A stretch of 64,000 nucleotides of DNA, from NCBI GenBank assembly GCA_913050005.1, contig CAJXBI010000001.1, forward strand, positions 90,748-154,747, in the 5' to 3' direction. A program made the translations under genes and the position numbers. The first letter of the stretch is position 1. Every line of letters begins with the position of its first letter. The notes below the pieces were generated by a model. That model did no database searches. It had not been told where the DNA came from and saw only the letters and a list, made by a program, of their open reading frames with translations. Source of the stretch: an uncultured Bacteroidota bacterium (lineage in GTDB: Bacteria; Bacteroidota; Bacteroidia; NS11-12g; UBA9320). Positions 1 through 64,000 of the stretch are shown one piece after another.

Positions 1-755
1 ATCAAATGCTTGATTTAGGCTTTGCTAAAGATATTGATGATTTGGTTAGGAAACTTCCAAGAAGACGTCAAACATTATTTTTTTCTGCAACCATCAATAA
101 AAAAATAAAAACTCAAGCTTACAAAATGGTTAGTAGCAAGGCCATTAGGATTCAGATTTCACCTAAAGATCCTGTTAGTAAAAATGTAAACCATCAAGTG
201 GCCTTTGTAGAAATGGATGATAAACGTTTTTTTCTCCAACGCATTATTCAAGAAAATGAGCATAAAAAGATACTTGTATTTGTGAGAACTAAAATCAGAG
301 CAGAACGGGTAAAAAAAGCTATGGAAAGAGCTCAAATCGATACGTTAACTATTCATGGAGATAAAGAGCAACAAGACAGAGATATCGCATTGTTAGCATT
401 TAAAACAGGTGCTTGTGGTGTTTTGATTGCAACAGATGTTACTGCAAGGGGAATAGATATCGATGGAGTTGAAATGGTTATCAACTATGATTTACCAGAA
501 ATTTCAGAAAATTATGTTCACCGAGTTGGCCGAACTGGTCGAGGAAGGAATAAAGGAAAAGCCATCTCTTTTTGTGCTAAAGAAGAAAGGGATTATTTAT
601 CTGCGATCGAGGAATTTATTTCAGTTCCTATTGTTCGTGCTACAGTTACTAAACGAGAATACGAGGAAACGGTAGAATATGCTGATGACGGAGCTAATAA
701 TTGGCAGAAACTAATACAAGAAAACATTTCAAAGACTAGAAGGAAATCTAAGTAA
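1..755 (+). CDS. DEAD-box ATP-dependent RNA helicase, C-terminal part (5' end outside window)
   Basis: Frame is open to the window edge. Helicase motifs FFSAT, TDVTARGIDI and HRVGRTGRG are present. Confidence 0.85.
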   Translation, partial: QMLDLGFAKDIDDLVRKLPRRRQTLFFSATINKKIKTQAYKMVSSKAIRIQISPKDPVSKNVNHQVAFVEMDDKRFFLQRIIQENEHKKILVFVRTKIRAERVKKAMERAQIDTLTIHGDKEQQDRDIALLAFKTGACGVLIATDVTARGIDIDGVEMVINYDLPEISENYVHRVGRTGRGRNKGKAISFCAKEERDYLSAIEEFISVPIVRATVTKREYEETVEYADDGANNWQKLIQENISKTRRKSK

Positions 756-770
756 GATAAAAATTAACTA

Positions 771-803
771 AAAAAATCCATTTGAAGACAAATGGATTTT
801 TTT
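771..803. terminator. Bidirectional rho-independent terminator between convergent helicase and actF
   Basis: Perfect 11-bp stem AAATCCATTTG/CAAATGGATTT (774-784 / 789-799) with a 4-nt loop, flanked by an A-run and a T-run. Confidence 0.8.
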
Positions 804-819
804 AATTTTTTATAATTGG

Positions 820-2280
820 TTATGGTCCAACATCGTGATTTGCAGACTCTAGAACATAAGGATGATTGATTGGATATAGATTTGCTTTACTCAATGAATG
901 TAACACGGTATATGCAAATATTCCGAAAAAGCAGATAGTTGTACCAATTTCTAAAAGACCTATACCTGCATGTTCTCCTACTGTGCCAGGCATGATCAAT
1001 AGGTACATGTCTACCCAGTGCCCAATCAAAATAATCGATGCAGCAAGTATTAATACAATAGGTGAACGCTTAGCGTTTCTCATCATAAGAACTAAAAATG
1101 GAGCAATAAAGCACATGAATAAATTGATGAAGAATAAGGGCTTAAAATCACCACTTAATCTAGCTGCAAAATATACCGTCTCCTCTGGGAGGTTAGTATA
1201 CCAGATAAGCAACCATTGACTGAGGAATATGTATGCCCAGAATACACAGAATGCAAACATAAATTTACCTAAATCATGAGTTACTTCATCAGAAACTAAG
1301 ACCATTTTCCCTTTTATTTTCAAATACTGAAGAATTATCATCATCACAGAAAGTCCCGTTACAAATGAAATTGCAAAGTTGTATACTGAAAACATGGTAG
1401 AATACCAATGAGCATCAATACTCATGATAATCAACCATGATAAAGCAGAAAATGAAAAAGCGAAAAAGAAGATAAATCCGGCAGACCATTTAGTAGAGCT
1501 CTTAAACATGGACAGTCCCTTGTCTAAATCCTCAGCTAAACTATTATTTCTTAGCTTCATTCTAATCATAATCCAAACGATGGTCACAAAAGGAATAAAG
1601 AAAAATAAAGAGGTATTGTTCAACAACCATGATTTACTTTCTAAAATCTTGTCATAACCAGCAGCATTTGGATCACCAGCAGCAGAACTATGAAAATATT
1701 GAACCCAATGATACAACGTATCTTTAGACCCAAGGGTAATTCCAACAAGCAGTATAGATCCAATAAGAAGATAGCTACTTTGAGCTTCCATTATTCTTTT
1801 GAGCATAACTGCCCACCCAGCATTGGCAACGTAATTTACAGCAATAAAGAAAATAGCTGCAACAGCAAATAACCAAAAGTAGTAGCTATTCATGAGCAGA
1901 TTTGCCCAAACACGTGTCATCCAAGTAGGACCGTGGTGTTCGTTTGCATGAGCATGATGACCATCTTCAGCATGACTTTCGTCTGCAGCATGAGTTGTTT
2001 CTAAATTTGGATTATCGATTAATAAAATGGTTGTTGTGGCATCCATTGAATGCTCATTAAAGTTATAATTAACTCCATCAGTATGAGCATGGTGACCTTC
2101 TTCAACAGTTTGAATTGTCTCTGAATGTGAGTCTTGGTTATTCCAATTATTTTTAACTTGCATCGAACCAATTCCGGCCATTACAGCTCCTAGAATAATT
2201 AATAAAATAGGAATCAACTTAGTTTTTCCTTGGAATTCAAATCTTTCTTGCGATACTTCTTTTATTGTATGGTGTCCCAT
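820..2280 (-). CDS. actF: Alternative complex III subunit ActF (polytopic quinol-binding-type membrane subunit)
   Basis: 486-aa multi-TM protein, last gene of an actABCDEF-ordered cluster. It has a His-rich N-terminal loop. Confidence 0.7.
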   Translation of the reverse strand: MGHHTIKEVSQERFEFQGKTKLIPILLIILGAVMAGIGSMQVKNNWNNQDSHSETIQTVEEGHHAHTDGVNYNFNEHSMDATTTILLIDNPNLETTHAADESHAEDGHHAHANEHHGPTWMTRVWANLLMNSYYFWLFAVAAIFFIAVNYVANAGWAVMLKRIMEAQSSYLLIGSILLVGITLGSKDTLYHWVQYFHSSAAGDPNAAGYDKILESKSWLLNNTSLFFFIPFVTIVWIMIRMKLRNNSLAEDLDKGLSMFKSSTKWSAGFIFFFAFSFSALSWLIIMSIDAHWYSTMFSVYNFAISFVTGLSVMMIILQYLKIKGKMVLVSDEVTHDLGKFMFAFCVFWAYIFLSQWLLIWYTNLPEETVYFAARLSGDFKPLFFINLFMCFIAPFLVLMMRNAKRSPIVLILAASIILIGHWVDMYLLIMPGTVGEHAGIGLLEIGTTICFFGIFAYTVLHSLSKANLYPINHPYVLESANHDVGP

Positions 2281-2300
2281 GGTTTTAAGTTTCGTTTTAA

Positions 2301-2930
2301 TTAGTTGACTTCAGTGTTATTTTGGTTATCAGAAGCATAGATGAAATCGTCTCCAAAAGCTAATGATTTCACATAATGGATGACTTTCCAACGTTCATCT
2401 GGGTCAAGCATGAAAGCATGAGATCCCATTAGGCCTTTACCATAGGTGATAGTATGGTATGCCTTACCATTAGGAAGTTCTTTGATATAGTCTGATTGGT
2501 AATTAGGCCATGATGGAGCCGGCATTTTTTTGTCCTTGAAAATAGGTCCATCATTTTTACCCTTCTTACCATGACAATGCCAACAGTATATATTATATAA
2601 TCGTTCACCTTCAGCTACATTTTCATTGGTAGGTGCAACTGAACCAGTATATTCAGCACTTGCAGCATAACCGTCGCCAGTATTTGGGTGAGGATATATG
2701 TAGTCAATTTGACCACGAGCTACAGTTCCATAAACAGGTTCTCTCATGGTCATACCATTTGGATTAGTAGAAAATTTCTTTTCTTGCGAATACGGTTCAT
2801 ATGCTTGCGAGATATACATGTTTGGAGCATACTCTATACCAGGGTTGTCACCTGAACTTACACATGAGACTATACTCATAGCAGGTAAAGCTAAAATGAT
2901 TCCGGTCTTTAAAATATTGGTTAGCTTCAT
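2301..2930 (-). CDS. actE: Alternative complex III subunit ActE, monoheme cytochrome c lipoprotein
   Basis: Lipobox-type signal (AMSIVSC), a single CWHCH heme-c motif, and operon position. Confidence 0.75.
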   Translation of the reverse strand: MKLTNILKTGIILALPAMSIVSCVSSGDNPGIEYAPNMYISQAYEPYSQEKKFSTNPNGMTMREPVYGTVARGQIDYIYPHPNTGDGYAASAEYTGSVAPTNENVAEGERLYNIYCWHCHGKKGKNDGPIFKDKKMPAPSWPNYQSDYIKELPNGKAYHTITYGKGLMGSHAFMLDPDERWKVIHYVKSLAFGDDFIYASDNQNNTEVN

Positions 2931-2934
2931 GGTG

Positions 2935-3591
2935 TTAATTCTTCTTTGGTTTTTTAGTAGAAGTTTTAGCTTTAGTAGGTGCCTTTGGTTTTTTTAATAG
3001 CTTAGCTAATTCTTCTTCTGAAGTTAGTGAAGTATTAAATGCTTCTTTGGAGTTGTTGACTTCGATGGCTCCCTCCTTTTTGAGAAGCGTTAAGATGTCA
3101 TCATTACTGATTGCCTGATCTTCATCATTATCAATGGCTAAAACCATATGATCATCCGTTTGTCTTCTTGATAATAAATCTTCTTTGATTCCGTGAATCA
3201 TCCGTGATCTGGCAAAAAACATAATAACCATACCAAATGCAGTAAACAAGATTGTTAGCTCAAACATCACGGGAATAAAACTAGTGAATACTGAGATATC
3301 TTGAGGCTTGCCTCCAATGATCATTGGCCAGTCAACTACGTTCATGTAGTATGCTAGTGTAAAACCTGACAAACAACCCAACATTCCACACAAGAAAGCA
3401 CCGATAGTTAGGTTTGTTCTGTGGTAACCCAAAGCATGATCTAGATGATGTACAGGAAAAGGAGTGTAACAATCAAATATCTTTATACCTTTTTCTTTGA
3501 GTGTATTAACTGCATGCAAAAGCTTGTCAGAATCGTCAAATATTCCAACAGTGAACTTTTTATTATCTAATAATATACTTTTATCAACCAT
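2935..3591 (-). CDS. actD: Alternative complex III subunit ActD (DUF3341-like membrane protein) with Lys-rich C-terminal tail
   Basis: Two central TM helices. The start overlaps the actC stop (TAATG). Operon position fits. Confidence 0.7.
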   Translation of the reverse strand: MVDKSILLDNKKFTVGIFDDSDKLLHAVNTLKEKGIKIFDCYTPFPVHHLDHALGYHRTNLTIGAFLCGMLGCLSGFTLAYYMNVVDWPMIIGGKPQDISVFTSFIPVMFELTILFTAFGMVIMFFARSRMIHGIKEDLLSRRQTDDHMVLAIDNDEDQAISNDDILTLLKKEGAIEVNNSKEAFNTSLTSEEELAKLLKKPKAPTKAKTSTKKPKKN

Positions 3592-4937
3592 TACTCATTG
3601 TCTTTTATGATAGTTTTAACTTCAGCCATATTGATTACGGGTAAGAATTTAGCGAACATGAAGAAGCATGTAAAGAATAATCCAAATGTCCCGAGGAATA
3701 TTCCAACTTCAACCCATGTTGCATGATACATCACCCAGCTACTTGGTAAAAAGTCTCTGTGTAATGATGTTACGATAATTACAAATCGTTCAAACCACAT
3801 TCCTATATTCACGATTATTGAAATAATAAATATAAACCAAGGTGTGGTTCTTGCCCATTTACTCCAAAATACTTGAGGAGCCACGAGGTTGCAAAACATC
3901 ATAGTCCAATATGCCCAAGCATAAGGTCCAAACATTCGATTAGCAAATGCATATTGTTCATATTCATATCCAGAGTATGCTGCAATGACAAATTCTGTTA
4001 TGTATGCTAGTCCTACTATCGAACCTGTTAGAAGGATAACTTTAGTCATAGCTTCCATGTGTTCGGTTGTAATATAATCTTGATAGTTCATTACATGTCT
4101 TACAATAAGAAGAAGTGTAAGAACCATTCCGAAACCAGAAAAAATAGCACCAGCTACGAAGTAAGGAGGGAATATTGTTGTGTGCCATCCCGGTATTACG
4201 GACGTTGCAAAGTCCATTGATACAATAGTATGTACAGATAATACAAGAGGAGTAGAGATACCTGCTAAAATTAGAGCAACAACTTCGTATCTACCCCATG
4301 ATTTAGCTGATCCATTCCAACCCATAGCAAAAAAACCATACCAAAATTTTCGAGCTTTTGTTGTAGCTCTATCTCTTACGCTAGCAATATCAGGAATCAG
4401 TCCAAGATACCAGAATACAAGTGATACAGATAGGTAGGTAGAGATAGCAAATACATCCCATAATAGTGGTGAATTAAAATTCACCCAAAGTGATCCAAAA
4501 GCATTTGGGAGGGGGAGAGGCCAGTAGCCTAACCAAACACGGCCCATGTGGAATAAAGGAAAAATTGCTGCACAGAAAACAGCAAAAATTGTCATCGCTT
4601 CAGCTGAACGGTTAATAGCCATTCTCCATTTTTGTCTAAATAATAGAAGAATTGCAGAAATTAACGTCCCTGCATGACCGATACCTACCCAGAATACAAA
4701 GTTGGTTATGTCCCAACCCCACATAACTGATTTATTTACATTCCATGTACCAATCCCTTCCCAGACTGTCCATGCTAAGGTTCCGGCTAATACAAGGAGT
4801 AATACGACTGCAATAGTAAACCCTAACCACCAAGATGGTGTTGGTTTATTTTCAATTGGCCGACAGACGTCTTTAGTAACATCTGAATATGTTTTTCCGC
4901 CTGTTACAAGTGGCTGTCTTATATCTGCTGTATACAT
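3591..4937 (-). CDS. actC: Alternative complex III subunit ActC (NrfD/PsrC-type membrane subunit)
   Basis: 448-aa polytopic protein directly downstream of the Fe-S subunit. Confidence 0.8.
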   Translation of the reverse strand: MYTADIRQPLVTGGKTYSDVTKDVCRPIENKPTPSWWLGFTIAVVLLLVLAGTLAWTVWEGIGTWNVNKSVMWGWDITNFVFWVGIGHAGTLISAILLLFRQKWRMAINRSAEAMTIFAVFCAAIFPLFHMGRVWLGYWPLPLPNAFGSLWVNFNSPLLWDVFAISTYLSVSLVFWYLGLIPDIASVRDRATTKARKFWYGFFAMGWNGSAKSWGRYEVVALILAGISTPLVLSVHTIVSMDFATSVIPGWHTTIFPPYFVAGAIFSGFGMVLTLLLIVRHVMNYQDYITTEHMEAMTKVILLTGSIVGLAYITEFVIAAYSGYEYEQYAFANRMFGPYAWAYWTMMFCNLVAPQVFWSKWARTTPWFIFIISIIVNIGMWFERFVIIVTSLHRDFLPSSWVMYHATWVEVGIFLGTFGLFFTCFFMFAKFLPVINMAEVKTIIKDNE

Positions 4938-4953
4938 GCTTTATATAATTTGC

Positions 4954-7900
4954 TTATGAATGGTTCGTAGTTTGTTTTTTATTTCTAATCTTGGTTAGAT
5001 ATTTTATGCTTGGTTTGGTTCCTAGTTCCTCTATTACGTGATAGGCTCTATATTTTTTATAAAGCTTGGATACCTTACTGTTTGGGTCATTTAAGTCACC
5101 AAATACAATAGAGTCTGATGAGCATGTTTGTGCACAGGCAACGGTAAACTCATCTGTTTTAAGCTTTCTACCCTCACGCTTTGCTACCAGTTTTGCTGCT
5201 TGGATTTTTTGAACACACATACTGCATTTTTCCATCACACCACGAGAACGAACAGTGACATCAGGATTAATGACCATTTTACCTAAATCGTTACTGAAAT
5301 GGTAATCAAATTTTTCGTTTTCGTTGTATCTAAACCAGTTGAATCTACGTACTTTATAGGGGCAATTGTTAGCACAATATTTAGTACCAATACAACGATT
5401 ATAGGTCATTTGATTTAGTCCCTCGCTACTATGAGTAGTTGCAAGTACTGGACAGACTGTTTCGCAAGGAGCGTTGTCACAATGCTGGCACATCATGGGC
5501 TGATGAACAGTACTGACGTATTGATAGTAGTCAAAGTTGCCAACTTCTTTAGAATAGGTTTCCATGACTTTTTCTTTTGACAATTGGTCTCCCTTCTTAA
5601 TACTTCTATCACCCCCGTGTACTATACTCATTTTGAGGTCTTTGTCCTCTAAGGCCTCAAAACTGTAGTATCTATCAATACGTAACCAATGCATCTCTCT
5701 TCTTCGTCTTACCTCGTCTCTGCCCACAATCGGAACATTATTTTCAATACTGCAACTAACAACGCAAGCACTACAACCATTACAGGTATTGAGATCTATG
5801 ACCTTAGCCCAATGATGTCCTTTTGAGTAATCATACTCTTGCCAAAGAGTTACAAGGTTATGATGTTTATTTACTTTTCGTAATTTAGGATCTTTTCTGT
5901 ATTCCTCTAATGATGCTTCTCTGACAATATCTCTTCCTTCAATAGAGTTGTGAGTTTGGGTCCTTGCCAACTCATATTCTCTACCCGTAGATATGATTTT
6001 GATTTCATCATCAATCACATAAGAATTAGTATTGTTTGCATATCCAACTAGTGGATATACATTAGTTCCTAAGTTTTGCATATCATTTTTTACAGATTCT
6101 GCATATTTTCTGCCATATCCCAGTGCTATGCCAAATGATCCTTTTACTTGACCTGGTTGAACAATTACTGGTAACTCTATCTGCTGACCTTTAACCTCAA
6201 TTAGTGCTACGTTATTATCTACTAATTTTAATTCATCTGCATCTGGCTTGGAAACAGTCAGGTAATTATCCCAAGTAACCTTGGTTACTGGATCGGGCAT
6301 CTCGTGAGCCCAGGGATTATTGGCAAATGAGCCATCTTTTACTCCTAGTTTTTGATAAAGAACTAATTCTTTGGAGGTCTTTTTTCTTGACTTGACGTTA
6401 TTTATGGAGTCATTAACATTTGCCAAAAATGAAGGTGTGCTCGCAGTCAAAGCTTCTTTTTCAAAAAAACCTTTTTCAATTAGTTTATTAAAGTCACGAC
6501 CTATTTCATTTGATACAAGCGTTTTTAGGGCTTCGTAGTCATAGCTAAATTTATTTTTGGTATCAATGTTTTCGTCTGCCCATTTGGCAAATGACGTTGA
6601 TGTATTCCTGCCATCAAATACAGGTGAGATGGTGGGTTGACTGAAGACATATTTTCCTTTGTATGGTTGCTTAATGTCCCAACTTTCAAGAGGATGTGTA
6701 TTTGGAGCAATAATGTCACACATTCTTGAAGTTTCGTCATCAATAATACTATTACTAACTTTAAATTCTATTTTATTGAGAATATTGTCAAAGTCAGCAA
6801 AGGAGTATTGAGGATTGGAATCTACAAAAATAACAGCTCCATACTTTTCTTGTTTTGCATCTTCTACAAACTCTAAGAAGACTTTTTCATCAATGCTATT
6901 GCCATTATAATGGTTTTCAAGGTCAATAATATCATCATAGTTGCCTAATTCTAGATTTATAGCATTGGTAATTATTTGGTCGTGAATATTATTGCTTCCG
7001 CACAGCACAACTGATTTTCCTCGACTATCCTTCAGTTCTTTAGCTATTTTATTAATATGGTTTCCAGGCAATTCAAGGCCTTCACTATCAGACCCCTTCG
7101 TGAGTATATTATATAGTTTTAGCAAATGAAGACCTGTTTGGTTGCTTCTCATTGGCAATCGTACATCAGAATTTGCACCTGAGAGTGTCATCAAACTTTC
7201 AAACTGATAATGTCTTGACATATCGCCGTCTGGTTTCCTATTTTGAGCATAGTCTGATCTTGCCTTGCCCGCATTTAGCCAAGTCCCCAAAAAATCAGCC
7301 CCAAAACTTACAATAAGTTTGGCTTTGTCAAAATGATAAGTAGGAATAACTGCTTTACCAAATGACTTTTCATTGGCCCTCAATATACCAGATGAGGTGA
7401 TGGCCTCATATGGGATAACGGAAGTGTTAGGGTATTTCGCTTTAAATTTTGTAATTGATTGATTCAATAACAAACTTGTATTATTCCTTGTTACGATCGC
7501 GATGGATTTATTTTTTGCTGCTACTTTATCTAAGTTGTCAATAATATATTTATCAGCCTCTGACCATTTTATAGGTTTTCTTTTACCTTGTTTGATTGGA
7601 CCCTTAATTCGAGTTGTATCATATAATGACAAGATTGCAGAGTGTGCAAGTCCATCTAAACCACAACCAAAAAATTTCGCATCACTATTGGGTTCAAATT
7701 TAATGGGTCTACCTTCTCTCACTTTGACAAGTATCGGATGCCCCACATAGTCAGAAATAGAACTACTGGCATAATATAATGGTACACCTGGTGTGACGTG
7801 ATCTGGTTTTTCTACATATGGAATTGCTTTTTTAATTGGTGTTTTATTACAAGCAGCAAGTGTTACAGCTCCTAATCCAAAACCAAAATATTTTAGGAAG

Positions 7901-8046
7901 TCTCTACGGTTTGCGCGAGAAGAATCCTCATTTGAAAATACTTGTTCTAATGGTAAACCTTCCGAAAACTCATTGGCATTTGAAGAAACAAATTCTTGAG
8001 TTTGATCTAACTCCTCTAAACCTTTCCAGTAATTATTTGAAGACAT
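4954..8046 (-). CDS. actB: Alternative complex III subunit ActB (fused molybdopterin-oxidoreductase-like / 4Fe-4S subunit)
   Basis: Twin-arginine signal NRRDFLKY. Cys clusters CNGCSACVVSC, CQHCDNAPCETVCP, CIGTKYCANNCP. 1030 aa. Confidence 0.85.
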   Translation of the reverse strand: MSSNNYWKGLEELDQTQEFVSSNANEFSEGLPLEQVFSNEDSSRANRRDFLKYFGFGLGAVTLAACNKTPIKKAIPYVEKPDHVTPGVPLYYASSSISDYVGHPILVKVREGRPIKFEPNSDAKFFGCGLDGLAHSAILSLYDTTRIKGPIKQGKRKPIKWSEADKYIIDNLDKVAAKNKSIAIVTRNNTSLLLNQSITKFKAKYPNTSVIPYEAITSSGILRANEKSFGKAVIPTYHFDKAKLIVSFGADFLGTWLNAGKARSDYAQNRKPDGDMSRHYQFESLMTLSGANSDVRLPMRSNQTGLHLLKLYNILTKGSDSEGLELPGNHINKIAKELKDSRGKSVVLCGSNNIHDQIITNAINLELGNYDDIIDLENHYNGNSIDEKVFLEFVEDAKQEKYGAVIFVDSNPQYSFADFDNILNKIEFKVSNSIIDDETSRMCDIIAPNTHPLESWDIKQPYKGKYVFSQPTISPVFDGRNTSTSFAKWADENIDTKNKFSYDYEALKTLVSNEIGRDFNKLIEKGFFEKEALTASTPSFLANVNDSINNVKSRKKTSKELVLYQKLGVKDGSFANNPWAHEMPDPVTKVTWDNYLTVSKPDADELKLVDNNVALIEVKGQQIELPVIVQPGQVKGSFGIALGYGRKYAESVKNDMQNLGTNVYPLVGYANNTNSYVIDDEIKIISTGREYELARTQTHNSIEGRDIVREASLEEYRKDPKLRKVNKHHNLVTLWQEYDYSKGHHWAKVIDLNTCNGCSACVVSCSIENNVPIVGRDEVRRRREMHWLRIDRYYSFEALEDKDLKMSIVHGGDRSIKKGDQLSKEKVMETYSKEVGNFDYYQYVSTVHQPMMCQHCDNAPCETVCPVLATTHSSEGLNQMTYNRCIGTKYCANNCPYKVRRFNWFRYNENEKFDYHFSNDLGKMVINPDVTVRSRGVMEKCSMCVQKIQAAKLVAKREGRKLKTDEFTVACAQTCSSDSIVFGDLNDPNSKVSKLYKKYRAYHVIEELGTKPSIKYLTKIRNKKQTTNHS

Positions 8047-8073
8047 AATTTGATTTTCTTTTTTAATGTTGTT

Positions 8074-9003
8074 TTAATAGTGACACTTACTACATTCCAA
8101 TCCACCATTTTCCGCTACGGTGATGTAGTCTTTACCCTCTGCTAGCATGTTTTTATGTGCTTCTTCATAGTAATCATTATTTTCAGAATCAATTCCACGT
8201 TCTCTGTGGCAATCAATACACCAGCCCATTTGTAAGTTAGAGTATTGGTATACTTTTTCCATTTCTTCGATCGGGCCGTGGCATGTTTGACATTCAACTT
8301 TACCTACAACAACATGCTGAGAGTGATTGAAATAAGCTAGATCTGGCAGGTTATGAATTCTTATCCATTCGATTGGTTTTTGATCGTAACCCTCAATGTA
8401 TTCCATGTTATCTCCATCAAAACCAATAGCATTGTATATTTTTTGGATTTCAGGAGAAGTTTTTCCATTATATTTTTCGGCAGCTTTCACATATTTGTGA
8501 CAATTCATGCACGTATTCAAAGATGGAATACTTGCAGATTTAGATTTTTCAACTGTACTGTGACAGTATTTACAATCCATCTCATATTGACCAGCATGAA
8601 TCTTGTGCGAGAAATTTATTGGTTGAGTTGGTGCATAACCTTGTTGAACTCCTACTTCCTCCATTCCAAATTTGTAACCAAATGCACCCAGAAATAGCAT
8701 AACAGCTCCAGCTATTATAAGTGTAGCAATTGTTGGGTTCCATGCCTCAATAATGGGTCTAAATTTTCTTTCATATAGTGATGGCTCAGCTACTTGCTTA
8801 TTTTTTTCGTTGTTAAGAACAGTTAAATGTCTTTTGATACCATAAAGTAAGACTGATATAGCAATTAAAACAATTGATAATATAATCAACGCAAGAAATG
8901 TAGATTCGGAGTAAAAAGATGACATATTATTATTTGAATGTGAGAAGGTGCTTGTTAGAACAAAAAGAGTTGTTAATACAATTTGTGTTTTGGGTACGTT
9001 CAT
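8074..9003 (-). CDS. actA: Alternative complex III subunit ActA, pentaheme cytochrome c
   Basis: Five CXXCH motifs (CKYCH, CMNCH, CQTCH, CIDCH, CSKCH) and an N-terminal membrane anchor. Confidence 0.8.
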   Translation of the reverse strand: MNVPKTQIVLTTLFVLTSTFSHSNNNMSSFYSESTFLALIILSIVLIAISVLLYGIKRHLTVLNNEKNKQVAEPSLYERKFRPIIEAWNPTIATLIIAGAVMLFLGAFGYKFGMEEVGVQQGYAPTQPINFSHKIHAGQYEMDCKYCHSTVEKSKSASIPSLNTCMNCHKYVKAAEKYNGKTSPEIQKIYNAIGFDGDNMEYIEGYDQKPIEWIRIHNLPDLAYFNHSQHVVVGKVECQTCHGPIEEMEKVYQYSNLQMGWCIDCHRERGIDSENNDYYEEAHKNMLAEGKDYITVAENGGLECSKCHY

Positions 9004-9034
9004 TCGTTATGATTGCGTCAAAAATACGCTGTTG

Positions 9035-9042
9035 CAAATATA
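9035..9042 (-). promoter_or_regulatory. Bacteroidota -7 promoter box TATATTTG upstream of actA
   Basis: Exact TAnnTTTG on the minus strand, 31 nt upstream of the actA ATG. Confidence 0.5.
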
Positions 9043-9247
9043 ATTATTGATTAAATTTTGAGTTTTTGATACGTTCAGAATTTTTCAATTTAGAAGGTTT
9101 TCAAATAGTCGGATTTTTGATTCATAAGTCTATTGTAATCAGATAATTAAATTGATTAATTAATATTTTATTTATTGATTTTTTTTTATTCACAATAGTT
9201 GATAATTTAATGTTTAATGATTTGATATTAATTTTAAGTAAATAGCT

Positions 9248-10192
9248 TTAGTCGTATTGTTGATATGCTCTAATGATTTCTTTAACTAAGTGGTGTCTTA
9301 CAACATCATTTTCATTCAGTTTAACTACCCCAATACCGTTGACATTTTTTAGCATATCAAGTGCTGGAGCAAGTCCGCTTTTTGCTCTAGCCGGAAGATC
9401 GATTTGACTTAAATCTCCGGTTATAATGATTTTAGATGTTGGTCCCATGCGAGTGAGGAACATTTTAAGTTGAGTATGCGTTGCATTTTGACCTTCATCT
9501 AGTATTGCAAAACAATTTTTTAAAGTTCTTCCTCTCATAAAAGCAAGTGGGGCTACCTCTATGATCCCTTTTTCAATGTATGCTTTATATTTTTCTCGAG
9601 GTATCATATCGCCAAGGGCATCATACAAAGGTCTAAGATAGGGGTCTACTTTGTCCTTCATATCGCCTGGAAGGAACCCTAAGCTTTCTCCGGCTTCTAC
9701 TGCTGGTCTACACAATATAATTTTTTTAACTTCTTTATTTTTCAGGGCTCGAACAGCTAGGGCAACTGCAGTGTATGTTTTTCCTGTTCCGGCAGGACCT
9801 ATAGCAAATACTAAATCATTTTCGTTGGCTTTATCTACAAGCTGTTGCTGGTTTTTGGTTCGAGCAATAACGATCTTGCCACCTTGTCCATGGATGATGA
9901 TACCTTTATCAGTATGAGATTGTCCGTTTTTTGAGTTTTCTTCACCAATAACTAGTCTTTCAATATCTCCGAGCGTAATTTTTTTATTCATCTTTAGGTA
10001 TTTAACAATTGACTCAATTGCAACTATAAATTCATTTACACCTTGCTCTTCTCCCTTTATTGTAATCTTATTGCCACGTGATGAAAGTATTAGATTTGGA
10101 TATTTCTCTTTATATATTTTAAAATGACTATTGTAAGGTCCAAAAAATCGAGAATGTTCAATGCCTTCTAATAAATATTTCTTTTCTACCAA
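9248..10192 (-). CDS. phoH: PhoH-family ATPase
   Basis: Walker A GPAGTGKTY and PhoH-like C-terminal half. TTG start; the upstream frame is closed by a stop. Confidence 0.85.
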   Translation of the reverse strand: MVEKKYLLEGIEHSRFFGPYNSHFKIYKEKYPNLILSSRGNKITIKGEEQGVNEFIVAIESIVKYLKMNKKITLGDIERLVIGEENSKNGQSHTDKGIIIHGQGGKIVIARTKNQQQLVDKANENDLVFAIGPAGTGKTYTAVALAVRALKNKEVKKIILCRPAVEAGESLGFLPGDMKDKVDPYLRPLYDALGDMIPREKYKAYIEKGIIEVAPLAFMRGRTLKNCFAILDEGQNATHTQLKMFLTRMGPTSKIIITGDLSQIDLPARAKSGLAPALDMLKNVNGIGVVKLNENDVVRHHLVKEIIRAYQQYD

Positions 10193-10258
10193 TTTATATG
10201 ATACAAATGTTGTGTTCAGGTATTATTTTCGTCTGCTAAATTAGTTAAATAATATCAA

Positions 10259-11023
10259 TTGGTTGCACTAACTTTTTTAAGTGATTTTGGTAATGGTTCT
10301 CACTATACTGCATCTTTTAAGGGTGCTTTGTTAAAGGCGGGTATAGATATGCCATTAATTGAAATTAACAATCAAGTAGATAACAATGAAATATCAGAGT
10401 CTGCATATTTAAGCAGGATGGTATTTGATGATTTCCCAAAAAATAGTATTCACATACTATCCATTGGGATAGTTGCTCATACTTATGATTTTCATTTGAT
10501 TGCTAAATATAAGGGACATTACTTTATTGCTGCTAATAATGCTATTTTAAGCTTAATTTTTGGGATGAAATTTGAATCTTATTTCGTTATTCCTAATTTA
10601 AGTAAACATTTCTCTATTAATGACTTGTATATTCCAGTGATTAAAAAAATACTATCAGGCAATCAACTAGCTGATTTTCTTGTGCCAGCTCAAAATGTGA
10701 AGAAGCAAACTCTTTTAAAGCCAGGCTATGTTGATGGTGAGCTAATTGGAAGTGTTTTATTTATTGATAACATTGGGAATGTTTATACAAACATTTCGCG
10801 ACAAGATTTTACTAGTTTTTTTGAGGGGAATCCATTCATAATTAAACTTTCAAGACATTATAATCTTGATAAAATAAGCGATGAGCTAATAAATATTAAA
10901 CCAGGAGATATATATGGTTATTTTTCTGAACATGGATATTTAGTTATAGCAATTAGAGAGGGTAGTGCTGAAAAACTTCTTAATTTGAGAAAATATAAAC
11001 CGATAATAATTCAAAAACGATGA
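10259..11023 (+). CDS. SAM hydrolase / SAM-dependent halogenase family protein (DUF62-like)
   Basis: N-terminal LSDFG...Y...FKGALL pattern typical of SAM hydroxide adenosyltransferases. TTG start. Confidence 0.6.
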   Translation: MVALTFLSDFGNGSHYTASFKGALLKAGIDMPLIEINNQVDNNEISESAYLSRMVFDDFPKNSIHILSIGIVAHTYDFHLIAKYKGHYFIAANNAILSLIFGMKFESYFVIPNLSKHFSINDLYIPVIKKILSGNQLADFLVPAQNVKKQTLLKPGYVDGELIGSVLFIDNIGNVYTNISRQDFTSFFEGNPFIIKLSRHYNLDKISDELINIKPGDIYGYFSEHGYLVIAIREGSAEKLLNLRKYKPIIIQKR

Positions 11024-11304
11024 TACTTAGATTAGTCAAAATGGAGTTTACAATTATGAATACGACAAAATTCCTAACCTATTTTGAATCAATTAATCAT
11101 AAAATCAATAAAATGCCCGGATTAGTCAACCTAAAGTTGTATCAAGATTTAAATAATCCTAATGTTGTTTTCACGCATAGTACTTGGCTAAATGAAGAGT
11201 CGCTAGAAAACTATAAAAAATCCAAGTTATTCGGTGAAATATGGCCAAAAACCAAAAAGCTCTTTGCATCTGACGCAGTAACTTGGAGTTTGGTCCTAAA
11301 GTAA
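11020..11304 (+). CDS. Small ABM (antibiotic biosynthesis monooxygenase-like) domain protein
   Basis: 94 aa with an ABM-like pattern (LYQD...VVFTHSTW.....YKKS..F). ATGA overlap with the upstream gene. Confidence 0.45.
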   Translation: MILRLVKMEFTIMNTTKFLTYFESINHKINKMPGLVNLKLYQDLNNPNVVFTHSTWLNEESLENYKKSKLFGEIWPKTKKLFASDAVTWSLVLK

Positions 11305-11321
11305 ATATTATTGTAGTACAA

Positions 11322-13613
11322 ATGAAATCAATAAAACTCCTTTTAATTATTGGGTTAGTATACCTTTCTTCAAATTCTTACGCTCAATTTTTAAAACTTG
11401 AAGTTGCAGCAAAAGAAAAAAATTACTTGAGATTGCTAAAAGTGGCAACTGATGCAACAGAAGTCAAGGAGCTTAAAAAGAAGCCCGAGGTATATTACTA
11501 TTTGTCAGAATCATACGTAAATCTTGCACAAGATGAAAGGTTCCTGCAGAAGAATCCTGATGCAATTAAAAAAGCGGTTAGCTTCATGCTAAAGGGAATT
11601 AAAAAAGATAATAATAAAGAAGTACTTATCAATAAATTTTCAGATGTCAGGGACTTAGTTATTGAAAATAATGATCGAGAGGCTTATAAACAATATAATA
11701 CAAATAAGTATTCAAAAGCGGCAAAAATGTATGGCCAATCCTATCAAATTGATACAACTCGCCGCGGTTCTTATTTTTTGCAAGCAAAAAGTTATTTGGG
11801 TGCCGGTGAAAATTTAGCAGCTGAGCTGATTTACAAAGATTTAATAGATCGATATCAGCAAGATTTTGCCAATGGATTAGATCTTGATAAAATCGAAGTT
11901 GATCCATTAGTGTATTTCATTGATAAGTATTGGAATGATGAAAAGTATGATAGTGCAATAGCATTAATAAAGGGTGGCAGAAAATTACATGGAAATGATG
12001 CTAAACTAAATTTTTACCTTGGGAAGATAACTAGTGATATAATTAAAAATATGCCTCCTAGCAAACTTATGTTAGATTATGTGCAAGAGGTACTATTTTA
12101 TTTACCAACAGCAGAAGAGTTTCTGCAAAATGAAAATTCATTATACATATATTTGATAAAAAATAGTGTTATTAATAATCAGTTTGTTGTTACGGATTCA
12201 CTAATAAGTCAGTTTACTCGTGAAAAAATACAGAAGAATAGACTCAAGCAATTAAGTAAAATAAAAGAAACGGATATTTTTATTGAGAAGAAAGAAGAAA
12301 ATATTTTGTGGAAACTAGCTGAATATTTTGAGCATTATTCACATTATTCAAGTGCGTCATATGTGCTTAATAAATATATTAATATTACTACTGAGGGTGC
12401 TTCGAGTTCAGATACATTATCTAGATGGCAAATTATAGCAGACTATAGCTATCAAACAAAATCATTGCCATTTGCTTGTTTTATTTTAAAAGAAGCAATT
12501 CAGCTTTATCCAGAAAATCAAGACCTTCAAGTTTTTCGCTCCAAGATAATCACAGAAAAAGAGGTGGTAAGAACAAACGTTGATGAGCAAGGAGCTATAT
12601 ATAGATTGGTGAAAGATGAATTTGAGTCAAATCCATCCAGTGAAGTATTAGATAAATTAGAAGGGATTAATTCTAAGTATTTGGGGCTTTTAGTTTCTGA
12701 GAATCAGTTCAGTACTGCGAGAAGTGTCGTTGCTGAATTAATGGAGTATTTTCCGAAAAAAGATCATGGTGATCAACTTGAGTTGATTGCCCGTGAGGAT
12801 TTTTTTCAGAATTATTTTAATACAAGAACAAAAGGTAAGGATATTAATGGGAAGGATATCAAACCTTATGTTTGGAATGGAAGAGTTGGTGGATGTAATC
12901 AAGGAACGATTGATAGTAAAATTCAAAATAAGGTAGTAGATCGAATAAATTATTTTAGAAGAAATGCAGGTGTTCCAGAGGTATTATTTGATGAAGCCAC
13001 TAATGAGTATTGTCAGAAAGCAGCTCTAATGATGACAGCTAATAATACTTTGAGTCATGAGCCACCAAAGACATGGAGATGTTGGAGTAGTGAGGGGGCT
13101 TACGCGGCAAAACACTCGTTGTTGATTAAAGAAGCTAACACATCTATGGCTGTAACTTATATCATGGATGATAAGAATTCGAGTGCTGGAAACAGACGCT
13201 GGCTATTACACCCAAATGGTCGTGTTTATGGTCATGGAAGCACTAATGATTACACTGTAATTTGGGCGTTAGACGATAGTGGTACTACTGATTCTTCAGA
13301 TTATATGGATAAACCCATTTGTTGGCCTCCAAAGGGTTATTTACCACAATTGATGTTGATGGAAAATTGGACATTCTCACTGTACGCAGATTTGACTGAT
13401 GCCGTTGTAACAGTATTGCAAGACGGTAAGTTTTTGGATGTTAAGGTAGAACCTTATATAGAAGGTTATGGAGCACCAACTTTGGTATTTAAACCAACAT
13501 ACAATAAAAATTTATTACCTCAAAAAAGTGAATTTGATGTTCAAGTTAGTTTGTCAGACGGACGTAAATTTAACTATCAAGTTAGCACATTTGCCTATAA
13601 TCCATTAAGGTAA
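11322..13613 (+). CDS. Secreted TPR-like repeat protein with C-terminal CAP/SCP (PR-1-like) domain
   Basis: ATG at 11322 gives the signal peptide MKSIKLLLIIGLVYLSSNSYAQ. The C-terminus carries YFRRNAGVP...LSHEPP...NRRWLLHP, a CAP-domain signature. Confidence 0.6.
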   Translation: MKSIKLLLIIGLVYLSSNSYAQFLKLEVAAKEKNYLRLLKVATDATEVKELKKKPEVYYYLSESYVNLAQDERFLQKNPDAIKKAVSFMLKGIKKDNNKEVLINKFSDVRDLVIENNDREAYKQYNTNKYSKAAKMYGQSYQIDTTRRGSYFLQAKSYLGAGENLAAELIYKDLIDRYQQDFANGLDLDKIEVDPLVYFIDKYWNDEKYDSAIALIKGGRKLHGNDAKLNFYLGKITSDIIKNMPPSKLMLDYVQEVLFYLPTAEEFLQNENSLYIYLIKNSVINNQFVVTDSLISQFTREKIQKNRLKQLSKIKETDIFIEKKEENILWKLAEYFEHYSHYSSASYVLNKYINITTEGASSSDTLSRWQIIADYSYQTKSLPFACFILKEAIQLYPENQDLQVFRSKIITEKEVVRTNVDEQGAIYRLVKDEFESNPSSEVLDKLEGINSKYLGLLVSENQFSTARSVVAELMEYFPKKDHGDQLELIAREDFFQNYFNTRTKGKDINGKDIKPYVWNGRVGGCNQGTIDSKIQNKVVDRINYFRRNAGVPEVLFDEATNEYCQKAALMMTANNTLSHEPPKTWRCWSSEGAYAAKHSLLIKEANTSMAVTYIMDDKNSSAGNRRWLLHPNGRVYGHGSTNDYTVIWALDDSGTTDSSDYMDKPICWPPKGYLPQLMLMENWTFSLYADLTDAVVTVLQDGKFLDVKVEPYIEGYGAPTLVFKPTYNKNLLPQKSEFDVQVSLSDGRKFNYQVSTFAYNPLR

Positions 13614-13674
13614 AACATTTTAGTGTTACGATTTTATTAAATTGCACAATAAGCATATTCTATGCAATCTTAAC

Positions 13675-16600
13675 ATGAGGATTATTAAGTTATTCATATA
13701 TATCTTTTCACTCTTTTCTGCCAGTGTTCAGGCAGATGGTATAATAAAAAATATAGGTCAATTTGATGAATCCGTGATTTCAAGAGTTGATTTCGGTACG
13801 CATTCGATATTTATGGAGGATGATGGTTTTAAAGTCCTTCTTCACGATCAAGTGAAATGGGCAAATATGATAATGCATTATCATGACAATTTGATGCATT
13901 ATCACAGTTCTACCATTGATGATTTCATAGACACACTCCATTTTCAAATGTTGAAATATTCATTTGAGGGTGCAAATTTCAGTGAGCCAAAATATGAAGA
14001 ACCTAGCGAAGCTTACTACAATTATTACACAGGTAATGATAAGTCAAAATGGTTAGGAGGTGTACGTAAATATAATAAGTTGACTTTCCTGTCAATATAT
14101 CCTAATATAGACTTAGAATATGAGGTTATTGGAGAACGGTTTAAATATAATTTCATTCTTAACCCAGGGGCAACGTTGTCAGACATCCGTTTTAAAATAG
14201 ATGGTCATGATGGGGTATCAATTCTGTCGGATAGAATTGTTATGAAGACTAGATTTGGAGAATTTAGCGAAGTGATGCCCTTTTCATTTGAGGTTAGCGA
14301 TGGGCAAAAGAAGCTCATTCAGATGAAATATATTGATCAAGGTGATTACATTGGTTTCGAGTCAATTTTTTTTAAGTCTAAAGTTAAGACCGTTATAGAT
14401 CCGGAATTAATATTTTCTACTTACTCAGGGAGTACGGTAGATAATTTTGGTTTCACGGCCAGTTATGATGACGAGGGTAATTTGTACTCTGGAGGTATTG
14501 CTACTAGTCCAACAAAATTTTTAAATGGTGCTTATCCCACCACGCCTGGTGCTTTTGATGTTACTTTTAACGGTGGTGAACCCAATACCTTTGCTTGTGA
14601 TATTGTCATTAGCAAATACTCAAGTAATGGACAGAATTTAATTTATGCTACATATTTAGGAGGTAATGCAAATGATTATCCACACAGTCTTGTAGTAGAC
14701 AAAAATAATCAGTTAATCGTTTTTGGAACTTCAACCTCTGCCAACTATCCTACTAAATTGGATGCAGCAGACCCATTTTATAATGGAGACGAGGATATTG
14801 TAGTTTCCAAATTTAATGCTAATGGTACTGCATTAATTGGTTCTACATTCATAGGTGGTTTTGGTAGCGATGGTATCAATGATAACGGAGATACACGTTA
14901 CTTTTATGCAGATGACTATCGTGGCGAGGTTAATCTAGATAACGACGGTAATATATTTATTGCAACCAGCTCTTCGTCATCTAATTTCCCTACCACTTCT
15001 GGTGTTTTTCAACCTGGACCATCTGGAGTACAAGATGGAGTTATTATAAGTTTAAATCCTGACCTAACAGCTATTCGATGGAGTACATATTTTGGTGGTT
15101 CGGGAGCTGATGCTATTTACAGTATAGATATCTCATCAGATGGGGATTTATACATTGCAGGAGGTACTAGTAGTAGAAATATACCTACCAAACCAGGTGC
15201 ATACTCTGAGAATCAATTGGGTGAAACAGATGGATTTATTGCTCAAATAAGTGCAGATGGTAGCCAAGTGAAGCAAGCCACTTATTACGGAACATCTGCT
15301 TATGATCAGATATTACAGCTAGAGTTAGGAAAATACGGTAATGTATATGTAGTAGGTCATTCTGAGAGTAATTTACCTACTAAAGGAGTTGTATATTCTA
15401 ATAATAATGGGAAACAGTTTGTATCGAAATTCAAACCTGACCTTTCCGAGTTGTTGATTAGCTCAGTTTATGGAAGTGGAGGTAATATTCCTGATATCAC
15501 AATTAATGCTTTTTTGGTTGATGATTGCAATAAGATATATGTTAGTGGTTGGGGAAGTAATTCAGAGGATATTCCAGGTAAAAAGCTGTCAAATATGCCC
15601 TTAAGTGCTGACGCATTTCAAAAAACTACAGATGGTCAAGATTTTCATTTGTCTGTTTTTGAGGAAGACATGGCAGATTTGTCTTATGCCACTTATTTTG
15701 GTGGAAATCAAACAGGAGATCACGTTGATGGAGGTACCAGTAGATTTGATAAAAGAGGTATAATTTATCAGAGTGTTTGCTCAAGCTGTCCAGAAAATCC
15801 TCTGAGTTCCAGAATTAGCGATTTTCCTACGACCCCAGGAGCATATTCTGAGAGTAATCCTAGCCCAAGATGTAGTAATGCATCATTCAAAATGGCTGTA
15901 GTGCCTTTTAATTTACCCCCAAGTATATCTCCTAAAAATTTTGTAACCAATGTAATAGATACGTTGAATATTCAAATAGGAGATACGTTTTCTTTTAATT
16001 ATCCTATTACAGATCCTGAGGGTGATTCTTTGTATGTTTATTTTGATATTCCTTCCAGTTTAAGGTCAAATTTGATAAGTTATGAAGATACTTTGATTGG
16101 TAAGGGCTCATTAAATGCTTATTTTAGTTTCTTATTTTCATGTGGTAATGCGGGTAAATCATTCAATATAAATGTTCGTGCTGAAGATAGGGGGTGTCCT
16201 AATAATACTGATAGTCTGACTTCTATTATAATACAGATAGATTCCACTCCACTTTTGCCACCACCTGATGTATTGTGTCTGAATTTTGTAAGTGATCAAG
16301 AACTTAGAATTGATTGGGAGCAAACGCCAACATCTGAATATTTTTACAGAATGGCGTTATATCGTATAGATCCTAGTGGGGATACCAGTATTCTAACATA
16401 CTCACTTAATCAGTTGGGTGGATCTTTTACAGATTTGGATGTAATTGATCCAAGAAATAGAGATTATACTTATTATATAGTGGTAGAAAATATCTGTAAT
16501 GAGTGGGGTATTCAATCCTATCTTTTGAGTACTGCTCGCGAGAGTCAAATTCCAGTTGAAGAAACGTATTTAAAGACCGCAACCGTAAATGTGAAATCTA

Positions 16601-17400
16601 TAGAAGTTATTTTTCTAAAATCAAAGGAAGACGATTTTGGGTATTATGAAATATACAAAGGAACCCGTGAAAAAGGGAGATATAAGTTTTTAACTAAAAT
16701 ATCAAACATTGATGATACAGTATTTGTAGACAATAATGTAAATGTAAATACGACTTCTTATTGTTATCAAGTTAGGGTTGTGGATGATTGCGGACACTTA
16801 AGTTCTTTTAGTAATAATGGCTGTACAATTGTGATTAGGGGAGAGGCATTAAATAAAAAATCAGAAGTACCTCGATTTAAATTTGATTTACTTTGGGATG
16901 ATTACATTACATGGGATGGAGGAGTGATGGATTATGAGCTTCTTCGATCCGCAGACACAGGTTCCTTAAGACCAATTGTTCGATTGGCTGACCCTATAGT
17001 TGAATACAGAGATTCTGATCTAGATTATGATTGGGGAGGATATTGGTATAGTGTTCTAGCCTACGAAGGTCCTGGCAGTCAAGATGCAATTAGTCGAAGT
17101 AACGATATTTATTTGATACAACCTCCACTAGTTTTTATCCCTAATGCTGTAACTTCAAACGGAGATAATTTGAATGAGGTATTCGGATGGAGCGATGTAT
17201 TTGTCCGTGAGTTTGAAATTAAGGTATATAATCGATGGGGGGAGAAGGTTTTTCAGTCAACTGATAAAAATGCAAATTGGGACGGAGAATATAAACAAGG
17301 GGCCTTAACCTTTAGTAACGTTTATTTTTGGATAGTGCGATACATAGGTTGGGATAATAATGTGTACGTTAATAAGGGTACTCTAACAATAGTCAAGTAA
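13675..17400 (+). CDS. Large T9SS cargo: beta-propeller (SBBP-like) repeat protein with type-B (gliding motility-associated) C-terminal sorting domain
   Basis: ATG at 13675 gives a signal peptide. Repeated YATYLGG/STYFGGSG...D motifs. C-terminus is PNAVTSNGDNLNEVF...YNRWGEKVF...WDGEY. Confidence 0.8.
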   Translation: MRIIKLFIYIFSLFSASVQADGIIKNIGQFDESVISRVDFGTHSIFMEDDGFKVLLHDQVKWANMIMHYHDNLMHYHSSTIDDFIDTLHFQMLKYSFEGANFSEPKYEEPSEAYYNYYTGNDKSKWLGGVRKYNKLTFLSIYPNIDLEYEVIGERFKYNFILNPGATLSDIRFKIDGHDGVSILSDRIVMKTRFGEFSEVMPFSFEVSDGQKKLIQMKYIDQGDYIGFESIFFKSKVKTVIDPELIFSTYSGSTVDNFGFTASYDDEGNLYSGGIATSPTKFLNGAYPTTPGAFDVTFNGGEPNTFACDIVISKYSSNGQNLIYATYLGGNANDYPHSLVVDKNNQLIVFGTSTSANYPTKLDAADPFYNGDEDIVVSKFNANGTALIGSTFIGGFGSDGINDNGDTRYFYADDYRGEVNLDNDGNIFIATSSSSSNFPTTSGVFQPGPSGVQDGVIISLNPDLTAIRWSTYFGGSGADAIYSIDISSDGDLYIAGGTSSRNIPTKPGAYSENQLGETDGFIAQISADGSQVKQATYYGTSAYDQILQLELGKYGNVYVVGHSESNLPTKGVVYSNNNGKQFVSKFKPDLSELLISSVYGSGGNIPDITINAFLVDDCNKIYVSGWGSNSEDIPGKKLSNMPLSADAFQKTTDGQDFHLSVFEEDMADLSYATYFGGNQTGDHVDGGTSRFDKRGIIYQSVCSSCPENPLSSRISDFPTTPGAYSESNPSPRCSNASFKMAVVPFNLPPSISPKNFVTNVIDTLNIQIGDTFSFNYPITDPEGDSLYVYFDIPSSLRSNLISYEDTLIGKGSLNAYFSFLFSCGNAGKSFNINVRAEDRGCPNNTDSLTSIIIQIDSTPLLPPPDVLCLNFVSDQELRIDWEQTPTSEYFYRMALYRIDPSGDTSILTYSLNQLGGSFTDLDVIDPRNRDYTYYIVVENICNEWGIQSYLLSTARESQIPVEETYLKTATVNVKSIEVIFLKSKEDDFGYYEIYKGTREKGRYKFLTKISNIDDTVFVDNNVNVNTTSYCYQVRVVDDCGHLSSFSNNGCTIVIRGEALNKKSEVPRFKFDLLWDDYITWDGGVMDYELLRSADTGSLRPIVRLADPIVEYRDSDLDYDWGGYWYSVLAYEGPGSQDAISRSNDIYLIQPPLVFIPNAVTSNGDNLNEVFGWSDVFVREFEIKVYNRWGEKVFQSTDKNANWDGEYKQGALTFSNVYFWIVRYIGWDNNVYVNKGTLTIVK

Positions 17401-17414
17401 GTTTACTAAACAAC

Positions 17415-18110
17415 TTATGTTTCTGTCATAGCAGCAATAACACCCTTAGCCCACTGAAGAGAAATTTTAGCTTGTTCATTTTTAGTCATTGAAGAGTTGT
17501 CAAGAGTAATTGCATCCTCAGCTTTCTTTAGAGGGCTTTCTTTTCTTGTGCTGTCCATCTGGTCTCTTTCTCTGATATTATGAAGGACTTCCTGATAATT
17601 GGTATGTATACCTTTTTTGGATAACTCATCATATCTTCTTTTTGCTCGGACTTCTGAGCTAGCAGTCATGAATATTTTTAACTCAGCATCTGGAAAAACA
17701 ACTGTGCCAATGTCTCTTCCGTCCATTACCACACCTTTATTTTTCCCCATTTCCTGCTGTTTTTTTACCAAATAATCTCGTACAACTTTGATTGTACTAA
17801 CTGGACTTACAAACCTTGAGACCCTCATGTTTCGAATCTCATCCTCAACATTCGCATCGTTAAGATAGGTTTCATAGAATTTTTTCTCGGAATTATATTT
17901 AAATTCAATTTTTATATTTCCAAGTATTGCTGGATCTTCTTGAAGTTCTTCGAGTGTGATACCCTCATTAAGTAAATAAAGCGTCACAGCTCGATACATG
18001 GCACCGCTATCTATGAACAAATAGCCAAGTTCTTTGGCTATATTTTTTGCAAGGGTTCCCTTGCCACAACTCGAATGTCCATCAATTGCTATGTTAATTT
18101 TTGAGTTCAA
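17415..18110 (-). CDS. cmk: Cytidylate kinase
   Basis: IAIDGHSSCGKGT P-loop and cmk-like length. TTG start, with the frame closed 2 codons upstream. Confidence 0.85.
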   Translation of the reverse strand: MNSKINIAIDGHSSCGKGTLAKNIAKELGYLFIDSGAMYRAVTLYLLNEGITLEELQEDPAILGNIKIEFKYNSEKKFYETYLNDANVEDEIRNMRVSRFVSPVSTIKVVRDYLVKKQQEMGKNKGVVMDGRDIGTVVFPDAELKIFMTASSEVRAKRRYDELSKKGIHTNYQEVLHNIRERDQMDSTRKESPLKKAEDAITLDNSSMTKNEQAKISLQWAKGVIAAMTET

Positions 18111-18117
18111 TATTGCT

Positions 18118-18125
18118 CAAACATA
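18118..18125 (-). promoter_or_regulatory. -7 promoter box TATGTTTG upstream of cmk
   Basis: Exact TAnnTTTG, 7 nt from the cmk TTG start. Confidence 0.4.
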
Positions 18126-18188
18126 AACCTATTTTTTGATTTATTAAATAAGAGGTAAATTTTAATAATTTATTGAGATTTAGGTTGA

Positions 18189-19235
18189 TTATTTAACTTT
18201 TTGCTTAAAACTAGATAAATCTCTAGACACTGAAAAATAATTGGAAGCTATCCCAGGGAAATAACCTGCACTTCCATAACCAATCATTAGTTTTTTTACA
18301 CCAATAGAAAAACCCCAACTAAATCCAGTAGATGCTTTCCTATTTTCTGGGCCTAATTCAGCTCTTCTTTGATGATTGTAACCAGCCTTAATTTGAAAAT
18401 TATCAGAGAAAATAAATTCAGTATTGAAGATGACATGTCGCATGGCCTTATCACCAAAAGATAAATTTTGATTTTTTATTATACCTGTTTCTAAGTCAAT
18501 TTCTTTGTTTCTTAAATTTGTATTTACATATGAGTTATTCCATCGATGTAGGTTATGGAGAGTGAGTGTGAATCTTAAAGGATTATGAGCAAGTTTTTTA
18601 CTAATACTAGCTTGTATGTCAAAAGGGATGGACTCTCTCGGACTATCTTCAGAATATCGAATAAATTGATAACCTATATTTTTGATTAGAAATCCTACAT
18701 TCATCAGTTGGTCGTTATCAGCATACTGTCCTCCCAAATCGATGCCACCAGCTGTACTGACGTATGCTTCATAAACACTATACAAGAATTTACCGTTTGC
18801 ACCAACAGTTATTTTGTCGGTTATTTTTCTGCTCAAACCAACTTGAAAAGTATAGTCAGTAGCGTCAAATTCGCCAATAATATCACCTGCATTATTTGTT
18901 CGAATAAAATTTCCATAATCATAAAAACCAATATTGAAGGTCATGGTATGAATGCTATCAATTTTTTTTCCATAACTACTAAAACCATAATTTATATCAG
19001 CTACATGGTTAGCATAAGACAGCGATACATTATTGTGCATCTGATGATTTATAAGAGCTGGATTTTGGAAACCTGCAGCAGGATCGTGATCTGTATTTGC
19101 TATTGAAACTCCACCAAGAGCAGTGTGTCTAGCATTATTTTCAATAAGTGCAAAAGCAAAAGCTCTGCTTCCTCCAATTTGAGCAGTAGACACTATACTT
19201 ATTAGCATGATTAAAAATAGTTGAATAATCCTCAT
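18189..19235 (-). CDS. porQ: Type IX secretion system outer-membrane protein PorQ
   Basis: Signal peptide followed by GGSRAFAFALIENNARHTALGG, a PorQ-family N-terminal motif. Beta-barrel-like alternating pattern, 348 aa. Confidence 0.65.
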   Translation of the reverse strand: MRIIQLFLIMLISIVSTAQIGGSRAFAFALIENNARHTALGGVSIANTDHDPAAGFQNPALINHQMHNNVSLSYANHVADINYGFSSYGKKIDSIHTMTFNIGFYDYGNFIRTNNAGDIIGEFDATDYTFQVGLSRKITDKITVGANGKFLYSVYEAYVSTAGGIDLGGQYADNDQLMNVGFLIKNIGYQFIRYSEDSPRESIPFDIQASISKKLAHNPLRFTLTLHNLHRWNNSYVNTNLRNKEIDLETGIIKNQNLSFGDKAMRHVIFNTEFIFSDNFQIKAGYNHQRRAELGPENRKASTGFSWGFSIGVKKLMIGYGSAGYFPGIASNYFSVSRDLSSFKQKVK

Positions 19236-19249
19236 ATGAATTATAACGT

Positions 19250-19257
19250 CAAATTTA
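19250..19257 (-). promoter_or_regulatory. -7 promoter box TAAATTTG upstream of porQ
   Basis: Exact TAnnTTTG, 14 nt upstream of the ATG. Confidence 0.45.
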
Positions 19258-19301
19258 TGAAATATTGATGTGAAGAAGTCTTTTTATTTTTTTAGACTAT
19301 T

Positions 19302-19979
19302 CTACTGAGACGTATCACTGATTATTTTTCCATCCTCAATGGTGACAATTCGATTTGCTTTATTGATAACTCGTTGGTCATGCGTGCTAAATATGAAAGT
19401 AGTTTTTTCGTTTTTATTTAGTTTTTGCATGATATTTAGTAGATTTTCTGAGGACTTACTATCTAAGTTGGCAGTTGGTTCGTCTGCAAGAATAAAACTA
19501 GGTTTACTTGCAAGAGCCCTAGCTACAGCTACACGTTGTTGTTGACCACCACTCATTTCATTAGGTCTTTTATAAATCTGATCTTCTAAACCTACTGCTT
19601 TCAGTAGCTTAAGTGTGCGTTCACTCCTGAATTCTTCTTCTCTATTTTGCAAGAGCATCAAAAATTCAACATTTTCTTTCGCTGTCAATACAGGTATCAA
19701 ATTATAACTCTGAAAAATAAAACCAATATTATGAAGCCTAAAATCAATGAGCTCGTCTTCGTGAAGTTGTGTGATGTAAGTATCATTAATTTTTACAGAC
19801 CCCTTTGTTGGCGAGTCTAATCCTCCAATGATATTAAGTAACGTTGTTTTTCCTGACCCTGATGGGCCTACAATTGCTGTAAACTCACCTGGATTGATGG
19901 TTAAGTCAATGTTTTGAAGCGCTTGAACCTTAATGTCACCAGATTGGTATGTCATATGGATATTTTTTATCGATATCAT
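19302..19979 (-). CDS. ABC transporter ATP-binding protein (LolD/MacB-type)
   Basis: Walker A GPSGSGKTT, signature LSGGQQQRV, Walker B ILADEP. Confidence 0.85.
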   Translation of the reverse strand: MISIKNIHMTYQSGDIKVQALQNIDLTINPGEFTAIVGPSGSGKTTLLNIIGGLDSPTKGSVKINDTYITQLHEDELIDFRLHNIGFIFQSYNLIPVLTAKENVEFLMLLQNREEEFRSERTLKLLKAVGLEDQIYKRPNEMSGGQQQRVAVARALASKPSFILADEPTANLDSKSSENLLNIMQKLNKNEKTTFIFSTHDQRVINKANRIVTIEDGKIISDTSQ

Positions 19980-19985
19980 TGGTTT

Positions 19986-21203
19986 TTAATTTGCTGTTCT
20001 TAATGTTTCAGATGGGTTTAATTTCAATGCCTTAATGGCCGGATATATCGATGATAAAATTGCTGTTAAAATTACCATTATACTAATAATGTAGTAAAAA
20101 CTATTCTCAACGTAGGGATAAATTGTACTTTCAATACCTACACTTTTTAATCCTGATGCAGCAAACGATAAATCAATTCCTTTTTTTGCAAATATGCTTA
20201 TCGCGACATAGGAGCAGACAAGGCCTAATGGTCCAGACAATAGTGCCAAAAAAATAGACTCCCATATAATCATTCCAAAGACTTTTCTCTTGTTCATTCC
20301 AATAGACAATAACATACCTAGTTCTTTTTTTCTTTCCAGTACTGCCATTAACATGGTATTGATTATACCAAATGCAAGAGCAAGCATAATGATTATGAGG
20401 AATATGATTAAAATCAGGTTCATCATCTTGTCAGCGTAACCCAATTCGGGTGCTATGCCTCTCCAACTATCAATTTGGTGATTAGGAAAATTTTCAATTA
20501 ATTTTTTTCGGAATGATTCGACATTGGATTCATTCTCAAGTTTTATGGCAATTTCATGGATTCCAGACAATTGATTGTAGGACTTTAGGTCTTCTGCTTT
20601 CACAAATGCATTGACCTCATCATACAATGAATTATTTGTCTGGAAAATATCAATTACCTTGAAGAGACAAACAGCAGGTTCTCCTTTCGAATTAACAAAT
20701 GAGCATTGAACTGTTGTATTAATTTTAGCATTTAGTTTAGTAGATAAAATTTGGCTAAGTATGATGGGTGGTTTTCTTTTATAATCTTGGAAATAGTTAC
20801 CCTTTTTTAATTTTTGGTATATACGAGTTACACTTTTTTCTTGATCAGGTGTAATACCGTTTAGGATGACGCCGCTTGTTCCTCCCGCACTTTGAATAAA
20901 ACTCTCAGCTTTTATTCTTGTACTGATCCCACTTACCAATTGAGATAAATTTAAGAAGGAGAGTATATCAGTTTTTTGATTAATGGTATCATTTGTTCTT
21001 GCGTATTGAAGAAAGTTGGTATCATGTATTTGTATATGGCTAATATATGTTTCTATGGCATTATTCTGCCTCATTTTACTCAATCCAGTAGCTGTACTGA
21101 TAACCGCTAATCCTCCAAAAATTCCGAGTGAAATAGCAATAATAACAGTCCAACTTCTTAAACTATTTCTCCAAATATTTTTAAATGCAATCTTTATAAT
21201 CAT
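19986..21203 (-). CDS. ABC transporter permease, FtsX/MacB-type (LolC/E-like)
   Basis: 405 aa: one N-terminal TM, a large periplasmic domain, and three C-terminal TM helices. Confidence 0.75.
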   Translation of the reverse strand: MIIKIAFKNIWRNSLRSWTVIIAISLGIFGGLAVISTATGLSKMRQNNAIETYISHIQIHDTNFLQYARTNDTINQKTDILSFLNLSQLVSGISTRIKAESFIQSAGGTSGVILNGITPDQEKSVTRIYQKLKKGNYFQDYKRKPPIILSQILSTKLNAKINTTVQCSFVNSKGEPAVCLFKVIDIFQTNNSLYDEVNAFVKAEDLKSYNQLSGIHEIAIKLENESNVESFRKKLIENFPNHQIDSWRGIAPELGYADKMMNLILIIFLIIIMLALAFGIINTMLMAVLERKKELGMLLSIGMNKRKVFGMIIWESIFLALLSGPLGLVCSYVAISIFAKKGIDLSFAASGLKSVGIESTIYPYVENSFYYIISIMVILTAILSSIYPAIKALKLNPSETLRTAN

Positions 21204-22408
21204 GCTCGCATTGCTTTGGTAGGTTGAATATTTTTAATTTTAATGAGTGTGTAAAGATTTACAACAAGTGTGATTGTGAAAACAATTATAGCTTGGGTCA
21301 GGCTAATCCATGGATCAAGCGATGTTGGTATGATGGCTTCAAACCCGAATTGTTCGACAACTTCTTGCATTTGGCCACTTAAATTGATAGGAAAAAAATG
21401 AAAATAAGTAACCACAGGAATTACACATATTAACCCTAAAATCACTCCTGCTACTGACATGATAAGTGTTTCGTACAAGGAAATGCGAGTAATTATTGAT
21501 TTTCTCATCCCAATAGCCACAAGAACACCAAATTCAAAATTTCGTTCTTCAGCCAACATAAGTACAGTCCCAAACAAGCTGAATGTCAGGATGCTATATA
21601 AAATAATTAAAACAAAAGTACCTCCAGCACGGTCTACATCAATGAGCTGTTTAAGTTCAGGTAGCATTTGTTGCCAATTCATGACCTCAAATTTGGAACT
21701 ATCTAGTTGATTAGAAATACTTTTTTCCGTCTTTTCCCATTTTTCATTTTTTGGACCAATAATAGCACTTGAAGCCATATGATATATCCCAAAGAAATCT
21801 TGGGCATTATTAAGACTCATGATTACAGATCGCTTATTTAAATCAGGAGTTTTCAAATCTACTATTCCTACCACTGGATATATACCAGATGCTATCGAGC
21901 CCTGAAATCCTTGGCTTAAGAAAATAAGTGAATCTCCAATAGTAATGTTCATTATTTTCTGTAACCCTTTTCCAATTAAAATTCCATTGCTTTCATTATA
22001 TAAGAAAGAACCATCTATTAAACTATTTTTAATTTGAGCTTGCTCACTTTTTGCGGTTTGATTTATCCCAAGTATCACAACAGGTTTTGACTCCTTCTCA
22101 TGAGAAGCAAGAGCAAACCCCTCAACTCTATGATTGATATATGCTAATGTTGGATCATTATTTAGAGAATCTAAATCTTTAATATAATAACTGTTGTCAA
22201 TTGTTTTTTCTTTCCAAAAACCTTTGTAATGAATTTGAATATATCCTAAGTAATTTCCAACTATATTTTTAAGCATATTATCGTATGCACCATTTTGAAG
22301 GCTTCTCATGGTCACTGAAAAAATTACAGCAAAAATGATTGAGGAGATTGTAATTATACTCCTACGTTTATTCCTAAAAATGTTCCTCCAAGCGAGTTTA
22401 AACTCCAT
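21200..22408 (-). CDS. ABC transporter permease, FtsX/MacB-type (LolC/E-like), second copy
   Basis: Same architecture as the neighbouring permease. I prefer the ATG at 22408 (MEFKLAWRNIFRNKRR) over the TTG at 22423. 4-nt overlap with the downstream permease. Confidence 0.7.
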   Translation of the reverse strand: MEFKLAWRNIFRNKRRSIITISSIIFAVIFSVTMRSLQNGAYDNMLKNIVGNYLGYIQIHYKGFWKEKTIDNSYYIKDLDSLNNDPTLAYINHRVEGFALASHEKESKPVVILGINQTAKSEQAQIKNSLIDGSFLYNESNGILIGKGLQKIMNITIGDSLIFLSQGFQGSIASGIYPVVGIVDLKTPDLNKRSVIMSLNNAQDFFGIYHMASSAIIGPKNEKWEKTEKSISNQLDSSKFEVMNWQQMLPELKQLIDVDRAGGTFVLIILYSILTFSLFGTVLMLAEERNFEFGVLVAIGMRKSIITRISLYETLIMSVAGVILGLICVIPVVTYFHFFPINLSGQMQEVVEQFGFEAIIPTSLDPWISLTQAIIVFTITLVVNLYTLIKIKNIQPTKAMRA

Positions 22409-22459
22409 GTTATTGAATAACAAATTTTAAGGGTATTAGATTTAGGTTTTCAGATTTAG

Positions 22460-24061
22460 TTAGTTAATAGTTTGTATCCTTTCTATCATATCACCTACCT
22501 CAATCTTATGAACAATATCCATGCCTTTAATTACTCGTCCAAAAGCGGTATATCTTCCATCCAGATGAGGCGTTGGGCAATGTGTTATAAAAAATTGAAC
22601 CCCTTCTGTGTCTTTACCAGCTGAAGCAATACCAATCGTTCCAGTTTCGAAAGAGTTGTAGTGACTAAATTCACTGCGTTGAGTCCAATTAAAACTTCCC
22701 CAGCCGTCACCTCTTGGGCATCCACCTTGTATAACAAATTGGGGTACTACACGATGAAAGTATTTATTGTTATAATAGTTTTGGTTAATTAGTTTTATAA
22801 GATTAGATACAGTTCCAGGTGCATCATCTACAAATAGTTGAAGTGTTATTAATCCTTTATTTGTTTGAATATTGACCTCTTGGTTTGAGGGTATCGTTTT
22901 TACAAATTCCCAATCAATGGGGTGATTGTATTTTGGTTCAAAAGGCTTTATCTTTTCCCCACTAAGTTTCGCAATAGCTTTATTCAAGTCAATATAGGTT
23001 TCGGTTTGTCTTGGAAGTTCTAATTTTAGAATTGCTCCTTGACATAATTCTAAAATTTCAGTTTGCTTGTCTACTGACAATTTATTTTTATCAGCTATTT
23101 CAAAAATTTGATATGACGCAAGACTCTGAAGTGCCATATTTGATTTTTTGAGTACTTGAATTACCATATCCCATTTGTCAGATGGATATAACTCACAATA
23201 TTTTACAAATGCTTCATTTTTTATAGAATGATGAATAGAGTCGCTTAAAAATTGATTTCGAAGAAAATTTGTAGCATCACCACCTGATATCTGCTTTATC
23301 ATTTGAGATTTGTTATAATCATCTTCGGTTAGATAACTTGAAAGCCATTTTGAATTGAAAGTTTGTTTTTGAGGTTGATTATTAATGCTTTTTAATTGAT
23401 TTTTAACAGAATTATATGGGGTTATGTTTACCAATGAATCCAATGAACTATTTTTTTGATTTTTTGAAATCATTCTTTTTACACATGCTCCTGCAATTGA
23501 GGCAATGGTTTCGTAAGGATCATTTAGAAGTTGGATCACACGTTCATTAATCTTATCAGAATAATATCCTTTTTGACTCAGTCTTAAAACTCCGTATGTC
23601 CAACCTAGACGGATAGAACTATCTTGATACGATGTATTTTCAAAAATTTCAAGTGTGGAAGAATCTCCACATTTTCCAATTGCTTCAATAATATATCTTC
23701 GGTTATCATTGAAGAGTTCTCCATCAAATGCTGATTTTAATAATGGAAGTGCTGATGAATGACAAATTTGACCTAATGCAAAAGCTGCTGCTCTTCTTGG
23801 CATTGGATCTTGGTCGATTTGAAGCATTTGATTTAGGTAAGGAATAGATAATGTGTCTTGAATACTAGCAAAGGCTAATGCTGCTGCAATACGATGCTCT
23901 TCTTTTTTAGCTTTCAAAAAAGGAAGTAGAGCCTTAACATCTCTTTTATCCTGCAACTCATAAATCTGAATTAACTCATTATCAGAAAATTTATTTTTTG
24001 ATATTTCGTCTGTTTTGGAGCATCCTAGTATAAATAGTATAATCAAAAAATAGTACTTCAT
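22460..24061 (-). CDS. Lipoprotein with N-terminal HEAT-like repeats and C-terminal cyclophilin-type peptidyl-prolyl isomerase
   Basis: Lipobox LGCSK. Cyclophilin motif HRVVPQFVIQGGCPRGDGWGS. Confidence 0.75.
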   Translation of the reverse strand: MKYYFLIILFILGCSKTDEISKNKFSDNELIQIYELQDKRDVKALLPFLKAKKEEHRIAAALAFASIQDTLSIPYLNQMLQIDQDPMPRRAAAFALGQICHSSALPLLKSAFDGELFNDNRRYIIEAIGKCGDSSTLEIFENTSYQDSSIRLGWTYGVLRLSQKGYYSDKINERVIQLLNDPYETIASIAGACVKRMISKNQKNSSLDSLVNITPYNSVKNQLKSINNQPQKQTFNSKWLSSYLTEDDYNKSQMIKQISGGDATNFLRNQFLSDSIHHSIKNEAFVKYCELYPSDKWDMVIQVLKKSNMALQSLASYQIFEIADKNKLSVDKQTEILELCQGAILKLELPRQTETYIDLNKAIAKLSGEKIKPFEPKYNHPIDWEFVKTIPSNQEVNIQTNKGLITLQLFVDDAPGTVSNLIKLINQNYYNNKYFHRVVPQFVIQGGCPRGDGWGSFNWTQRSEFSHYNSFETGTIGIASAGKDTEGVQFFITHCPTPHLDGRYTAFGRVIKGMDIVHKIEVGDMIERIQTIN

Positions 24062-24067
24062 GAACTA

Positions 24068-24075
24068 CAAAGTTA
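24068..24075 (-). promoter_or_regulatory. -7 promoter box TAACTTTG upstream of cyclophilin gene
   Basis: Exact TAnnTTTG, 6 nt from the ATG. Confidence 0.45.
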
Positions 24076-24148
24076 CATATTCGGTGGACTATGATGCTTC
24101 TCTATATCTGAAACAATTTTCATATAGCTAAACATTGTATTTGGTTTC

Positions 24149-24156
24149 TATCTTTG
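24149..24156 (+). promoter_or_regulatory. -7 promoter box TATCTTTG upstream of thioredoxin gene
   Basis: Exact TAnnTTTG, 4 nt from the ATG at 24161. Confidence 0.45.
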
Positions 24157-24160
24157 CACT

Positions 24161-24478
24161 ATGTCAGTTAAAGAATGTGTAGATAAAGATTTTAGTGATT
24201 CGCTATCAACCAATGATAAAGTTGTTGTTAAATACTTTGCAAATTGGTGTGGAAGTTGCAAGTTATTTTCTCCTAAATACAAACGTTTGTCAAATGATGA
24301 TCGATTTTCAGATGTGGCATTTTTGGATGTGAATGCAGAGGATAATCCTTTAGCTAGAAAGTTAGGAGGAGTTGATAATCTTCCCTTTTTTGCAGTATTC
24401 AAAAATGGTGAGCTAGTCGAGGGTGTTGCTACGAGCAAGGAAGATAAACTTGTTGAAATGTTAAATTCAATAGCATGA
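24161..24478 (+). CDS. Thioredoxin-family protein
   Basis: WCGSCK active-site motif, 105 aa. Confidence 0.8.
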   Translation: MSVKECVDKDFSDSLSTNDKVVVKYFANWCGSCKLFSPKYKRLSNDDRFSDVAFLDVNAEDNPLARKLGGVDNLPFFAVFKNGELVEGVATSKEDKLVEMLNSIA

Positions 24479-24717
24479 AAATTGGAGTGATTAAAAAACT
24501 AGCTGAGAATTTATCAATGGATGAATTGCTAGCAGCTGAAGAAGCACTTTATAACGATTTGTCTACTCCAACACCTATAGATGGTGATAATGAGGGAGAA
24601 CAATTAACTCATGTGCTTGCCGCTATATTTATCCAAGAATATGTTGAGGAAAATAATTCAGATATAAAAACAGCTTTGAGAGAGTATGCAATTAAAGTGA
24701 GAAAAAGTATATCCTAG
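24475..24717 (+). CDS. Small acidic hypothetical protein, translationally coupled to thioredoxin
   Basis: 80-aa ORF with an ATGA overlap on the thioredoxin stop, followed by a strong terminator. Confidence 0.5.
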   Translation: MKIGVIKKLAENLSMDELLAAEEALYNDLSTPTPIDGDNEGEQLTHVLAAIFIQEYVEENNSDIKTALREYAIKVRKSIS

Positions 24718-24730
24718 GATATAATATTGC

Positions 24731-24763
24731 AAAAAAAAGGCAGTCTATGAACTGCCTTTTTTG
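24731..24763. terminator. Bidirectional rho-independent terminator
   Basis: Stem AAGGCAGT/ACTGCCTT (24737-24744 / 24751-24758) with a 6-nt loop, A-run upstream and T-run downstream, between convergent genes. Confidence 0.75.
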
Positions 24764-24775
24764 ATTATCGATAGA

Positions 24776-25408
24776 TTAGTTATTAGCAAGGTATTCAGCA
24801 ACACTGTCAAAGTTTTCAGTTAATGCTTCTTTTCCTTTTTCCCAGTTTGCAGGACATACTTCACCATGCGTTTCATGATGGATTAAAGTATCTAACATAC
24901 GAATTGCTTCATCTACATTTCTACCAAGTGGTAAATCATTGACCAATTGATGTCTTACAATTCCATCTTTATCAATTAAGAAAAGAGCTCGGAATGCAAT
25001 CATAGGGCCGTCTGTGATAAGTTCATTATTCTCGTTGTAGTCATAATCACCAAAAAGAACGCCATAATTTGTGGTTATCGTTTTTGTTGTATCAGCAATA
25101 ATCGGATAATTTACACCTTCAATTCCTCCATTTTCCTTGGCTACTTGCAACCAACCCCAATGGCTTTCAACCGTATCAGTAGAACATGCAATTACTTTAC
25201 AACCTCGTTCTTCAAATTCAGCTAACTTTTCTTGAAAAGCGTGTAATTCTGTTGGACATACAAATGTGAAATCTTTGGGATAAAAGAAAAGGATTACGTG
25301 ATTTTTCCCTTCGTATTGATCTAACGAGAAATTTTCTACAAGTTCTTCTCCGTTAATTACTGCTCCGGCACTAAAATGGGGGGCTTTTTTTCCTACAAGT
25401 ACTGACAT
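24776..25408 (-). CDS. Typical 2-Cys peroxiredoxin (AhpC/Tsa family)
   Basis: FTFVCPTE peroxidatic and EVCPANW resolving motifs. I prefer the ATG at 25408 because the TTG at 25432 lies inside the -7 box. Confidence 0.85.
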   Translation of the reverse strand: MSVLVGKKAPHFSAGAVINGEELVENFSLDQYEGKNHVILFFYPKDFTFVCPTELHAFQEKLAEFEERGCKVIACSTDTVESHWGWLQVAKENGGIEGVNYPIIADTTKTITTNYGVLFGDYDYNENNELITDGPMIAFRALFLIDKDGIVRHQLVNDLPLGRNVDEAIRMLDTLIHHETHGEVCPANWEKGKEALTENFDSVAEYLANN

Positions 25409-25429
25409 ATGTGTTTTTATAAATTTATG

Positions 25430-25437
25430 CAAAGATA
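25430..25437 (-). promoter_or_regulatory. -7 promoter box TATCTTTG upstream of peroxiredoxin
   Basis: Exact TAnnTTTG, 21 nt upstream of the ATG at 25408. Confidence 0.5.
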
Positions 25438-25508
25438 AGACTAGATTTTCAGATGTTTATTTTGATTTCGAATATCTTTATAGATATTTCTAATCGGACA
25501 AGAATAGA

Positions 25509-26015
25509 TTATTGTTTACCGTAGTAATTTTTGTATTCTTTAGCTTTTTCAACATATACCAAAGCATTTTTTTTGATTTTTTCTTCTTCGATATTTGTTA
25601 TTTTTCTTATAATTTTTGCAGGAGAACCTAGGACTAAGGAGTTAGGGGGTATTTCCATTCCTGATGTAACTAATGAGTTAGCACCAATGATTGAAAACAC
25701 TCCAATTTTAGCGTCATTTAATATTGTTGCATTCATTCCTATAAGAACATGATCAGATAATTGAGCACCATGAACTATTGCTCCATGTCCAATGATACAG
25801 GATTTCCCAATTATGGCAGGTTTTCCTGGGTCGCAATGGATTACTGCATTATCCTGAATATTTGTTTGAGAGCCAATAGAAATACTGTCACTATCTCCTC
25901 TAATAATAGCTCCGAACCAAATACTTACATTATCGTGTAATTTAACGTTACCAATAACTGTAGCAGTGGGTGCTATGAAAACATTTTCACTTTGATTAAT
26001 CTGATCTAAATTCAT
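25509..26015 (-). CDS. Gamma-carbonic-anhydrase-like / left-handed beta-helix (hexapeptide repeat) protein
   Basis: Hexapeptide repeats throughout, 168 aa, YrdA/PaaY-like. Confidence 0.7.
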   Translation of the reverse strand: MNLDQINQSENVFIAPTATVIGNVKLHDNVSIWFGAIIRGDSDSISIGSQTNIQDNAVIHCDPGKPAIIGKSCIIGHGAIVHGAQLSDHVLIGMNATILNDAKIGVFSIIGANSLVTSGMEIPPNSLVLGSPAKIIRKITNIEEEKIKKNALVYVEKAKEYKNYYGKQ

Positions 26016-26734
26016 TCAATACGAATAGCTGTTTGGTAATAGTTATTGACCTCACCTAAAACAGTGTAATTAATGTAGTATGATTCTACCCATAATTTGA
26101 AAGCTTTGAATTCGTGCAAGGGAACATTGAATTCATCAAAAAATAAAATATCCCCTTTTTTTAAGAATGGGTTTAATGTGGTAAGAACAAACAAAGTAGA
26201 ATTAAATAAATCTGCATCAATATGAATAACAATTTTTCGATTTGAGGAGTATTCTTTTAAAAAAAAAGGTAAGGTTGTTTGAAATAGCCCTTGATAGAAT
26301 GAGTGCCGATTTCCTTTAATAATTGGAGGAGTATTATCATTGGACATAGCTCCTTTCTTGAATGGTCCCCAATCTTCGGGTAGGCCAGTGAATGTATCAA
26401 AACCATAAAACAGGGCACTTTTATTTTTTATTTTATTTATCCACCATTTGAATGAACTACCTTGAGCGACTCCAAATTCTAAATAATCAATTTCGGCGTC
26501 AAGATTTTCGCTGTTAATAATAAAGTCAAATAATTCATAACGATTGTTATAGTCAAATCCTGAATATGGATAGCTGCTAAATGGAACATTCTTATTTAAA
26601 TTAATCCATTGAGATGCCTTTGAAAGGTAACTTAGAGTCTCTAATGCGTCAGAAGGTAAAAACTTATGAATATTGAACCGATACAAAATTCGTTTGAGGT
26701 ATCTATTGATCCGTATCTGACTTTTCATTTTCAA
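26012..26734 (-). CDS. Class I SAM-dependent methyltransferase (TylF/Methyltransf_24-like)
   Basis: EFGVAQGSS and GFDTFTGLPEDW motifs. 4-nt overlap with the downstream LbH gene. Confidence 0.5.
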   Translation of the reverse strand: MKMKSQIRINRYLKRILYRFNIHKFLPSDALETLSYLSKASQWINLNKNVPFSSYPYSGFDYNNRYELFDFIINSENLDAEIDYLEFGVAQGSSFKWWINKIKNKSALFYGFDTFTGLPEDWGPFKKGAMSNDNTPPIIKGNRHSFYQGLFQTTLPFFLKEYSSNRKIVIHIDADLFNSTLFVLTTLNPFLKKGDILFFDEFNVPLHEFKAFKLWVESYYINYTVLGEVNNYYQTAIRIE

Positions 26735-26802
26735 TTAGGAGATAAATTTATATGATTTGGATAGTAATCATCTTAATGCGAATATAAACTTATGCATCAA
26801 AA

Positions 26803-27660
26803 TTATCTTTTGCGTTTCCAACGTTTGTGTGTCCATAACCAAAATTCAGGTTGTGTATTTATTTGATTTTCAAGCTTAGATGTGTGCATCTCTGTAATTT
26901 CTCCATTCTCAGTATCTTGAGGATTTTCTGTTAATACAGACAACTTAGCAGAATAAATACCTCTTTTCCGCTTATTTATTGAGCAAAAAACAACAGGTAA
27001 GTTATATTTTTTTGAAAATCGTTCAGTGCCTAATGCAACAGCAGTATCCTGATTAAGAAAATTAGTCCAATGAATATTTTTACTATATGTTGGGCTCTGA
27101 TCAGCACCAAATATGGTCATTCTGGGAGTTTTATTTTTTTTAATAAAATTACTAGTTACCTCTCTTGTGTTAATCATTTTTAATCCAAATTTACTCCTTG
27201 ACGACTTCATTTTGTCATCAAAAAAGGGGTTACTTAATTTAGTGTAAATTCCAATACAGTCGTGAGGTACAATTTGATTGATGCCAACAGCTAATATTTC
27301 CCAATTATTATAATGACCTCCAACTAAGATTACATCTCTACCTTGATCAAAATAAGTTTGTAGAATTTCAGGATTCTCTATTGAAAATCTATAATCTATC
27401 TGTTTTTGTGTTATACTAAACAATTTAATGCTTTCGACAATGATATCACTCAGATGAGTATAAAATTTTCTAGCTATTGTGTTTAGTTCTTTTTTATCTT
27501 TTTGAGGAAAAGAGTTCTTAATATTTTTAGTAACTGTTTTCTTTCGATATGGAATGATATAAAAGAATAAGAACGAAATTATGTTCGATATACCATAAAT
27601 AATAGGATAGGGTAAAAGTGATATTGGTTTAATAATGAGGTAAAAAATAACTTTGCTCAC
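26803..27660 (-). CDS. Lysophospholipid / lipid A (LpxL/HtrB-like) acyltransferase family protein
   Basis: N-terminal TM, GGHYNNWE (HX4E-type) motif, 285 aa. GTG start. Confidence 0.6.
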   Translation of the reverse strand: MSKVIFYLIIKPISLLPYPIIYGISNIISFLFFYIIPYRKKTVTKNIKNSFPQKDKKELNTIARKFYTHLSDIIVESIKLFSITQKQIDYRFSIENPEILQTYFDQGRDVILVGGHYNNWEILAVGINQIVPHDCIGIYTKLSNPFFDDKMKSSRSKFGLKMINTREVTSNFIKKNKTPRMTIFGADQSPTYSKNIHWTNFLNQDTAVALGTERFSKKYNLPVVFCSINKRKRGIYSAKLSVLTENPQDTENGEITEMHTSKLENQINTQPEFWLWTHKRWKRKR

Positions 27661-27664
27661 AATG

Positions 27665-27672
27665 CAAAAATA
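27665..27672 (-). promoter_or_regulatory. -7 promoter box TATTTTTG upstream of acyltransferase gene
   Basis: Exact TAnnTTTG, 4 nt from the GTG start. Confidence 0.35.
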
Positions 27673-27708
27673 AAAATATATATAAGTGGTTTAACTCAGT
27701 CACATGAA

Positions 27709-29517
27709 TTAAGCAAATGCAGCATTTTTTGCACGTTTTCGTTCATGTTCCTTAAGGTGTATTTTTCTGAGACGAGTGTTTTCAGGTGTCACTTCAACGT
27801 ATTCATCTACTTGAATGTATTCTAGGGCTTCTTCCAATGTAAAAATTTGAGGTGGAATCAATTTGATTTTTTCGTCAGCTCCACTTGATCTAACATTACT
27901 TTGCTTTTTTGCTTTTGTTAAATTTACAACAACATCACCTGGTCTACTATGTTCACCAACTACTTGACCTTCATAAATTTCTTGGTTTGGAGTCACAAAA
28001 AATTTACCACGATCTTGGAGATTATTGAGTGAATATGGTATTGCACTTCCGTTTTCCATACTAATGAGAGAGCCGTTTATACGTTGAGGTATATCACCTT
28101 TATATTCTTGAAATTCTTTGAATCTGTGGGATATAACTGCTTCGCCTTGAGTTGTTGTAAGCAATGTGTTACGAAGCCCAATTATTCCCCGAGAGGGTAT
28201 TTCAAATTCAAGATGCATAACATCACCTTTAGGTTCCATTGTTAACATATTGCCTTTACGAAGTGATACAAATTCAATTACTTTACCACTGTGATGATCT
28301 GGAACATCAATCGTAAGTTCCTCAATAGGTTCGTATTTAATACCGTCTTTCTCCTTAATAATAACACGAGGTTGACCAATCTGAACTTCATATCCTTCTC
28401 TTCTCATGGTTTCAATCAAAACAGCCAAATGCAAAACACCTCTTCCAAAGACTAAAAATGAATCAGCATTCGAGGTTTTTTCTAGTTTCATAGCTAAATT
28501 TCGTTCGAGTTCTTGTTCTAAACGATCTTTAATATGTCTACTTGTCACGTATTTACCCTCTTTTCCAAAAAATGGAGAATCATTTATTGTAAAAAGCATA
28601 CTGATCGTTGGTTCGTCTATAGTAATAGTAGGAAGAGCTTCTGGTTCATCAATATCAGAGATGGTATCACCAATTTCAAATCCCTCTAAACCAGATATGG
28701 CACAAATATCGCCAGCATTCACAGAATCTACTTTTACTTTGGCAAGACCGTCATATAAAAAAAGTTCTTTAACTTTACCTTTTGCAACGGTCCCAACTCT
28801 TTTGACAAGTGAAACTTGTTGATTTACTTGAAGTTGTCCTCGTTTTAGCTTTCCAATTGCAATCCTTCCAGTATACTTACTATAGTCTAAAGATGTAATC
28901 ATCATTTGGGTATTTCCTTCCTCTATTTTTGGTGAAGGTACATGCTCCAAAATAGCATCTAATGCAGCAAACATATTATCTGTTGGTTTTAGCCAGTCGT
29001 TACTCATCCATCCATTTTTAGCACTACCGTAAACAGTTACAAAATCAAGTTGCTCTTCCGTCGCATCTAGTGCAAACATCAAATCAAATACTTTTTCATG
29101 AACTTCATCAGGAGTACAATTTTCTTTATCCACCTTATTAACTACAACTAAAGGTTTGAGTCCTGCCTCTAAGGCTTTCTGCAGTACGAATCTAGTTTGA
29201 GGCATAGGGCCTTCAAATGCATCTACTAATAATAATACGCCATCAGCCATATTCATTACACGTTCTACCTCGCCACCAAAATCACTATGACCAGGAGTAT
29301 CGATGATATTTATTTTAGTGTTTTTATATATTACGGAAACATTCTTTGATAAAATAGTAATTCCACGTTCTTTTTCTAAGTCGTTATTATCCATTACAAG
29401 TTCACCTGGTTTTTCATGATCTTTAAAAAATTTACAAGATTCAAGAATCTTGTCAACTAATGTTGTTTTACCGTGATCAACGTGAGCTATAATGGCTACG
29501 TTTCTAATATTTTGCAT
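27709..29517 (-). CDS. typA: Translational GTPase TypA/BipA
   Basis: AHVDHGKTTLVD and DTPGH motifs, with EF-G-like domain order. 602 aa. Confidence 0.9.
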   Translation of the reverse strand: MQNIRNVAIIAHVDHGKTTLVDKILESCKFFKDHEKPGELVMDNNDLEKERGITILSKNVSVIYKNTKINIIDTPGHSDFGGEVERVMNMADGVLLLVDAFEGPMPQTRFVLQKALEAGLKPLVVVNKVDKENCTPDEVHEKVFDLMFALDATEEQLDFVTVYGSAKNGWMSNDWLKPTDNMFAALDAILEHVPSPKIEEGNTQMMITSLDYSKYTGRIAIGKLKRGQLQVNQQVSLVKRVGTVAKGKVKELFLYDGLAKVKVDSVNAGDICAISGLEGFEIGDTISDIDEPEALPTITIDEPTISMLFTINDSPFFGKEGKYVTSRHIKDRLEQELERNLAMKLEKTSNADSFLVFGRGVLHLAVLIETMRREGYEVQIGQPRVIIKEKDGIKYEPIEELTIDVPDHHSGKVIEFVSLRKGNMLTMEPKGDVMHLEFEIPSRGIIGLRNTLLTTTQGEAVISHRFKEFQEYKGDIPQRINGSLISMENGSAIPYSLNNLQDRGKFFVTPNQEIYEGQVVGEHSRPGDVVVNLTKAKKQSNVRSSGADEKIKLIPPQIFTLEEALEYIQVDEYVEVTPENTRLRKIHLKEHERKRAKNAAFA

Positions 29518-29802
29518 AATCTTTTAAAATTTGGTGCGAAGGTAACCCTTATTGTGATAGCTTACATCCATTAAATAGATAGGAGATCGATATTGTCCTC
29601 TAAAATGGCATAAAGGAAGATTAAAAAATAAACAAAATATGGTAATAATCATATCTAATCTTAATCTGTATTATAAATGGTTAATCAAAATTGTGATCTG
29701 TTCGCGATAAAAAAAAGCAAAAAATAAAAAAAGAATCAGCTATGGAAACTTACTTTAAAGAAATAAATTTAAAATCAGTATGAATATACAAAACCCTTAA
29801 AT

Positions 29803-31239
29803 TTAGTAAGTATTTATTTTAATTCGTTTGGTAAGTTCATCCACATCAGATTTGAACTTTTTGTCTGTATCAATCAAATCATTAACAGTTTGACAAGCAT
29901 GAATAACAGTAGAATGATCTCTGCCTCCAAAATACATTCCTATATTTTTTAGTGAAGCTTGAGTTAGTTGTTTTGCAAAAAACATGGAAATTTGTCTTGC
30001 TTGAACAATCTCTCGCTTTCTGGTTTTTGATTTCATCAAATCTACGCTTACACTGAAATAGTCAGAAACTAATTTTTGGATAAATTCAATTGAAATCTCA
30101 CGAGATGAATTTTTAACAAAGTTTTTCATCATCTTCTTAGTCATATCTAAATCTATTTCTTTTCTATTGAGAGAAGCTTGAGCTATGAGAGATATAAGTG
30201 CACCTTCGAGTTCTCTTATATTATTGTCAACTTTGTTGGCAACGTATTCGATAACTTCTTGAGCAAACTTTATTCCATCTTGATACATTTTCTGCTCTAA
30301 AATAGAGATACGAGTATCAAAATCAGGATTTTGAAGATCAGCAGATAATCCCCATTTGAAGCGAGATAAAAGTCGTTCATCAACATCTTTTAAATCTTTA
30401 GGTGCTCTGTCAGAGGTAAGTATTAATTGTTTGCCGTTTTGATGCAAACAATTGAAAATTTGAAAAAATATTTCTTGTGTTTTTTCTTTTTTAGCGAAGA
30501 ACTGAACATCATCGACAATCAACACATCAATCATTTGATAGAAATGAAGAAAATCGTTGTAATTACCGTTTTTTGCACTGTCCACGTATTGATTTATGAA
30601 TCGTTCTGAGGATACGTATAGCACAGACTTATTGCTTGAAATTTCTTTAATCCGGTTTCCTATTGCGTGTGCTAAGTGTGTTTTTCCTAGACCAACACCA
30701 CCAAAAATCATTAAAGGATTGAAGGCAGTACCTCCTGGTTTATTTGCTACAGCATAACCAGCTGATCGTGCTAATCGATTACATTCTCCCTCAATAAAAT
30801 TATCAAATGTATAAGAAGCATTGAGTTGTGAATCAACGTTAAGTTTCTTTAACCCAGGTATTATAAATGGATTATGAATGTTATTAGACAGGTTTATAGG
30901 CATTCCCATCTCGTTCTTGTTATTGTGAGTAACGTTACGAGTGGGCATGTTTACCGTATATGGCCTGCTGCTTCCGGCACCTGAACTATCAACAATAACA
31001 TTGTATTCAAGTTTCGAACCTGGACCTAATTCCTTTTCTAAAGTTTTTTTAAGAAGAGCGACATAATGTTCTTCCAGCCATTCATAAAAGAATTGACTGG
31101 GTACTTGAATTGTTAAAACTTTTTCTTCAAGTTTTATAGGTTTTATAGGTACAAACCAAGTTTTAAAACTTTGTGGATTTACGTTATCTTTGATTGTTTG
31201 GATACAATTTTTCCACACAGTTTCATATTTTTCGCTCAT
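29803..31239 (-). CDS. dnaA: Chromosomal replication initiator DnaA
   Basis: Walker A GGVGLGKTHL and C-terminal DNA-binding helix region (GGRDHSTVIHA). 478 aa. Confidence 0.95.
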   Translation of the reverse strand: MSEKYETVWKNCIQTIKDNVNPQSFKTWFVPIKPIKLEEKVLTIQVPSQFFYEWLEEHYVALLKKTLEKELGPGSKLEYNVIVDSSGAGSSRPYTVNMPTRNVTHNNKNEMGMPINLSNNIHNPFIIPGLKKLNVDSQLNASYTFDNFIEGECNRLARSAGYAVANKPGGTAFNPLMIFGGVGLGKTHLAHAIGNRIKEISSNKSVLYVSSERFINQYVDSAKNGNYNDFLHFYQMIDVLIVDDVQFFAKKEKTQEIFFQIFNCLHQNGKQLILTSDRAPKDLKDVDERLLSRFKWGLSADLQNPDFDTRISILEQKMYQDGIKFAQEVIEYVANKVDNNIRELEGALISLIAQASLNRKEIDLDMTKKMMKNFVKNSSREISIEFIQKLVSDYFSVSVDLMKSKTRKREIVQARQISMFFAKQLTQASLKNIGMYFGGRDHSTVIHACQTVNDLIDTDKKFKSDVDELTKRIKINTY

Positions 31240-31358
31240 TTAATTCTCTAGTTTTTTAGCATTAATGGTTTAGATGAGTTGACTAAATCTTTAGTCTACT
31301 AATACTCTCGCAAGTTGAGGTAAAAAAAGTTTTTAAAAAAATATTTTTAGTATTGATT

Positions 31359-32261
31359 TTATGAAATTTTTTCATATAAATAGTTATTTAAATATGCCAT
31401 ATCATTGTTATTATGCTCATAATCAATGCGTCCCAAATTTAGACCAGCCCATCCGGTTTGGTTAATAAATACATTTTGGTTTATTTGATTACCGATTTTG
31501 TGTGGAGCTTTTAAAAATGTATGTGTGTGTCCACCTAAAATTAAATCAATATTTTCAGAATTTTTAGCAAGAATTATATCACTTACTTTATCAGATTTGT
31601 AGCTATAACCTAAATGTGATAGACATATAACTAAATGACAACCTACTGATTTGAGTTTTTTTGCTATTTGATTTGCTCTGTTTATTGGGTTATGATAAAC
31701 AATATTTCCATAATTTTCTGTTGGAACTAATCCATTTAATTCTATTCCTATTCCAAAAATCCCCACTTTAAACTTCCCTTTTTTAATAATGGAGTATGGG
31801 TCTATATGACCATCAAGCAAAGTATATTTGAAATCATAATTAGCACATAAAAATTTAAATGAAGCATGTGGTATTTGTTTATGAAGACCCTCAATGCCAA
31901 GATCAAAGTCATGATTGCCAAGGGTGGCGAAATCATAATTCATTTCACTCATTAATTTAAACTCCAATTCACCACCATATTGATTGAAGTATGGTGTTCC
32001 TTGGAAAATATCACCACTATCTAATAATAATACATTTTTATACTTAGATCTGATTTCCTTTATAATAGATGCTCTTCTTGACGCACCGCCCATTCCAGGA
32101 TATTTTTTATGATTAAGTGAAAAGGGGTGAATATGACTGTGCCAATCATTGGTGTGTAATATTACCAGACGCTCATTATTCGATCCCCAAGTGGTGATGG
32201 GAGAAAAAGATAGCCCAGCAGTTAATAATCCCGCTTTTTTTATAAAATCTCTTCTATTCAT
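31359..32261 (-). CDS. Metallophosphoesterase half of a split 5'-nucleotidase (UshA N-domain-like), Tat signal
   Basis: MNRRDFIKKAG twin-arginine signal. HTNDWH and GNHDF metallophosphatase motifs. Confidence 0.75.
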   Translation of the reverse strand: MNRRDFIKKAGLLTAGLSFSPITTWGSNNERLVILHTNDWHSHIHPFSLNHKKYPGMGGASRRASIIKEIRSKYKNVLLLDSGDIFQGTPYFNQYGGELEFKLMSEMNYDFATLGNHDFDLGIEGLHKQIPHASFKFLCANYDFKYTLLDGHIDPYSIIKKGKFKVGIFGIGIELNGLVPTENYGNIVYHNPINRANQIAKKLKSVGCHLVICLSHLGYSYKSDKVSDIILAKNSENIDLILGGHTHTFLKAPHKIGNQINQNVFINQTGWAGLNLGRIDYEHNNNDMAYLNNYLYEKIS

Positions 32262-32947
32262 AATTCACGTTTATCATTGCTTAAAGGTAATGGATTATGT
32301 GTTTTTATATAGTCAATTAACGCATCTCTAATTTTGATTTTGGTATCCCATCTTTGAGTAGCTTTAGATAAGAATCCATAACCATCGCCACCATTAGCCA
32401 TGTAATCATTGATAGCAATAAAATAATATAGCTGATTTTTGGGTATATCTCGAAGCATTCGAAATTTTTCAGACATGGGTTCACCGCCTTTCTCTAAAAT
32501 ATGTTTAAGTAAATCTTGGGCAATTTCATTAGATATTTTGAGGACAGTAATTTGATTTTCGAATGGCATTAGTTCAAAGATTTCACCAAGTGTGATATTA
32601 CCTGAGTCTAATGAGCTTCTGATACCTCCATAATTCAATATGCAAAAATCAACAGTATAGCCTTCTTTTACAGATTTATACAAAATGGCGTCTGCCATCA
32701 TGTTACCTAATATACTAGAAGGTTTTTGTTTTTCGATAAACTTGGGGTTAAAACCAATGATTTCATTCATTACATTATCTAGACCTTTTGCATACGGTTT
32801 AATGATTTCGTCAATTTCAGGATTGTTTTCATAATTTGAAGTAATTGACAAATTAGAAGAAATTTGTGGGTGAATTGATTGTTCAGTTTTACAATTAACA
32901 AATAAAACAACACAAAGAAAAAAAACGCTTTTTGATTGATTGGGCAT
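32258..32947 (-). CDS. 5'-nucleotidase C-terminal (substrate-binding) domain lipoprotein
   Basis: The ATG at 32947 gives a lipobox (LFVNC). 5'-nucleotidase_C-like sequence (NYGGIRS, ANGGDGY). ATGA overlap with the downstream gene. Confidence 0.7.
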   Translation of the reverse strand: MPNQSKSVFFLCVVLFVNCKTEQSIHPQISSNLSITSNYENNPEIDEIIKPYAKGLDNVMNEIIGFNPKFIEKQKPSSILGNMMADAILYKSVKEGYTVDFCILNYGGIRSSLDSGNITLGEIFELMPFENQITVLKISNEIAQDLLKHILEKGGEPMSEKFRMLRDIPKNQLYYFIAINDYMANGGDGYGFLSKATQRWDTKIKIRDALIDYIKTHNPLPLSNDKREL

Positions 32948-32953
32948 CTCATA

Positions 32954-32961
32954 CAAATCTA
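32954..32961 (-). promoter_or_regulatory. -7 promoter box TAGATTTG upstream of 5'-nucleotidase pair
   Basis: Exact TAnnTTTG, 6 nt from the ATG at 32947. It overlaps the alternative TTG at 32956. Confidence 0.45.
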
Positions 32962-33043
32962 CGCATTACGGTTATTTATCTTAACCAATATATTCAAAAA
33001 TCGAAAAAAATAATTCGTTGATAGAAGTTTAACATTAGAAGAA

Positions 33044-33051
33044 TAAGTTTG
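33044..33051 (+). promoter_or_regulatory. -7 promoter box TAAGTTTG upstream of ABC permease
   Basis: Exact TAnnTTTG, 21 nt upstream of the GTG at 33073. Confidence 0.45.
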
Positions 33052-33072
33052 ACTTACTTTGAAGTATAAATC

Positions 33073-34302
33073 GTGAATATTTTTCAAAACATCAAGGAGG
33101 CTTTTGTTTCTATAAGCACTAATATTACAAGAACAGTTATAACTTGTTTGATCATCTCATTCGGTATAATGGCGTTAGTAGGAATTTTAACAGCTATTGA
33201 TGGAATTGAAACTAGTTTAGTTAAAAATTTCAGTTTTATGGGTGCTAATTCGTTTAATATTCAGAATAGGTCTTCTGGCTTCATGTTAGGGAGAAATAAG
33301 AAAAGAGTCTACTATGAATCCATTTCATACAAACAAGCTTGTGAGTTTAAAAGTCGATTCGATCAAAATGCAGTTGTTTCGATTAACTCAAGCAATACTT
33401 GGACAGCAACTGCAAAATATGGCTCGAATAAGACAAATCCTAATACACCAATTTTAGGTATTGACGAGGCTTATTTACGTGTTGCAGGTTATGAATTATT
33501 GAGTGGTCGTAATATTGCAGTGAGTGACGTTGAGAGAGCATTACCAGTAGTGGTTATTGGACAGGAGATTAAAGAAACATTGTTTGGTAATCGAAATTGT
33601 ATTAACCAATTTATTCGTGTTGGAGGCGTTAAATTAAAAGTAGTTGGTTTGTTATCTAAAAAAGGCGGTGCATTCGACTTTGGTGGTGATCGGGTAATTC
33701 TTGTGCCTGTATCTTTATCTAGGGTTAAATTTTCTGTTTCAAATCTCAGTTATAATATTGGTGTTGCCATTGATGATGTGAATGGGATAAAAGAAATGGT
33801 TGATTATTCTACAATTTTATTTAGACAGGTTCGTCGTCAGAAAGTGAAAGAAGAAGAAAACTTTAGCATAATAAAATCAGATAGTATTTCTAAATCTCTA
33901 TTAGAAAACCTTAGCTTAATATTATTAGGTGCAGTTTTTATCGCTCTAATTACTTTATTAGGTGCTGCCATTGCTTTAATGAATATTATGCTTGTTACGG
34001 TTACGGAACGCACAAAAGAAATTGGAATACGAAAGGCTATCGGAGCCAAAAGCTCAATAGTTCTAAATCAGTTTGTTATTGAAGCGATTACTATTTGCCA
34101 AATTGGTGGATTTGGAGGGATAATTCTCGGCTTAGCTATGGGCAATTTAATTAGTAATTATATCGGTGGTACGTTCATTGTTCCATGGCGTTGGATTTTT
34201 TTAGCCATAGGTGTTTGTTCGATGGTAGGTTTGGTTGCCGGAATTTGGCCAGCTCGAAAAGCAGCACGTATTAATCCAATTGAGGCACTTAGGCATGAAT
34301 AA
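33073..34302 (+). CDS. ABC transporter permease, MacB/FtsX-type (no adjacent ATPase)
   Basis: 1+3 TM architecture with a periplasmic core domain. C-terminus is PARKAARINPIEALRHE. Confidence 0.75.
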   Translation: MNIFQNIKEAFVSISTNITRTVITCLIISFGIMALVGILTAIDGIETSLVKNFSFMGANSFNIQNRSSGFMLGRNKKRVYYESISYKQACEFKSRFDQNAVVSINSSNTWTATAKYGSNKTNPNTPILGIDEAYLRVAGYELLSGRNIAVSDVERALPVVVIGQEIKETLFGNRNCINQFIRVGGVKLKVVGLLSKKGGAFDFGGDRVILVPVSLSRVKFSVSNLSYNIGVAIDDVNGIKEMVDYSTILFRQVRRQKVKEEENFSIIKSDSISKSLLENLSLILLGAVFIALITLLGAAIALMNIMLVTVTERTKEIGIRKAIGAKSSIVLNQFVIEAITICQIGGFGGIILGLAMGNLISNYIGGTFIVPWRWIFLAIGVCSMVGLVAGIWPARKAARINPIEALRHE

Positions 34303-34328
34303 AAAAATCCCAACTGGAGTCGGGATTT
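34301..34328 (-). terminator. Rho-independent terminator downstream of rplI
   Basis: Stem AAATCCCAAC/GTCGGGATTT with 1 mismatch. The U-run is on the minus-strand reading. Confidence 0.55.
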
Positions 34329-34357
34329 AAGTATTTATTCGAAAAATAAAGTTTTAA

Positions 34358-34798
34358 TTATTCTTGAACTACGTCTACATCTATCTCAACAGATACTTCT
34401 TTATGAAGGTTAATTTTTGCTTTGTATGCACCAATATTTTTCATTTCTGGAGCAGAAATTTTACGTTTATCAATTTCAAAACCTCGATCTGTCAAACTTT
34501 TAGCAAGTTGTAGTATAGTCACAGAGCCAAAAATTTTACCATTTGATCCTGCTTTGGTTGGAATAGTAATCTTAAGATTTTTCATCTTTCCAGCTATAGC
34601 CTCAGCTTCGGTTTTAATTTTAATCTGCTTGTGAGCAGCTTGCTTTATATTTTCTTCAGCCATTTTTATTGCTGACGGAGTAGCAATAGCTGCTAACCCT
34701 TGGGGTATTAGGTAATTTCTACCGTATCCGTTTTTAACTTCAACGATGTCATTTTTTTCACCAAACCCTTTCACATAATCTTTTAATATTAATTTCAT
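34358..34798 (-). CDS. rplI: 50S ribosomal protein L9
   Basis: MKLILKDYVKGFGEKNDIVEVKNGYGRNYLIPQG. Confidence 0.95.
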   Translation of the reverse strand: MKLILKDYVKGFGEKNDIVEVKNGYGRNYLIPQGLAAIATPSAIKMAEENIKQAAHKQIKIKTEAEAIAGKMKNLKITIPTKAGSNGKIFGSVTILQLAKSLTDRGFEIDKRKISAPEMKNIGAYKAKINLHKEVSVEIDVDVVQE

Positions 34799-34823
34799 AT
34801 AGTTTTGAATTAAGGGGTTTGAA

Positions 34824-35078
34824 TTATTTCATTTCGTCGGCAACGTATGGTAACAACGCAATATGTCTGCATCTTTTCACTGCTACGGCAACTTTTCTTT
34901 GATATTTTAAGGATGTACCTGTTATTCTTCTTGGTAAAAGTTTACCTTGCTCATTGATGAATGCCATAAGGAAATCAGGATTTTTATAATCGATGTACTT
35001 AATACCACTTTTTTTGAAGCGACAATATTTTTTTGGACGTACAACTGGGGTTCTGGTATATCTTTTTCTTTTTGCCAT
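34824..35078 (-). CDS. rpsR: 30S ribosomal protein S18
   Basis: [17 protein letters not shown]...LPRRITG. Confidence 0.95.
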
Positions 35079-35079
35079 A

Positions 35080-35532
35080 TTATGATTCCTCCACTTCGTT
35101 AGTTGTTGATTCTACCTTTGCTTTTAGGACAGGTTCTTCTTTAGTTACTTGTTTAACTGCAGCAGTGTCTTCCTTTTTCGGCTTAGGCTTGTTAAATTCT
35201 CCGTTTCTTCTTCTTTCATTATATTTTAATGCATGCTTATCCAGTTTAGTTGTTAGATAACGGAGAACTTGCTCATCTCTTCGGTAAGCAAGTTCAAGTT
35301 TATCTACAATCTCTGCATCTGCATCTGCTGCAAACTCAAAAATCTGATAGAAACCTGTTGTTTTGTTCTGAATGGTATAGGCCATCTTAGTTAGCCCCCA
35401 ATTTTCTTTGTGGATGAGCTCTCCACCATTTTCTGTAATCAACTTTTCGAAAGAATTTGCTGCATCTTGCAACATCTTATCGCTAAGTACGGGTGTCAAT
35501 ATGACTACAGACTCGTAATTTGATTTAGCCAT
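35080..35532 (-). CDS. rpsF: 30S ribosomal protein S6 with long charged C-terminal extension
   Basis: S6 core (YESVVILTP...) plus a K/E-rich tail of about 50 aa. rpsF-rpsR-rplI gene order. Confidence 0.9.
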
Positions 35533-35560
35533 TTTTATTAATGTATAATTTTTTGGGGTG

Positions 35561-35568
35561 CAAAAGTA
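35561..35568 (-). promoter_or_regulatory. -7 promoter box TACTTTTG upstream of rpsF
   Basis: Exact TAnnTTTG, 28 nt upstream of the ATG. Confidence 0.5.
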
Positions 35569-35720
35569 ATTTTTTTTCTTAAATCGAAGTCAAAATCAGT
35601 TTACTTTTTTGCGTTTAAATGATCCAATGATTTTTGATACTGATTTTGAACAACTTTATCCATTTTTTCAACACTACTTGTTTATCTATTTTGTGGGGGT
35701 GTAATTTGCATAAAATTATA

Positions 35721-36812
35721 ATGGGAAGTTATTTAGTAAGTGCTAGAAAATATCGTCCAGAATCGTTTGATACAGTCGTTGGCCAAAAGCACATTACAGA
35801 AACTTTAGTCAATGAAATTACGAACGACAGATTAGCACAGGCTTTTTTATTTTGTGGTCCTCGTGGAGTTGGTAAAACTACATGTGCTCGGATTCTCGCC
35901 AAAGAGATAAATAAAAATACGGTACCTGAGGGTTATGATTTTTCATATAATATTTTTGAGTTGGACGCTGCATCCCATAATTCTGTAGACGATATTCGGT
36001 CGCTTACAGAGCAGGTACGGATTCCTCCCCAGACTGGAGAATACAAAGTTTATATTATTGATGAGGTTCATATGCTTTCGCAACAGGCTTTTAATGCTTT
36101 TTTGAAAACATTAGAAGAACCACCTAATTATGCCATCTTTATTCTAGCAACTACCGAAAAGCATAAGATTTTACCAACTATACTCTCGCGTTGTCAGGTA
36201 TTTAACTTTAATCGAATACAGGTATCGCAGATTGTAAGTTATCTTCAACAAATAGCCCTAGAGGAAAATATTACAGCTGAAGAAAGTGCTCTGCACCTAA
36301 TTGCACAAAAAGCAGACGGTGCCATGCGAGATGCTTTATCTATTTTTGACCAAATGGTCAGTTTTGGTGAGGACGAAAAAGTAACCTATCAAGCTGTCCT
36401 TAACAGCCTCAATATTTTAGATTATGAATATTATTTTAGAATAATCGATTCCTTTCTTGAAGGAGATATAAGTGGTGTATTAGTGTTGTTTGATGAAGTA
36501 CAAAGCAATGGTTTTGACGGTCAAATTTTTCTTAATGGACTTGCTAATCACCTAAGAGATTTATTAGTTGCTAAAAATGCATCTAGCCAACAACTAATTG
36601 AAAAATCAGAGGAGATATCTGGTAAGTATTTGACGCAATCCAAATCAGTTACTCATTCTTTTGTAGTAAATGCTATTAATATAATTGGTGAAGCAGACAT
36701 GAATTACAAGTCGAGTCATAATCAACGATTACATGTTGAGATTTGTCTAGTTAAGTTGGCATCTCTTCAACATGCTATTGACGTGACTAAAAAAAAAAGT
36801 CTAAACTTATAG
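35721..36812 (+). CDS. dnaX: DNA polymerase III subunit gamma/tau, zero-frame product (gamma-sized, 363 aa)
   Basis: ATG at 35721 (MGSYLVSARKYRPESF). Walker A GPRGVGKTT. DEVHML. The frame ends 4 codons after an A10 tract. Confidence 0.9.
   Translation: MGSYLVSARKYRPESFDTVVGQKHITETLVNEITNDRLAQAFLFCGPRGVGKTTCARILAKEINKNTVPEGYDFSYNIFELDAASHNSVDDIRSLTEQVRIPPQTGEYKVYIIDEVHMLSQQAFNAFLKTLEEPPNYAIFILATTEKHKILPTILSRCQVFNFNRIQVSQIVSYLQQIALEENITAEESALHLIAQKADGAMRDALSIFDQMVSFGEDEKVTYQAVLNSLNILDYEYYFRIIDSFLEGDISGVLVLFDEVQSNGFDGQIFLNGLANHLRDLLVAKNASSQQLIEKSEEISGKYLTQSKSVTHSFVVNAINIIGEADMNYKSSHNQRLHVEICLVKLASLQHAIDVTKKKSLNL
36789..36798 (+). other. A10 homopolymer: candidate -1 ribosomal frameshift / transcriptional slippage site in dnaX
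   Basis: ACT AAA AAA AAA AGT in frame 0 (an A AAA AAA heptamer). The -1 frame is open from 36791 to 37411. Confidence 0.6.
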
Positions 36813-37411
36813 TCCTTAGCGAATCAGGTTTTTTTGATAATTTTTTTGATTCTAATACTGAGGATGATTCGGATACACCTAAAGCTAAACAAAGTTTTAA
36901 TATTTCAGAAAATCAAGATAGTCAAGAAGTAGTTCGAATTGGAGGGCTGAAAAACATGATGAAGTCTGTAGGTGTAAAGTCAAAGATTACTGAACTAAGT
37001 TCCGATGATATTCCCAAATCTGAATCCATTAAGAATAGTATGCTTAAGAGTCTTACGTTGGATGAATCAAGGCGTTTGTTCATATCCTATGCTCAGGAGT
37101 TAACTACTCAAAAAAGAACAAGCTTGGCGGCATTTCTTTCGGATCCGTTGCTAAAAATAGGCGATAACAATACTGTCATATTTACCGTAGGTTCTAAAAT
37201 TGTTGAGACTGAAATCAAAGAAGAAGCGGTAAAAATAGTAGCTCATTTTGAGAAAAATGGTTACTCACTCAACAAACTAAACTGTAAAGTAAATGCAAAG
37301 CAAATAAGTGATTATAAAATGTTTACACCCAGACAACAATTTGATTCTTTTGCTGAAAAGTACCCAAAGCTGAATGACTTTGCAGAGCGGTTTTATTTAG
37401 ATTTTGATTGA
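36791..37411 (+). CDS. dnaX: dnaX -1 frame continuation: acidic linker plus tau C-terminal region
   Basis: The frame is open right from the A-tract, with no ATG/GTG/TTG before 36956. The sequence resembles the Bacteroidota DnaX C-terminus. The fused product would be about 560 aa. Confidence 0.6.
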   Translation, partial: KKKSKLIVLSESGFFDNFFDSNTEDDSDTPKAKQSFNISENQDSQEVVRIGGLKNMMKSVGVKSKITELSSDDIPKSESIKNSMLKSLTLDESRRLFISYAQELTTQKRTSLAAFLSDPLLKIGDNNTVIFTVGSKIVETEIKEEAVKIVAHFEKNGYSLNKLNCKVNAKQISDYKMFTPRQQFDSFAEKYPKLNDFAERFYLDFD

Positions 37412-37425
37412 AAAATGCTGAGAAA

Positions 37426-38151
37426 TTAAATACTTGCTTCAACAATCAAGTTCGGTTCAAATACGACATTATGCCAAGTACGAGCAGAACAAAATAAAAT
37501 TAACTTTTGTAAAGTAACGTAATTCCACCAACCAATTCTCCGAATGATCTCGAATATTGGATTTTGGTTTCGAACTAGTCCTCCATGCACACGAGTATTT
37601 AAAAATCCAATACTTTTCAATACTTGAAGTGCTGAGCTTTTATTTAAAAAAGTTTCATGACTAACATCACCGAAGGCGTATAAACTTGTTTGAGGAGCAT
37701 CCATGTTAGGGGTTCTAAGTATTATCTTTCCTCCAGGGTTGAGGCATTTTTTTGCTTTAGATAAAAATCTCATTAGCTCATCTTTTGTGAAATGTTCAAT
37801 TATATCTAGACCAACCAATACATCCACTTTTTCATTTTTATCAAAAAAGTCGTTAATATCACTACAGTAGATATTTTTCATACCAAGTTTGTGAGCTACG
37901 TTTACTTGCTCTTGACTTATGTCATAACCAGATACGTTGGAATAACCTGCATCCAAAGCAGGTTTTATAAATGTACCATACCCACACCCTAAGTCTACTA
38001 TTCTTGCATCCCTATTTTGAGGAAGAAGGTGTATAAGCTCACGTTGATTGTGGCGGGCTTGTTGGTGCAACATAGCCACATGATCAATATTTAATTTATT
38101 GACTTGTGTACTGAAGTAATTATCATAAATGATGTCTCGATAGTTGAGCAT
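37426..38151 (-). CDS. Class I SAM-dependent methyltransferase
   Basis: VDLGCGYGTF motif I, 241 aa. Confidence 0.7.
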   Translation of the reverse strand: MLNYRDIIYDNYFSTQVNKLNIDHVAMLHQQARHNQRELIHLLPQNRDARIVDLGCGYGTFIKPALDAGYSNVSGYDISQEQVNVAHKLGMKNIYCSDINDFFDKNEKVDVLVGLDIIEHFTKDELMRFLSKAKKCLNPGGKIILRTPNMDAPQTSLYAFGDVSHETFLNKSSALQVLKSIGFLNTRVHGGLVRNQNPIFEIIRRIGWWNYVTLQKLILFCSARTWHNVVFEPNLIVEASI

Positions 38152-38169
38152 ATGCTTGCAAACTTATAT

Positions 38170-38177
38170 TATTTTTG
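38170..38177 (+). promoter_or_regulatory. -7 promoter box TATTTTTG upstream of rnhB
   Basis: Exact TAnnTTTG, 4 nt from the ATG at 38182. Confidence 0.45.
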
Positions 38178-38181
38178 CTCG

Positions 38182-38778
38182 ATGCTCAAAAGCTATTTTC
38201 ATAAAAATTTGCTTGAGGCTGGTTGTGATGAGGCTGGAAGAGGTTGCTTAGCAGGTCCTGTTTTTGCAGCTGCAGTAATTCTACCTCCTCGAGTAAGATT
38301 ACCATTGCTCAATGATTCTAAAAAATTATCGTCAGATGTTCGCAATCTTCTTCGAAAGCAAATTGAAGAAAAAGCATTAGCATGGGCTTTGGCAAGCTGT
38401 TCAGAACGTGAAATAGAAAATTATAATATTCTTAATTGTAGTATTCTTGCTATGCAAAGGGCTGTACAGCAATTATATATTCGACCAGAACATCTACTTA
38501 TAGATGGTAATCGATTTAAACCATTTGATTTTTTTAGCTATACCACGATTATCAAAGGTGATGGCAAGTATAAGAGCATTGCTGCTGCTAGTATTTTGGC
38601 AAAAACCCATCGAGATGAGTATATGATTAACTTGAGTAAAAAACATCCTGAATATGACTTTGATAAGCACAAGGGGTATGGTACAAAAAAACATGTACAG
38701 GCTATTCATAAATTAGGCTATTTAGATTGCCACCGAAAGACCTTTCAATTAAAAAACAGTAAATCAAAATCAGGCTGA
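38182..38778 (+). CDS. rnhB: Ribonuclease HII
   Basis: GCDEAGRGCLAGPV motif. I prefer the ATG at 38182, because the longer TTG/ATG starts overlap or abut the divergent gene. Confidence 0.9.
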   Translation: MLKSYFHKNLLEAGCDEAGRGCLAGPVFAAAVILPPRVRLPLLNDSKKLSSDVRNLLRKQIEEKALAWALASCSEREIENYNILNCSILAMQRAVQQLYIRPEHLLIDGNRFKPFDFFSYTTIIKGDGKYKSIAAASILAKTHRDEYMINLSKKHPEYDFDKHKGYGTKKHVQAIHKLGYLDCHRKTFQLKNSKSKSG

Positions 38779-38810
38779 TTTTTTGTTGATAAAAACTAAC
38801 TACTCACTTC

Positions 38811-38818
38811 TACCTTTG
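38811..38818 (+). promoter_or_regulatory. -7 promoter box TACCTTTG upstream of Kv channel gene
   Basis: Exact TAnnTTTG, 8 nt from the ATG at 38827. Confidence 0.45.
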
Positions 38819-38826
38819 AAATTACT

Positions 38827-39654
38827 ATGGTAAATTATCCATCAACTAAAGAACGAGCAGAATTATCTCTTAAAGAAAAATGGCGACTAATCATTTTTGA
38901 ATCAGATACGCAAGAGGGAAGGAGATTTGATATTTTATTATTGTGGGCCATTGTTATAAGTGTTCTGACTCTAATGATAGATTCTGTGCCGATTATTCAT
39001 GAGAGGTATGCCATACAACTAAAATACATTGAATATTTTTTTACAGGTGTATTTACCTTAGAATATTTAGCACGTTTATTGATAACTGAAAATACAAAAA
39101 GTTATGCATTTAGCTTCTGGGGAATCATTGATTTGGTGAGTACCATACCTACATATCTTACTTTCTTTTTTCCAGCCTCACCCTTATTTAGAATTGTAAG
39201 AACGGTTCGCCTTCTAAGAATTTTTAAAGTCCTTAGATTAACACGTTTTATGGGAGAAGCCCAAGGAATGGGAGTAGCCATAAAACGAAGCGGTGCTAAA
39301 ATAACAGTATTTTTTGGGGTCGTTTTAGTTATTGTTGTGGTCATGGGAACAATTATGTATGTGATCGAGCCTCCCGAGGCAGGGTTCACTTCTATTCCCA
39401 GAAGTATATACTGGGCAATAGTAACGTTAACCACTGTGGGTTACGGAGATATTGCTCCAGTGACAGGACTAGGCCAATTTTTGAGTGCGGCACTCATGAT
39501 ATTAGGTTATGCAGTTATTGCAGTACCAACAGGGATTGTAAGTGTAGAAATGGCTCAAACTAATGGTTTTCTTGTTTGTTCTAGTTGTAGTTATCATGAA
39601 AAGGATAAATATTCAAATTATTGTAAAAAATGCGGAACAGCACTAAAGAAGTAG
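38827..39654 (+). CDS. Voltage-gated (6-TM, Kv-type) potassium channel with C-terminal Cys4 zinc-ribbon-like tail
   Basis: S4-like RIVRTVRLLRIFKVLRLTR, selectivity filter TTVGYGD, and tail CSSCSYHEKDKYSNYCKKCG. Confidence 0.8.
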   Translation: MVNYPSTKERAELSLKEKWRLIIFESDTQEGRRFDILLLWAIVISVLTLMIDSVPIIHERYAIQLKYIEYFFTGVFTLEYLARLLITENTKSYAFSFWGIIDLVSTIPTYLTFFFPASPLFRIVRTVRLLRIFKVLRLTRFMGEAQGMGVAIKRSGAKITVFFGVVLVIVVVMGTIMYVIEPPEAGFTSIPRSIYWAIVTLTTVGYGDIAPVTGLGQFLSAALMILGYAVIAVPTGIVSVEMAQTNGFLVCSSCSYHEKDKYSNYCKKCGTALKK

Positions 39655-39782
39655 CAGATTATTATTACAACGAAGAGGGTTATATCGTCTTTACCGAAGC
39701 TTTTCATTCAAAAAGAGGTAAGTGTTGTGGTAATAAATGTTTGCACTGTCCTTACGATCACATTAATGTAAAAAATCGTTAG
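39630..39782 (+). CDS. 50-aa cysteine-rich small protein (DUF5522-like, CCGxxCxxCPY motif); absent from ORF track
   Basis: My own translation: MRNSTKEVADYYYNEEGYIVFTEAFHSKRGKCCGNKCLHCPYDHINVKNR. It overlaps the channel gene 3' end by 25 nt. Confidence 0.6.
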   Translation: MRNSTKEVADYYYNEEGYIVFTEAFHSKRGKCCGNKCLHCPYDHINVKNR

Positions 39783-39785
39783 CAA

Positions 39786-41006
39786 TTAGCTAAAGCGGAT
39801 ACTTTGTGCGGGTTTTATTCGATGAATGATTCTCACAGGTATATATGTGAAAAAAAAGCATACCAATAAAGCACCAAAATTGATAAATAAAAGATCGTCC
39901 CAAGGAAGATAAAAGGGAACAGCATCCATGTAATATGTTTCTGCGTTCAGTTTAATTAATTTGTTTTGATTTTGTAAGTAAGCAAAACCCAAAGCAATTC
40001 CATTACCAATAATAAGACCTGCAAATAAAATAAAACCTCCTTGCCAATTAAATATTGTACCAATTTTTGAAGAATGTGCGCCCATTGACTTAAGAATACC
40101 AATCATTGGTATACGCTCGATAATTAGAATTAATAGTATGGTTATGATGTTGATGATAGCAACAATAAACATGAGAATAATAATTACAAGCACATTGGTA
40201 TCAACAATATCAAGCCATTGGAATATAGCCGGATATAATTCTTGTACGGAATTGACAGCGTAAGTATAGTCGAAATAGGTCTGAAGCTTTCGTTTTATGG
40301 GTAAGGTATATTCAGCTTGTTTTACTTTTACCTCATAACCTGCAGCTTTTGAGTAATTATTACTAACAACACGTTGAACAGATCGTAAATGAGCAATTGC
40401 AAATTGCTTGTCAAATTCATGAAGCCCAGTATTAAAAATACCAGATATTATTGGCATTCTTCGTCTTACATTAGATTGATTAATGAAGAAGAGGTTTACC
40501 CGATCGCCAGTATCAAGATTAAGAATAGATGAGGTATATTCGGATAGCAGAATAGCATATGAGTCAGCAGAATCCGAGTATTGAGGCAATTCTCCTCGAA
40601 TCAAATGTTTTTGATAAAATGAGAAATCATAATTTGCGGGTAATCCTTTAAGTATTATACCTTCAAGGGTAGAGTCTGATTTGAGTATGCCTGCTTTGTT
40701 GATAAATGGAAAAATAGAGGATACATTTTCTTCTTGTTCTATTTTTTGTACCAATTCATGATCGATATCAAATAAGTTTGTTTCAATACCGGTTGCAAGT
40801 TGATAACGACTTACACTGACATCGCCTGCATATCCCTTGACCTTTTCTCGAATTTCTTTTTTGAAACCTAACAAAATTCCAAAAGCCAAAATGACCACAC
40901 AAATACTTATAGATATCGCAGTAATAGCCAATAAAGTGATCGTTTTAGTGAACGAATGTTGGCTTTTAAAGCTTAACTTTTTAGCGATGTGGTATCCTAA
41001 TTGCAT
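39786..41006 (-). CDS. FtsX-family ABC permease, LolE-like (no adjacent ATPase)
   Basis: 406 aa, 1+3 TM architecture with a periplasmic domain. Confidence 0.7.
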   Translation of the reverse strand: MQLGYHIAKKLSFKSQHSFTKTITLLAITAISISICVVILAFGILLGFKKEIREKVKGYAGDVSVSRYQLATGIETNLFDIDHELVQKIEQEENVSSIFPFINKAGILKSDSTLEGIILKGLPANYDFSFYQKHLIRGELPQYSDSADSYAILLSEYTSSILNLDTGDRVNLFFINQSNVRRRMPIISGIFNTGLHEFDKQFAIAHLRSVQRVVSNNYSKAAGYEVKVKQAEYTLPIKRKLQTYFDYTYAVNSVQELYPAIFQWLDIVDTNVLVIIILMFIVAIINIITILLILIIERIPMIGILKSMGAHSSKIGTIFNWQGGFILFAGLIIGNGIALGFAYLQNQNKLIKLNAETYYMDAVPFYLPWDDLLFINFGALLVCFFFTYIPVRIIHRIKPAQSIRFS

Positions 41007-41013
41007 ACTTTTG
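41006..41013 (+). promoter_or_regulatory. -7 promoter box TACTTTTG upstream of DUF1343 gene
   Basis: Exact TAnnTTTG, 22 nt upstream of the ATG at 41036. Confidence 0.45.
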
Positions 41014-41035
41014 ATTTACAAGATTAGAGATAGAA

Positions 41036-42226
41036 ATGAAGAAAACAGAACTTTTTGCTTTTTTGATGATAATTTTCGTTGCGTGCTCGTCAATGGGTGA
41101 GTCTCAAAAAGAAGCAGGGAAAAGTAGAATCATCCTAGGAGCGGAGCAATTAAATCAATATATGTCTCAATTAAAGGGGAAAAGAGTAGCACTTCTTGTT
41201 AATCAAACATCTACTATTGGGTCTGTTCATTTGGTAGATACCCTTCAGTCATTAGGAGTTGATATTCAAAAAGTTTTTGCACCCGAGCATGGATTTCGTG
41301 GCAATTATAGTGCGGGTGCACTTGTGAGCAACGGTATAGACGAAAAGAGTGGTTTACCTGTTGTTTCATTGTATGGTAGAAATAAAAAACCCACACCGCA
41401 GATGTTAGAAAATATTGATGTTGTTATTTTTGATATTCAGGACGTAGGAGTTCGTTTTTATACCTATATATCGACCATGCATTATGTCATGGAGGCTTGT
41501 GCAGAACAAAATAAGAAATTGATCATACTAGATAGACCCAATCCGAATGGTTTTTATGTAGATGGTCCAGTACTAAAAAAAGAGTATTCATCTTTTATCG
41601 GAATGCATCAAATCCCAATTGTTCACGGTCTAACTGTAGGTGAATTAGCATTGATGATTCAAGGCGAAGCTTGGCTTAAAAATAAGGTAAAATGTAATTT
41701 TCAAATCGTACCATGCAAAAATTACACGCATGACAGTTTATACCAATTACCCATCAAACCGTCGCCAAACCTACCCAACATGAACTCAGTATACTTGTAC
41801 CCATATCTCGGTTTGTTTGAGGGTACAAATGTGAGTATTGGAAGAGGTACAGATTTCCCATTTCAAGTTGTTGGGAGGCCAGAATTTAAAGGGAATTATT
41901 TATTTTCACCCCGCAGTATTCCAGGTGTTTCAGATCGTCCAAAACATGAAGGAAAAGAATGTGGTGGTTTCTTGGTTAATGATGTAAATCTACCAGGTTT
42001 TTTTGAACGGCCATCTCTAAATTTAGGTTGGTTTCTGCTTTTTTATGCTAAAAATACCCAAGAAAATGGCCCATATTTTAAAAACTTTATTTATAAACTC
42101 ATTGGAAATTCAACTTTCAAAGATCAGGTAATAGCTGGGCTTTCAGCTCAAGAAATCAAACAAACATGGCAATCAGACTTGGAAGAATACAAAGCTATGA
42201 GAAAAAAATATCTTTTGTATCCATAG
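41036..42226 (+). CDS. DUF1343 family protein (NamZ-like exo-beta-N-acetylmuramidase), lipoprotein
   Basis: Lipobox FVACSS. LVNQTS and FAPEHGFRG motifs. Confidence 0.7.
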   Translation: MKKTELFAFLMIIFVACSSMGESQKEAGKSRIILGAEQLNQYMSQLKGKRVALLVNQTSTIGSVHLVDTLQSLGVDIQKVFAPEHGFRGNYSAGALVSNGIDEKSGLPVVSLYGRNKKPTPQMLENIDVVIFDIQDVGVRFYTYISTMHYVMEACAEQNKKLIILDRPNPNGFYVDGPVLKKEYSSFIGMHQIPIVHGLTVGELALMIQGEAWLKNKVKCNFQIVPCKNYTHDSLYQLPIKPSPNLPNMNSVYLYPYLGLFEGTNVSIGRGTDFPFQVVGRPEFKGNYLFSPRSIPGVSDRPKHEGKECGGFLVNDVNLPGFFERPSLNLGWFLLFYAKNTQENGPYFKNFIYKLIGNSTFKDQVIAGLSAQEIKQTWQSDLEEYKAMRKKYLLYP

Positions 42227-42280
42227 TTGTTGTAAAAATCAAAAAATAACAACATATTTGCACCCCTAAAAAATAGAGGT

Positions 42281-42514
42281 ATGTCTAGAGTTTGTGATCT
42301 AACAGGAAAAAAAGCAATGTCTGGGAACAATGTTTCCCACTCAAAACGTAAAACTAAAAGAAGATTTTACCCAAACCTTCAAACTAAAAAGTTTTACTTG
42401 CCAGAACAAGATGAGTGGATTACACTTAAGGTAAGCACCTCTGCATTGAAAACAATTAACAAGAAGGGTATTAGTGCATGTTTGAATAGTCTATTGAAAA
42501 ACGGAAAGATATAA
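42281..42514 (+). CDS. rpmB: 50S ribosomal protein L28
   Basis: MSRVCDLTGKKAMSGNNVSHSKRKTKRRF. Confidence 0.95.
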   Translation: MSRVCDLTGKKAMSGNNVSHSKRKTKRRFYPNLQTKKFYLPEQDEWITLKVSTSALKTINKKGISACLNSLLKNGKI

Positions 42515-42517
42515 ATC

Positions 42518-42700
42518 ATGGCAAAAAGAGGCAATAGAATACAAGTTATTTTAGAATGTACTGAACAAAAAGGTTCTGGAGTTCCTGGAATGTCACGTTA
42601 CATTACTACTAAAAATAAAAGAAATACAACAGAACGTATTGAACTTAAGAAATATAACCCTTATATGAAAAAAGTTACAGTTCATAAAGAAATAAAGTAA
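42518..42700 (+). CDS. rpmG: 50S ribosomal protein L33
   Basis: [18 protein letters not shown]...YITTKNKRN. Confidence 0.95.
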
Positions 42701-42701
42701 A

Positions 42702-42857
42702 ATGGCAAAGAAAGTAGTAGCAACACTAAAGAAAGCTGGATCTGGTAGAGATTGGGCGAAAGTTATTCGATGTAATAAATCGCCTAAAACTGGTGCTTAT
42801 ACATTTAAAGAAGAAATGATGCCTACGGAATCTGTTAAAGAAGCCTTGGCAAAATAA
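42702..42857 (+). CDS. 51-aa basic small protein (DUF4295-like) co-operonic with rpmB-rpmG; absent from ORF track
   Basis: My own translation: MAKKVVATLKKAGSGRDWAKVIRCNKSPKTGAYTFKEEMMPTESVKEALAK. Its ATG lies 1 nt after the rpmG stop, and the operon terminator follows it. Confidence 0.7.
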   Translation: MAKKVVATLKKAGSGRDWAKVIRCNKSPKTGAYTFKEEMMPTESVKEALAK

Positions 42858-42881
42858 TAATAACGTTATTGTTTTCAAATA

Positions 42882-42915
42882 AAAAGCTTCCTACTTTTGA
42901 TGGGAAGCTTTTTTT
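42882..42915 (+). terminator. Rho-independent terminator of rpmB-rpmG-small ORF operon
   Basis: 10-bp stem AAAAGCTTCC/GGAAGCTTTT with an 11-nt loop and a T-run. Confidence 0.75.
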
Positions 42916-42926
42916 ATTTTATACCC

Positions 42927-43874
42927 ATGGGATTATTAGACTTTTTTAAAAAGAAACCATCTGAAGACCAAAAGGAGAAATTAGATTCTGGTTTAGAGAA
43001 AACTAGAACCTCTTTTATAGGTAAGTTATCAAAAGTAGTTGTTGGAAAAAGTAGAATTGATGATGATTTTTTAGACGATGTTGAAGAGTTGTTAATCTCC
43101 TCTGACGTAGGTGTTGAAACAACGGTCAAGATTATTGACAGAATAGAATCTAGGGTATCGCGCGATAAATATCTTTCAGAATTAGAACTCAAAGAAATGC
43201 TTAAAGATGAAATTGTACAGCTTGTCTCTGAAAATGAAGTTCAGCATACAATTATGGATGTTAAGCCCTATGTAATTATGGTTGTTGGTGTTAATGGTGT
43301 TGGAAAAACAACCACCATTGGTAAATTAGCTAAACTATTTAAATCACAAGGATTAAAAGTGGTATTGGGTGCTGCAGATACATTTAGAGCTGCTGCGGTA
43401 GATCAAATAAAGATTTGGGGAGAGCGAGTAGAGGTTGATGTTGTATCAAAAGGCATGAATACTGATCCTGCCGCCGTTGCATTTGAAGCTGTAAAATATG
43501 GTGCTGATCAAAATGCTGATGTTGTTATTATTGACACTGCCGGACGCCTTCATAATAAAGTTAATTTGATGAATGAACTTTCTAAAATTAAACGTGTGAT
43601 GGATAAGCAAGTAGTTGGAGCTCCGCATGAGGTTATGCTAGTTTTAGATGCAAGTACAGGACAGAATGCATTCGAACAAGCCAAACAATTTACTTCAGCA
43701 ACAGATGTCTCATCTCTAGCACTTACCAAGTTAGACGGCACTGCAAAAGGCGGGGTAGTAATAGGTATTAGTGATCAATTTAAAGTACCCGTAAAATATA
43801 TTGGAGTTGGTGAACAGGTAAACGACCTTCAGCTATTTGATTCCAAAACATTTATTAATTCATTATTCTTATAA
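42927..43874 (+). CDS. ftsY: Signal recognition particle receptor FtsY
   Basis: The ATG at 42927 (MGLLDFFKKK) lies after the terminator. GVNGVGKTTT and DTAGR motifs. Confidence 0.9.
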   Translation: MGLLDFFKKKPSEDQKEKLDSGLEKTRTSFIGKLSKVVVGKSRIDDDFLDDVEELLISSDVGVETTVKIIDRIESRVSRDKYLSELELKEMLKDEIVQLVSENEVQHTIMDVKPYVIMVVGVNGVGKTTTIGKLAKLFKSQGLKVVLGAADTFRAAAVDQIKIWGERVEVDVVSKGMNTDPAAVAFEAVKYGADQNADVVIIDTAGRLHNKVNLMNELSKIKRVMDKQVVGAPHEVMLVLDASTGQNAFEQAKQFTSATDVSSLALTKLDGTAKGGVVIGISDQFKVPVKYIGVGEQVNDLQLFDSKTFINSLFL

Positions 43875-45185
43875 ATGAGGACAAAAAGCTATAAACCCAA
43901 TAAAGTTTCTATTGTAACACTCGGTTGTTCAAAAAATACGGTTGATTCTGAAGTGATTCAATCTCAATTAGAAAATGGAAAAATACATACAGTACATGAG
44001 GATACCAAGAATGCAGATACAGTTATCATCAATACTTGTGGGTTTATTGATAATGCAAAACAAGAAAGTATTGACACAATTCTTGATTTCGCCCAAGAAA
44101 AAAAAGCAGGTAAATTAGACAATTTAATTGTTACTGGATGTTTATCTGAACGATATAAAGCCGATTTATCTCCAGAGATACCAGAAGTTGATAAATGGTA
44201 TGGAACATTTGAGCTACCTCATTTATTAAATAGCCTAGGAGTCGATTATCGTAAAGAATTGATTGGCGAACGAAAGTCCTCTGTAGCCAAGCACTATGCA
44301 TACATGAAAATTTCAGAAGGTTGTGATCGTCCCTGTTCTTTTTGTGCCATTCCCTTAATGAGGGGTAAACATGTTTCTAAACCCATGGAGCAGCTCGTGA
44401 GTGAAGCAAAGGCACTTGTAAGAGATGGTATAAAAGAAATCATGTTGATAGCTCAAGACTCTACATTTTATGGAATTGATCTTTATGGTGAGCGAAAGTT
44501 AGCCGAACTTATGGACAGGCTAAGTGATGTTGAAGGACTTGACTGGATTAGACTTCACTATGCATATCCTTCTAAATTTCCTTTCGATGTATTGCCAATA
44601 ATCAACTCAAAACCCAACATATGTAATTATTTAGATATACCTATACAACATATTTCAGATAATGTACTTAAATCGATGCGAAGAGGAATCACTAAGAGAA
44701 GGACAGAAGAAGTTCTGGACAGAATTCGTTCAGAAGTAGATAATATTGCTTTGAGAACAACACTTCTTGTTGGTCATCCAGGTGAGTCCGATCAAGACTT
44801 TAAGGAGTTAAAAGATTTTGTAAATCGCTATCAATTTAATCGTTTAGGTGTTTTCACTTATTCTCATGAGGACGGAACACATGCAGGGACACTCGAGGAT
44901 CATGTTTCTCAGGAAATAAAATCTGCTCGTGCTGATGAGATTATGGGTATTCAGCATGATATTTCATTTGCTAACAACCAAAAATTAATTGGGTCTACAC
45001 AAAAAGTAATCATAGATAGGATTGAGGGAGATAGTTATATTGGGCGAACACAATTTGATTCTCCAGAGGTAGATAATGAGGTAATTATATCCCTTAACGA
45101 AGGATATTTGAGAGTTGGGGATTTTACAAATGCAACCATCACAGGTGCGGAATCATTTGATTTAATTGGTAAAATTAATATATAG
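43875..45185 (+). CDS. rimO: Ribosomal protein S12 methylthiotransferase RimO
   Basis: TLGCSKN, radical-SAM CDRPCSFC, and a C-terminal TRAM-like region. Confidence 0.85.
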   Translation: MRTKSYKPNKVSIVTLGCSKNTVDSEVIQSQLENGKIHTVHEDTKNADTVIINTCGFIDNAKQESIDTILDFAQEKKAGKLDNLIVTGCLSERYKADLSPEIPEVDKWYGTFELPHLLNSLGVDYRKELIGERKSSVAKHYAYMKISEGCDRPCSFCAIPLMRGKHVSKPMEQLVSEAKALVRDGIKEIMLIAQDSTFYGIDLYGERKLAELMDRLSDVEGLDWIRLHYAYPSKFPFDVLPIINSKPNICNYLDIPIQHISDNVLKSMRRGITKRRTEEVLDRIRSEVDNIALRTTLLVGHPGESDQDFKELKDFVNRYQFNRLGVFTYSHEDGTHAGTLEDHVSQEIKSARADEIMGIQHDISFANNQKLIGSTQKVIIDRIEGDSYIGRTQFDSPEVDNEVIISLNEGYLRVGDFTNATITGAESFDLIGKINI

Positions 45186-46747
45186 TGGAATTTTCTAGTG
45201 TTGTAAGAGATAAAACATTTTATAGTAATTCTCTGATTGAGGAGTATTATAACGGAAAAAAACTTAAGTCTTTTCACACTTATTCTCCTGATTTGAATGG
45301 AATTGCAGAGGCTATCAATGGAAAATCTTCCTTTTCACAACAAAAGAGAAATAATTTAGTTCAAGATTTATATCGTCAATACAAGGAAGCAGAGATTGAT
45401 CTTTCTAAATCAAGTCATGTTAAGAAGAATATTGATGAACTGGTAAATTCCAACACATATACAATTACAACTGGGCAACAGATTCATTTAGGGTTGGGTC
45501 CAATTTATATTCTATATAAGATTTTTGATGTGATAGCATTATCAAATCAACTTAAGCGTAAGTTTAATGACAAAAATTTTGTTCCTGTATTTTGGATGGC
45601 AACTGAGGATCACGATTTAGAAGAAATTGCTACAGTATCATATTTTGGAAAACAAATAAAATGGGGTACTAAGCAATCAGGTGCTGTTGGAAGAATGAAT
45701 ACTAATGGTGTTGCCGAGATGTATCAAGATTTGATAGATACTTACAAGATGAGTGACGTTCTTGAGGATTTTTTACAACGTACTGCCCAAATTTATGGAC
45801 AATCTATTAACCTTGCTATTGCCTTCAGAAAATTATTACATGAATATCTGGGCCATACTGGTCTGATTATCTTAGATCCTGATAGTAGAAAGTTAAAATC
45901 AAGCTTTACTTCTGTAATGATTGATGAGTTGAAACACAAAAATAGTCAGGTTTTAAACGAAACATCACAATTACTTAAAATTGAGGGTTTTAAGAACCAA
46001 TTGCGGGTCAAATCATGTAACCTTTTTTTATTACGAAAAAATGACAGAATAAGAATTGACGATATAAAGGACTTCACCAACAAAACGCCTGAGGATTTTA
46101 CAAAGGAGGAATACGCAAATCTTAGTCCGAACGCAGCTTTAAGACCTTTATACCAAGAATGGATCCTTCCCAATGTTGGTGTTATTTTGGGTTCTAGTGA
46201 GCTTAATTATTGGCTTCAGTTAAAAGGGCTTTTTGATGCTTATGATATGCCCATACCGTCAATGATTTTAAGGACCTCGTGTATTTTGATTCCTTCTAAG
46301 TTTCGAGAAAAATATTTTAATAATCGTCTAATAGATTGGTTTAATGACGAGACAGCAATTGCACTTAGCCATGAAAAAAAATTAGCTGATATTAAGGAAT
46401 CACATAAAAAAAATGTTGAGTCAATAAAATCGAGAATACAAGTTTACGATAAAGCAATTTCTGATATATTTAAAGACGTAAATTTGGTTAATAAATGGTC
46501 AAAATTATTAGATAAACTATCTGATATAGAGAAGATTATAGAAACGAAGTGGTCCCAAAAGATTGAGAGTTCTTCTGAATTAAAAAAATTTTTAAAGCTG
46601 AAGAGAGCTTACTTTAACCCTTCACAAATTCAAGAAAGGATTGAATTTATTGGTAGTTTTAATGACATGTCTTTGATAAAGCCAGAAAGAATTTCAAGTC
46701 ATTTTGGATTATATTCCAATAATAAGGTATTGATAATATTTTATTAG
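45185..46747 (+). CDS. bshC: Bacillithiol biosynthesis cysteine-adding enzyme BshC
   Basis: TITTGQQIHLGLGPIYILYKI...FWMATEDHDLEEI signature. GTG start overlapping the rimO stop by 1 nt. Confidence 0.75.
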   Translation: MEFSSVVRDKTFYSNSLIEEYYNGKKLKSFHTYSPDLNGIAEAINGKSSFSQQKRNNLVQDLYRQYKEAEIDLSKSSHVKKNIDELVNSNTYTITTGQQIHLGLGPIYILYKIFDVIALSNQLKRKFNDKNFVPVFWMATEDHDLEEIATVSYFGKQIKWGTKQSGAVGRMNTNGVAEMYQDLIDTYKMSDVLEDFLQRTAQIYGQSINLAIAFRKLLHEYLGHTGLIILDPDSRKLKSSFTSVMIDELKHKNSQVLNETSQLLKIEGFKNQLRVKSCNLFLLRKNDRIRIDDIKDFTNKTPEDFTKEEYANLSPNAALRPLYQEWILPNVGVILGSSELNYWLQLKGLFDAYDMPIPSMILRTSCILIPSKFREKYFNNRLIDWFNDETAIALSHEKKLADIKESHKKNVESIKSRIQVYDKAISDIFKDVNLVNKWSKLLDKLSDIEKIIETKWSQKIESSSELKKFLKLKRAYFNPSQIQERIEFIGSFNDMSLIKPERISSHFGLYSNNKVLIIFY

Positions 46748-46772
46748 TGGATTAACATTCATTTAATTATAT

Positions 46773-46780
46773 TAAATTTG
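46773..46780 (+). promoter_or_regulatory. -7 promoter box TAAATTTG upstream of OmpA-like gene
   Basis: Exact TAnnTTTG, 19 nt upstream of the ATG at 46800. Confidence 0.5.
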
Positions 46781-46799
46781 CATAACATTTAAATATAAA

Positions 46800-48167
46800 A
46801 TGAATTATATAACCAAATCTTTAAAAGCATTAATACTTATTAGTGTTACATTGTTAAGTGTAAATATTCATGCACAAAGCGATTATTTCTCTAAAATTAA
46901 ACCTGCAAAAAAATTATCAGTAGGCTTAAATTTTGGTCTAACAAACTCATACACAGATGCTCCTCAAGACAACTCTAGTAATTCTTTTGGTCTAGGTGTT
47001 AAATATTCAGTATCTCATACTGTAGGAATTAGAGCATCTTTTAATAGTGGTAAAATAGTTGGAAACAGATCTGAAGAATTAGGTGCAGAAGACTTCAGCT
47101 TTGAAAATAGTTTTTCAACAATTGATTTATCAGCAGTTTTCACTTTAGGTAATGTGTCTTTTTTAAGATCTGCTAGAAATCTACAATATTTTGCAACCAT
47201 TGGTTTGGGATCAATGTCCAATGACGCGATAGGTAAATATGACGACCCAAATCTCAATTCAAGCTATGATGAGTCAGTAGTTTTTGTCCCTATAGGTTTT
47301 GGGTTAAAATACAACTTAAACGAAAATTTTGATATTGGTTTAAATACACAATTTAACTTCACATCTAGTGATGATATTGATGCAAATAACTTTAATATAA
47401 TTGCTAATAAATCATCTGATTATTTTAGTCAAACAGGAATTACAGTATCTTATAAATTTGGTACTGACAAATCACAAACTTCACATCTTGATTGGATAAA
47501 CCCTGTTGAATCAATTTATAATGATATTGATTCGATAAATAAAAGTCTTAAAACTTTAATGGCTGATACAGATGGAGACGGTGTTGGAGATTATTTCGAT
47601 AAAGATAACGAAACTCCTGATGGTGTAAAAACCTATGGTGATGGAACTGCTGTCGACACAGATGGCGATGGTGTTCCAGATAGTAAAGATAAAGAAGTTT
47701 TTTCTATGGTTACTGATGTAGATGCTGATGGAGTAGCTAAGGACGATGATGGAGACGGAATACCTAATGCTATTGATGCTGAGCCTAACAGCCCTGCAGG
47801 TGCGATGGTTGATTCTAAAGGAAAAGCTTTCGAAATTAAAGAATATTCAGCTTACAATTGTGATAACGTAACACTTCCAACTATTATGTTTGATAATGGA
47901 AGCTCCAAAATTTCCTCATCTTCATTCGCTGCATTGTATACACTTGCTGAAAAGATGAGAATGTGTCCATCATTAAACGTAACAGCTACTGGATACACTA
48001 GAAGTAAAAGTGGTGAAAGACTCGCGTGGAAAAGAGCTAATTCTATTATCGATCATTTAGAGGCTAATTATGGTATTGAAAGAGGTAGAGTCTCTGTAGA
48101 TTATACTGCTGACAATGACGTAGATTATGCTTCTAAAAGAATTGATTTCTCCAAATCTGGGAAATAA
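46800..48167 (+). CDS. OmpA-family outer-membrane protein (N-terminal beta-barrel, thrombospondin type-3 repeats, C-terminal OmpA domain)
   Basis: Signal peptide, DTDGDGVxD repeats, and an OmpA-like C-terminus (RAWKRANSIIDHL). Confidence 0.8.
   Translation: MNYITKSLKALILISVTLLSVNIHAQSDYFSKIKPAKKLSVGLNFGLTNSYTDAPQDNSSNSFGLGVKYSVSHTVGIRASFNSGKIVGNRSEELGAEDFSFENSFSTIDLSAVFTLGNVSFLRSARNLQYFATIGLGSMSNDAIGKYDDPNLNSSYDESVVFVPIGFGLKYNLNENFDIGLNTQFNFTSSDDIDANNFNIIANKSSDYFSQTGITVSYKFGTDKSQTSHLDWINPVESIYNDIDSINKSLKTLMADTDGDGVGDYFDKDNETPDGVKTYGDGTAVDTDGDGVPDSKDKEVFSMVTDVDADGVAKDDDGDGIPNAIDAEPNSPAGAMVDSKGKAFEIKEYSAYNCDNVTLPTIMFDNGSSKISSSSFAALYTLAEKMRMCPSLNVTATGYTRSKSGERLAWKRANSIIDHLEANYGIERGRVSVDYTADNDVDYASKRIDFSKSGK
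47565..47789 (+). repeat. Coding thrombospondin type-3-like Ca-binding repeats (DxDxDGxxD) inside the OmpA-like gene
   Basis: DTDGDGVGDYFD, DTDGDGVPDSKD, DVDADGVAKD and DDGDGIPNAID are read in frame. Confidence 0.75.
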
Positions 48168-48190
48168 TTTTTAAAAGAAATTCAATATTT

Positions 48191-48225
48191 AAAGGCTTCG
48201 ATTTTTTCGGAGCCTTTTTTATTTT
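48191..48225 (+). terminator. Rho-independent terminator after OmpA-like gene
   Basis: 10-bp stem AAAGGCTTCG/CGGAGCCTTT (one G-U pair), followed by a T-run. Confidence 0.75.
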
Positions 48226-48244
48226 GTATCATTGTGTCTAAATC

Positions 48245-48811
48245 ATGAAAAAAATTTTAACCTTAGTTTTCTTATTTATTGGATTATTTGTTTCTGGACA
48301 GAATAAAAATCAATTTGATTTAATTCTAGATTTAACAGAACTCAAAGAACAGTCAAGCTATCAGTTAATGTATAAAAGATTGACAAATAACTCAGTAGTT
48401 CTGAGAAGTGGACTATCCTTATTCATTGACACAGATAAAGAGACAAGAAGCGATACACTTTTCTCGGAAAGTGGTTTAGTAGTATATAATCTATCTATAG
48501 GTTTTCATAAAGAATTAAAGCTTGAAGGTTTCGATTTGATTAAACTTTATGCCGGTATTGACGGATATTGGAATTCTACTTTAAACCAAAAATCTTATGA
48601 AACCTATTATGGATATTACTGGAATGTTGGACTTAAACCACTGGTAGGGTTGTACTACGATCCAATTAAAAACATCCGTTTATCGGTGGAATCAAGATCA
48701 AATTTCAATTTAAATTTTCAACAATATTCTGCTCCTGGAGAAAATATTGATAGGCGAGTTAATTTCAGGCCAATCGATCAAATAGCTGTAGGGATTGGAT
48801 ATCTGTTTTAG
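48245..48811 (+). CDS. Small predicted outer-membrane beta-barrel protein (hypothetical)
   Basis: Signal peptide, alternating hydrophobic pattern, and a C-terminal aromatic signature GIGYLF. Confidence 0.5.
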   Translation: MKKILTLVFLFIGLFVSGQNKNQFDLILDLTELKEQSSYQLMYKRLTNNSVVLRSGLSLFIDTDKETRSDTLFSESGLVVYNLSIGFHKELKLEGFDLIKLYAGIDGYWNSTLNQKSYETYYGYYWNVGLKPLVGLYYDPIKNIRLSVESRSNFNLNFQQYSAPGENIDRRVNFRPIDQIAVGIGYLF

Positions 48812-49557
48812 AGACTATTTCCAATAGCAACAAAGCTTTCTGCGTTCAATGAAGCACCCCCAATTAATCCTCCATCGATATCTGGACATGTGAATAATTC
48901 TTTTGCGTTAGAAGGCTTAACACTGCCACCATACAAAATTGAGATGTTGTCAGCTACCATATCGCTATATTGTTTAGCAATAGTTTTACGAATGAAGTTA
49001 TGAACTTCTTGAGCTTGTTGAGGAGAGGCAGTTTCACCTGTTCCAATCGCCCATACTGGTTCGTAAGCTACAATACAATTAAGAAGTTCCATTTCATTTA
49101 ATTGAAATATCCCTTGCTCAATTTGATTACTTATGGTTCTAAAGTGTTCCCCCTCTTGGCGTTGAGCTAATGTTTCTCCACAACAATAAATTGGTCGTAA
49201 ACCATGTTTAATTACATTATTTACTTTAAAGGATAGCGATAAGCTATCTTCCATAAAATATTCTCTTCGTTCACTGTGACCTATTAAGACATATTCTACC
49301 CCAACACTTTTAAGCATACCAACAGACAGTTCCCCAGTATATGCACCAGAATCTTGTTGATGGCAATTTTGAGCAGCTAGTGCAATTGGTGTGTGCGATA
49401 GCATTTGATTGAAACTATTTAAGTGAATAGCTGGAGGTGCTATAATAGTTATTGTGTCTTTGTTTACATTAGAATCTAAAATTTCTGATAATAATGCTTT
49501 ACCTTGGATTAGATCCAAGTTCATTTTCCAGTTCCCAGCTAAAATTTTATGTCTCAT
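48808..49557 (-). CDS. tpiA: Triosephosphate isomerase
   Basis: AGNWKMN, IGHSERR and AYEPVWAIGTG motifs. Confidence 0.95.
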   Translation of the reverse strand: MRHKILAGNWKMNLDLIQGKALLSEILDSNVNKDTITIIAPPAIHLNSFNQMLSHTPIALAAQNCHQQDSGAYTGELSVGMLKSVGVEYVLIGHSERREYFMEDSLSLSFKVNNVIKHGLRPIYCCGETLAQRQEGEHFRTISNQIEQGIFQLNEMELLNCIVAYEPVWAIGTGETASPQQAQEVHNFIRKTIAKQYSDMVADNISILYGGSVKPSNAKELFTCPDIDGGLIGGASLNAESFVAIGNSL

Positions 49558-50753
49558 TTTAAATTAATTTTTTCCCAGAATCTGTATTCTGATGTGTTTT
49601 CAAAAATGGAGTTTAATATTTTTTGAGCAAATTCTGTTAGTTCCTGACTTCGTCTTTCCATTACCTTTTTTGCAGTTTGAAAAGCTTTATTTGTTTGATA
49701 TGTTGCAAAACCTGATGAACCTCCCCAAGTAAATGAAGGAATAAAATTTCTTGGAAAATTTCCGCCAAAAATATTAGCTGATACACCTACTACTGTCCCG
49801 GTATTAAACATGGTATTGATACCACATTTACTATGGTCACCCATAACTAAACCACAAAATTGCAAACCAGTGTCTAAAAAACGTTTTTTTGAATAATCCC
49901 ATAATTTAACATTAGCGTAGTTATTTTTTAGATTAGAGCTATTGGTGCCTGCACCCAAATTACACCATTCACCAATTACAGAGTTCCCAATAAAACCATC
50001 ATGTCCCTTATTACTATTTTTATAAAAAATGGAATTACTAACTTCGCCTCCAACTTTACATTGTGGCCCTATGGTGGTATTGCCATATATTTTAGCTCCC
50101 ATTTTAATAGTTGCATTTTCACCAAGTGAAAAAGGCCCTCTAATTAAGCTACCCTCCATAACTGTACTATTTTTACCTAAGTATATTGGTCCGTTTTCAG
50201 TATTAAATATAACAGCCTCTGCACGAACTCCCTCTTCAATAAAAATAGAATTACCTATATGTGTATTTGAGGATGATAGTTGATGACTTTCTCTATATTT
50301 GGTTAGAATGTCAAAATCTGACTTAATCTCCTCTCCATTTTTAGAGAATATATCATAAGTATAATTTAACTGAGAACAAGATATTTCTTTTCTTAATATT
50401 GAATTTGAATAATTATTAATCTCTTCATAACTGGTTAAATGTTTAATAGTTTTGAAAGCAATTATGGTATCTTCACTTGCAAGCAGTTCATTGTCAGAAA
50501 GAAGATTGATTTGTGAAACTAAATCAATATCAGGCAATACCCTTCCATTGATGTATAAATTTTCATCTTGATGAATTATTCCATATTTTTCAGATAGGTA
50601 GTCTTGAGTAATATATGATGTACTGGCAGTTAAGTTTTTGGCCCATTTTTCTGCCAAAGTAAGTATTCCAACTCTTAACTCTGCACAAGGTCTTGTGAAA
50701 GTTAATGGGAGTAGGTTTACTCTTTTATCATCGTCGAATAGTATGATGTTCAT
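49554..50753 (-). CDS. GlmU-like putative sugar nucleotidyltransferase with left-handed beta-helix C-domain
   Basis: N-terminal nucleotidyltransferase-like region plus hexapeptide repeats. ATGA overlap with tpiA. Confidence 0.6.
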   Translation of the reverse strand: MNIILFDDDKRVNLLPLTFTRPCAELRVGILTLAEKWAKNLTASTSYITQDYLSEKYGIIHQDENLYINGRVLPDIDLVSQINLLSDNELLASEDTIIAFKTIKHLTSYEEINNYSNSILRKEISCSQLNYTYDIFSKNGEEIKSDFDILTKYRESHQLSSSNTHIGNSIFIEEGVRAEAVIFNTENGPIYLGKNSTVMEGSLIRGPFSLGENATIKMGAKIYGNTTIGPQCKVGGEVSNSIFYKNSNKGHDGFIGNSVIGEWCNLGAGTNSSNLKNNYANVKLWDYSKKRFLDTGLQFCGLVMGDHSKCGINTMFNTGTVVGVSANIFGGNFPRNFIPSFTWGGSSGFATYQTNKAFQTAKKVMERRSQELTEFAQKILNSIFENTSEYRFWEKINLK

Positions 50754-50784
50754 AAAAAAAGGCTCTCCAAATATAGAAAGCCTT
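50754..50784 (-). terminator. Rho-independent terminator after rpmE, abutting the next start codon
   Basis: Minus-strand stem AAGGCTTTC/GAGAGCCTT (1 mismatch), then T7 running directly into the ATG at 50753. Confidence 0.6.
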
Positions 50785-50803
50785 GATGATATTGTTGTTA
50801 TGC

Positions 50804-51055
50804 CTATTTCTTTTTGGCGTAACGTTTGTTAAATTTATCAATTCTACCAGCAGTATCCACGAAATTTGTCTTCCCTGTATAGAATGGGTGAGAAGCACTA
50901 GAAATTTCTAATTTATACACGGGGTACTCATTTCCATCTTCGTAAGTGATTGTTTCTTTAGTTTCAACACAAGATTTTGTTAAAAATTGATATCCGTTTG
51001 ACATATCCTTAAACACAACTAGTCTATAGTTATCTGGGTGTATTTCGCTTTTCAT
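50804..51055 (-). CDS. rpmE: 50S ribosomal protein L31, type B (no CxxC zinc motif)
   Basis: [17 protein letters not shown]...HPFYTGK. Confidence 0.9.
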
Positions 51056-51135
51056 TTTGTTAAAATCTTAATGGTTATGTTGATATTAAGTTAATCTTAG
51101 TATAACTTAATTCGAATTTTACTTTTAAAGGACTG

Positions 51136-51143
51136 CAAATTTA
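51136..51143 (-). promoter_or_regulatory. -7 promoter box TAAATTTG upstream of rpmE, within inverted repeat GCAAATT-N6-AATTTGC
   Basis: Exact TAnnTTTG, 80 nt upstream of the rpmE ATG. 7-bp inverted arms at 51135-51141 and 51148-51154. Confidence 0.4.
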
Positions 51144-51150
51144 ATATAAT

Positions 51151-53013
51151 TTGCAATCTATTCAAGTGGATTTGAGGATAAAAAATATTATCAAGGCTTT
51201 ATCTTTTCTTTTTTGTTTAGTTATTCCATTTTGGATTAGCCGTTTTTGGCTATTATTTTCACAACCTGACCTGATTATCACTGATACGTTTAATTATCTT
51301 TTTTATTTAATTCGATTTGATTTTAAAACACTTTCAATCTGGTATGCTCCCTTATTTATATGTCTTGGCGTTGGACTATTTATCCAGAAGAAATGGTGGT
51401 ATTCTCTGACTAAATCCATTTTTGCCTTGCTATTTTTTGGTGCCATAGTTTTTAATTTAATAGCGATTTTATATCTGCCAAACAGTAAAACTATTGTGGG
51501 CAGAGAATTATTTCAGCTTTTGTCTGGACAGAGTTTTGAGGTCATTACTGGTTATATTCAAGAGTATTGGTATGTTATTATTTTAGTTCTTGGGATAAAT
51601 GCGTTAATCACTAAATTTTTTGGTAGATTAAGATTAAATACATCAAGAAAAAATAGTTTTATTCTTGGTACTTTTACATTGTTTGGTATTGCTTTTTTTG
51701 CTCGCGGTGGAGTAGCACTTAAACCACTAAACTCCATGGATGCTTTTGCAAAATTGACCAACAATGAGGTTACAACCGCAATTACACCTTTGTATATATT
51801 ATTAGAATCATATGGTAAACAAGGTATCAATTATGTGGCATATTTTACAGATGACATACTTCAAGAATCACTGTTAGATGATAAAAAGAGTTATGGCATT
51901 TTAAGAGAAGATAAGCCTAACATTTGCCTTATTTTATTGGAGAGCTTTGGAAAAGAATACACCAAACTAAATGTAAGTAATAGGTCAAGCTATACTCCTT
52001 TTTTAGATAGTCTGATGGAGCATTCAGTTAACTTTACCAATGCTTATGCTAATGGTCTTCGCTCCATTGATGCTGTTGCCTCATGCATAGCTGGTGTTCC
52101 ATGTCTGACTAAACAACCCTTCATTGGTTCTTTTTATTCTCAATCGAATATCAACACTCTACCTGAAATTTTGAAAAAAGAGGGGTATGTTACTTCTTTT
52201 TTTCATGGTGCTGATGAATTATCGATGGGATTTAAACCATATCTTCAATCTCAAGGTATTGATCATTATTTTGCAAAGCAAGATTATCCCAATAGTGTCA
52301 ATTTTGACGGTACTTGGGGTATTTACGATGAGCCTTTTCTAGCATATTGCAGTTCCAAATTATCCTCGCAAAAGCAACCTTGGTTTTCAGGTATTTTTAC
52401 CTTGAGTAGTCATCATCCTTATAAAATTCCTGAGGCATATACTTATCTTCCCAAGGGGACAAATGAAATTCATCAATCAATAAGATACACTGACCTAGCT
52501 CTTCGAAATTTTTTTAAGTCCATCCAATCTAAAAGCTGGTTTGATAATACAGTTTTTATTATAACAGCTGATCATTCTTCAATTAACGAAACACCTGCTT
52601 ACCGATCATATCTTGGAAAATACGCTGTTCCTCTTTTAATCTTCGCACCAAATTGGTTTGATAAACGCGAAGAAAATCGAATTGTTCAACATATTGATAT
52701 TTACTCAACCATACGACATCTTACAACTAGTGACAGTTTTGTTTCTTTTGGAAATAGTCTAGTGGATGATTCAGTTTCTGAAGGGGTAGCACTTTATGAT
52801 GGTAATATTTATACCTACTCAAATGACTCACTTACTATTGAATGGTATGGTGACAAGCATACTCGTATATTTAATTATAGGTCAGATCCTGTTTATTCAA
52901 ATGAGTTATCTGCAAACCTTTCTGTTGAAGCAGAAATGATGTTGCAAAAATTGAAATTGTATATTCAGAAGTACAACTATAGATTGTTAAATAATAATTT
53001 TAACAATCAGTAA
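51151..53013 (+). CDS. LTA synthase / sulfatase-family (alkaline phosphatase superfamily) membrane protein
   Basis: N-terminal multi-TM region plus a sulfatase-like domain (ILLESFG, ITADHS). The start is uncertain (TTG 51151, GTG 51166 or TTG 51172). Confidence 0.7.
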   Translation: MQSIQVDLRIKNIIKALSFLFCLVIPFWISRFWLLFSQPDLIITDTFNYLFYLIRFDFKTLSIWYAPLFICLGVGLFIQKKWWYSLTKSIFALLFFGAIVFNLIAILYLPNSKTIVGRELFQLLSGQSFEVITGYIQEYWYVIILVLGINALITKFFGRLRLNTSRKNSFILGTFTLFGIAFFARGGVALKPLNSMDAFAKLTNNEVTTAITPLYILLESYGKQGINYVAYFTDDILQESLLDDKKSYGILREDKPNICLILLESFGKEYTKLNVSNRSSYTPFLDSLMEHSVNFTNAYANGLRSIDAVASCIAGVPCLTKQPFIGSFYSQSNINTLPEILKKEGYVTSFFHGADELSMGFKPYLQSQGIDHYFAKQDYPNSVNFDGTWGIYDEPFLAYCSSKLSSQKQPWFSGIFTLSSHHPYKIPEAYTYLPKGTNEIHQSIRYTDLALRNFFKSIQSKSWFDNTVFIITADHSSINETPAYRSYLGKYAVPLLIFAPNWFDKREENRIVQHIDIYSTIRHLTTSDSFVSFGNSLVDDSVSEGVALYDGNIYTYSNDSLTIEWYGDKHTRIFNYRSDPVYSNELSANLSVEAEMMLQKLKLYIQKYNYRLLNNNFNNQ

Positions 53014-53015
53014 CT

Positions 53016-53023
53016 TACCTTTG
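53016..53023 (+). promoter_or_regulatory. -7 promoter box TACCTTTG upstream of hisS
   Basis: Exact TAnnTTTG, 5 nt from the ATG at 53029. Confidence 0.45.
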
Positions 53024-53028
53024 TTCTT

Positions 53029-54402
53029 ATGCAAAAACCTTCTAATCCACAAGGTACTAGAGATTTTGGACCAGAAGTCATGAGAAAACGCAATATTATC
53101 TTGGATACCATTCAGGTGGTGTTCAAAAAATATGCTTTTGAGCCCCTTGAAACACCTGCCATCGAAAATCTAAGTATGCTCACAGGGAAATATGGTGATG
53201 AGGGTGATAAGCTGTTATATAAAATCAGAAGTAATCGAGAGATTGTTCATGAAATTGGTGATGAAAAGGCTCAAAAAATCACTGAACTATTCCCAGACCG
53301 ATGGATTCCTGGAAAATCAAAGCTTGGTCTTCGATACGATTTGACTGTTCCATTTGCACGATTTGTAGCTCAGCATAGAAATGAAATTTCGTTTCCTTTT
53401 AGAAGATATCAGATTCAACCTGTTTGGCGGGCAGATCGACCTCAAAAAGGAAGATTTAGAGAATTTACACAATGTGATGCAGATTGTATAGGCAGTTCTT
53501 CCTTGATTCATGAGGCTGACTTAATTCACATTTATGATGAAGTTTTTAATAAACTTGGTTTTAGTAAAGCCGTTGTTAAATTAAACCACAGAAAATTTTT
53601 GGAGGCTATGGTTGACGAACTCTCACTTGATTTTCCAGTATCTCGATTTACATCCACACTTGATAAATTAGATAAAATTGGTAAAGATGGCGTAATTATT
53701 GAATTGATTAATGCAGGTGTTTCTGAAATTAAATGCAAGAAGCTTTTTGAGTTGATTACCATTTCTGATTTCAATGAAACTATATTAGATAAACTGACTT
53801 CTTCTTTTAATCATAATGCTTTAGCAATGTCGGCTATTGGAGATTTAAGAAAACTTGTTAGGTTTCTTGGTAACTTATCACGGTCAATTAAATTAGAACT
53901 TGATTTAAGTCTTGCACGAGGATTAGATTATTACACAGGATGTATTTTTGAAGCTGTTATTCCTGAAAGTGGGATTGGTAGCATATCAGGAGGGGGAAGA
54001 TATGACAACCTTACTGATATTTTTGGGCTAAAAGATGTCTCAGGAGTTGGGATTAGTTTTGGAGTAGATCGTATCTATGAGATACTTGATTCACAAAACT
54101 TATGGCCTAATGTTAATTCACATAATCAATCTGTTTTGATTTGTCATTTCGACCAAGAAACCCAAGAATTTGGTGTTCGATTAGCTCAAAAATTAAGACA
54201 ATCAGAAATTTCAGTTCTGGTTTTCCCTGATAAGAAAAGAATTAATAAACAATTGGATTTTGCCAATAATAAAAGCTTTAGCCATGCTATTGTAATTGGA
54301 CAAGACGAGATGGAGTCAGGAATTCTAACCCTTAAAGACTTGTTCTCTGGGGATCAGATGAAATTAAGTATAGAAGATTGTATATCCCGACTTAAGCTGT
54401 GA
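53029..54402 (+). CDS. hisS: Histidine--tRNA ligase
   Basis: Class II aaRS motifs (RYDLTVPFAR, FRRYQIQPVWRADRPQKGRFREFTQCD, GGGRYD). Confidence 0.9.
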   Translation: MQKPSNPQGTRDFGPEVMRKRNIILDTIQVVFKKYAFEPLETPAIENLSMLTGKYGDEGDKLLYKIRSNREIVHEIGDEKAQKITELFPDRWIPGKSKLGLRYDLTVPFARFVAQHRNEISFPFRRYQIQPVWRADRPQKGRFREFTQCDADCIGSSSLIHEADLIHIYDEVFNKLGFSKAVVKLNHRKFLEAMVDELSLDFPVSRFTSTLDKLDKIGKDGVIIELINAGVSEIKCKKLFELITISDFNETILDKLTSSFNHNALAMSAIGDLRKLVRFLGNLSRSIKLELDLSLARGLDYYTGCIFEAVIPESGIGSISGGGRYDNLTDIFGLKDVSGVGISFGVDRIYEILDSQNLWPNVNSHNQSVLICHFDQETQEFGVRLAQKLRQSEISVLVFPDKKRINKQLDFANNKSFSHAIVIGQDEMESGILTLKDLFSGDQMKLSIEDCISRLKL

Positions 54403-55127
54403 GAAGATTCAATTTTAAGGATCAAATAGTATTTGAGAATACGAATTACTTGGCTATCAACAAACCACCTGGAGTAAGTAGTTTGCATGAACGTATTGGT
54501 CTTGCAAATTCTATTTTCGAACAAGCAAAAAAATATAATAATCACTTGCAATTATGTCATCGTTTAGACAAAGAAACTAGTGGTGTTTTACTCTTATCAA
54601 AACATGCTGATGCATATTCATACGCAGCACAAGCTTTTGAAAAAAGGACGATTAAGAAAACCTATCATGCTATTTCACATGGTAATCATTCCTTTGATGA
54701 ATTTAAGGTAGACCTTCCTTTAGTGACTACTCGAAGTGGGAGGAGTGCAGTTAATAAGCAAAAGGGTAAACCCAGTCAAACTAAATTTACTAGTCTTGAA
54801 AATTTTGTTCACTTTACACTCATTTCATGTAGTCCTGTATCTGGCAGACAACATCAGATCCGAATACATTTAGCTTCACAAAATGCTCCTATAGTTGCTG
54901 ATAAAATTTATGGAGGTGAGTTGCCTTTTCTTTCTGATTTTAAGAAAAAATTTAATTTGAAAAAAGGGAGTGAGGAACAACCCATGATAAACAGATTTGC
55001 TTTGCATGCACATGCATTAAACTTTCAGGATATCAACGGCAAAACTTTGAACATTGTGGCAGATTACCCTAAAGATTTTAATGTGTTCCTTTCACAATTA
55101 AAGAAGTTTGATTTAACAAATTATTGA
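54399..55127 (+). CDS. RluA-family pseudouridine synthase
   Basis: HRLDKETSGVLLL catalytic motif. GTG start overlapping the hisS stop. Confidence 0.8.
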   Translation: MRRFNFKDQIVFENTNYLAINKPPGVSSLHERIGLANSIFEQAKKYNNHLQLCHRLDKETSGVLLLSKHADAYSYAAQAFEKRTIKKTYHAISHGNHSFDEFKVDLPLVTTRSGRSAVNKQKGKPSQTKFTSLENFVHFTLISCSPVSGRQHQIRIHLASQNAPIVADKIYGGELPFLSDFKKKFNLKKGSEEQPMINRFALHAHALNFQDINGKTLNIVADYPKDFNVFLSQLKKFDLTNY

Positions 55128-55144
55128 TTTGTAAAATGTTATTT

Positions 55145-57607
55145 TTATTTGGGAGAAATAACATCCCAAATTTTTGGGTTTTTAACTTTTTGTTTGGTAA
55201 GAGCAAAATCCAATACTTGACTCATTTGATCTACAAAATGAAATTTAAGATTAGTTATGTATGATGGATTAATATCATCAATATCCTTTTTATTGGCTTT
55301 AGACATAATGATTTCTTTTATTCCGGCACGTTTAGCTGCTAATATCTTTTCTTTAATTCCACCCACTGGCAATACCTTTCCGCGTAAGGTTATTTCTCCA
55401 GTCATTGCTAATCGATTTTTGACCTTTCGCTGAGTCAAAATAGATGCTAATGCAGTCAGTATAGTAATCCCTGCACTAGGGCCATCCTTTGGGACAGCAC
55501 CTGCAGGGAAGTGGATATGGATATCATATTGGTCAAATATTAAATGGTCAATTCCATAGAATTGGGCATTAGCTTTTAACCAAGTATTTGCATTGATGGC
55601 ACTTTCTTTCATCACGTCTCCTAGCTGTCCAGTTAGTGTAATTTTACCTTTTCCTTTAGTTAAAGATGTTTCAACAAATAAAATATCGCCACCGACACTT
55701 GTCCATGCTAAACCTGTGACTACTCCTGCTACTTCATTGGTCTCATAAAGATCTTTTTCTATTTTGTCTTTGCCAAGTATAAGTTCGGTATCTGTTAAGC
55801 TGATTGTAGGTTTTGGCTTATTACCATATACTAGTTCTTTTGCTTGCCATCTACATATTTTGGCTAATCTTTTATCTAGCGTTCGAACACCACTTTCTCG
55901 GGTAAATTCATCAACTATTTTTTCGATAATTTTATCAGACATACGAATATCTTTAGACTTCAAGCCGTGTTCTTTTCTCTGCTTTGGTAATAGGTGTTTT
56001 TTTGCAATACCTATTTTTTCTTCAACAGTATATCCTGTAATATCAATGATTTCCATTCGATCCCTAAGTGCTGGCTGAATGGTGTCTAATCGATTTGCAG
56101 TAGCCACAAATAAAACATTGCTTAAATCGTAGTCTAAGTCAACGTAGTTATCATGAAAAGCATTATTCTGTTCAGGATCTAATATTTCAAGTAATGCTGA
56201 GGATGGATCACCTCTATAATCATTCCCAATTTTGTCGATCTCATCCAAAACAAAAATAGGGTTACTTTTTCCCGCTTTTTTAAGAGACTGGATGATACGT
56301 CCAGGCATGGCACCAATATAGGTTTTTCTGTGGCCTCTTAATTCAGATTCATCATGTAGACCGCCCAGACTCATTCTTACATATTCTCTTCCCATTGATT
56401 TGGCAATGGATTTTCCAAGTGAAGTTTTTCCAACTCCTGGAGGTCCATATAGACAAAGAATTGGGGATTTCATATCGCCTTTGAGTTTTAGCACTGCCAA
56501 GTATTCTAGAATTCGCTCTTTTACTTTTTCGAGACCAAAATGATCAGCATCCAGCACTTTTTTTGCTTGTTTTAGGTCGAAATTATCTTTCGAAAATTCT
56601 GACCAGGGTAACTCTAGTAACAATTCTACATAATTTAAGCTCACCGAGTAGTCTGGTGTAGCTGGATTCATTCTCATCAAACGATCTAGTTCTTTATTGA
56701 ATGCTTTAGCTACAGTTTTATTCCATTGTTTTTTGCTTCCTTTTGTTCGGAGAACTTCGATTTCTTTATCTGGTGAATCTTGTCCAAGTTCTTCTTGTAT
56801 AGCACGTATTTGTTGTTGTAAGAAATATTCTTTTTGTTGCTGATCAAGGTCTACTTTTACTTTAGTATGAATCTTATTCTTAAGCTCAAGCATTTGAAGT
56901 TCTTTATCCAAGAAAAATAATACACGATTGGCTTTTTTCTTAAAATCTGATAGCTCCAATACTTCTTGTTTTTCATCAACTGAAACATTAAGATTTGATG
57001 AAATAAAATTAACTAAAAAGTTAGGAGAGTTTATATTTTTTAGAGCAAAGTTAGCTTCAGTAGGTATGTTTGGTGAAATATCTACAATTTTAGAGGCTAA
57101 CTCTCGAATACTATCAATCGTAGCATTTGTCTCTTTTCCTTTGGCGGCTTTACCATCAGTAAATGCGTTGATATCTCCTCTAAAATAAGGATCTCCATGT
57201 GTGATATTTTTGAGAGTAAATTTTCGTTTTCCTTGAATAATAACGGTAATATTACCATCAGGCATCTTGAGCATTTTTAATATATGTGCTAATGTACCAG
57301 TTTGATAAAAGTCATCTGCATTCGGATCTTCAATACTCTGATCCTTTTGAGCAATTACCCCTATTATTTTATTACCCTTGTAAGCGTCTTGAATGAGTTT
57401 TATGGATTTGTCTCTCCCAACTGTTACCGGAAAAACAACTCCTGGAAAAAGTACTGTATTACGAAGTGGTAATAATGGCAGATTTTCTGGGTAATCTCCA
57501 GAATTGTCATCTTCAAAATCACTATCAGCAATTACAGATATAATTTCTGATCCGTCTTCTTCACCTAAAAAATCGCCGTCTAACTTAAATCTATTGTCAA
57601 ATGTCAT
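55145..57607 (-). CDS. lon: ATP-dependent Lon protease (endopeptidase La)
   Basis: GPPGVGKTS Walker A and PKDGPSAG catalytic Ser motif. 820 aa. Confidence 0.95.
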   Translation of the reverse strand: MTFDNRFKLDGDFLGEEDGSEIISVIADSDFEDDNSGDYPENLPLLPLRNTVLFPGVVFPVTVGRDKSIKLIQDAYKGNKIIGVIAQKDQSIEDPNADDFYQTGTLAHILKMLKMPDGNITVIIQGKRKFTLKNITHGDPYFRGDINAFTDGKAAKGKETNATIDSIRELASKIVDISPNIPTEANFALKNINSPNFLVNFISSNLNVSVDEKQEVLELSDFKKKANRVLFFLDKELQMLELKNKIHTKVKVDLDQQQKEYFLQQQIRAIQEELGQDSPDKEIEVLRTKGSKKQWNKTVAKAFNKELDRLMRMNPATPDYSVSLNYVELLLELPWSEFSKDNFDLKQAKKVLDADHFGLEKVKERILEYLAVLKLKGDMKSPILCLYGPPGVGKTSLGKSIAKSMGREYVRMSLGGLHDESELRGHRKTYIGAMPGRIIQSLKKAGKSNPIFVLDEIDKIGNDYRGDPSSALLEILDPEQNNAFHDNYVDLDYDLSNVLFVATANRLDTIQPALRDRMEIIDITGYTVEEKIGIAKKHLLPKQRKEHGLKSKDIRMSDKIIEKIVDEFTRESGVRTLDKRLAKICRWQAKELVYGNKPKPTISLTDTELILGKDKIEKDLYETNEVAGVVTGLAWTSVGGDILFVETSLTKGKGKITLTGQLGDVMKESAINANTWLKANAQFYGIDHLIFDQYDIHIHFPAGAVPKDGPSAGITILTALASILTQRKVKNRLAMTGEITLRGKVLPVGGIKEKILAAKRAGIKEIIMSKANKKDIDDINPSYITNLKFHFVDQMSQVLDFALTKQKVKNPKIWDVISPK

Positions 57608-57733
57608 GTTGTCATTTTATACATCTCTCTTGCTAAGATCAAGAGCAACGAGTTTAAACGCAAAGGGTGTGCCACGACTTATTCAAAATAACTTTAATTA
57701 AATAAATGTATAATTTTTGTTTAATAAATTCAA

Positions 57734-59467
57734 TTAATCGAGCAGTTTTCCTTTGGATGCAGATTTGTAAAATAAAAGAATACCCAATATCATACTGACT
57801 AAAAATAAACCAGATTCTTCCCACTCTTGGAAGATAACTTTACCGATCATGAATAAAAAGGAGTAAACAGTAATTATTCCTCCTAACCATGCAAGAAAAA
57901 GATGTGGTATGGTCTTTTTGAAGTTCTCAAATCCTTGCGGGTAGATTTTATTTTTGAAATTTTTAACGTGTTTTTGACTGTCTGACTTAGTAATAAGGCT
58001 GATTATAATCCAACAAAAAGTAGTTGTTCCGACAGTGATAAAAAATGAGGTAGGATTTGAAGACAAAGATTCGCCCAAAATTGGATAATCGTAAATGAAT
58101 ACAAATTTAAGTAAGCCGTAGACAATAAATGGGGTTACTGTAGCAACAATTTCTGCCCAGGCGTTGATTCGAAACCAAAACCATCGAGCCATTAATAATA
58201 AACCCAATCCAGCGCCACATTCCATGATGAATTCCCAAACTCCACTGATGGATCTTATTTGAGTTGTTACTCCCAATGCAAGAATCATTATGCCAAAGGT
58301 CACCCAACGACTAGTTGTTATTATGCTATGATTAGAGTTCTTTTTTGGATTCCAAACATCGTTAATTACATAACTTGCCCCCCAATTGAGATGTGTAGAA
58401 ACGGTACTCATATAGGCACCTAAAAAAGCAACCAGTAATAAACCTCGCATACCGGATGGTAGAAATTCTTTCATTGCCATTACAAACCCTAATTTTTTAT
58501 CATCAACTCCCAAGTCTGGATAAAGGACTACCGAACACAAGGCTACTATAATCCAAGGCCAAGGTCGAATACCGTAGTGAGCAAATTGAAAGAAAAACGT
58601 AGCCATAAATGAGTGTTTTTCATTTTTGGAACTAAACATTCGTTGAGCGATATATCCTCCTCCGCCAGGCTCAGCTCCTGGATACCAACTCGACCACCAG
58701 ACCATTCCGGCAATTGCAATAAAAGAAGCAAGCCCCATCGATAGTCCGTTTGTTTCACTGGATTTACCAACACTTGGAATAATGGAAAGACTATATTTTG
58801 GAAGTGCACTTTTAAGACCTGATATTCCACCAATTTCATCAGAATTAACTACTAAAAATGCTAAAATAATACAACCAATTAATGCTACAAAGAATTGAAA
58901 TGCATCCGTAAGTGCTACCCCCAACAAACCGCTGAGTGCAGAATAAGCAGCAACCATAAGCATTGCTAATGCAGTAAAACCAAAAAGCTCAATTCCCTGA
59001 AGGTCAAAAAATACTTCTAGTATAGCCATTAGGGCAAGATTAACCCATGCAAGAATAATGGCGTTCATTCCAACACCCAGATAAATTGCTTTAAACTTTT
59101 TGAGCCATTCAGCTTGTTTTCCGGTATACCTTAAAGTTATAAATTCGGCATCGGTTACAACTCCACTTCTTCGCCATAATTGAGCATAGAAAATCGCCGT
59201 AAACATACCCCCTAAGAGCATATTCCACCATAGCCAATTTCCAGATATACCGTTTTTCGCTACTAATTCAGTAACCGCTAGTGGAGTATCAGCGGCAAAG
59301 GTAGTAGCTACCATACTCAAACCAGCAATATACCATGGGAGATTTTTACCTCCTAAAAAAAATCCTTCAATGCTACTGTTTATTTTACTTTTAGCATACC
59401 ATCCCAATGCAATTGTGATCACTATAAATAAAATAATTATGAAAAAATCAAATCCCGTAAGTGTCAT
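57734..59467 (-). CDS. Sodium:solute symporter (SSS) family transporter
   Basis: Polytopic protein of about 577 aa with SSS-like N-terminal helices. I prefer the ATG at 59467 over the TTG at 59506. Confidence 0.7.
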   Translation of the reverse strand: MTLTGFDFFIIILFIVITIALGWYAKSKINSSIEGFFLGGKNLPWYIAGLSMVATTFAADTPLAVTELVAKNGISGNWLWWNMLLGGMFTAIFYAQLWRRSGVVTDAEFITLRYTGKQAEWLKKFKAIYLGVGMNAIILAWVNLALMAILEVFFDLQGIELFGFTALAMLMVAAYSALSGLLGVALTDAFQFFVALIGCIILAFLVVNSDEIGGISGLKSALPKYSLSIIPSVGKSSETNGLSMGLASFIAIAGMVWWSSWYPGAEPGGGGYIAQRMFSSKNEKHSFMATFFFQFAHYGIRPWPWIIVALCSVVLYPDLGVDDKKLGFVMAMKEFLPSGMRGLLLVAFLGAYMSTVSTHLNWGASYVINDVWNPKKNSNHSIITTSRWVTFGIMILALGVTTQIRSISGVWEFIMECGAGLGLLLMARWFWFRINAWAEIVATVTPFIVYGLLKFVFIYDYPILGESLSSNPTSFFITVGTTTFCWIIISLITKSDSQKHVKNFKNKIYPQGFENFKKTIPHLFLAWLGGIITVYSFLFMIGKVIFQEWEESGLFLVSMILGILLFYKSASKGKLLD

Positions 59468-59476
59468 TAACTTTAT

Positions 59477-59494
59477 TATCACAATTTTGTGATA
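59477..59494. promoter_or_regulatory. Candidate operator: 8+2+8 inverted repeat TATCACAA-TT-TTGTGATA
   Basis: Perfect 8-bp arms, 9 nt upstream of the symporter ATG, in a divergent intergenic region. Confidence 0.35.
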
Positions 59495-59539
59495 TTTATT
59501 CAACAATTAAAAATTAGTTTTAATATTTAATTAACATTA

Positions 59540-59547
59540 TATCTTTG
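59540..59547 (+). promoter_or_regulatory. -7 promoter box TATCTTTG upstream of lipoprotein gene
   Basis: Exact TAnnTTTG, 20 nt upstream of the ATG at 59568. Confidence 0.5.
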
Positions 59548-59567
59548 TATCATCAAAATAATAAAAA

Positions 59568-60419
59568 ATGAAAAACATTAAATTTTTATCAATGATTGGA
59601 TTATTAGCCTTCGGATCATTACTTTTTACAAGCTGCGGTACAGATGATGAACCATCTCCGAGCCCAGTGCTTAATTTTCTTGGTGGGGACTACATTAGTT
59701 CGAACACTAGTATAGCTGCAAATACTAATTTTACGATTGCTGTCACTGCAAACCATACCAAAAACATTAAATCATTGAAGGTAGTTCAATCTTTAGACGG
59801 ACAAACGGATGTTGAATTAGTAGATTCAGCTTACAATGATAAAACAATTGTAGAATTTGTATTTAATGGAACTACAGCGGCAACTGCTGGAACTGAAATT
59901 TATACATTTGTAGTTGCTGATAAAGATGGCATCTCAACCAGTAAAGCAATTACAATAACTAACATTGGTGATCCTGGTAATAATTTAGATATTTTTGAGA
60001 CCGATAATGATAACAATACTTTTAAAGTTTACAATTTTCAAGGTCCATCTGCTGGGGCATATGAGGTAGCTGCAGGTCCACTGACCTCAAGTGATGCTAA
60101 TTCAAGAAAAGATATTCAAGACTCTACTCAAAATGTTGAAGCAAATGACTGGCCAGGTCGTTGGACTTCAAGAAACGGTTCAACTTTTAAGAAAGTTGGC
60201 TCAAGTGCGTGGAGTACAATTTCTAATGATGCAGAAATAAATGCGTCATGGAATGACGCAGGTGCTGAACAATCAGTGATTAATCCTGTAAATGGAGATT
60301 TGTATCTCATTCATGCTAAAAGTTCAAATAAATATGGTTTAATTGAAATTACAGATGTAGTATCAACACCAGATGATAATTTAGATTATGTAGAGTTTAG
60401 ATATAAATTCCAATTATAG
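59568..60419 (+). CDS. Hypothetical lipoprotein
   Basis: Lipobox LLFTSCGTDD. 283 aa. I recognise no family. Confidence 0.5.
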   Translation: MKNIKFLSMIGLLAFGSLLFTSCGTDDEPSPSPVLNFLGGDYISSNTSIAANTNFTIAVTANHTKNIKSLKVVQSLDGQTDVELVDSAYNDKTIVEFVFNGTTAATAGTEIYTFVVADKDGISTSKAITITNIGDPGNNLDIFETDNDNNTFKVYNFQGPSAGAYEVAAGPLTSSDANSRKDIQDSTQNVEANDWPGRWTSRNGSTFKKVGSSAWSTISNDAEINASWNDAGAEQSVINPVNGDLYLIHAKSSNKYGLIEITDVVSTPDDNLDYVEFRYKFQL

Positions 60420-60447
60420 TAGTAAGTTGTTTACTATTTTATTGAAG

Positions 60448-60478
60448 AAAAGGTCGATGTTTTACATCGACCTTTTTT
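60448..60478 (+). terminator. Rho-independent terminator
   Basis: Stem AAAGGTCGATG/CATCGACCTTT, 5-nt loop, T-run. Confidence 0.8.
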
Positions 60479-60503
60479 ATTTGTAGTTGTATTCAAAATC
60501 AAA

Positions 60504-61475
60504 ATGAAAAAAATAGGCGTATATACATCTGGCGGTGATGCTCCAGGTATGAATGCATGTGTAAGGGCTGTTGTGAGAACAGCAATCTTTAATGGACTTG
60601 AAGTTAAAGGAATTAAGCGTGGCTATGAGGGTATGATTTCTAATGATATCATTAATCTTGATCGACAGTCTGTTGCAAATATTATTCAGCGTGGTGGTAC
60701 TTTTTTAAAGACCGCAAGAAGTCAAGCATTCATGACCAAGGAAGGTAGAAAAACAGCGTATGATAATATTAACAAACATGGTATTGATGCACTAATATGT
60801 ATTGGAGGTAATGGCTCATATACAGGAGCTAAAAAATTTTATGAAGAGCACGGTGTTCCATGTATTGGTTTACCTGGAACAATTGACAATGATTTATATG
60901 GTACAGATTTTACAATAGGATATGATACCGCAATTAATACAGCTCTTGATGCAATTGATAAAATCAGAGATACTGCTCATTCACATGAACGAGTTTTTAT
61001 TGTAGAAGTAATGGGTAGAAATAGTGGTTTTATTGCTTTAGACGTTGCTATTGCTGGTGGTGCAGAAGGAGTACTGATTCCTGAAGACCATGGTGATTGG
61101 AATAAGGTTTTGAATCATTTTAATAACCAGAAACGAAGAAAAAAATCCTTCAGTATTATTGTTGTCGCAGAAGGAGATGAACAAGGTGGTGCCTTAATTT
61201 TAGAAAAAAAATTAACGTCAATGTATCCGGATTTAAAAATACGAAGTACTATATTAGGACATGTACAACGGGGTGGAAGTCCAAGTGCACGAGATCGTAT
61301 TTTAGCGTCTCGTTTGGGCTCCGAGGCAATTAACGCACTTCTTGAAGGCCAAAAATTAGTTACTGTGGGTATTGTTTGTGACAAAGTAGTTTACACTTCT
61401 TTTGAACATGCTATTGAAGGAAAAAAATCAGTATCGGAGAGTTTGATTAAATTAGCTGAGATCCTTTCGATTTAA
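60504..61475 (+). CDS. pfkA: ATP-dependent 6-phosphofructokinase
   Basis: TSGGDAPGMNA, GGDGS-like IGGNGS, and PGTIDND motifs. Confidence 0.95.
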   Translation: MKKIGVYTSGGDAPGMNACVRAVVRTAIFNGLEVKGIKRGYEGMISNDIINLDRQSVANIIQRGGTFLKTARSQAFMTKEGRKTAYDNINKHGIDALICIGGNGSYTGAKKFYEEHGVPCIGLPGTIDNDLYGTDFTIGYDTAINTALDAIDKIRDTAHSHERVFIVEVMGRNSGFIALDVAIAGGAEGVLIPEDHGDWNKVLNHFNNQKRRKKSFSIIVVAEGDEQGGALILEKKLTSMYPDLKIRSTILGHVQRGGSPSARDRILASRLGSEAINALLEGQKLVTVGIVCDKVVYTSFEHAIEGKKSVSESLIKLAEILSI

Positions 61476-61483
61476 AAATCATT

Positions 61484-61542
61484 AATACTTCACTGAAAAA
61501 AAGGTGTTGCACAATTTCGATCTCATTTTTTTGTGAAGTATT
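61484..61542. terminator. Long inverted repeat between convergent pfkA and gyrB (probable bidirectional terminator)
   Basis: Perfect 10-bp arms AATACTTCAC/GTGAAGTATT (61484-61493 / 61533-61542), with inner A7/T7 runs able to extend the stem. Confidence 0.5.
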
Positions 61543-61548
61543 ACCTAC

Positions 61549-63495
<1,947 letters not shown>

Positions 63496-63624
63496 TTATT
63501 TGATATAAATTACTTGGTGAAGATACAATTTAAGCTAGGCTGGTTAATGATTTTATTTAATGTACATATCCACAAAAAATAAACACTTTTAAATATATAA
63601 ACAACTGATAGTCAGCAATTTGAA

Positions 63625-64000
63625 TTAAGTCATTTCTCCGCGAATACTTTGACTTAAGATATGCCTTCTTTCTTGATGTGGATAGTTACCAATTACCCAC
63701 ATAAGTTTTGTTAGAGCTGCTTCAGAAGTAATATCTTTTCCTGATATAACATATTCATGTTTTAGAATTTTACTACTGGCATATTGGCCAATTTCAATTT
63801 TTCCATTTGGACACTGAGTGGTTGCAAAAATGATAGTTCCATTATCATCACAAGCTCTAATTAATTCATCCCATCGAGGAGTTTCAGGAAGGTTGCCTGA
63901 TCCAAATGTTTTGAGAACTATACCGTCAATTTTCTTATTTTTAATTAAGTCTATTAAAGCACTTGGGTTATAACCCGGGAAAACAGTAACATTGACTACA
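63625..64000 (-). CDS. L-asparaginase type I-like, C-terminal part (5' end outside window); absent from ORF track
   Basis: My own translation of the minus strand: ...GIVLKTFGSGNLPETP...IIFATTQCPNGKIEIGQYASS...ISGKDITSEAALTKLMWV...GEMT, with a stop at 63625-63627. Confidence 0.65.
   Translation of the reverse strand, partial: VVNVTVFPGYNPSALIDLIKNKKIDGIVLKTFGSGNLPETPRWDELIRACDDNGTIIFATTQCPNGKIEIGQYASSKILKHEYVISGKDITSEAALTKLMWVIGNYPHQERRHILSQSIRGEMT

What the first reader, a model, noticed from the sequence alone, without database searches (positions are those of the whole stretch)
35721..37411. dnaX is interrupted at an A10 tract: gamma-sized product in frame 0, tau C-terminus only in the -1 frame
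**What the sequence shows.** Frame 0 reads ...GAC GTG ACT AAA AAA AAA AGT CTA AAC TTA TAG, so the run of ten A lies at 36789-36798 and the stop at 36810-36812. That gives a 363-aa protein holding only the clamp-loader ATPase part. The -1 frame is open from 36791 straight through to 37411. It has no ATG, GTG or TTG before 36956. It encodes an acidic low-complexity linker (GFFDNFFDSNTEDDSD...) and then a region that looks like the C-terminus of full-length Bacteroidota DnaX. The fused product would be about 560 aa.

**Why it matters.** E. coli makes gamma by -1 frameshifting at A AAA AAG, and Thermus makes it by transcriptional slippage on a poly-A run. In both, tau is the zero-frame product. 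Here the polarity is reversed: the essential tau form would need the recoding event. I see no strong downstream stem-loop and no upstream SD-like stimulator. That favours RNA polymerase slippage (one extra A in the mRNA) over ribosomal frameshifting. A homopolymer miscount in the assembly is the other simple explanation.
Basis: partly seen in the sequence, partly recalled or inferred. Interest (0 to 1): 0.7.

Follow-up and report, generated by a model that had tools for sequence, protein, structure and literature searches.

The report
Conserved poly-A recoding site in dnaX
The replication clamp-loader gene dnaX of this marine Bacteroidia bacterium is truly split at a run of ten A's, so the long (tau) protein needs a programmed one-base slip; the break is conserved across relatives, but this arrangement was described in 2013.

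Summary
dnaX starts at 35721. An A10 run lies at 36789-36798. Frame 0 stops at 36810-36812, giving a 363-aa gamma-sized product. The -1 frame is open from 36791 to 37411, and a one-A insertion would give a 563-aa tau.

It is not an assembly error. All 18 close relatives whose DNA I read, and about 64 protein clusters down to 70% identity, share the same A10 and the same -1 break. So do cultured Flavobacterium and Chryseobacterium. The -1 ORF is under purifying selection (dN/dS 0.14-0.29). It is homologous to the C-terminus of uninterrupted Bacteroidota DnaX (hhalign 98.3%, E 2.6e-14).

No conserved RNA structure or SD-like stimulator flanks the site. Run length stays at 10 in all three codon phases. 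Both non-tau frames stop within a few codons. These points favour RNA-polymerase slippage over ribosomal frameshifting, but that is inferred, not shown.

Forty-six of 53 uninterrupted Bacteroidota dnaX genes carry the same tract in frame, so the polarity has flipped repeatedly.

The reversed arrangement was published by Antonov et al. 2013 (NAR 41:6514) for Flavobacterium, Cytophaga, Capnocytophaga and Chlorobi, and is noted in Atkins et al. 2016. Verdict: real and functional, a new member of a known kind, of moderate to low interest.

The parts
35721..36812 (+). dnaX ORF1, genomic frame 0. It encodes 363 aa covering clamp-loader domains I-III, a gamma-sized product ending ...HAIDVTKKKSLNL*.
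   Evidence: Translation. Pfam hits DNA_pol3_delta2, DNAX_ATPase_lid and DNA_pol3_gamma3. NCBIfam hits TIGR02397 dnaX_nterm and PRK14971.
36789..36798 (+). A10 slippery tract (T10 on the template strand), the recoding site. It starts at codon position 1. It contains A_AAA_AAA in X_XXY_YYZ register, with X at 36791.
   Evidence: The tract is invariant in 18 of 18 close relatives, while the flanking codons vary synonymously.
36788..36790 (+). TAA stop in the -1 frame. It closes the tau frame immediately upstream of the tract, so the shift cannot occur before 36791.
36802..36804 (+). TAA stop in the +1 frame, one codon after the tract. Transcripts with A12 or A9 would give a gamma-like product, ...KKKKV* for A12 and ...KKKV* for A9.
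36810..36812 (+). TAG stop of frame 0, which ends gamma four codons after the tract.
36791..37411 (+). dnaX ORF2 in the -1 frame: 206 codons plus TGA, the tau-specific C-terminal region. It has no start codon before 36956. Its amino-acid conservation begins right at the tract (KKK[SP]K..L.[ST]G[FY]F).
   Evidence: dN/dS is 0.14-0.29. hhalign against the C-terminus of uninterrupted Bacteroidota DnaX gives 98.3%, E 2.6e-14.
36791..37042 (+). Predicted disordered acidic linker of tau (ORF2 residues 1-84). It includes the conserved short motif LSESGFFDNFF.
   Evidence: AF2 pLDDT is below 60 over residues 1-80. The motif is conserved.
37043..37408 (+). Folded C-terminal domain of tau (ORF2 residues 85-206). 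It ends with FTPRQQFDSFAEKYPKLNDFAERFYLDFD, the DUF8439/PF28557-type end of Bacteroidota DnaX.
   Evidence: AF2 pLDDT is above 90 over most of residues 90-206. PF28557 is recorded on full-length relatives and on relatives' ORF2 products. Alignment.

Best explanation
This is a functional dnaX gene with a conserved programmed recoding site.

**What the DNA encodes.** The genomic frame encodes only the gamma-type clamp-loader subunit (363 aa). The tau-specific C-terminal third lies in the -1 frame.

**Proposed mechanism (inferred).**
1. RNA polymerase transcribes the T10 template tract. The weak rA:dT hybrid lets the nascent RNA realign.
2. This yields a mixed mRNA population: A10, A11, A12 and so on, with insertions predominating as shown for Thermus dnaX.
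3. Ordinary translation then decodes each species.
   - A10 gives gamma (...DVTKKKSLNL).
   - A11 (also A8 or A14) gives the 563-aa tau (...DVTKKKKSKLIVLSESGFF...).
   - A12 or A9 gives a gamma-like product that stops after one codon.

So one gene supplies both clamp-loader subunits in a ratio set by tract length.

**Shown.** The anatomy of the site. Its strict conservation. Purifying selection on the -1 ORF. Homology of that ORF to the tau C-terminus. The absence of conserved frameshift stimulators.

**Inferred.** That slippage by RNA polymerase, rather than by the ribosome, is the main route. The product ratio. That the C-terminal domain binds Pol III alpha and DnaB, as E. coli tau does.

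The confidence of 0.7 is for the full statement, with slippage as the main route. That a conserved recoding event of some kind makes tau here I put at about 0.95.
For: 1. **Conserved break.** A10, phase 0 and -1 frame occur in 8 of 8 relatives reached through protein look-ups, at about 96% to 69% aa identity. The same holds in 10 of 10 further metagenome contigs. All roughly 64 protein clusters at 70% identity or more are 360-363 aa (or N-terminal variants or fragments of that form) and end ...KKK + 1-4 residues. None is full length.
2. **Wider spread.** Twenty-six of the 80 more distant Bacteroidota loci, including isolates of Flavobacterium and Chryseobacterium, break at the same place. Run length is 10 in 22, 12 in 2, 13 in 1 and 9 in 1.
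3. **Length is what is conserved, not register.** The run begins at codon phase 0, 1 or 2 in different lineages yet stays at 10. In L102 a G-to-A substitution lengthens it to A11 without changing the frame relation.
4. **No stimulators.** The downstream 82 nt fold with z = -0.65. The clade alignments show 0 conserved pairs downstream and only 4 weak pairs upstream. No SD-like sequence is present.
5. **Only one of three frames is long.** In 31 interrupted genes, frame 0 stops at a median of 3 codons and the +1 frame at 2 (control 10, p about 4e-9, not corrected for phylogeny). The -1 frame runs about 200 codons. This is the logic described for Thermus slippage.
6. **The same tract occurs in frame elsewhere.** Forty-six of 53 uninterrupted Bacteroidota dnaX genes carry an A9-A11 run at the same position (A10 in 40). 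Stops follow quickly in both alternative frames: median 2 and 4.5 codons against 8 and 11 in controls, p about 1e-13 and 5e-9.
7. **The -1 ORF is a real coding region.** dN/dS is 0.14-0.29, against 0.04-0.06 for ORF1. hhalign to the tau C-terminus gives 98.3%, E 2.6e-14. AF2 predicts a confident domain.
8. **The same reading is published.** Antonov et al. 2013 drew the same inference for A10 dnaX genes.
Against: - No transcript or protein data exist for this organism or, as far as I could find, for any Bacteroidota dnaX. The mechanism rests on comparative inference.
- Any A10 run contains A_AAA_AAA in the right register. In phase-1 lineages such as Flavobacterium it contains the exact E. coli heptamer A_AAA_AAG. 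So -1 ribosomal frameshifting would yield the same tau protein and cannot be excluded.
- The productive direction is -1 in 23 of the 26 poly-A-interrupted loci (41 of 45 once the window, its 18 close relatives, L101 and L102 are added). That also fits -1 frameshifting.
- The p-values are not corrected for phylogenetic non-independence.
- The slippage behaviour of Bacteroidota RNA polymerase on A10/T10 is unknown.
Confidence: 0.7

Rival explanations
1. Tau is made by -1 programmed ribosomal frameshifting. Ribosomes with tRNA-Lys in the P and A sites slip back one base on A_AAA_AAA (36791-36797) on an unedited A10 mRNA. This could be the sole route or act alongside slippage.
For: - The heptamer is in the correct X_XXY_YYZ register.
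- The required direction is -1 in nearly all lineages.
- Phase-1 lineages carry the E. coli dnaX heptamer A_AAA_AAG.
- Atkins et al. 2016 discuss the reversed dnaX genes under ribosomal frameshifting, and name Chlorobium phaeobacteroides (A7) as having E. coli-like stimulators.
Against: - There is no conserved downstream stem-loop and no upstream SD-like element.
- Only 7 A's are needed for frameshifting, yet run length is held at 10 across three codon phases.
- The +1 frame is also closed within about 2 codons. That matters only if transcripts with other run lengths exist.
- Three loci need the opposite direction (L011, L068, L076).
- From my own knowledge: unstimulated A_AAA_AAA is much less shifty than A_AAA_AAG in E. 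coli. Atkins 2016 says the same.
Confidence: 0.2
2. Assembly or sequencing homopolymer miscount. The real genome has A11 (or A8) and one continuous tau ORF.
For: - Homopolymers are error-prone.
- One relative from a 2x-coverage long-read contig shows A9, which is probably an error (L101).
Against: - Identical A10 with a -1 break is seen in 18 of 18 independent assemblies from different projects and platforms.
- About 64 protein clusters show it, some with up to 155 member sequences.
- Cultured isolates show it, as do finished genomes in Antonov 2013.
- Relatives with an in-frame A10 are assembled correctly.
- The stops placed in frame 0 and in the +1 frame just after the run are conserved design features.
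Confidence: 0.01
3. A truly split gene. The cell uses only the 363-aa DnaX. The downstream ORF is translated on its own as a separate protein, or is a decaying remnant.
For: Gene callers annotate a separate 116-189-aa ORF downstream in relatives.
Against: - No start codon lies in the -1 frame before 36956.
- The called starts differ between relatives.
- Amino-acid conservation in the -1 frame begins at the A-run itself, upstream of any start (KKK[SP]K..L..G[FY]F).
- dN/dS of 0.14-0.29 excludes a remnant.
- From established E. coli replisome biology: a clamp loader without tau cannot couple Pol III alpha and DnaB.
Confidence: 0.04
4. DNA-level phase variation. Slipped-strand mispairing at replication switches the population between A10 and A11 alleles.
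For: Homopolymer tracts are classical phase-variation sites, as discussed in Antonov 2013.
Against: - The consensus is A10 in every assembly of the clade.
- dnaX is an essential housekeeping gene, not a surface or contingency gene.
- An off state would be lethal.
Confidence: 0.02

Closest known systems
Two-ORF dnaX in which tau requires recoding (GeneTack dnaX cluster; Antonov et al. 2013, NAR 41:6514, PMC3711429; noted in Atkins et al. 2016, PMC5009743)
   Same: - dnaX domains I-III lie in ORF1.
- A poly-A tract, typically A10 followed by G, sits at the junction.
- Tau's C-terminus is in the -1 frame.
- The zero-frame stop follows just after the tract.
- The published set includes the same phylum (Flavobacterium johnsoniae, F. 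psychrophilum, Cytophaga hutchinsonii, Capnocytophaga ochracea), plus Chlorobi and Coraliomargarita.
- The authors also propose transcriptional realignment.
   Different: Nothing essential differs. This is an uncultured, probably marine, Bacteroidia lineage that is not in the published set of 17 genes. The tract here starts at codon phase 0 (ACT AAA AAA AAA AGT), whereas it is phase 1 in Flavobacterium.
Thermus thermophilus dnaX transcriptional slippage (Larsen et al. 2000, as summarised in Atkins 2016)
   Same: - A homopolymer of 9-10 A sits at the domain III/IV boundary.
- Only one of the three frames is long, and the other two stop at once.
- No RNA stimulators are needed.
- Two products come from one gene.
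   Different: In Thermus, tau is the genomic zero frame and slipped transcripts give gamma. Here the unslipped transcript gives gamma and the +1-A transcript gives tau. Transcript heterogeneity is demonstrated in Thermus and untested here.
E. coli dnaX -1 programmed ribosomal frameshift
   Same: - The same gene, and the same position at the end of domain III.
- A lysine-codon slippery run.
- A -1 direction.
- Two products sharing an N-terminus.
   Different: - E. coli uses A_AAA_AAG with an upstream SD-like element and a downstream stem-loop. None of these three is present here.
- In E. coli, tau is the zero-frame product.
Poly(A)-tract frameshifts rescued by polymerase infidelity in insect endosymbionts (Tamas et al. 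2008; Wernegreen et al. 2010; cited)
   Same: An essential gene is interrupted at an A tract of about 10, and full-length protein is recovered through slipped transcripts. Such tracts can be kept by selection.
   Different: In endosymbionts this is a genome-wide by-product of AT bias and genetic drift, affecting many genes. In this window long homopolymers are depleted (1 against 5.8 expected), the other roughly 50 ORFs are intact, and the site is an ancient phylum-wide feature that yields two useful products.

Membership tests
Two-ORF dnaX with tau by recoding (Antonov 2013) | ORF1 is dnaX domains I-III (the clamp-loader ATPase). | tested here: met
   Pfam PF13177, PF22608 and PF12169. NCBIfam TIGR02397 at 382 bits against a cutoff of 250.
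Two-ORF dnaX with tau by recoding (Antonov 2013) | A poly-A tract (7-10 A, typically A10) sits at the ORF1/ORF2 junction. | tested here: met
   A10 at 36789-36798.
Two-ORF dnaX with tau by recoding (Antonov 2013) | ORF2 overlaps ORF1 in the -1 frame and encodes the tau C-terminal region. | tested here: met
   The -1 ORF spans 36791-37411. It is colinear with residues 388-574 of a 575-aa DnaX. Profile-profile comparison gives 98.3%, E 2.6e-14.
Two-ORF dnaX with tau by recoding (Antonov 2013) | The position and direction of the frameshift are conserved among orthologues. | tested here: met
   Eighteen of 18 close relatives. About 64 protein clusters. Twenty-three of 26 more distant poly-A-interrupted loci are -1.
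Two-ORF dnaX with tau by recoding (Antonov 2013) | A full-length tau is actually produced. | not testable with these tools
   This needs a western blot, proteomics or cDNA. Purifying selection on ORF2 is only indirect support.
E. coli-type dnaX -1 PRF cassette | The A_AAA_AAG heptamer lies in the zero frame. | tested here: not met
   The zero frame reads ACT AAA AAA AAA AGT. The heptamer is A_AAA_AAA.
E. coli-type dnaX -1 PRF cassette | An SD-like stimulator lies about 10 nt upstream. | tested here: not met
   The upstream sequence CTTCAACATGCTATTGACGTGACT has no GGAG, AGGA or GAGG. The same holds across the clade alignment.
E. coli-type dnaX -1 PRF cassette | A stimulatory stem-loop lies downstream. 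| tested here: not met
   Folding gives z = -0.65. The alignment of 8 relatives shows 0 conserved pairs.
Thermus-type dnaX transcriptional slippage | A homopolymeric A run of at least 9 at the end of domain III. | tested here: met
   A10. It occupies the same position in 72 of the 80 Bacteroidota loci.
Thermus-type dnaX transcriptional slippage | Stops follow closely in both frames that do not encode tau. | tested here: met
   Frame 0 stops after 4 codons and the +1 frame after 1 codon. The pattern is general.
Thermus-type dnaX transcriptional slippage | Tau is encoded in the genomic zero frame. | tested here: not met
   Tau lies in the -1 frame.
Thermus-type dnaX transcriptional slippage | The mRNA population is heterogeneous in A-run length. 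| not testable with these tools
Endosymbiont-type poly(A) frameshift rescue | A genome-wide excess of long poly(A/T) tracts with many disrupted genes. | tested here: not met
   One A/T run of 10 or more, against 5.8 expected. The neighbouring ORFs are intact and tightly packed.

The most novel reading that the evidence does not exclude
The A10 tract is not a lineage oddity. It looks like an ancient, nearly phylum-wide slippage module in Bacteroidota dnaX: 72 of the 80 sampled loci carry it at the same position. The tau/gamma polarity has flipped repeatedly, even within the family Flavobacteriaceae. Flavobacterium, Wenyingzhuangia and Myroides are interrupted. Aquimarina, Polaribacter and Kordia are in frame. 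Such free flipping would imply that Bacteroidota RNA polymerase slips on T10 at close to 50% efficiency, so either frame can serve as the genomic one. I found the interrupted genes described in the literature. I did not find the in-frame A10 majority or the repeated flips described.
Probability: 0.55. Interest if true: 0.45.

Novelty: new member of a known kind. Interest (0 to 1): 0.3.

Why it matters
**Annotation.** Gene callers, and the database records seen here, split this essential gene into a short "gamma/tau" protein and an unnamed hypothetical ORF. Recognising the recoding site restores a full-length tau in a large set of Bacteroidota genomes and MAGs. It also stops the break being scored as a pseudogene or as an assembly error.

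**Biology.** This is a clean natural case in which an essential replisome subunit depends on a non-templated base. The phylum-wide tract with flipping polarity gives a comparative system for asking how slippage efficiency is tuned by run length. None of this is a new principle. The arrangement was published in 2013.

Tried and rejected
- **Genome-contig scan with ORF1.** I recovered it through the look-up of encoding contigs and a metagenome scan with ORF2.
- **RNA stimulators.** The upstream hairpin in the window (z = -2.0) is not conserved in relatives and ends 14 nt before the tract. I rejected it as a stimulator. The downstream fold is no better than shuffles.
- **Rfam and tRNA scans of the window.** Both returned nothing. 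The tRNA-Lys repertoire therefore could not be assessed.
- **Promoter and terminator scan around ORF2.** Nothing above the shuffle expectation. The scan does not model Bacteroidota promoters.
- **PDB sequence search with the ORF2 profile.** No meaningful hit.
- **Foldseek of the AF2 model against the PDB.** No hit at E of 1e-3 or better. The weak top hits are DciA, DnaA domain I and, at rank 45, E. coli tau domain V. That fits a small KH-like replication-protein fold but is inconclusive.
- **Literature.** I found no experimental test of Bacteroidota dnaX recoding. Larsen et al. 2000 is not held in the library, so I cite it through Atkins 2016.
- **Pfam PF28557/DUF8439.** The local Pfam copy did not report it on the fused protein. 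It appears only in the precomputed annotations of relatives.
Full report
**1. The observation**

- dnaX starts at ATG 35721.
- Frame 0 reads ...GAC GTG ACT AAA AAA AAA AGT CTA AAC TTA TAG.
- The A10 run lies at 36789-36798, and the frame-0 stop at 36810-36812, giving 363 aa.
- The -1 frame has TAA at 36788-36790. It is then open for 206 codons to the TGA at 37409-37411.
- The first ATG/GTG/TTG in the -1 frame is at 36956.
- The +1 frame stops at 36802-36804.
- Any productive shift must therefore occur within 36791-36809, which in practice means on the A run.
- One extra A gives a 563-aa protein reading ...DVTKKKKSKLIVLSESGFF....

A10 is the longest homopolymer in the window. It is not improbable from composition alone, since dinucleotide shuffles give 5.8 A10/T10 runs per window against 1 observed. 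Long homopolymers are in fact avoided here, and the one that remains sits at this junction.

**2. What the two ORFs are**

ORF1 carries clamp-loader domains I-III. Pfam reports DNA_pol3_delta2, DNAX_ATPase_lid and DNA_pol3_gamma3. NCBIfam reports TIGR02397 dnaX_nterm and PRK14971.

The fused sequence aligns end to end with uninterrupted 573-603-aa Bacteroidota DnaX proteins, at 46-49% identity and 98-100% coverage.

ORF2 alone is colinear with residues 388-574 of a 575-aa DnaX. A profile of ORF2 from the clade matches a profile of the C-terminal parts of uninterrupted DnaX with hhalign probability 98.3% and E 2.6e-14. The match covers 156 columns and runs to the extreme C-terminus.

AlphaFold2 predicts a disordered linker (residues 1-80) followed by a confident domain, with pLDDT above 90 over most of residues 90-206. 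Foldseek against the PDB gives no significant match. The weak top hits are DciA, DnaA domain I and, far down the list, E. coli tau domain V. The fold assignment is therefore inconclusive.

**3. Not an assembly artefact**

The top roughly 64 protein clusters run from 99% down to about 70% identity and come from ENA, NCBI, JGI and Logan assemblies. All are 360-363 aa, or N-terminal start variants or fragments of that form. All end ...D[VL][TSVA]KKK plus one to four residues. None is full length.

I read the DNA of 8 relatives at about 96-69% identity and of 10 further metagenome contigs found with ORF2. All 18 have exactly A10, starting at codon phase 0, with the C-terminal ORF in the -1 frame and an overlap of 16-28 nt. 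The flanking codons vary synonymously (ACT, TCT or GTC before the run; AGT or AGC after it), while the run itself is invariant.

Two deviants are informative.
- L102 has A11 because the G after the run became A. Its frame relation is unchanged.
- L101 has A9, but it comes from a 2x-coverage long-read contig and is probably an error.

**4. ORF2 is a working coding region translated as a fusion**

Nei-Gojobori dN/dS for ORF2 in the -1 frame is 0.29 for the window against L081, and 0.14-0.26 for deeper pairs. ORF1 gives 0.04-0.06.

Amino-acid conservation in the -1 frame begins at the run itself (KKK[SP]K..[IL]..[ST]G[FY][FY]..LF). That is 55 codons upstream of the first possible start codon in the window. 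The starts chosen by gene callers differ between relatives. Independent translation of ORF2 is therefore unlikely.

**5. Wider distribution**

The genome-contig scan returned 80 Bacteroidota loci at 54-63% identity.

Twenty-seven have the short zero-frame ORF, and 26 of these break at a poly-A run. Run length is 10 in 22, 12 in 2, 13 in 1 and 9 in 1. They include isolates of Flavobacterium and Chryseobacterium, as well as Marinoscillum, Roseivirga, Wenyingzhuangia, Myroides, Paludibacter and Sunxiuqinia. The run starts at codon phase 0, 1 or 2 in different lineages, yet its length stays at 10. Tau lies in the -1 frame in 23 loci and in the +1 frame in 3 (L011, L068, L076).

Of the 53 uninterrupted genes, 46 carry an in-frame A9-A11 run at the same position, A10 in 40 of them. 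Stops follow quickly in both alternative frames.
- The -1 frame stops at a median of 2 codons, against 8 at control positions (p about 1e-13).
- The +1 frame stops at a median of 4.5 codons, against 11 (p about 5e-9).
- These p-values are not corrected for phylogeny.

Only Bacteroidaceae-type genes and a few others lack the tract.

In the interrupted genes the two non-tau frames likewise stop after a median of 3 and 2 codons, while the tau frame runs for about 200.

So in nearly all Bacteroidota dnaX genes exactly one frame after an A10 run encodes tau, and the other two stop at once. Which frame is the genomic one differs between genera, even within Flavobacteriaceae.

**6. Mechanism**

No conserved RNA structure flanks the site.
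- The downstream 82 nt fold with z = -0.65, and the 8-sequence alignment shows no conserved pairs.
- The upstream hairpin in the window (z = -2.0) is not conserved and ends 14 nt before the run.
- No SD-like sequence lies upstream.

Four points match what is described for Thermus dnaX. There, slippage on a 9-base run gives mRNAs with one or more extra A's in diminishing proportion, and stops lie nearby in both non-zero frames (Atkins et al. 2016).
- Run length is held at 10, when 7 A's would be enough for the ribosome.
- The codon phase of the run varies.
- Both non-tau frames are closed.
- A few lineages need the opposite direction.

I therefore favour transcriptional slippage. A10 mRNA would give gamma. 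A11 mRNA would give tau. A12 or A9 mRNA would give a gamma-like product.

This remains inference. Any A10 run contains A_AAA_AAA in register, and in phase-1 lineages it contains A_AAA_AAG. The dominant direction is -1. So -1 ribosomal frameshifting would give the same protein and may contribute.

**7. Comparison with what is known**

Antonov et al. [quoted passage not shown]
- They found 17 genes from 12 genera, with a -1 frameshift at the DNA level.
- Nine of the genes have A10, among them Flavobacterium johnsoniae, F. psychrophilum, Cytophaga hutchinsonii, Capnocytophaga ochracea, Chlorobium species and Coraliomargarita.
- They attributed the shift to programmed transcriptional realignment, by analogy with Thermus.

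Atkins et al. 2016 (PMC5009743) restate the reversed arrangement. [quoted passage not shown]

I found no experimental test in Bacteroidota.

The window's gene meets every sequence-level criterion of that published class. It fails the E. coli cassette criteria. It differs from Thermus only in polarity.

**8. Verdict**

The feature is real, conserved and functional.

The modest added value is twofold. First, the tract is near-universal in the phylum, including in uninterrupted genes, and the polarity has flipped repeatedly. Second, current annotations of these genomes still split the gene.

Noticed in passing
window, whole (A/T runs at 9179-9187, 26259-26267, 36789-36798): Long homopolymers are depleted. 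One A10/T10 run is observed, against 5.8 expected from dinucleotide shuffles. The only other runs of 9 are T9 at 9179-9187, which is intergenic, and A9 at 26259-26267, which lies inside an intact minus-strand ORF (26012-26734).
   Followed up: partly
window 36815-36847 (-1 frame, LSESGFFDNFF); same position in L081-L089; Flavobacteriaceae loci L010, L014, L024, L025, L064, L065: A short motif found only in tau sits just after the slip site and is conserved. In the clade it reads L[SA][EDQ][ST]G[FY][FY]xxLF. In Flavobacteriaceae it reads IIP[AP][ST][YF]F. It looks like a linear binding motif inside the disordered linker. Its partner is unknown.
   Followed up: no
L011 (Flavobacteriales MAG), L068 (Paludibacter MAG), L076 (Flavobacterium sp. 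YO12): In these three loci tau lies in the +1 frame rather than the -1 frame. The runs are A10, A10 and A9. These are either assembly miscounts or lineages that need a one-base deletion or a two-base insertion in the transcript. If real, they argue for slippage over -1 frameshifting.
   Followed up: partly
L080 (Bacteroidales MAG, GC-rich): Here dnaX ends at 366 aa with no poly-A run and no long continuing frame. This is a different kind of break, possibly an assembly or binning error.
   Followed up: no
L017 (CAZYBT010000031.1): The contig is labelled 'uncultured Rhizobium sp.' but carries a Bacteroidota-type dnaX, 61% identical, with the in-frame A10 tract. The MAG is probably mislabelled or contaminated.
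   Followed up: no
window 34358-35532 (-) and 37426-38778: The gene neighbourhood is conserved across the clade. rplI-rpsR-rpsF lies divergently upstream of dnaX. A SAM-dependent methyltransferase (minus strand) and RNase HII lie downstream. Some relatives have an ABC ATPase inserted after dnaX.
   Followed up: partly
window 37043-37408 (ORF2 residues 85-206): The AF2 model of the tau C-terminal domain is confident (pLDDT above 90) but has no significant PDB neighbour. The weak hits are DciA, DnaA domain I, RbfA and E. coli tau domain V. The Bacteroidota tau C-terminal domain (DUF8439) has no solved structure.
   Followed up: partly
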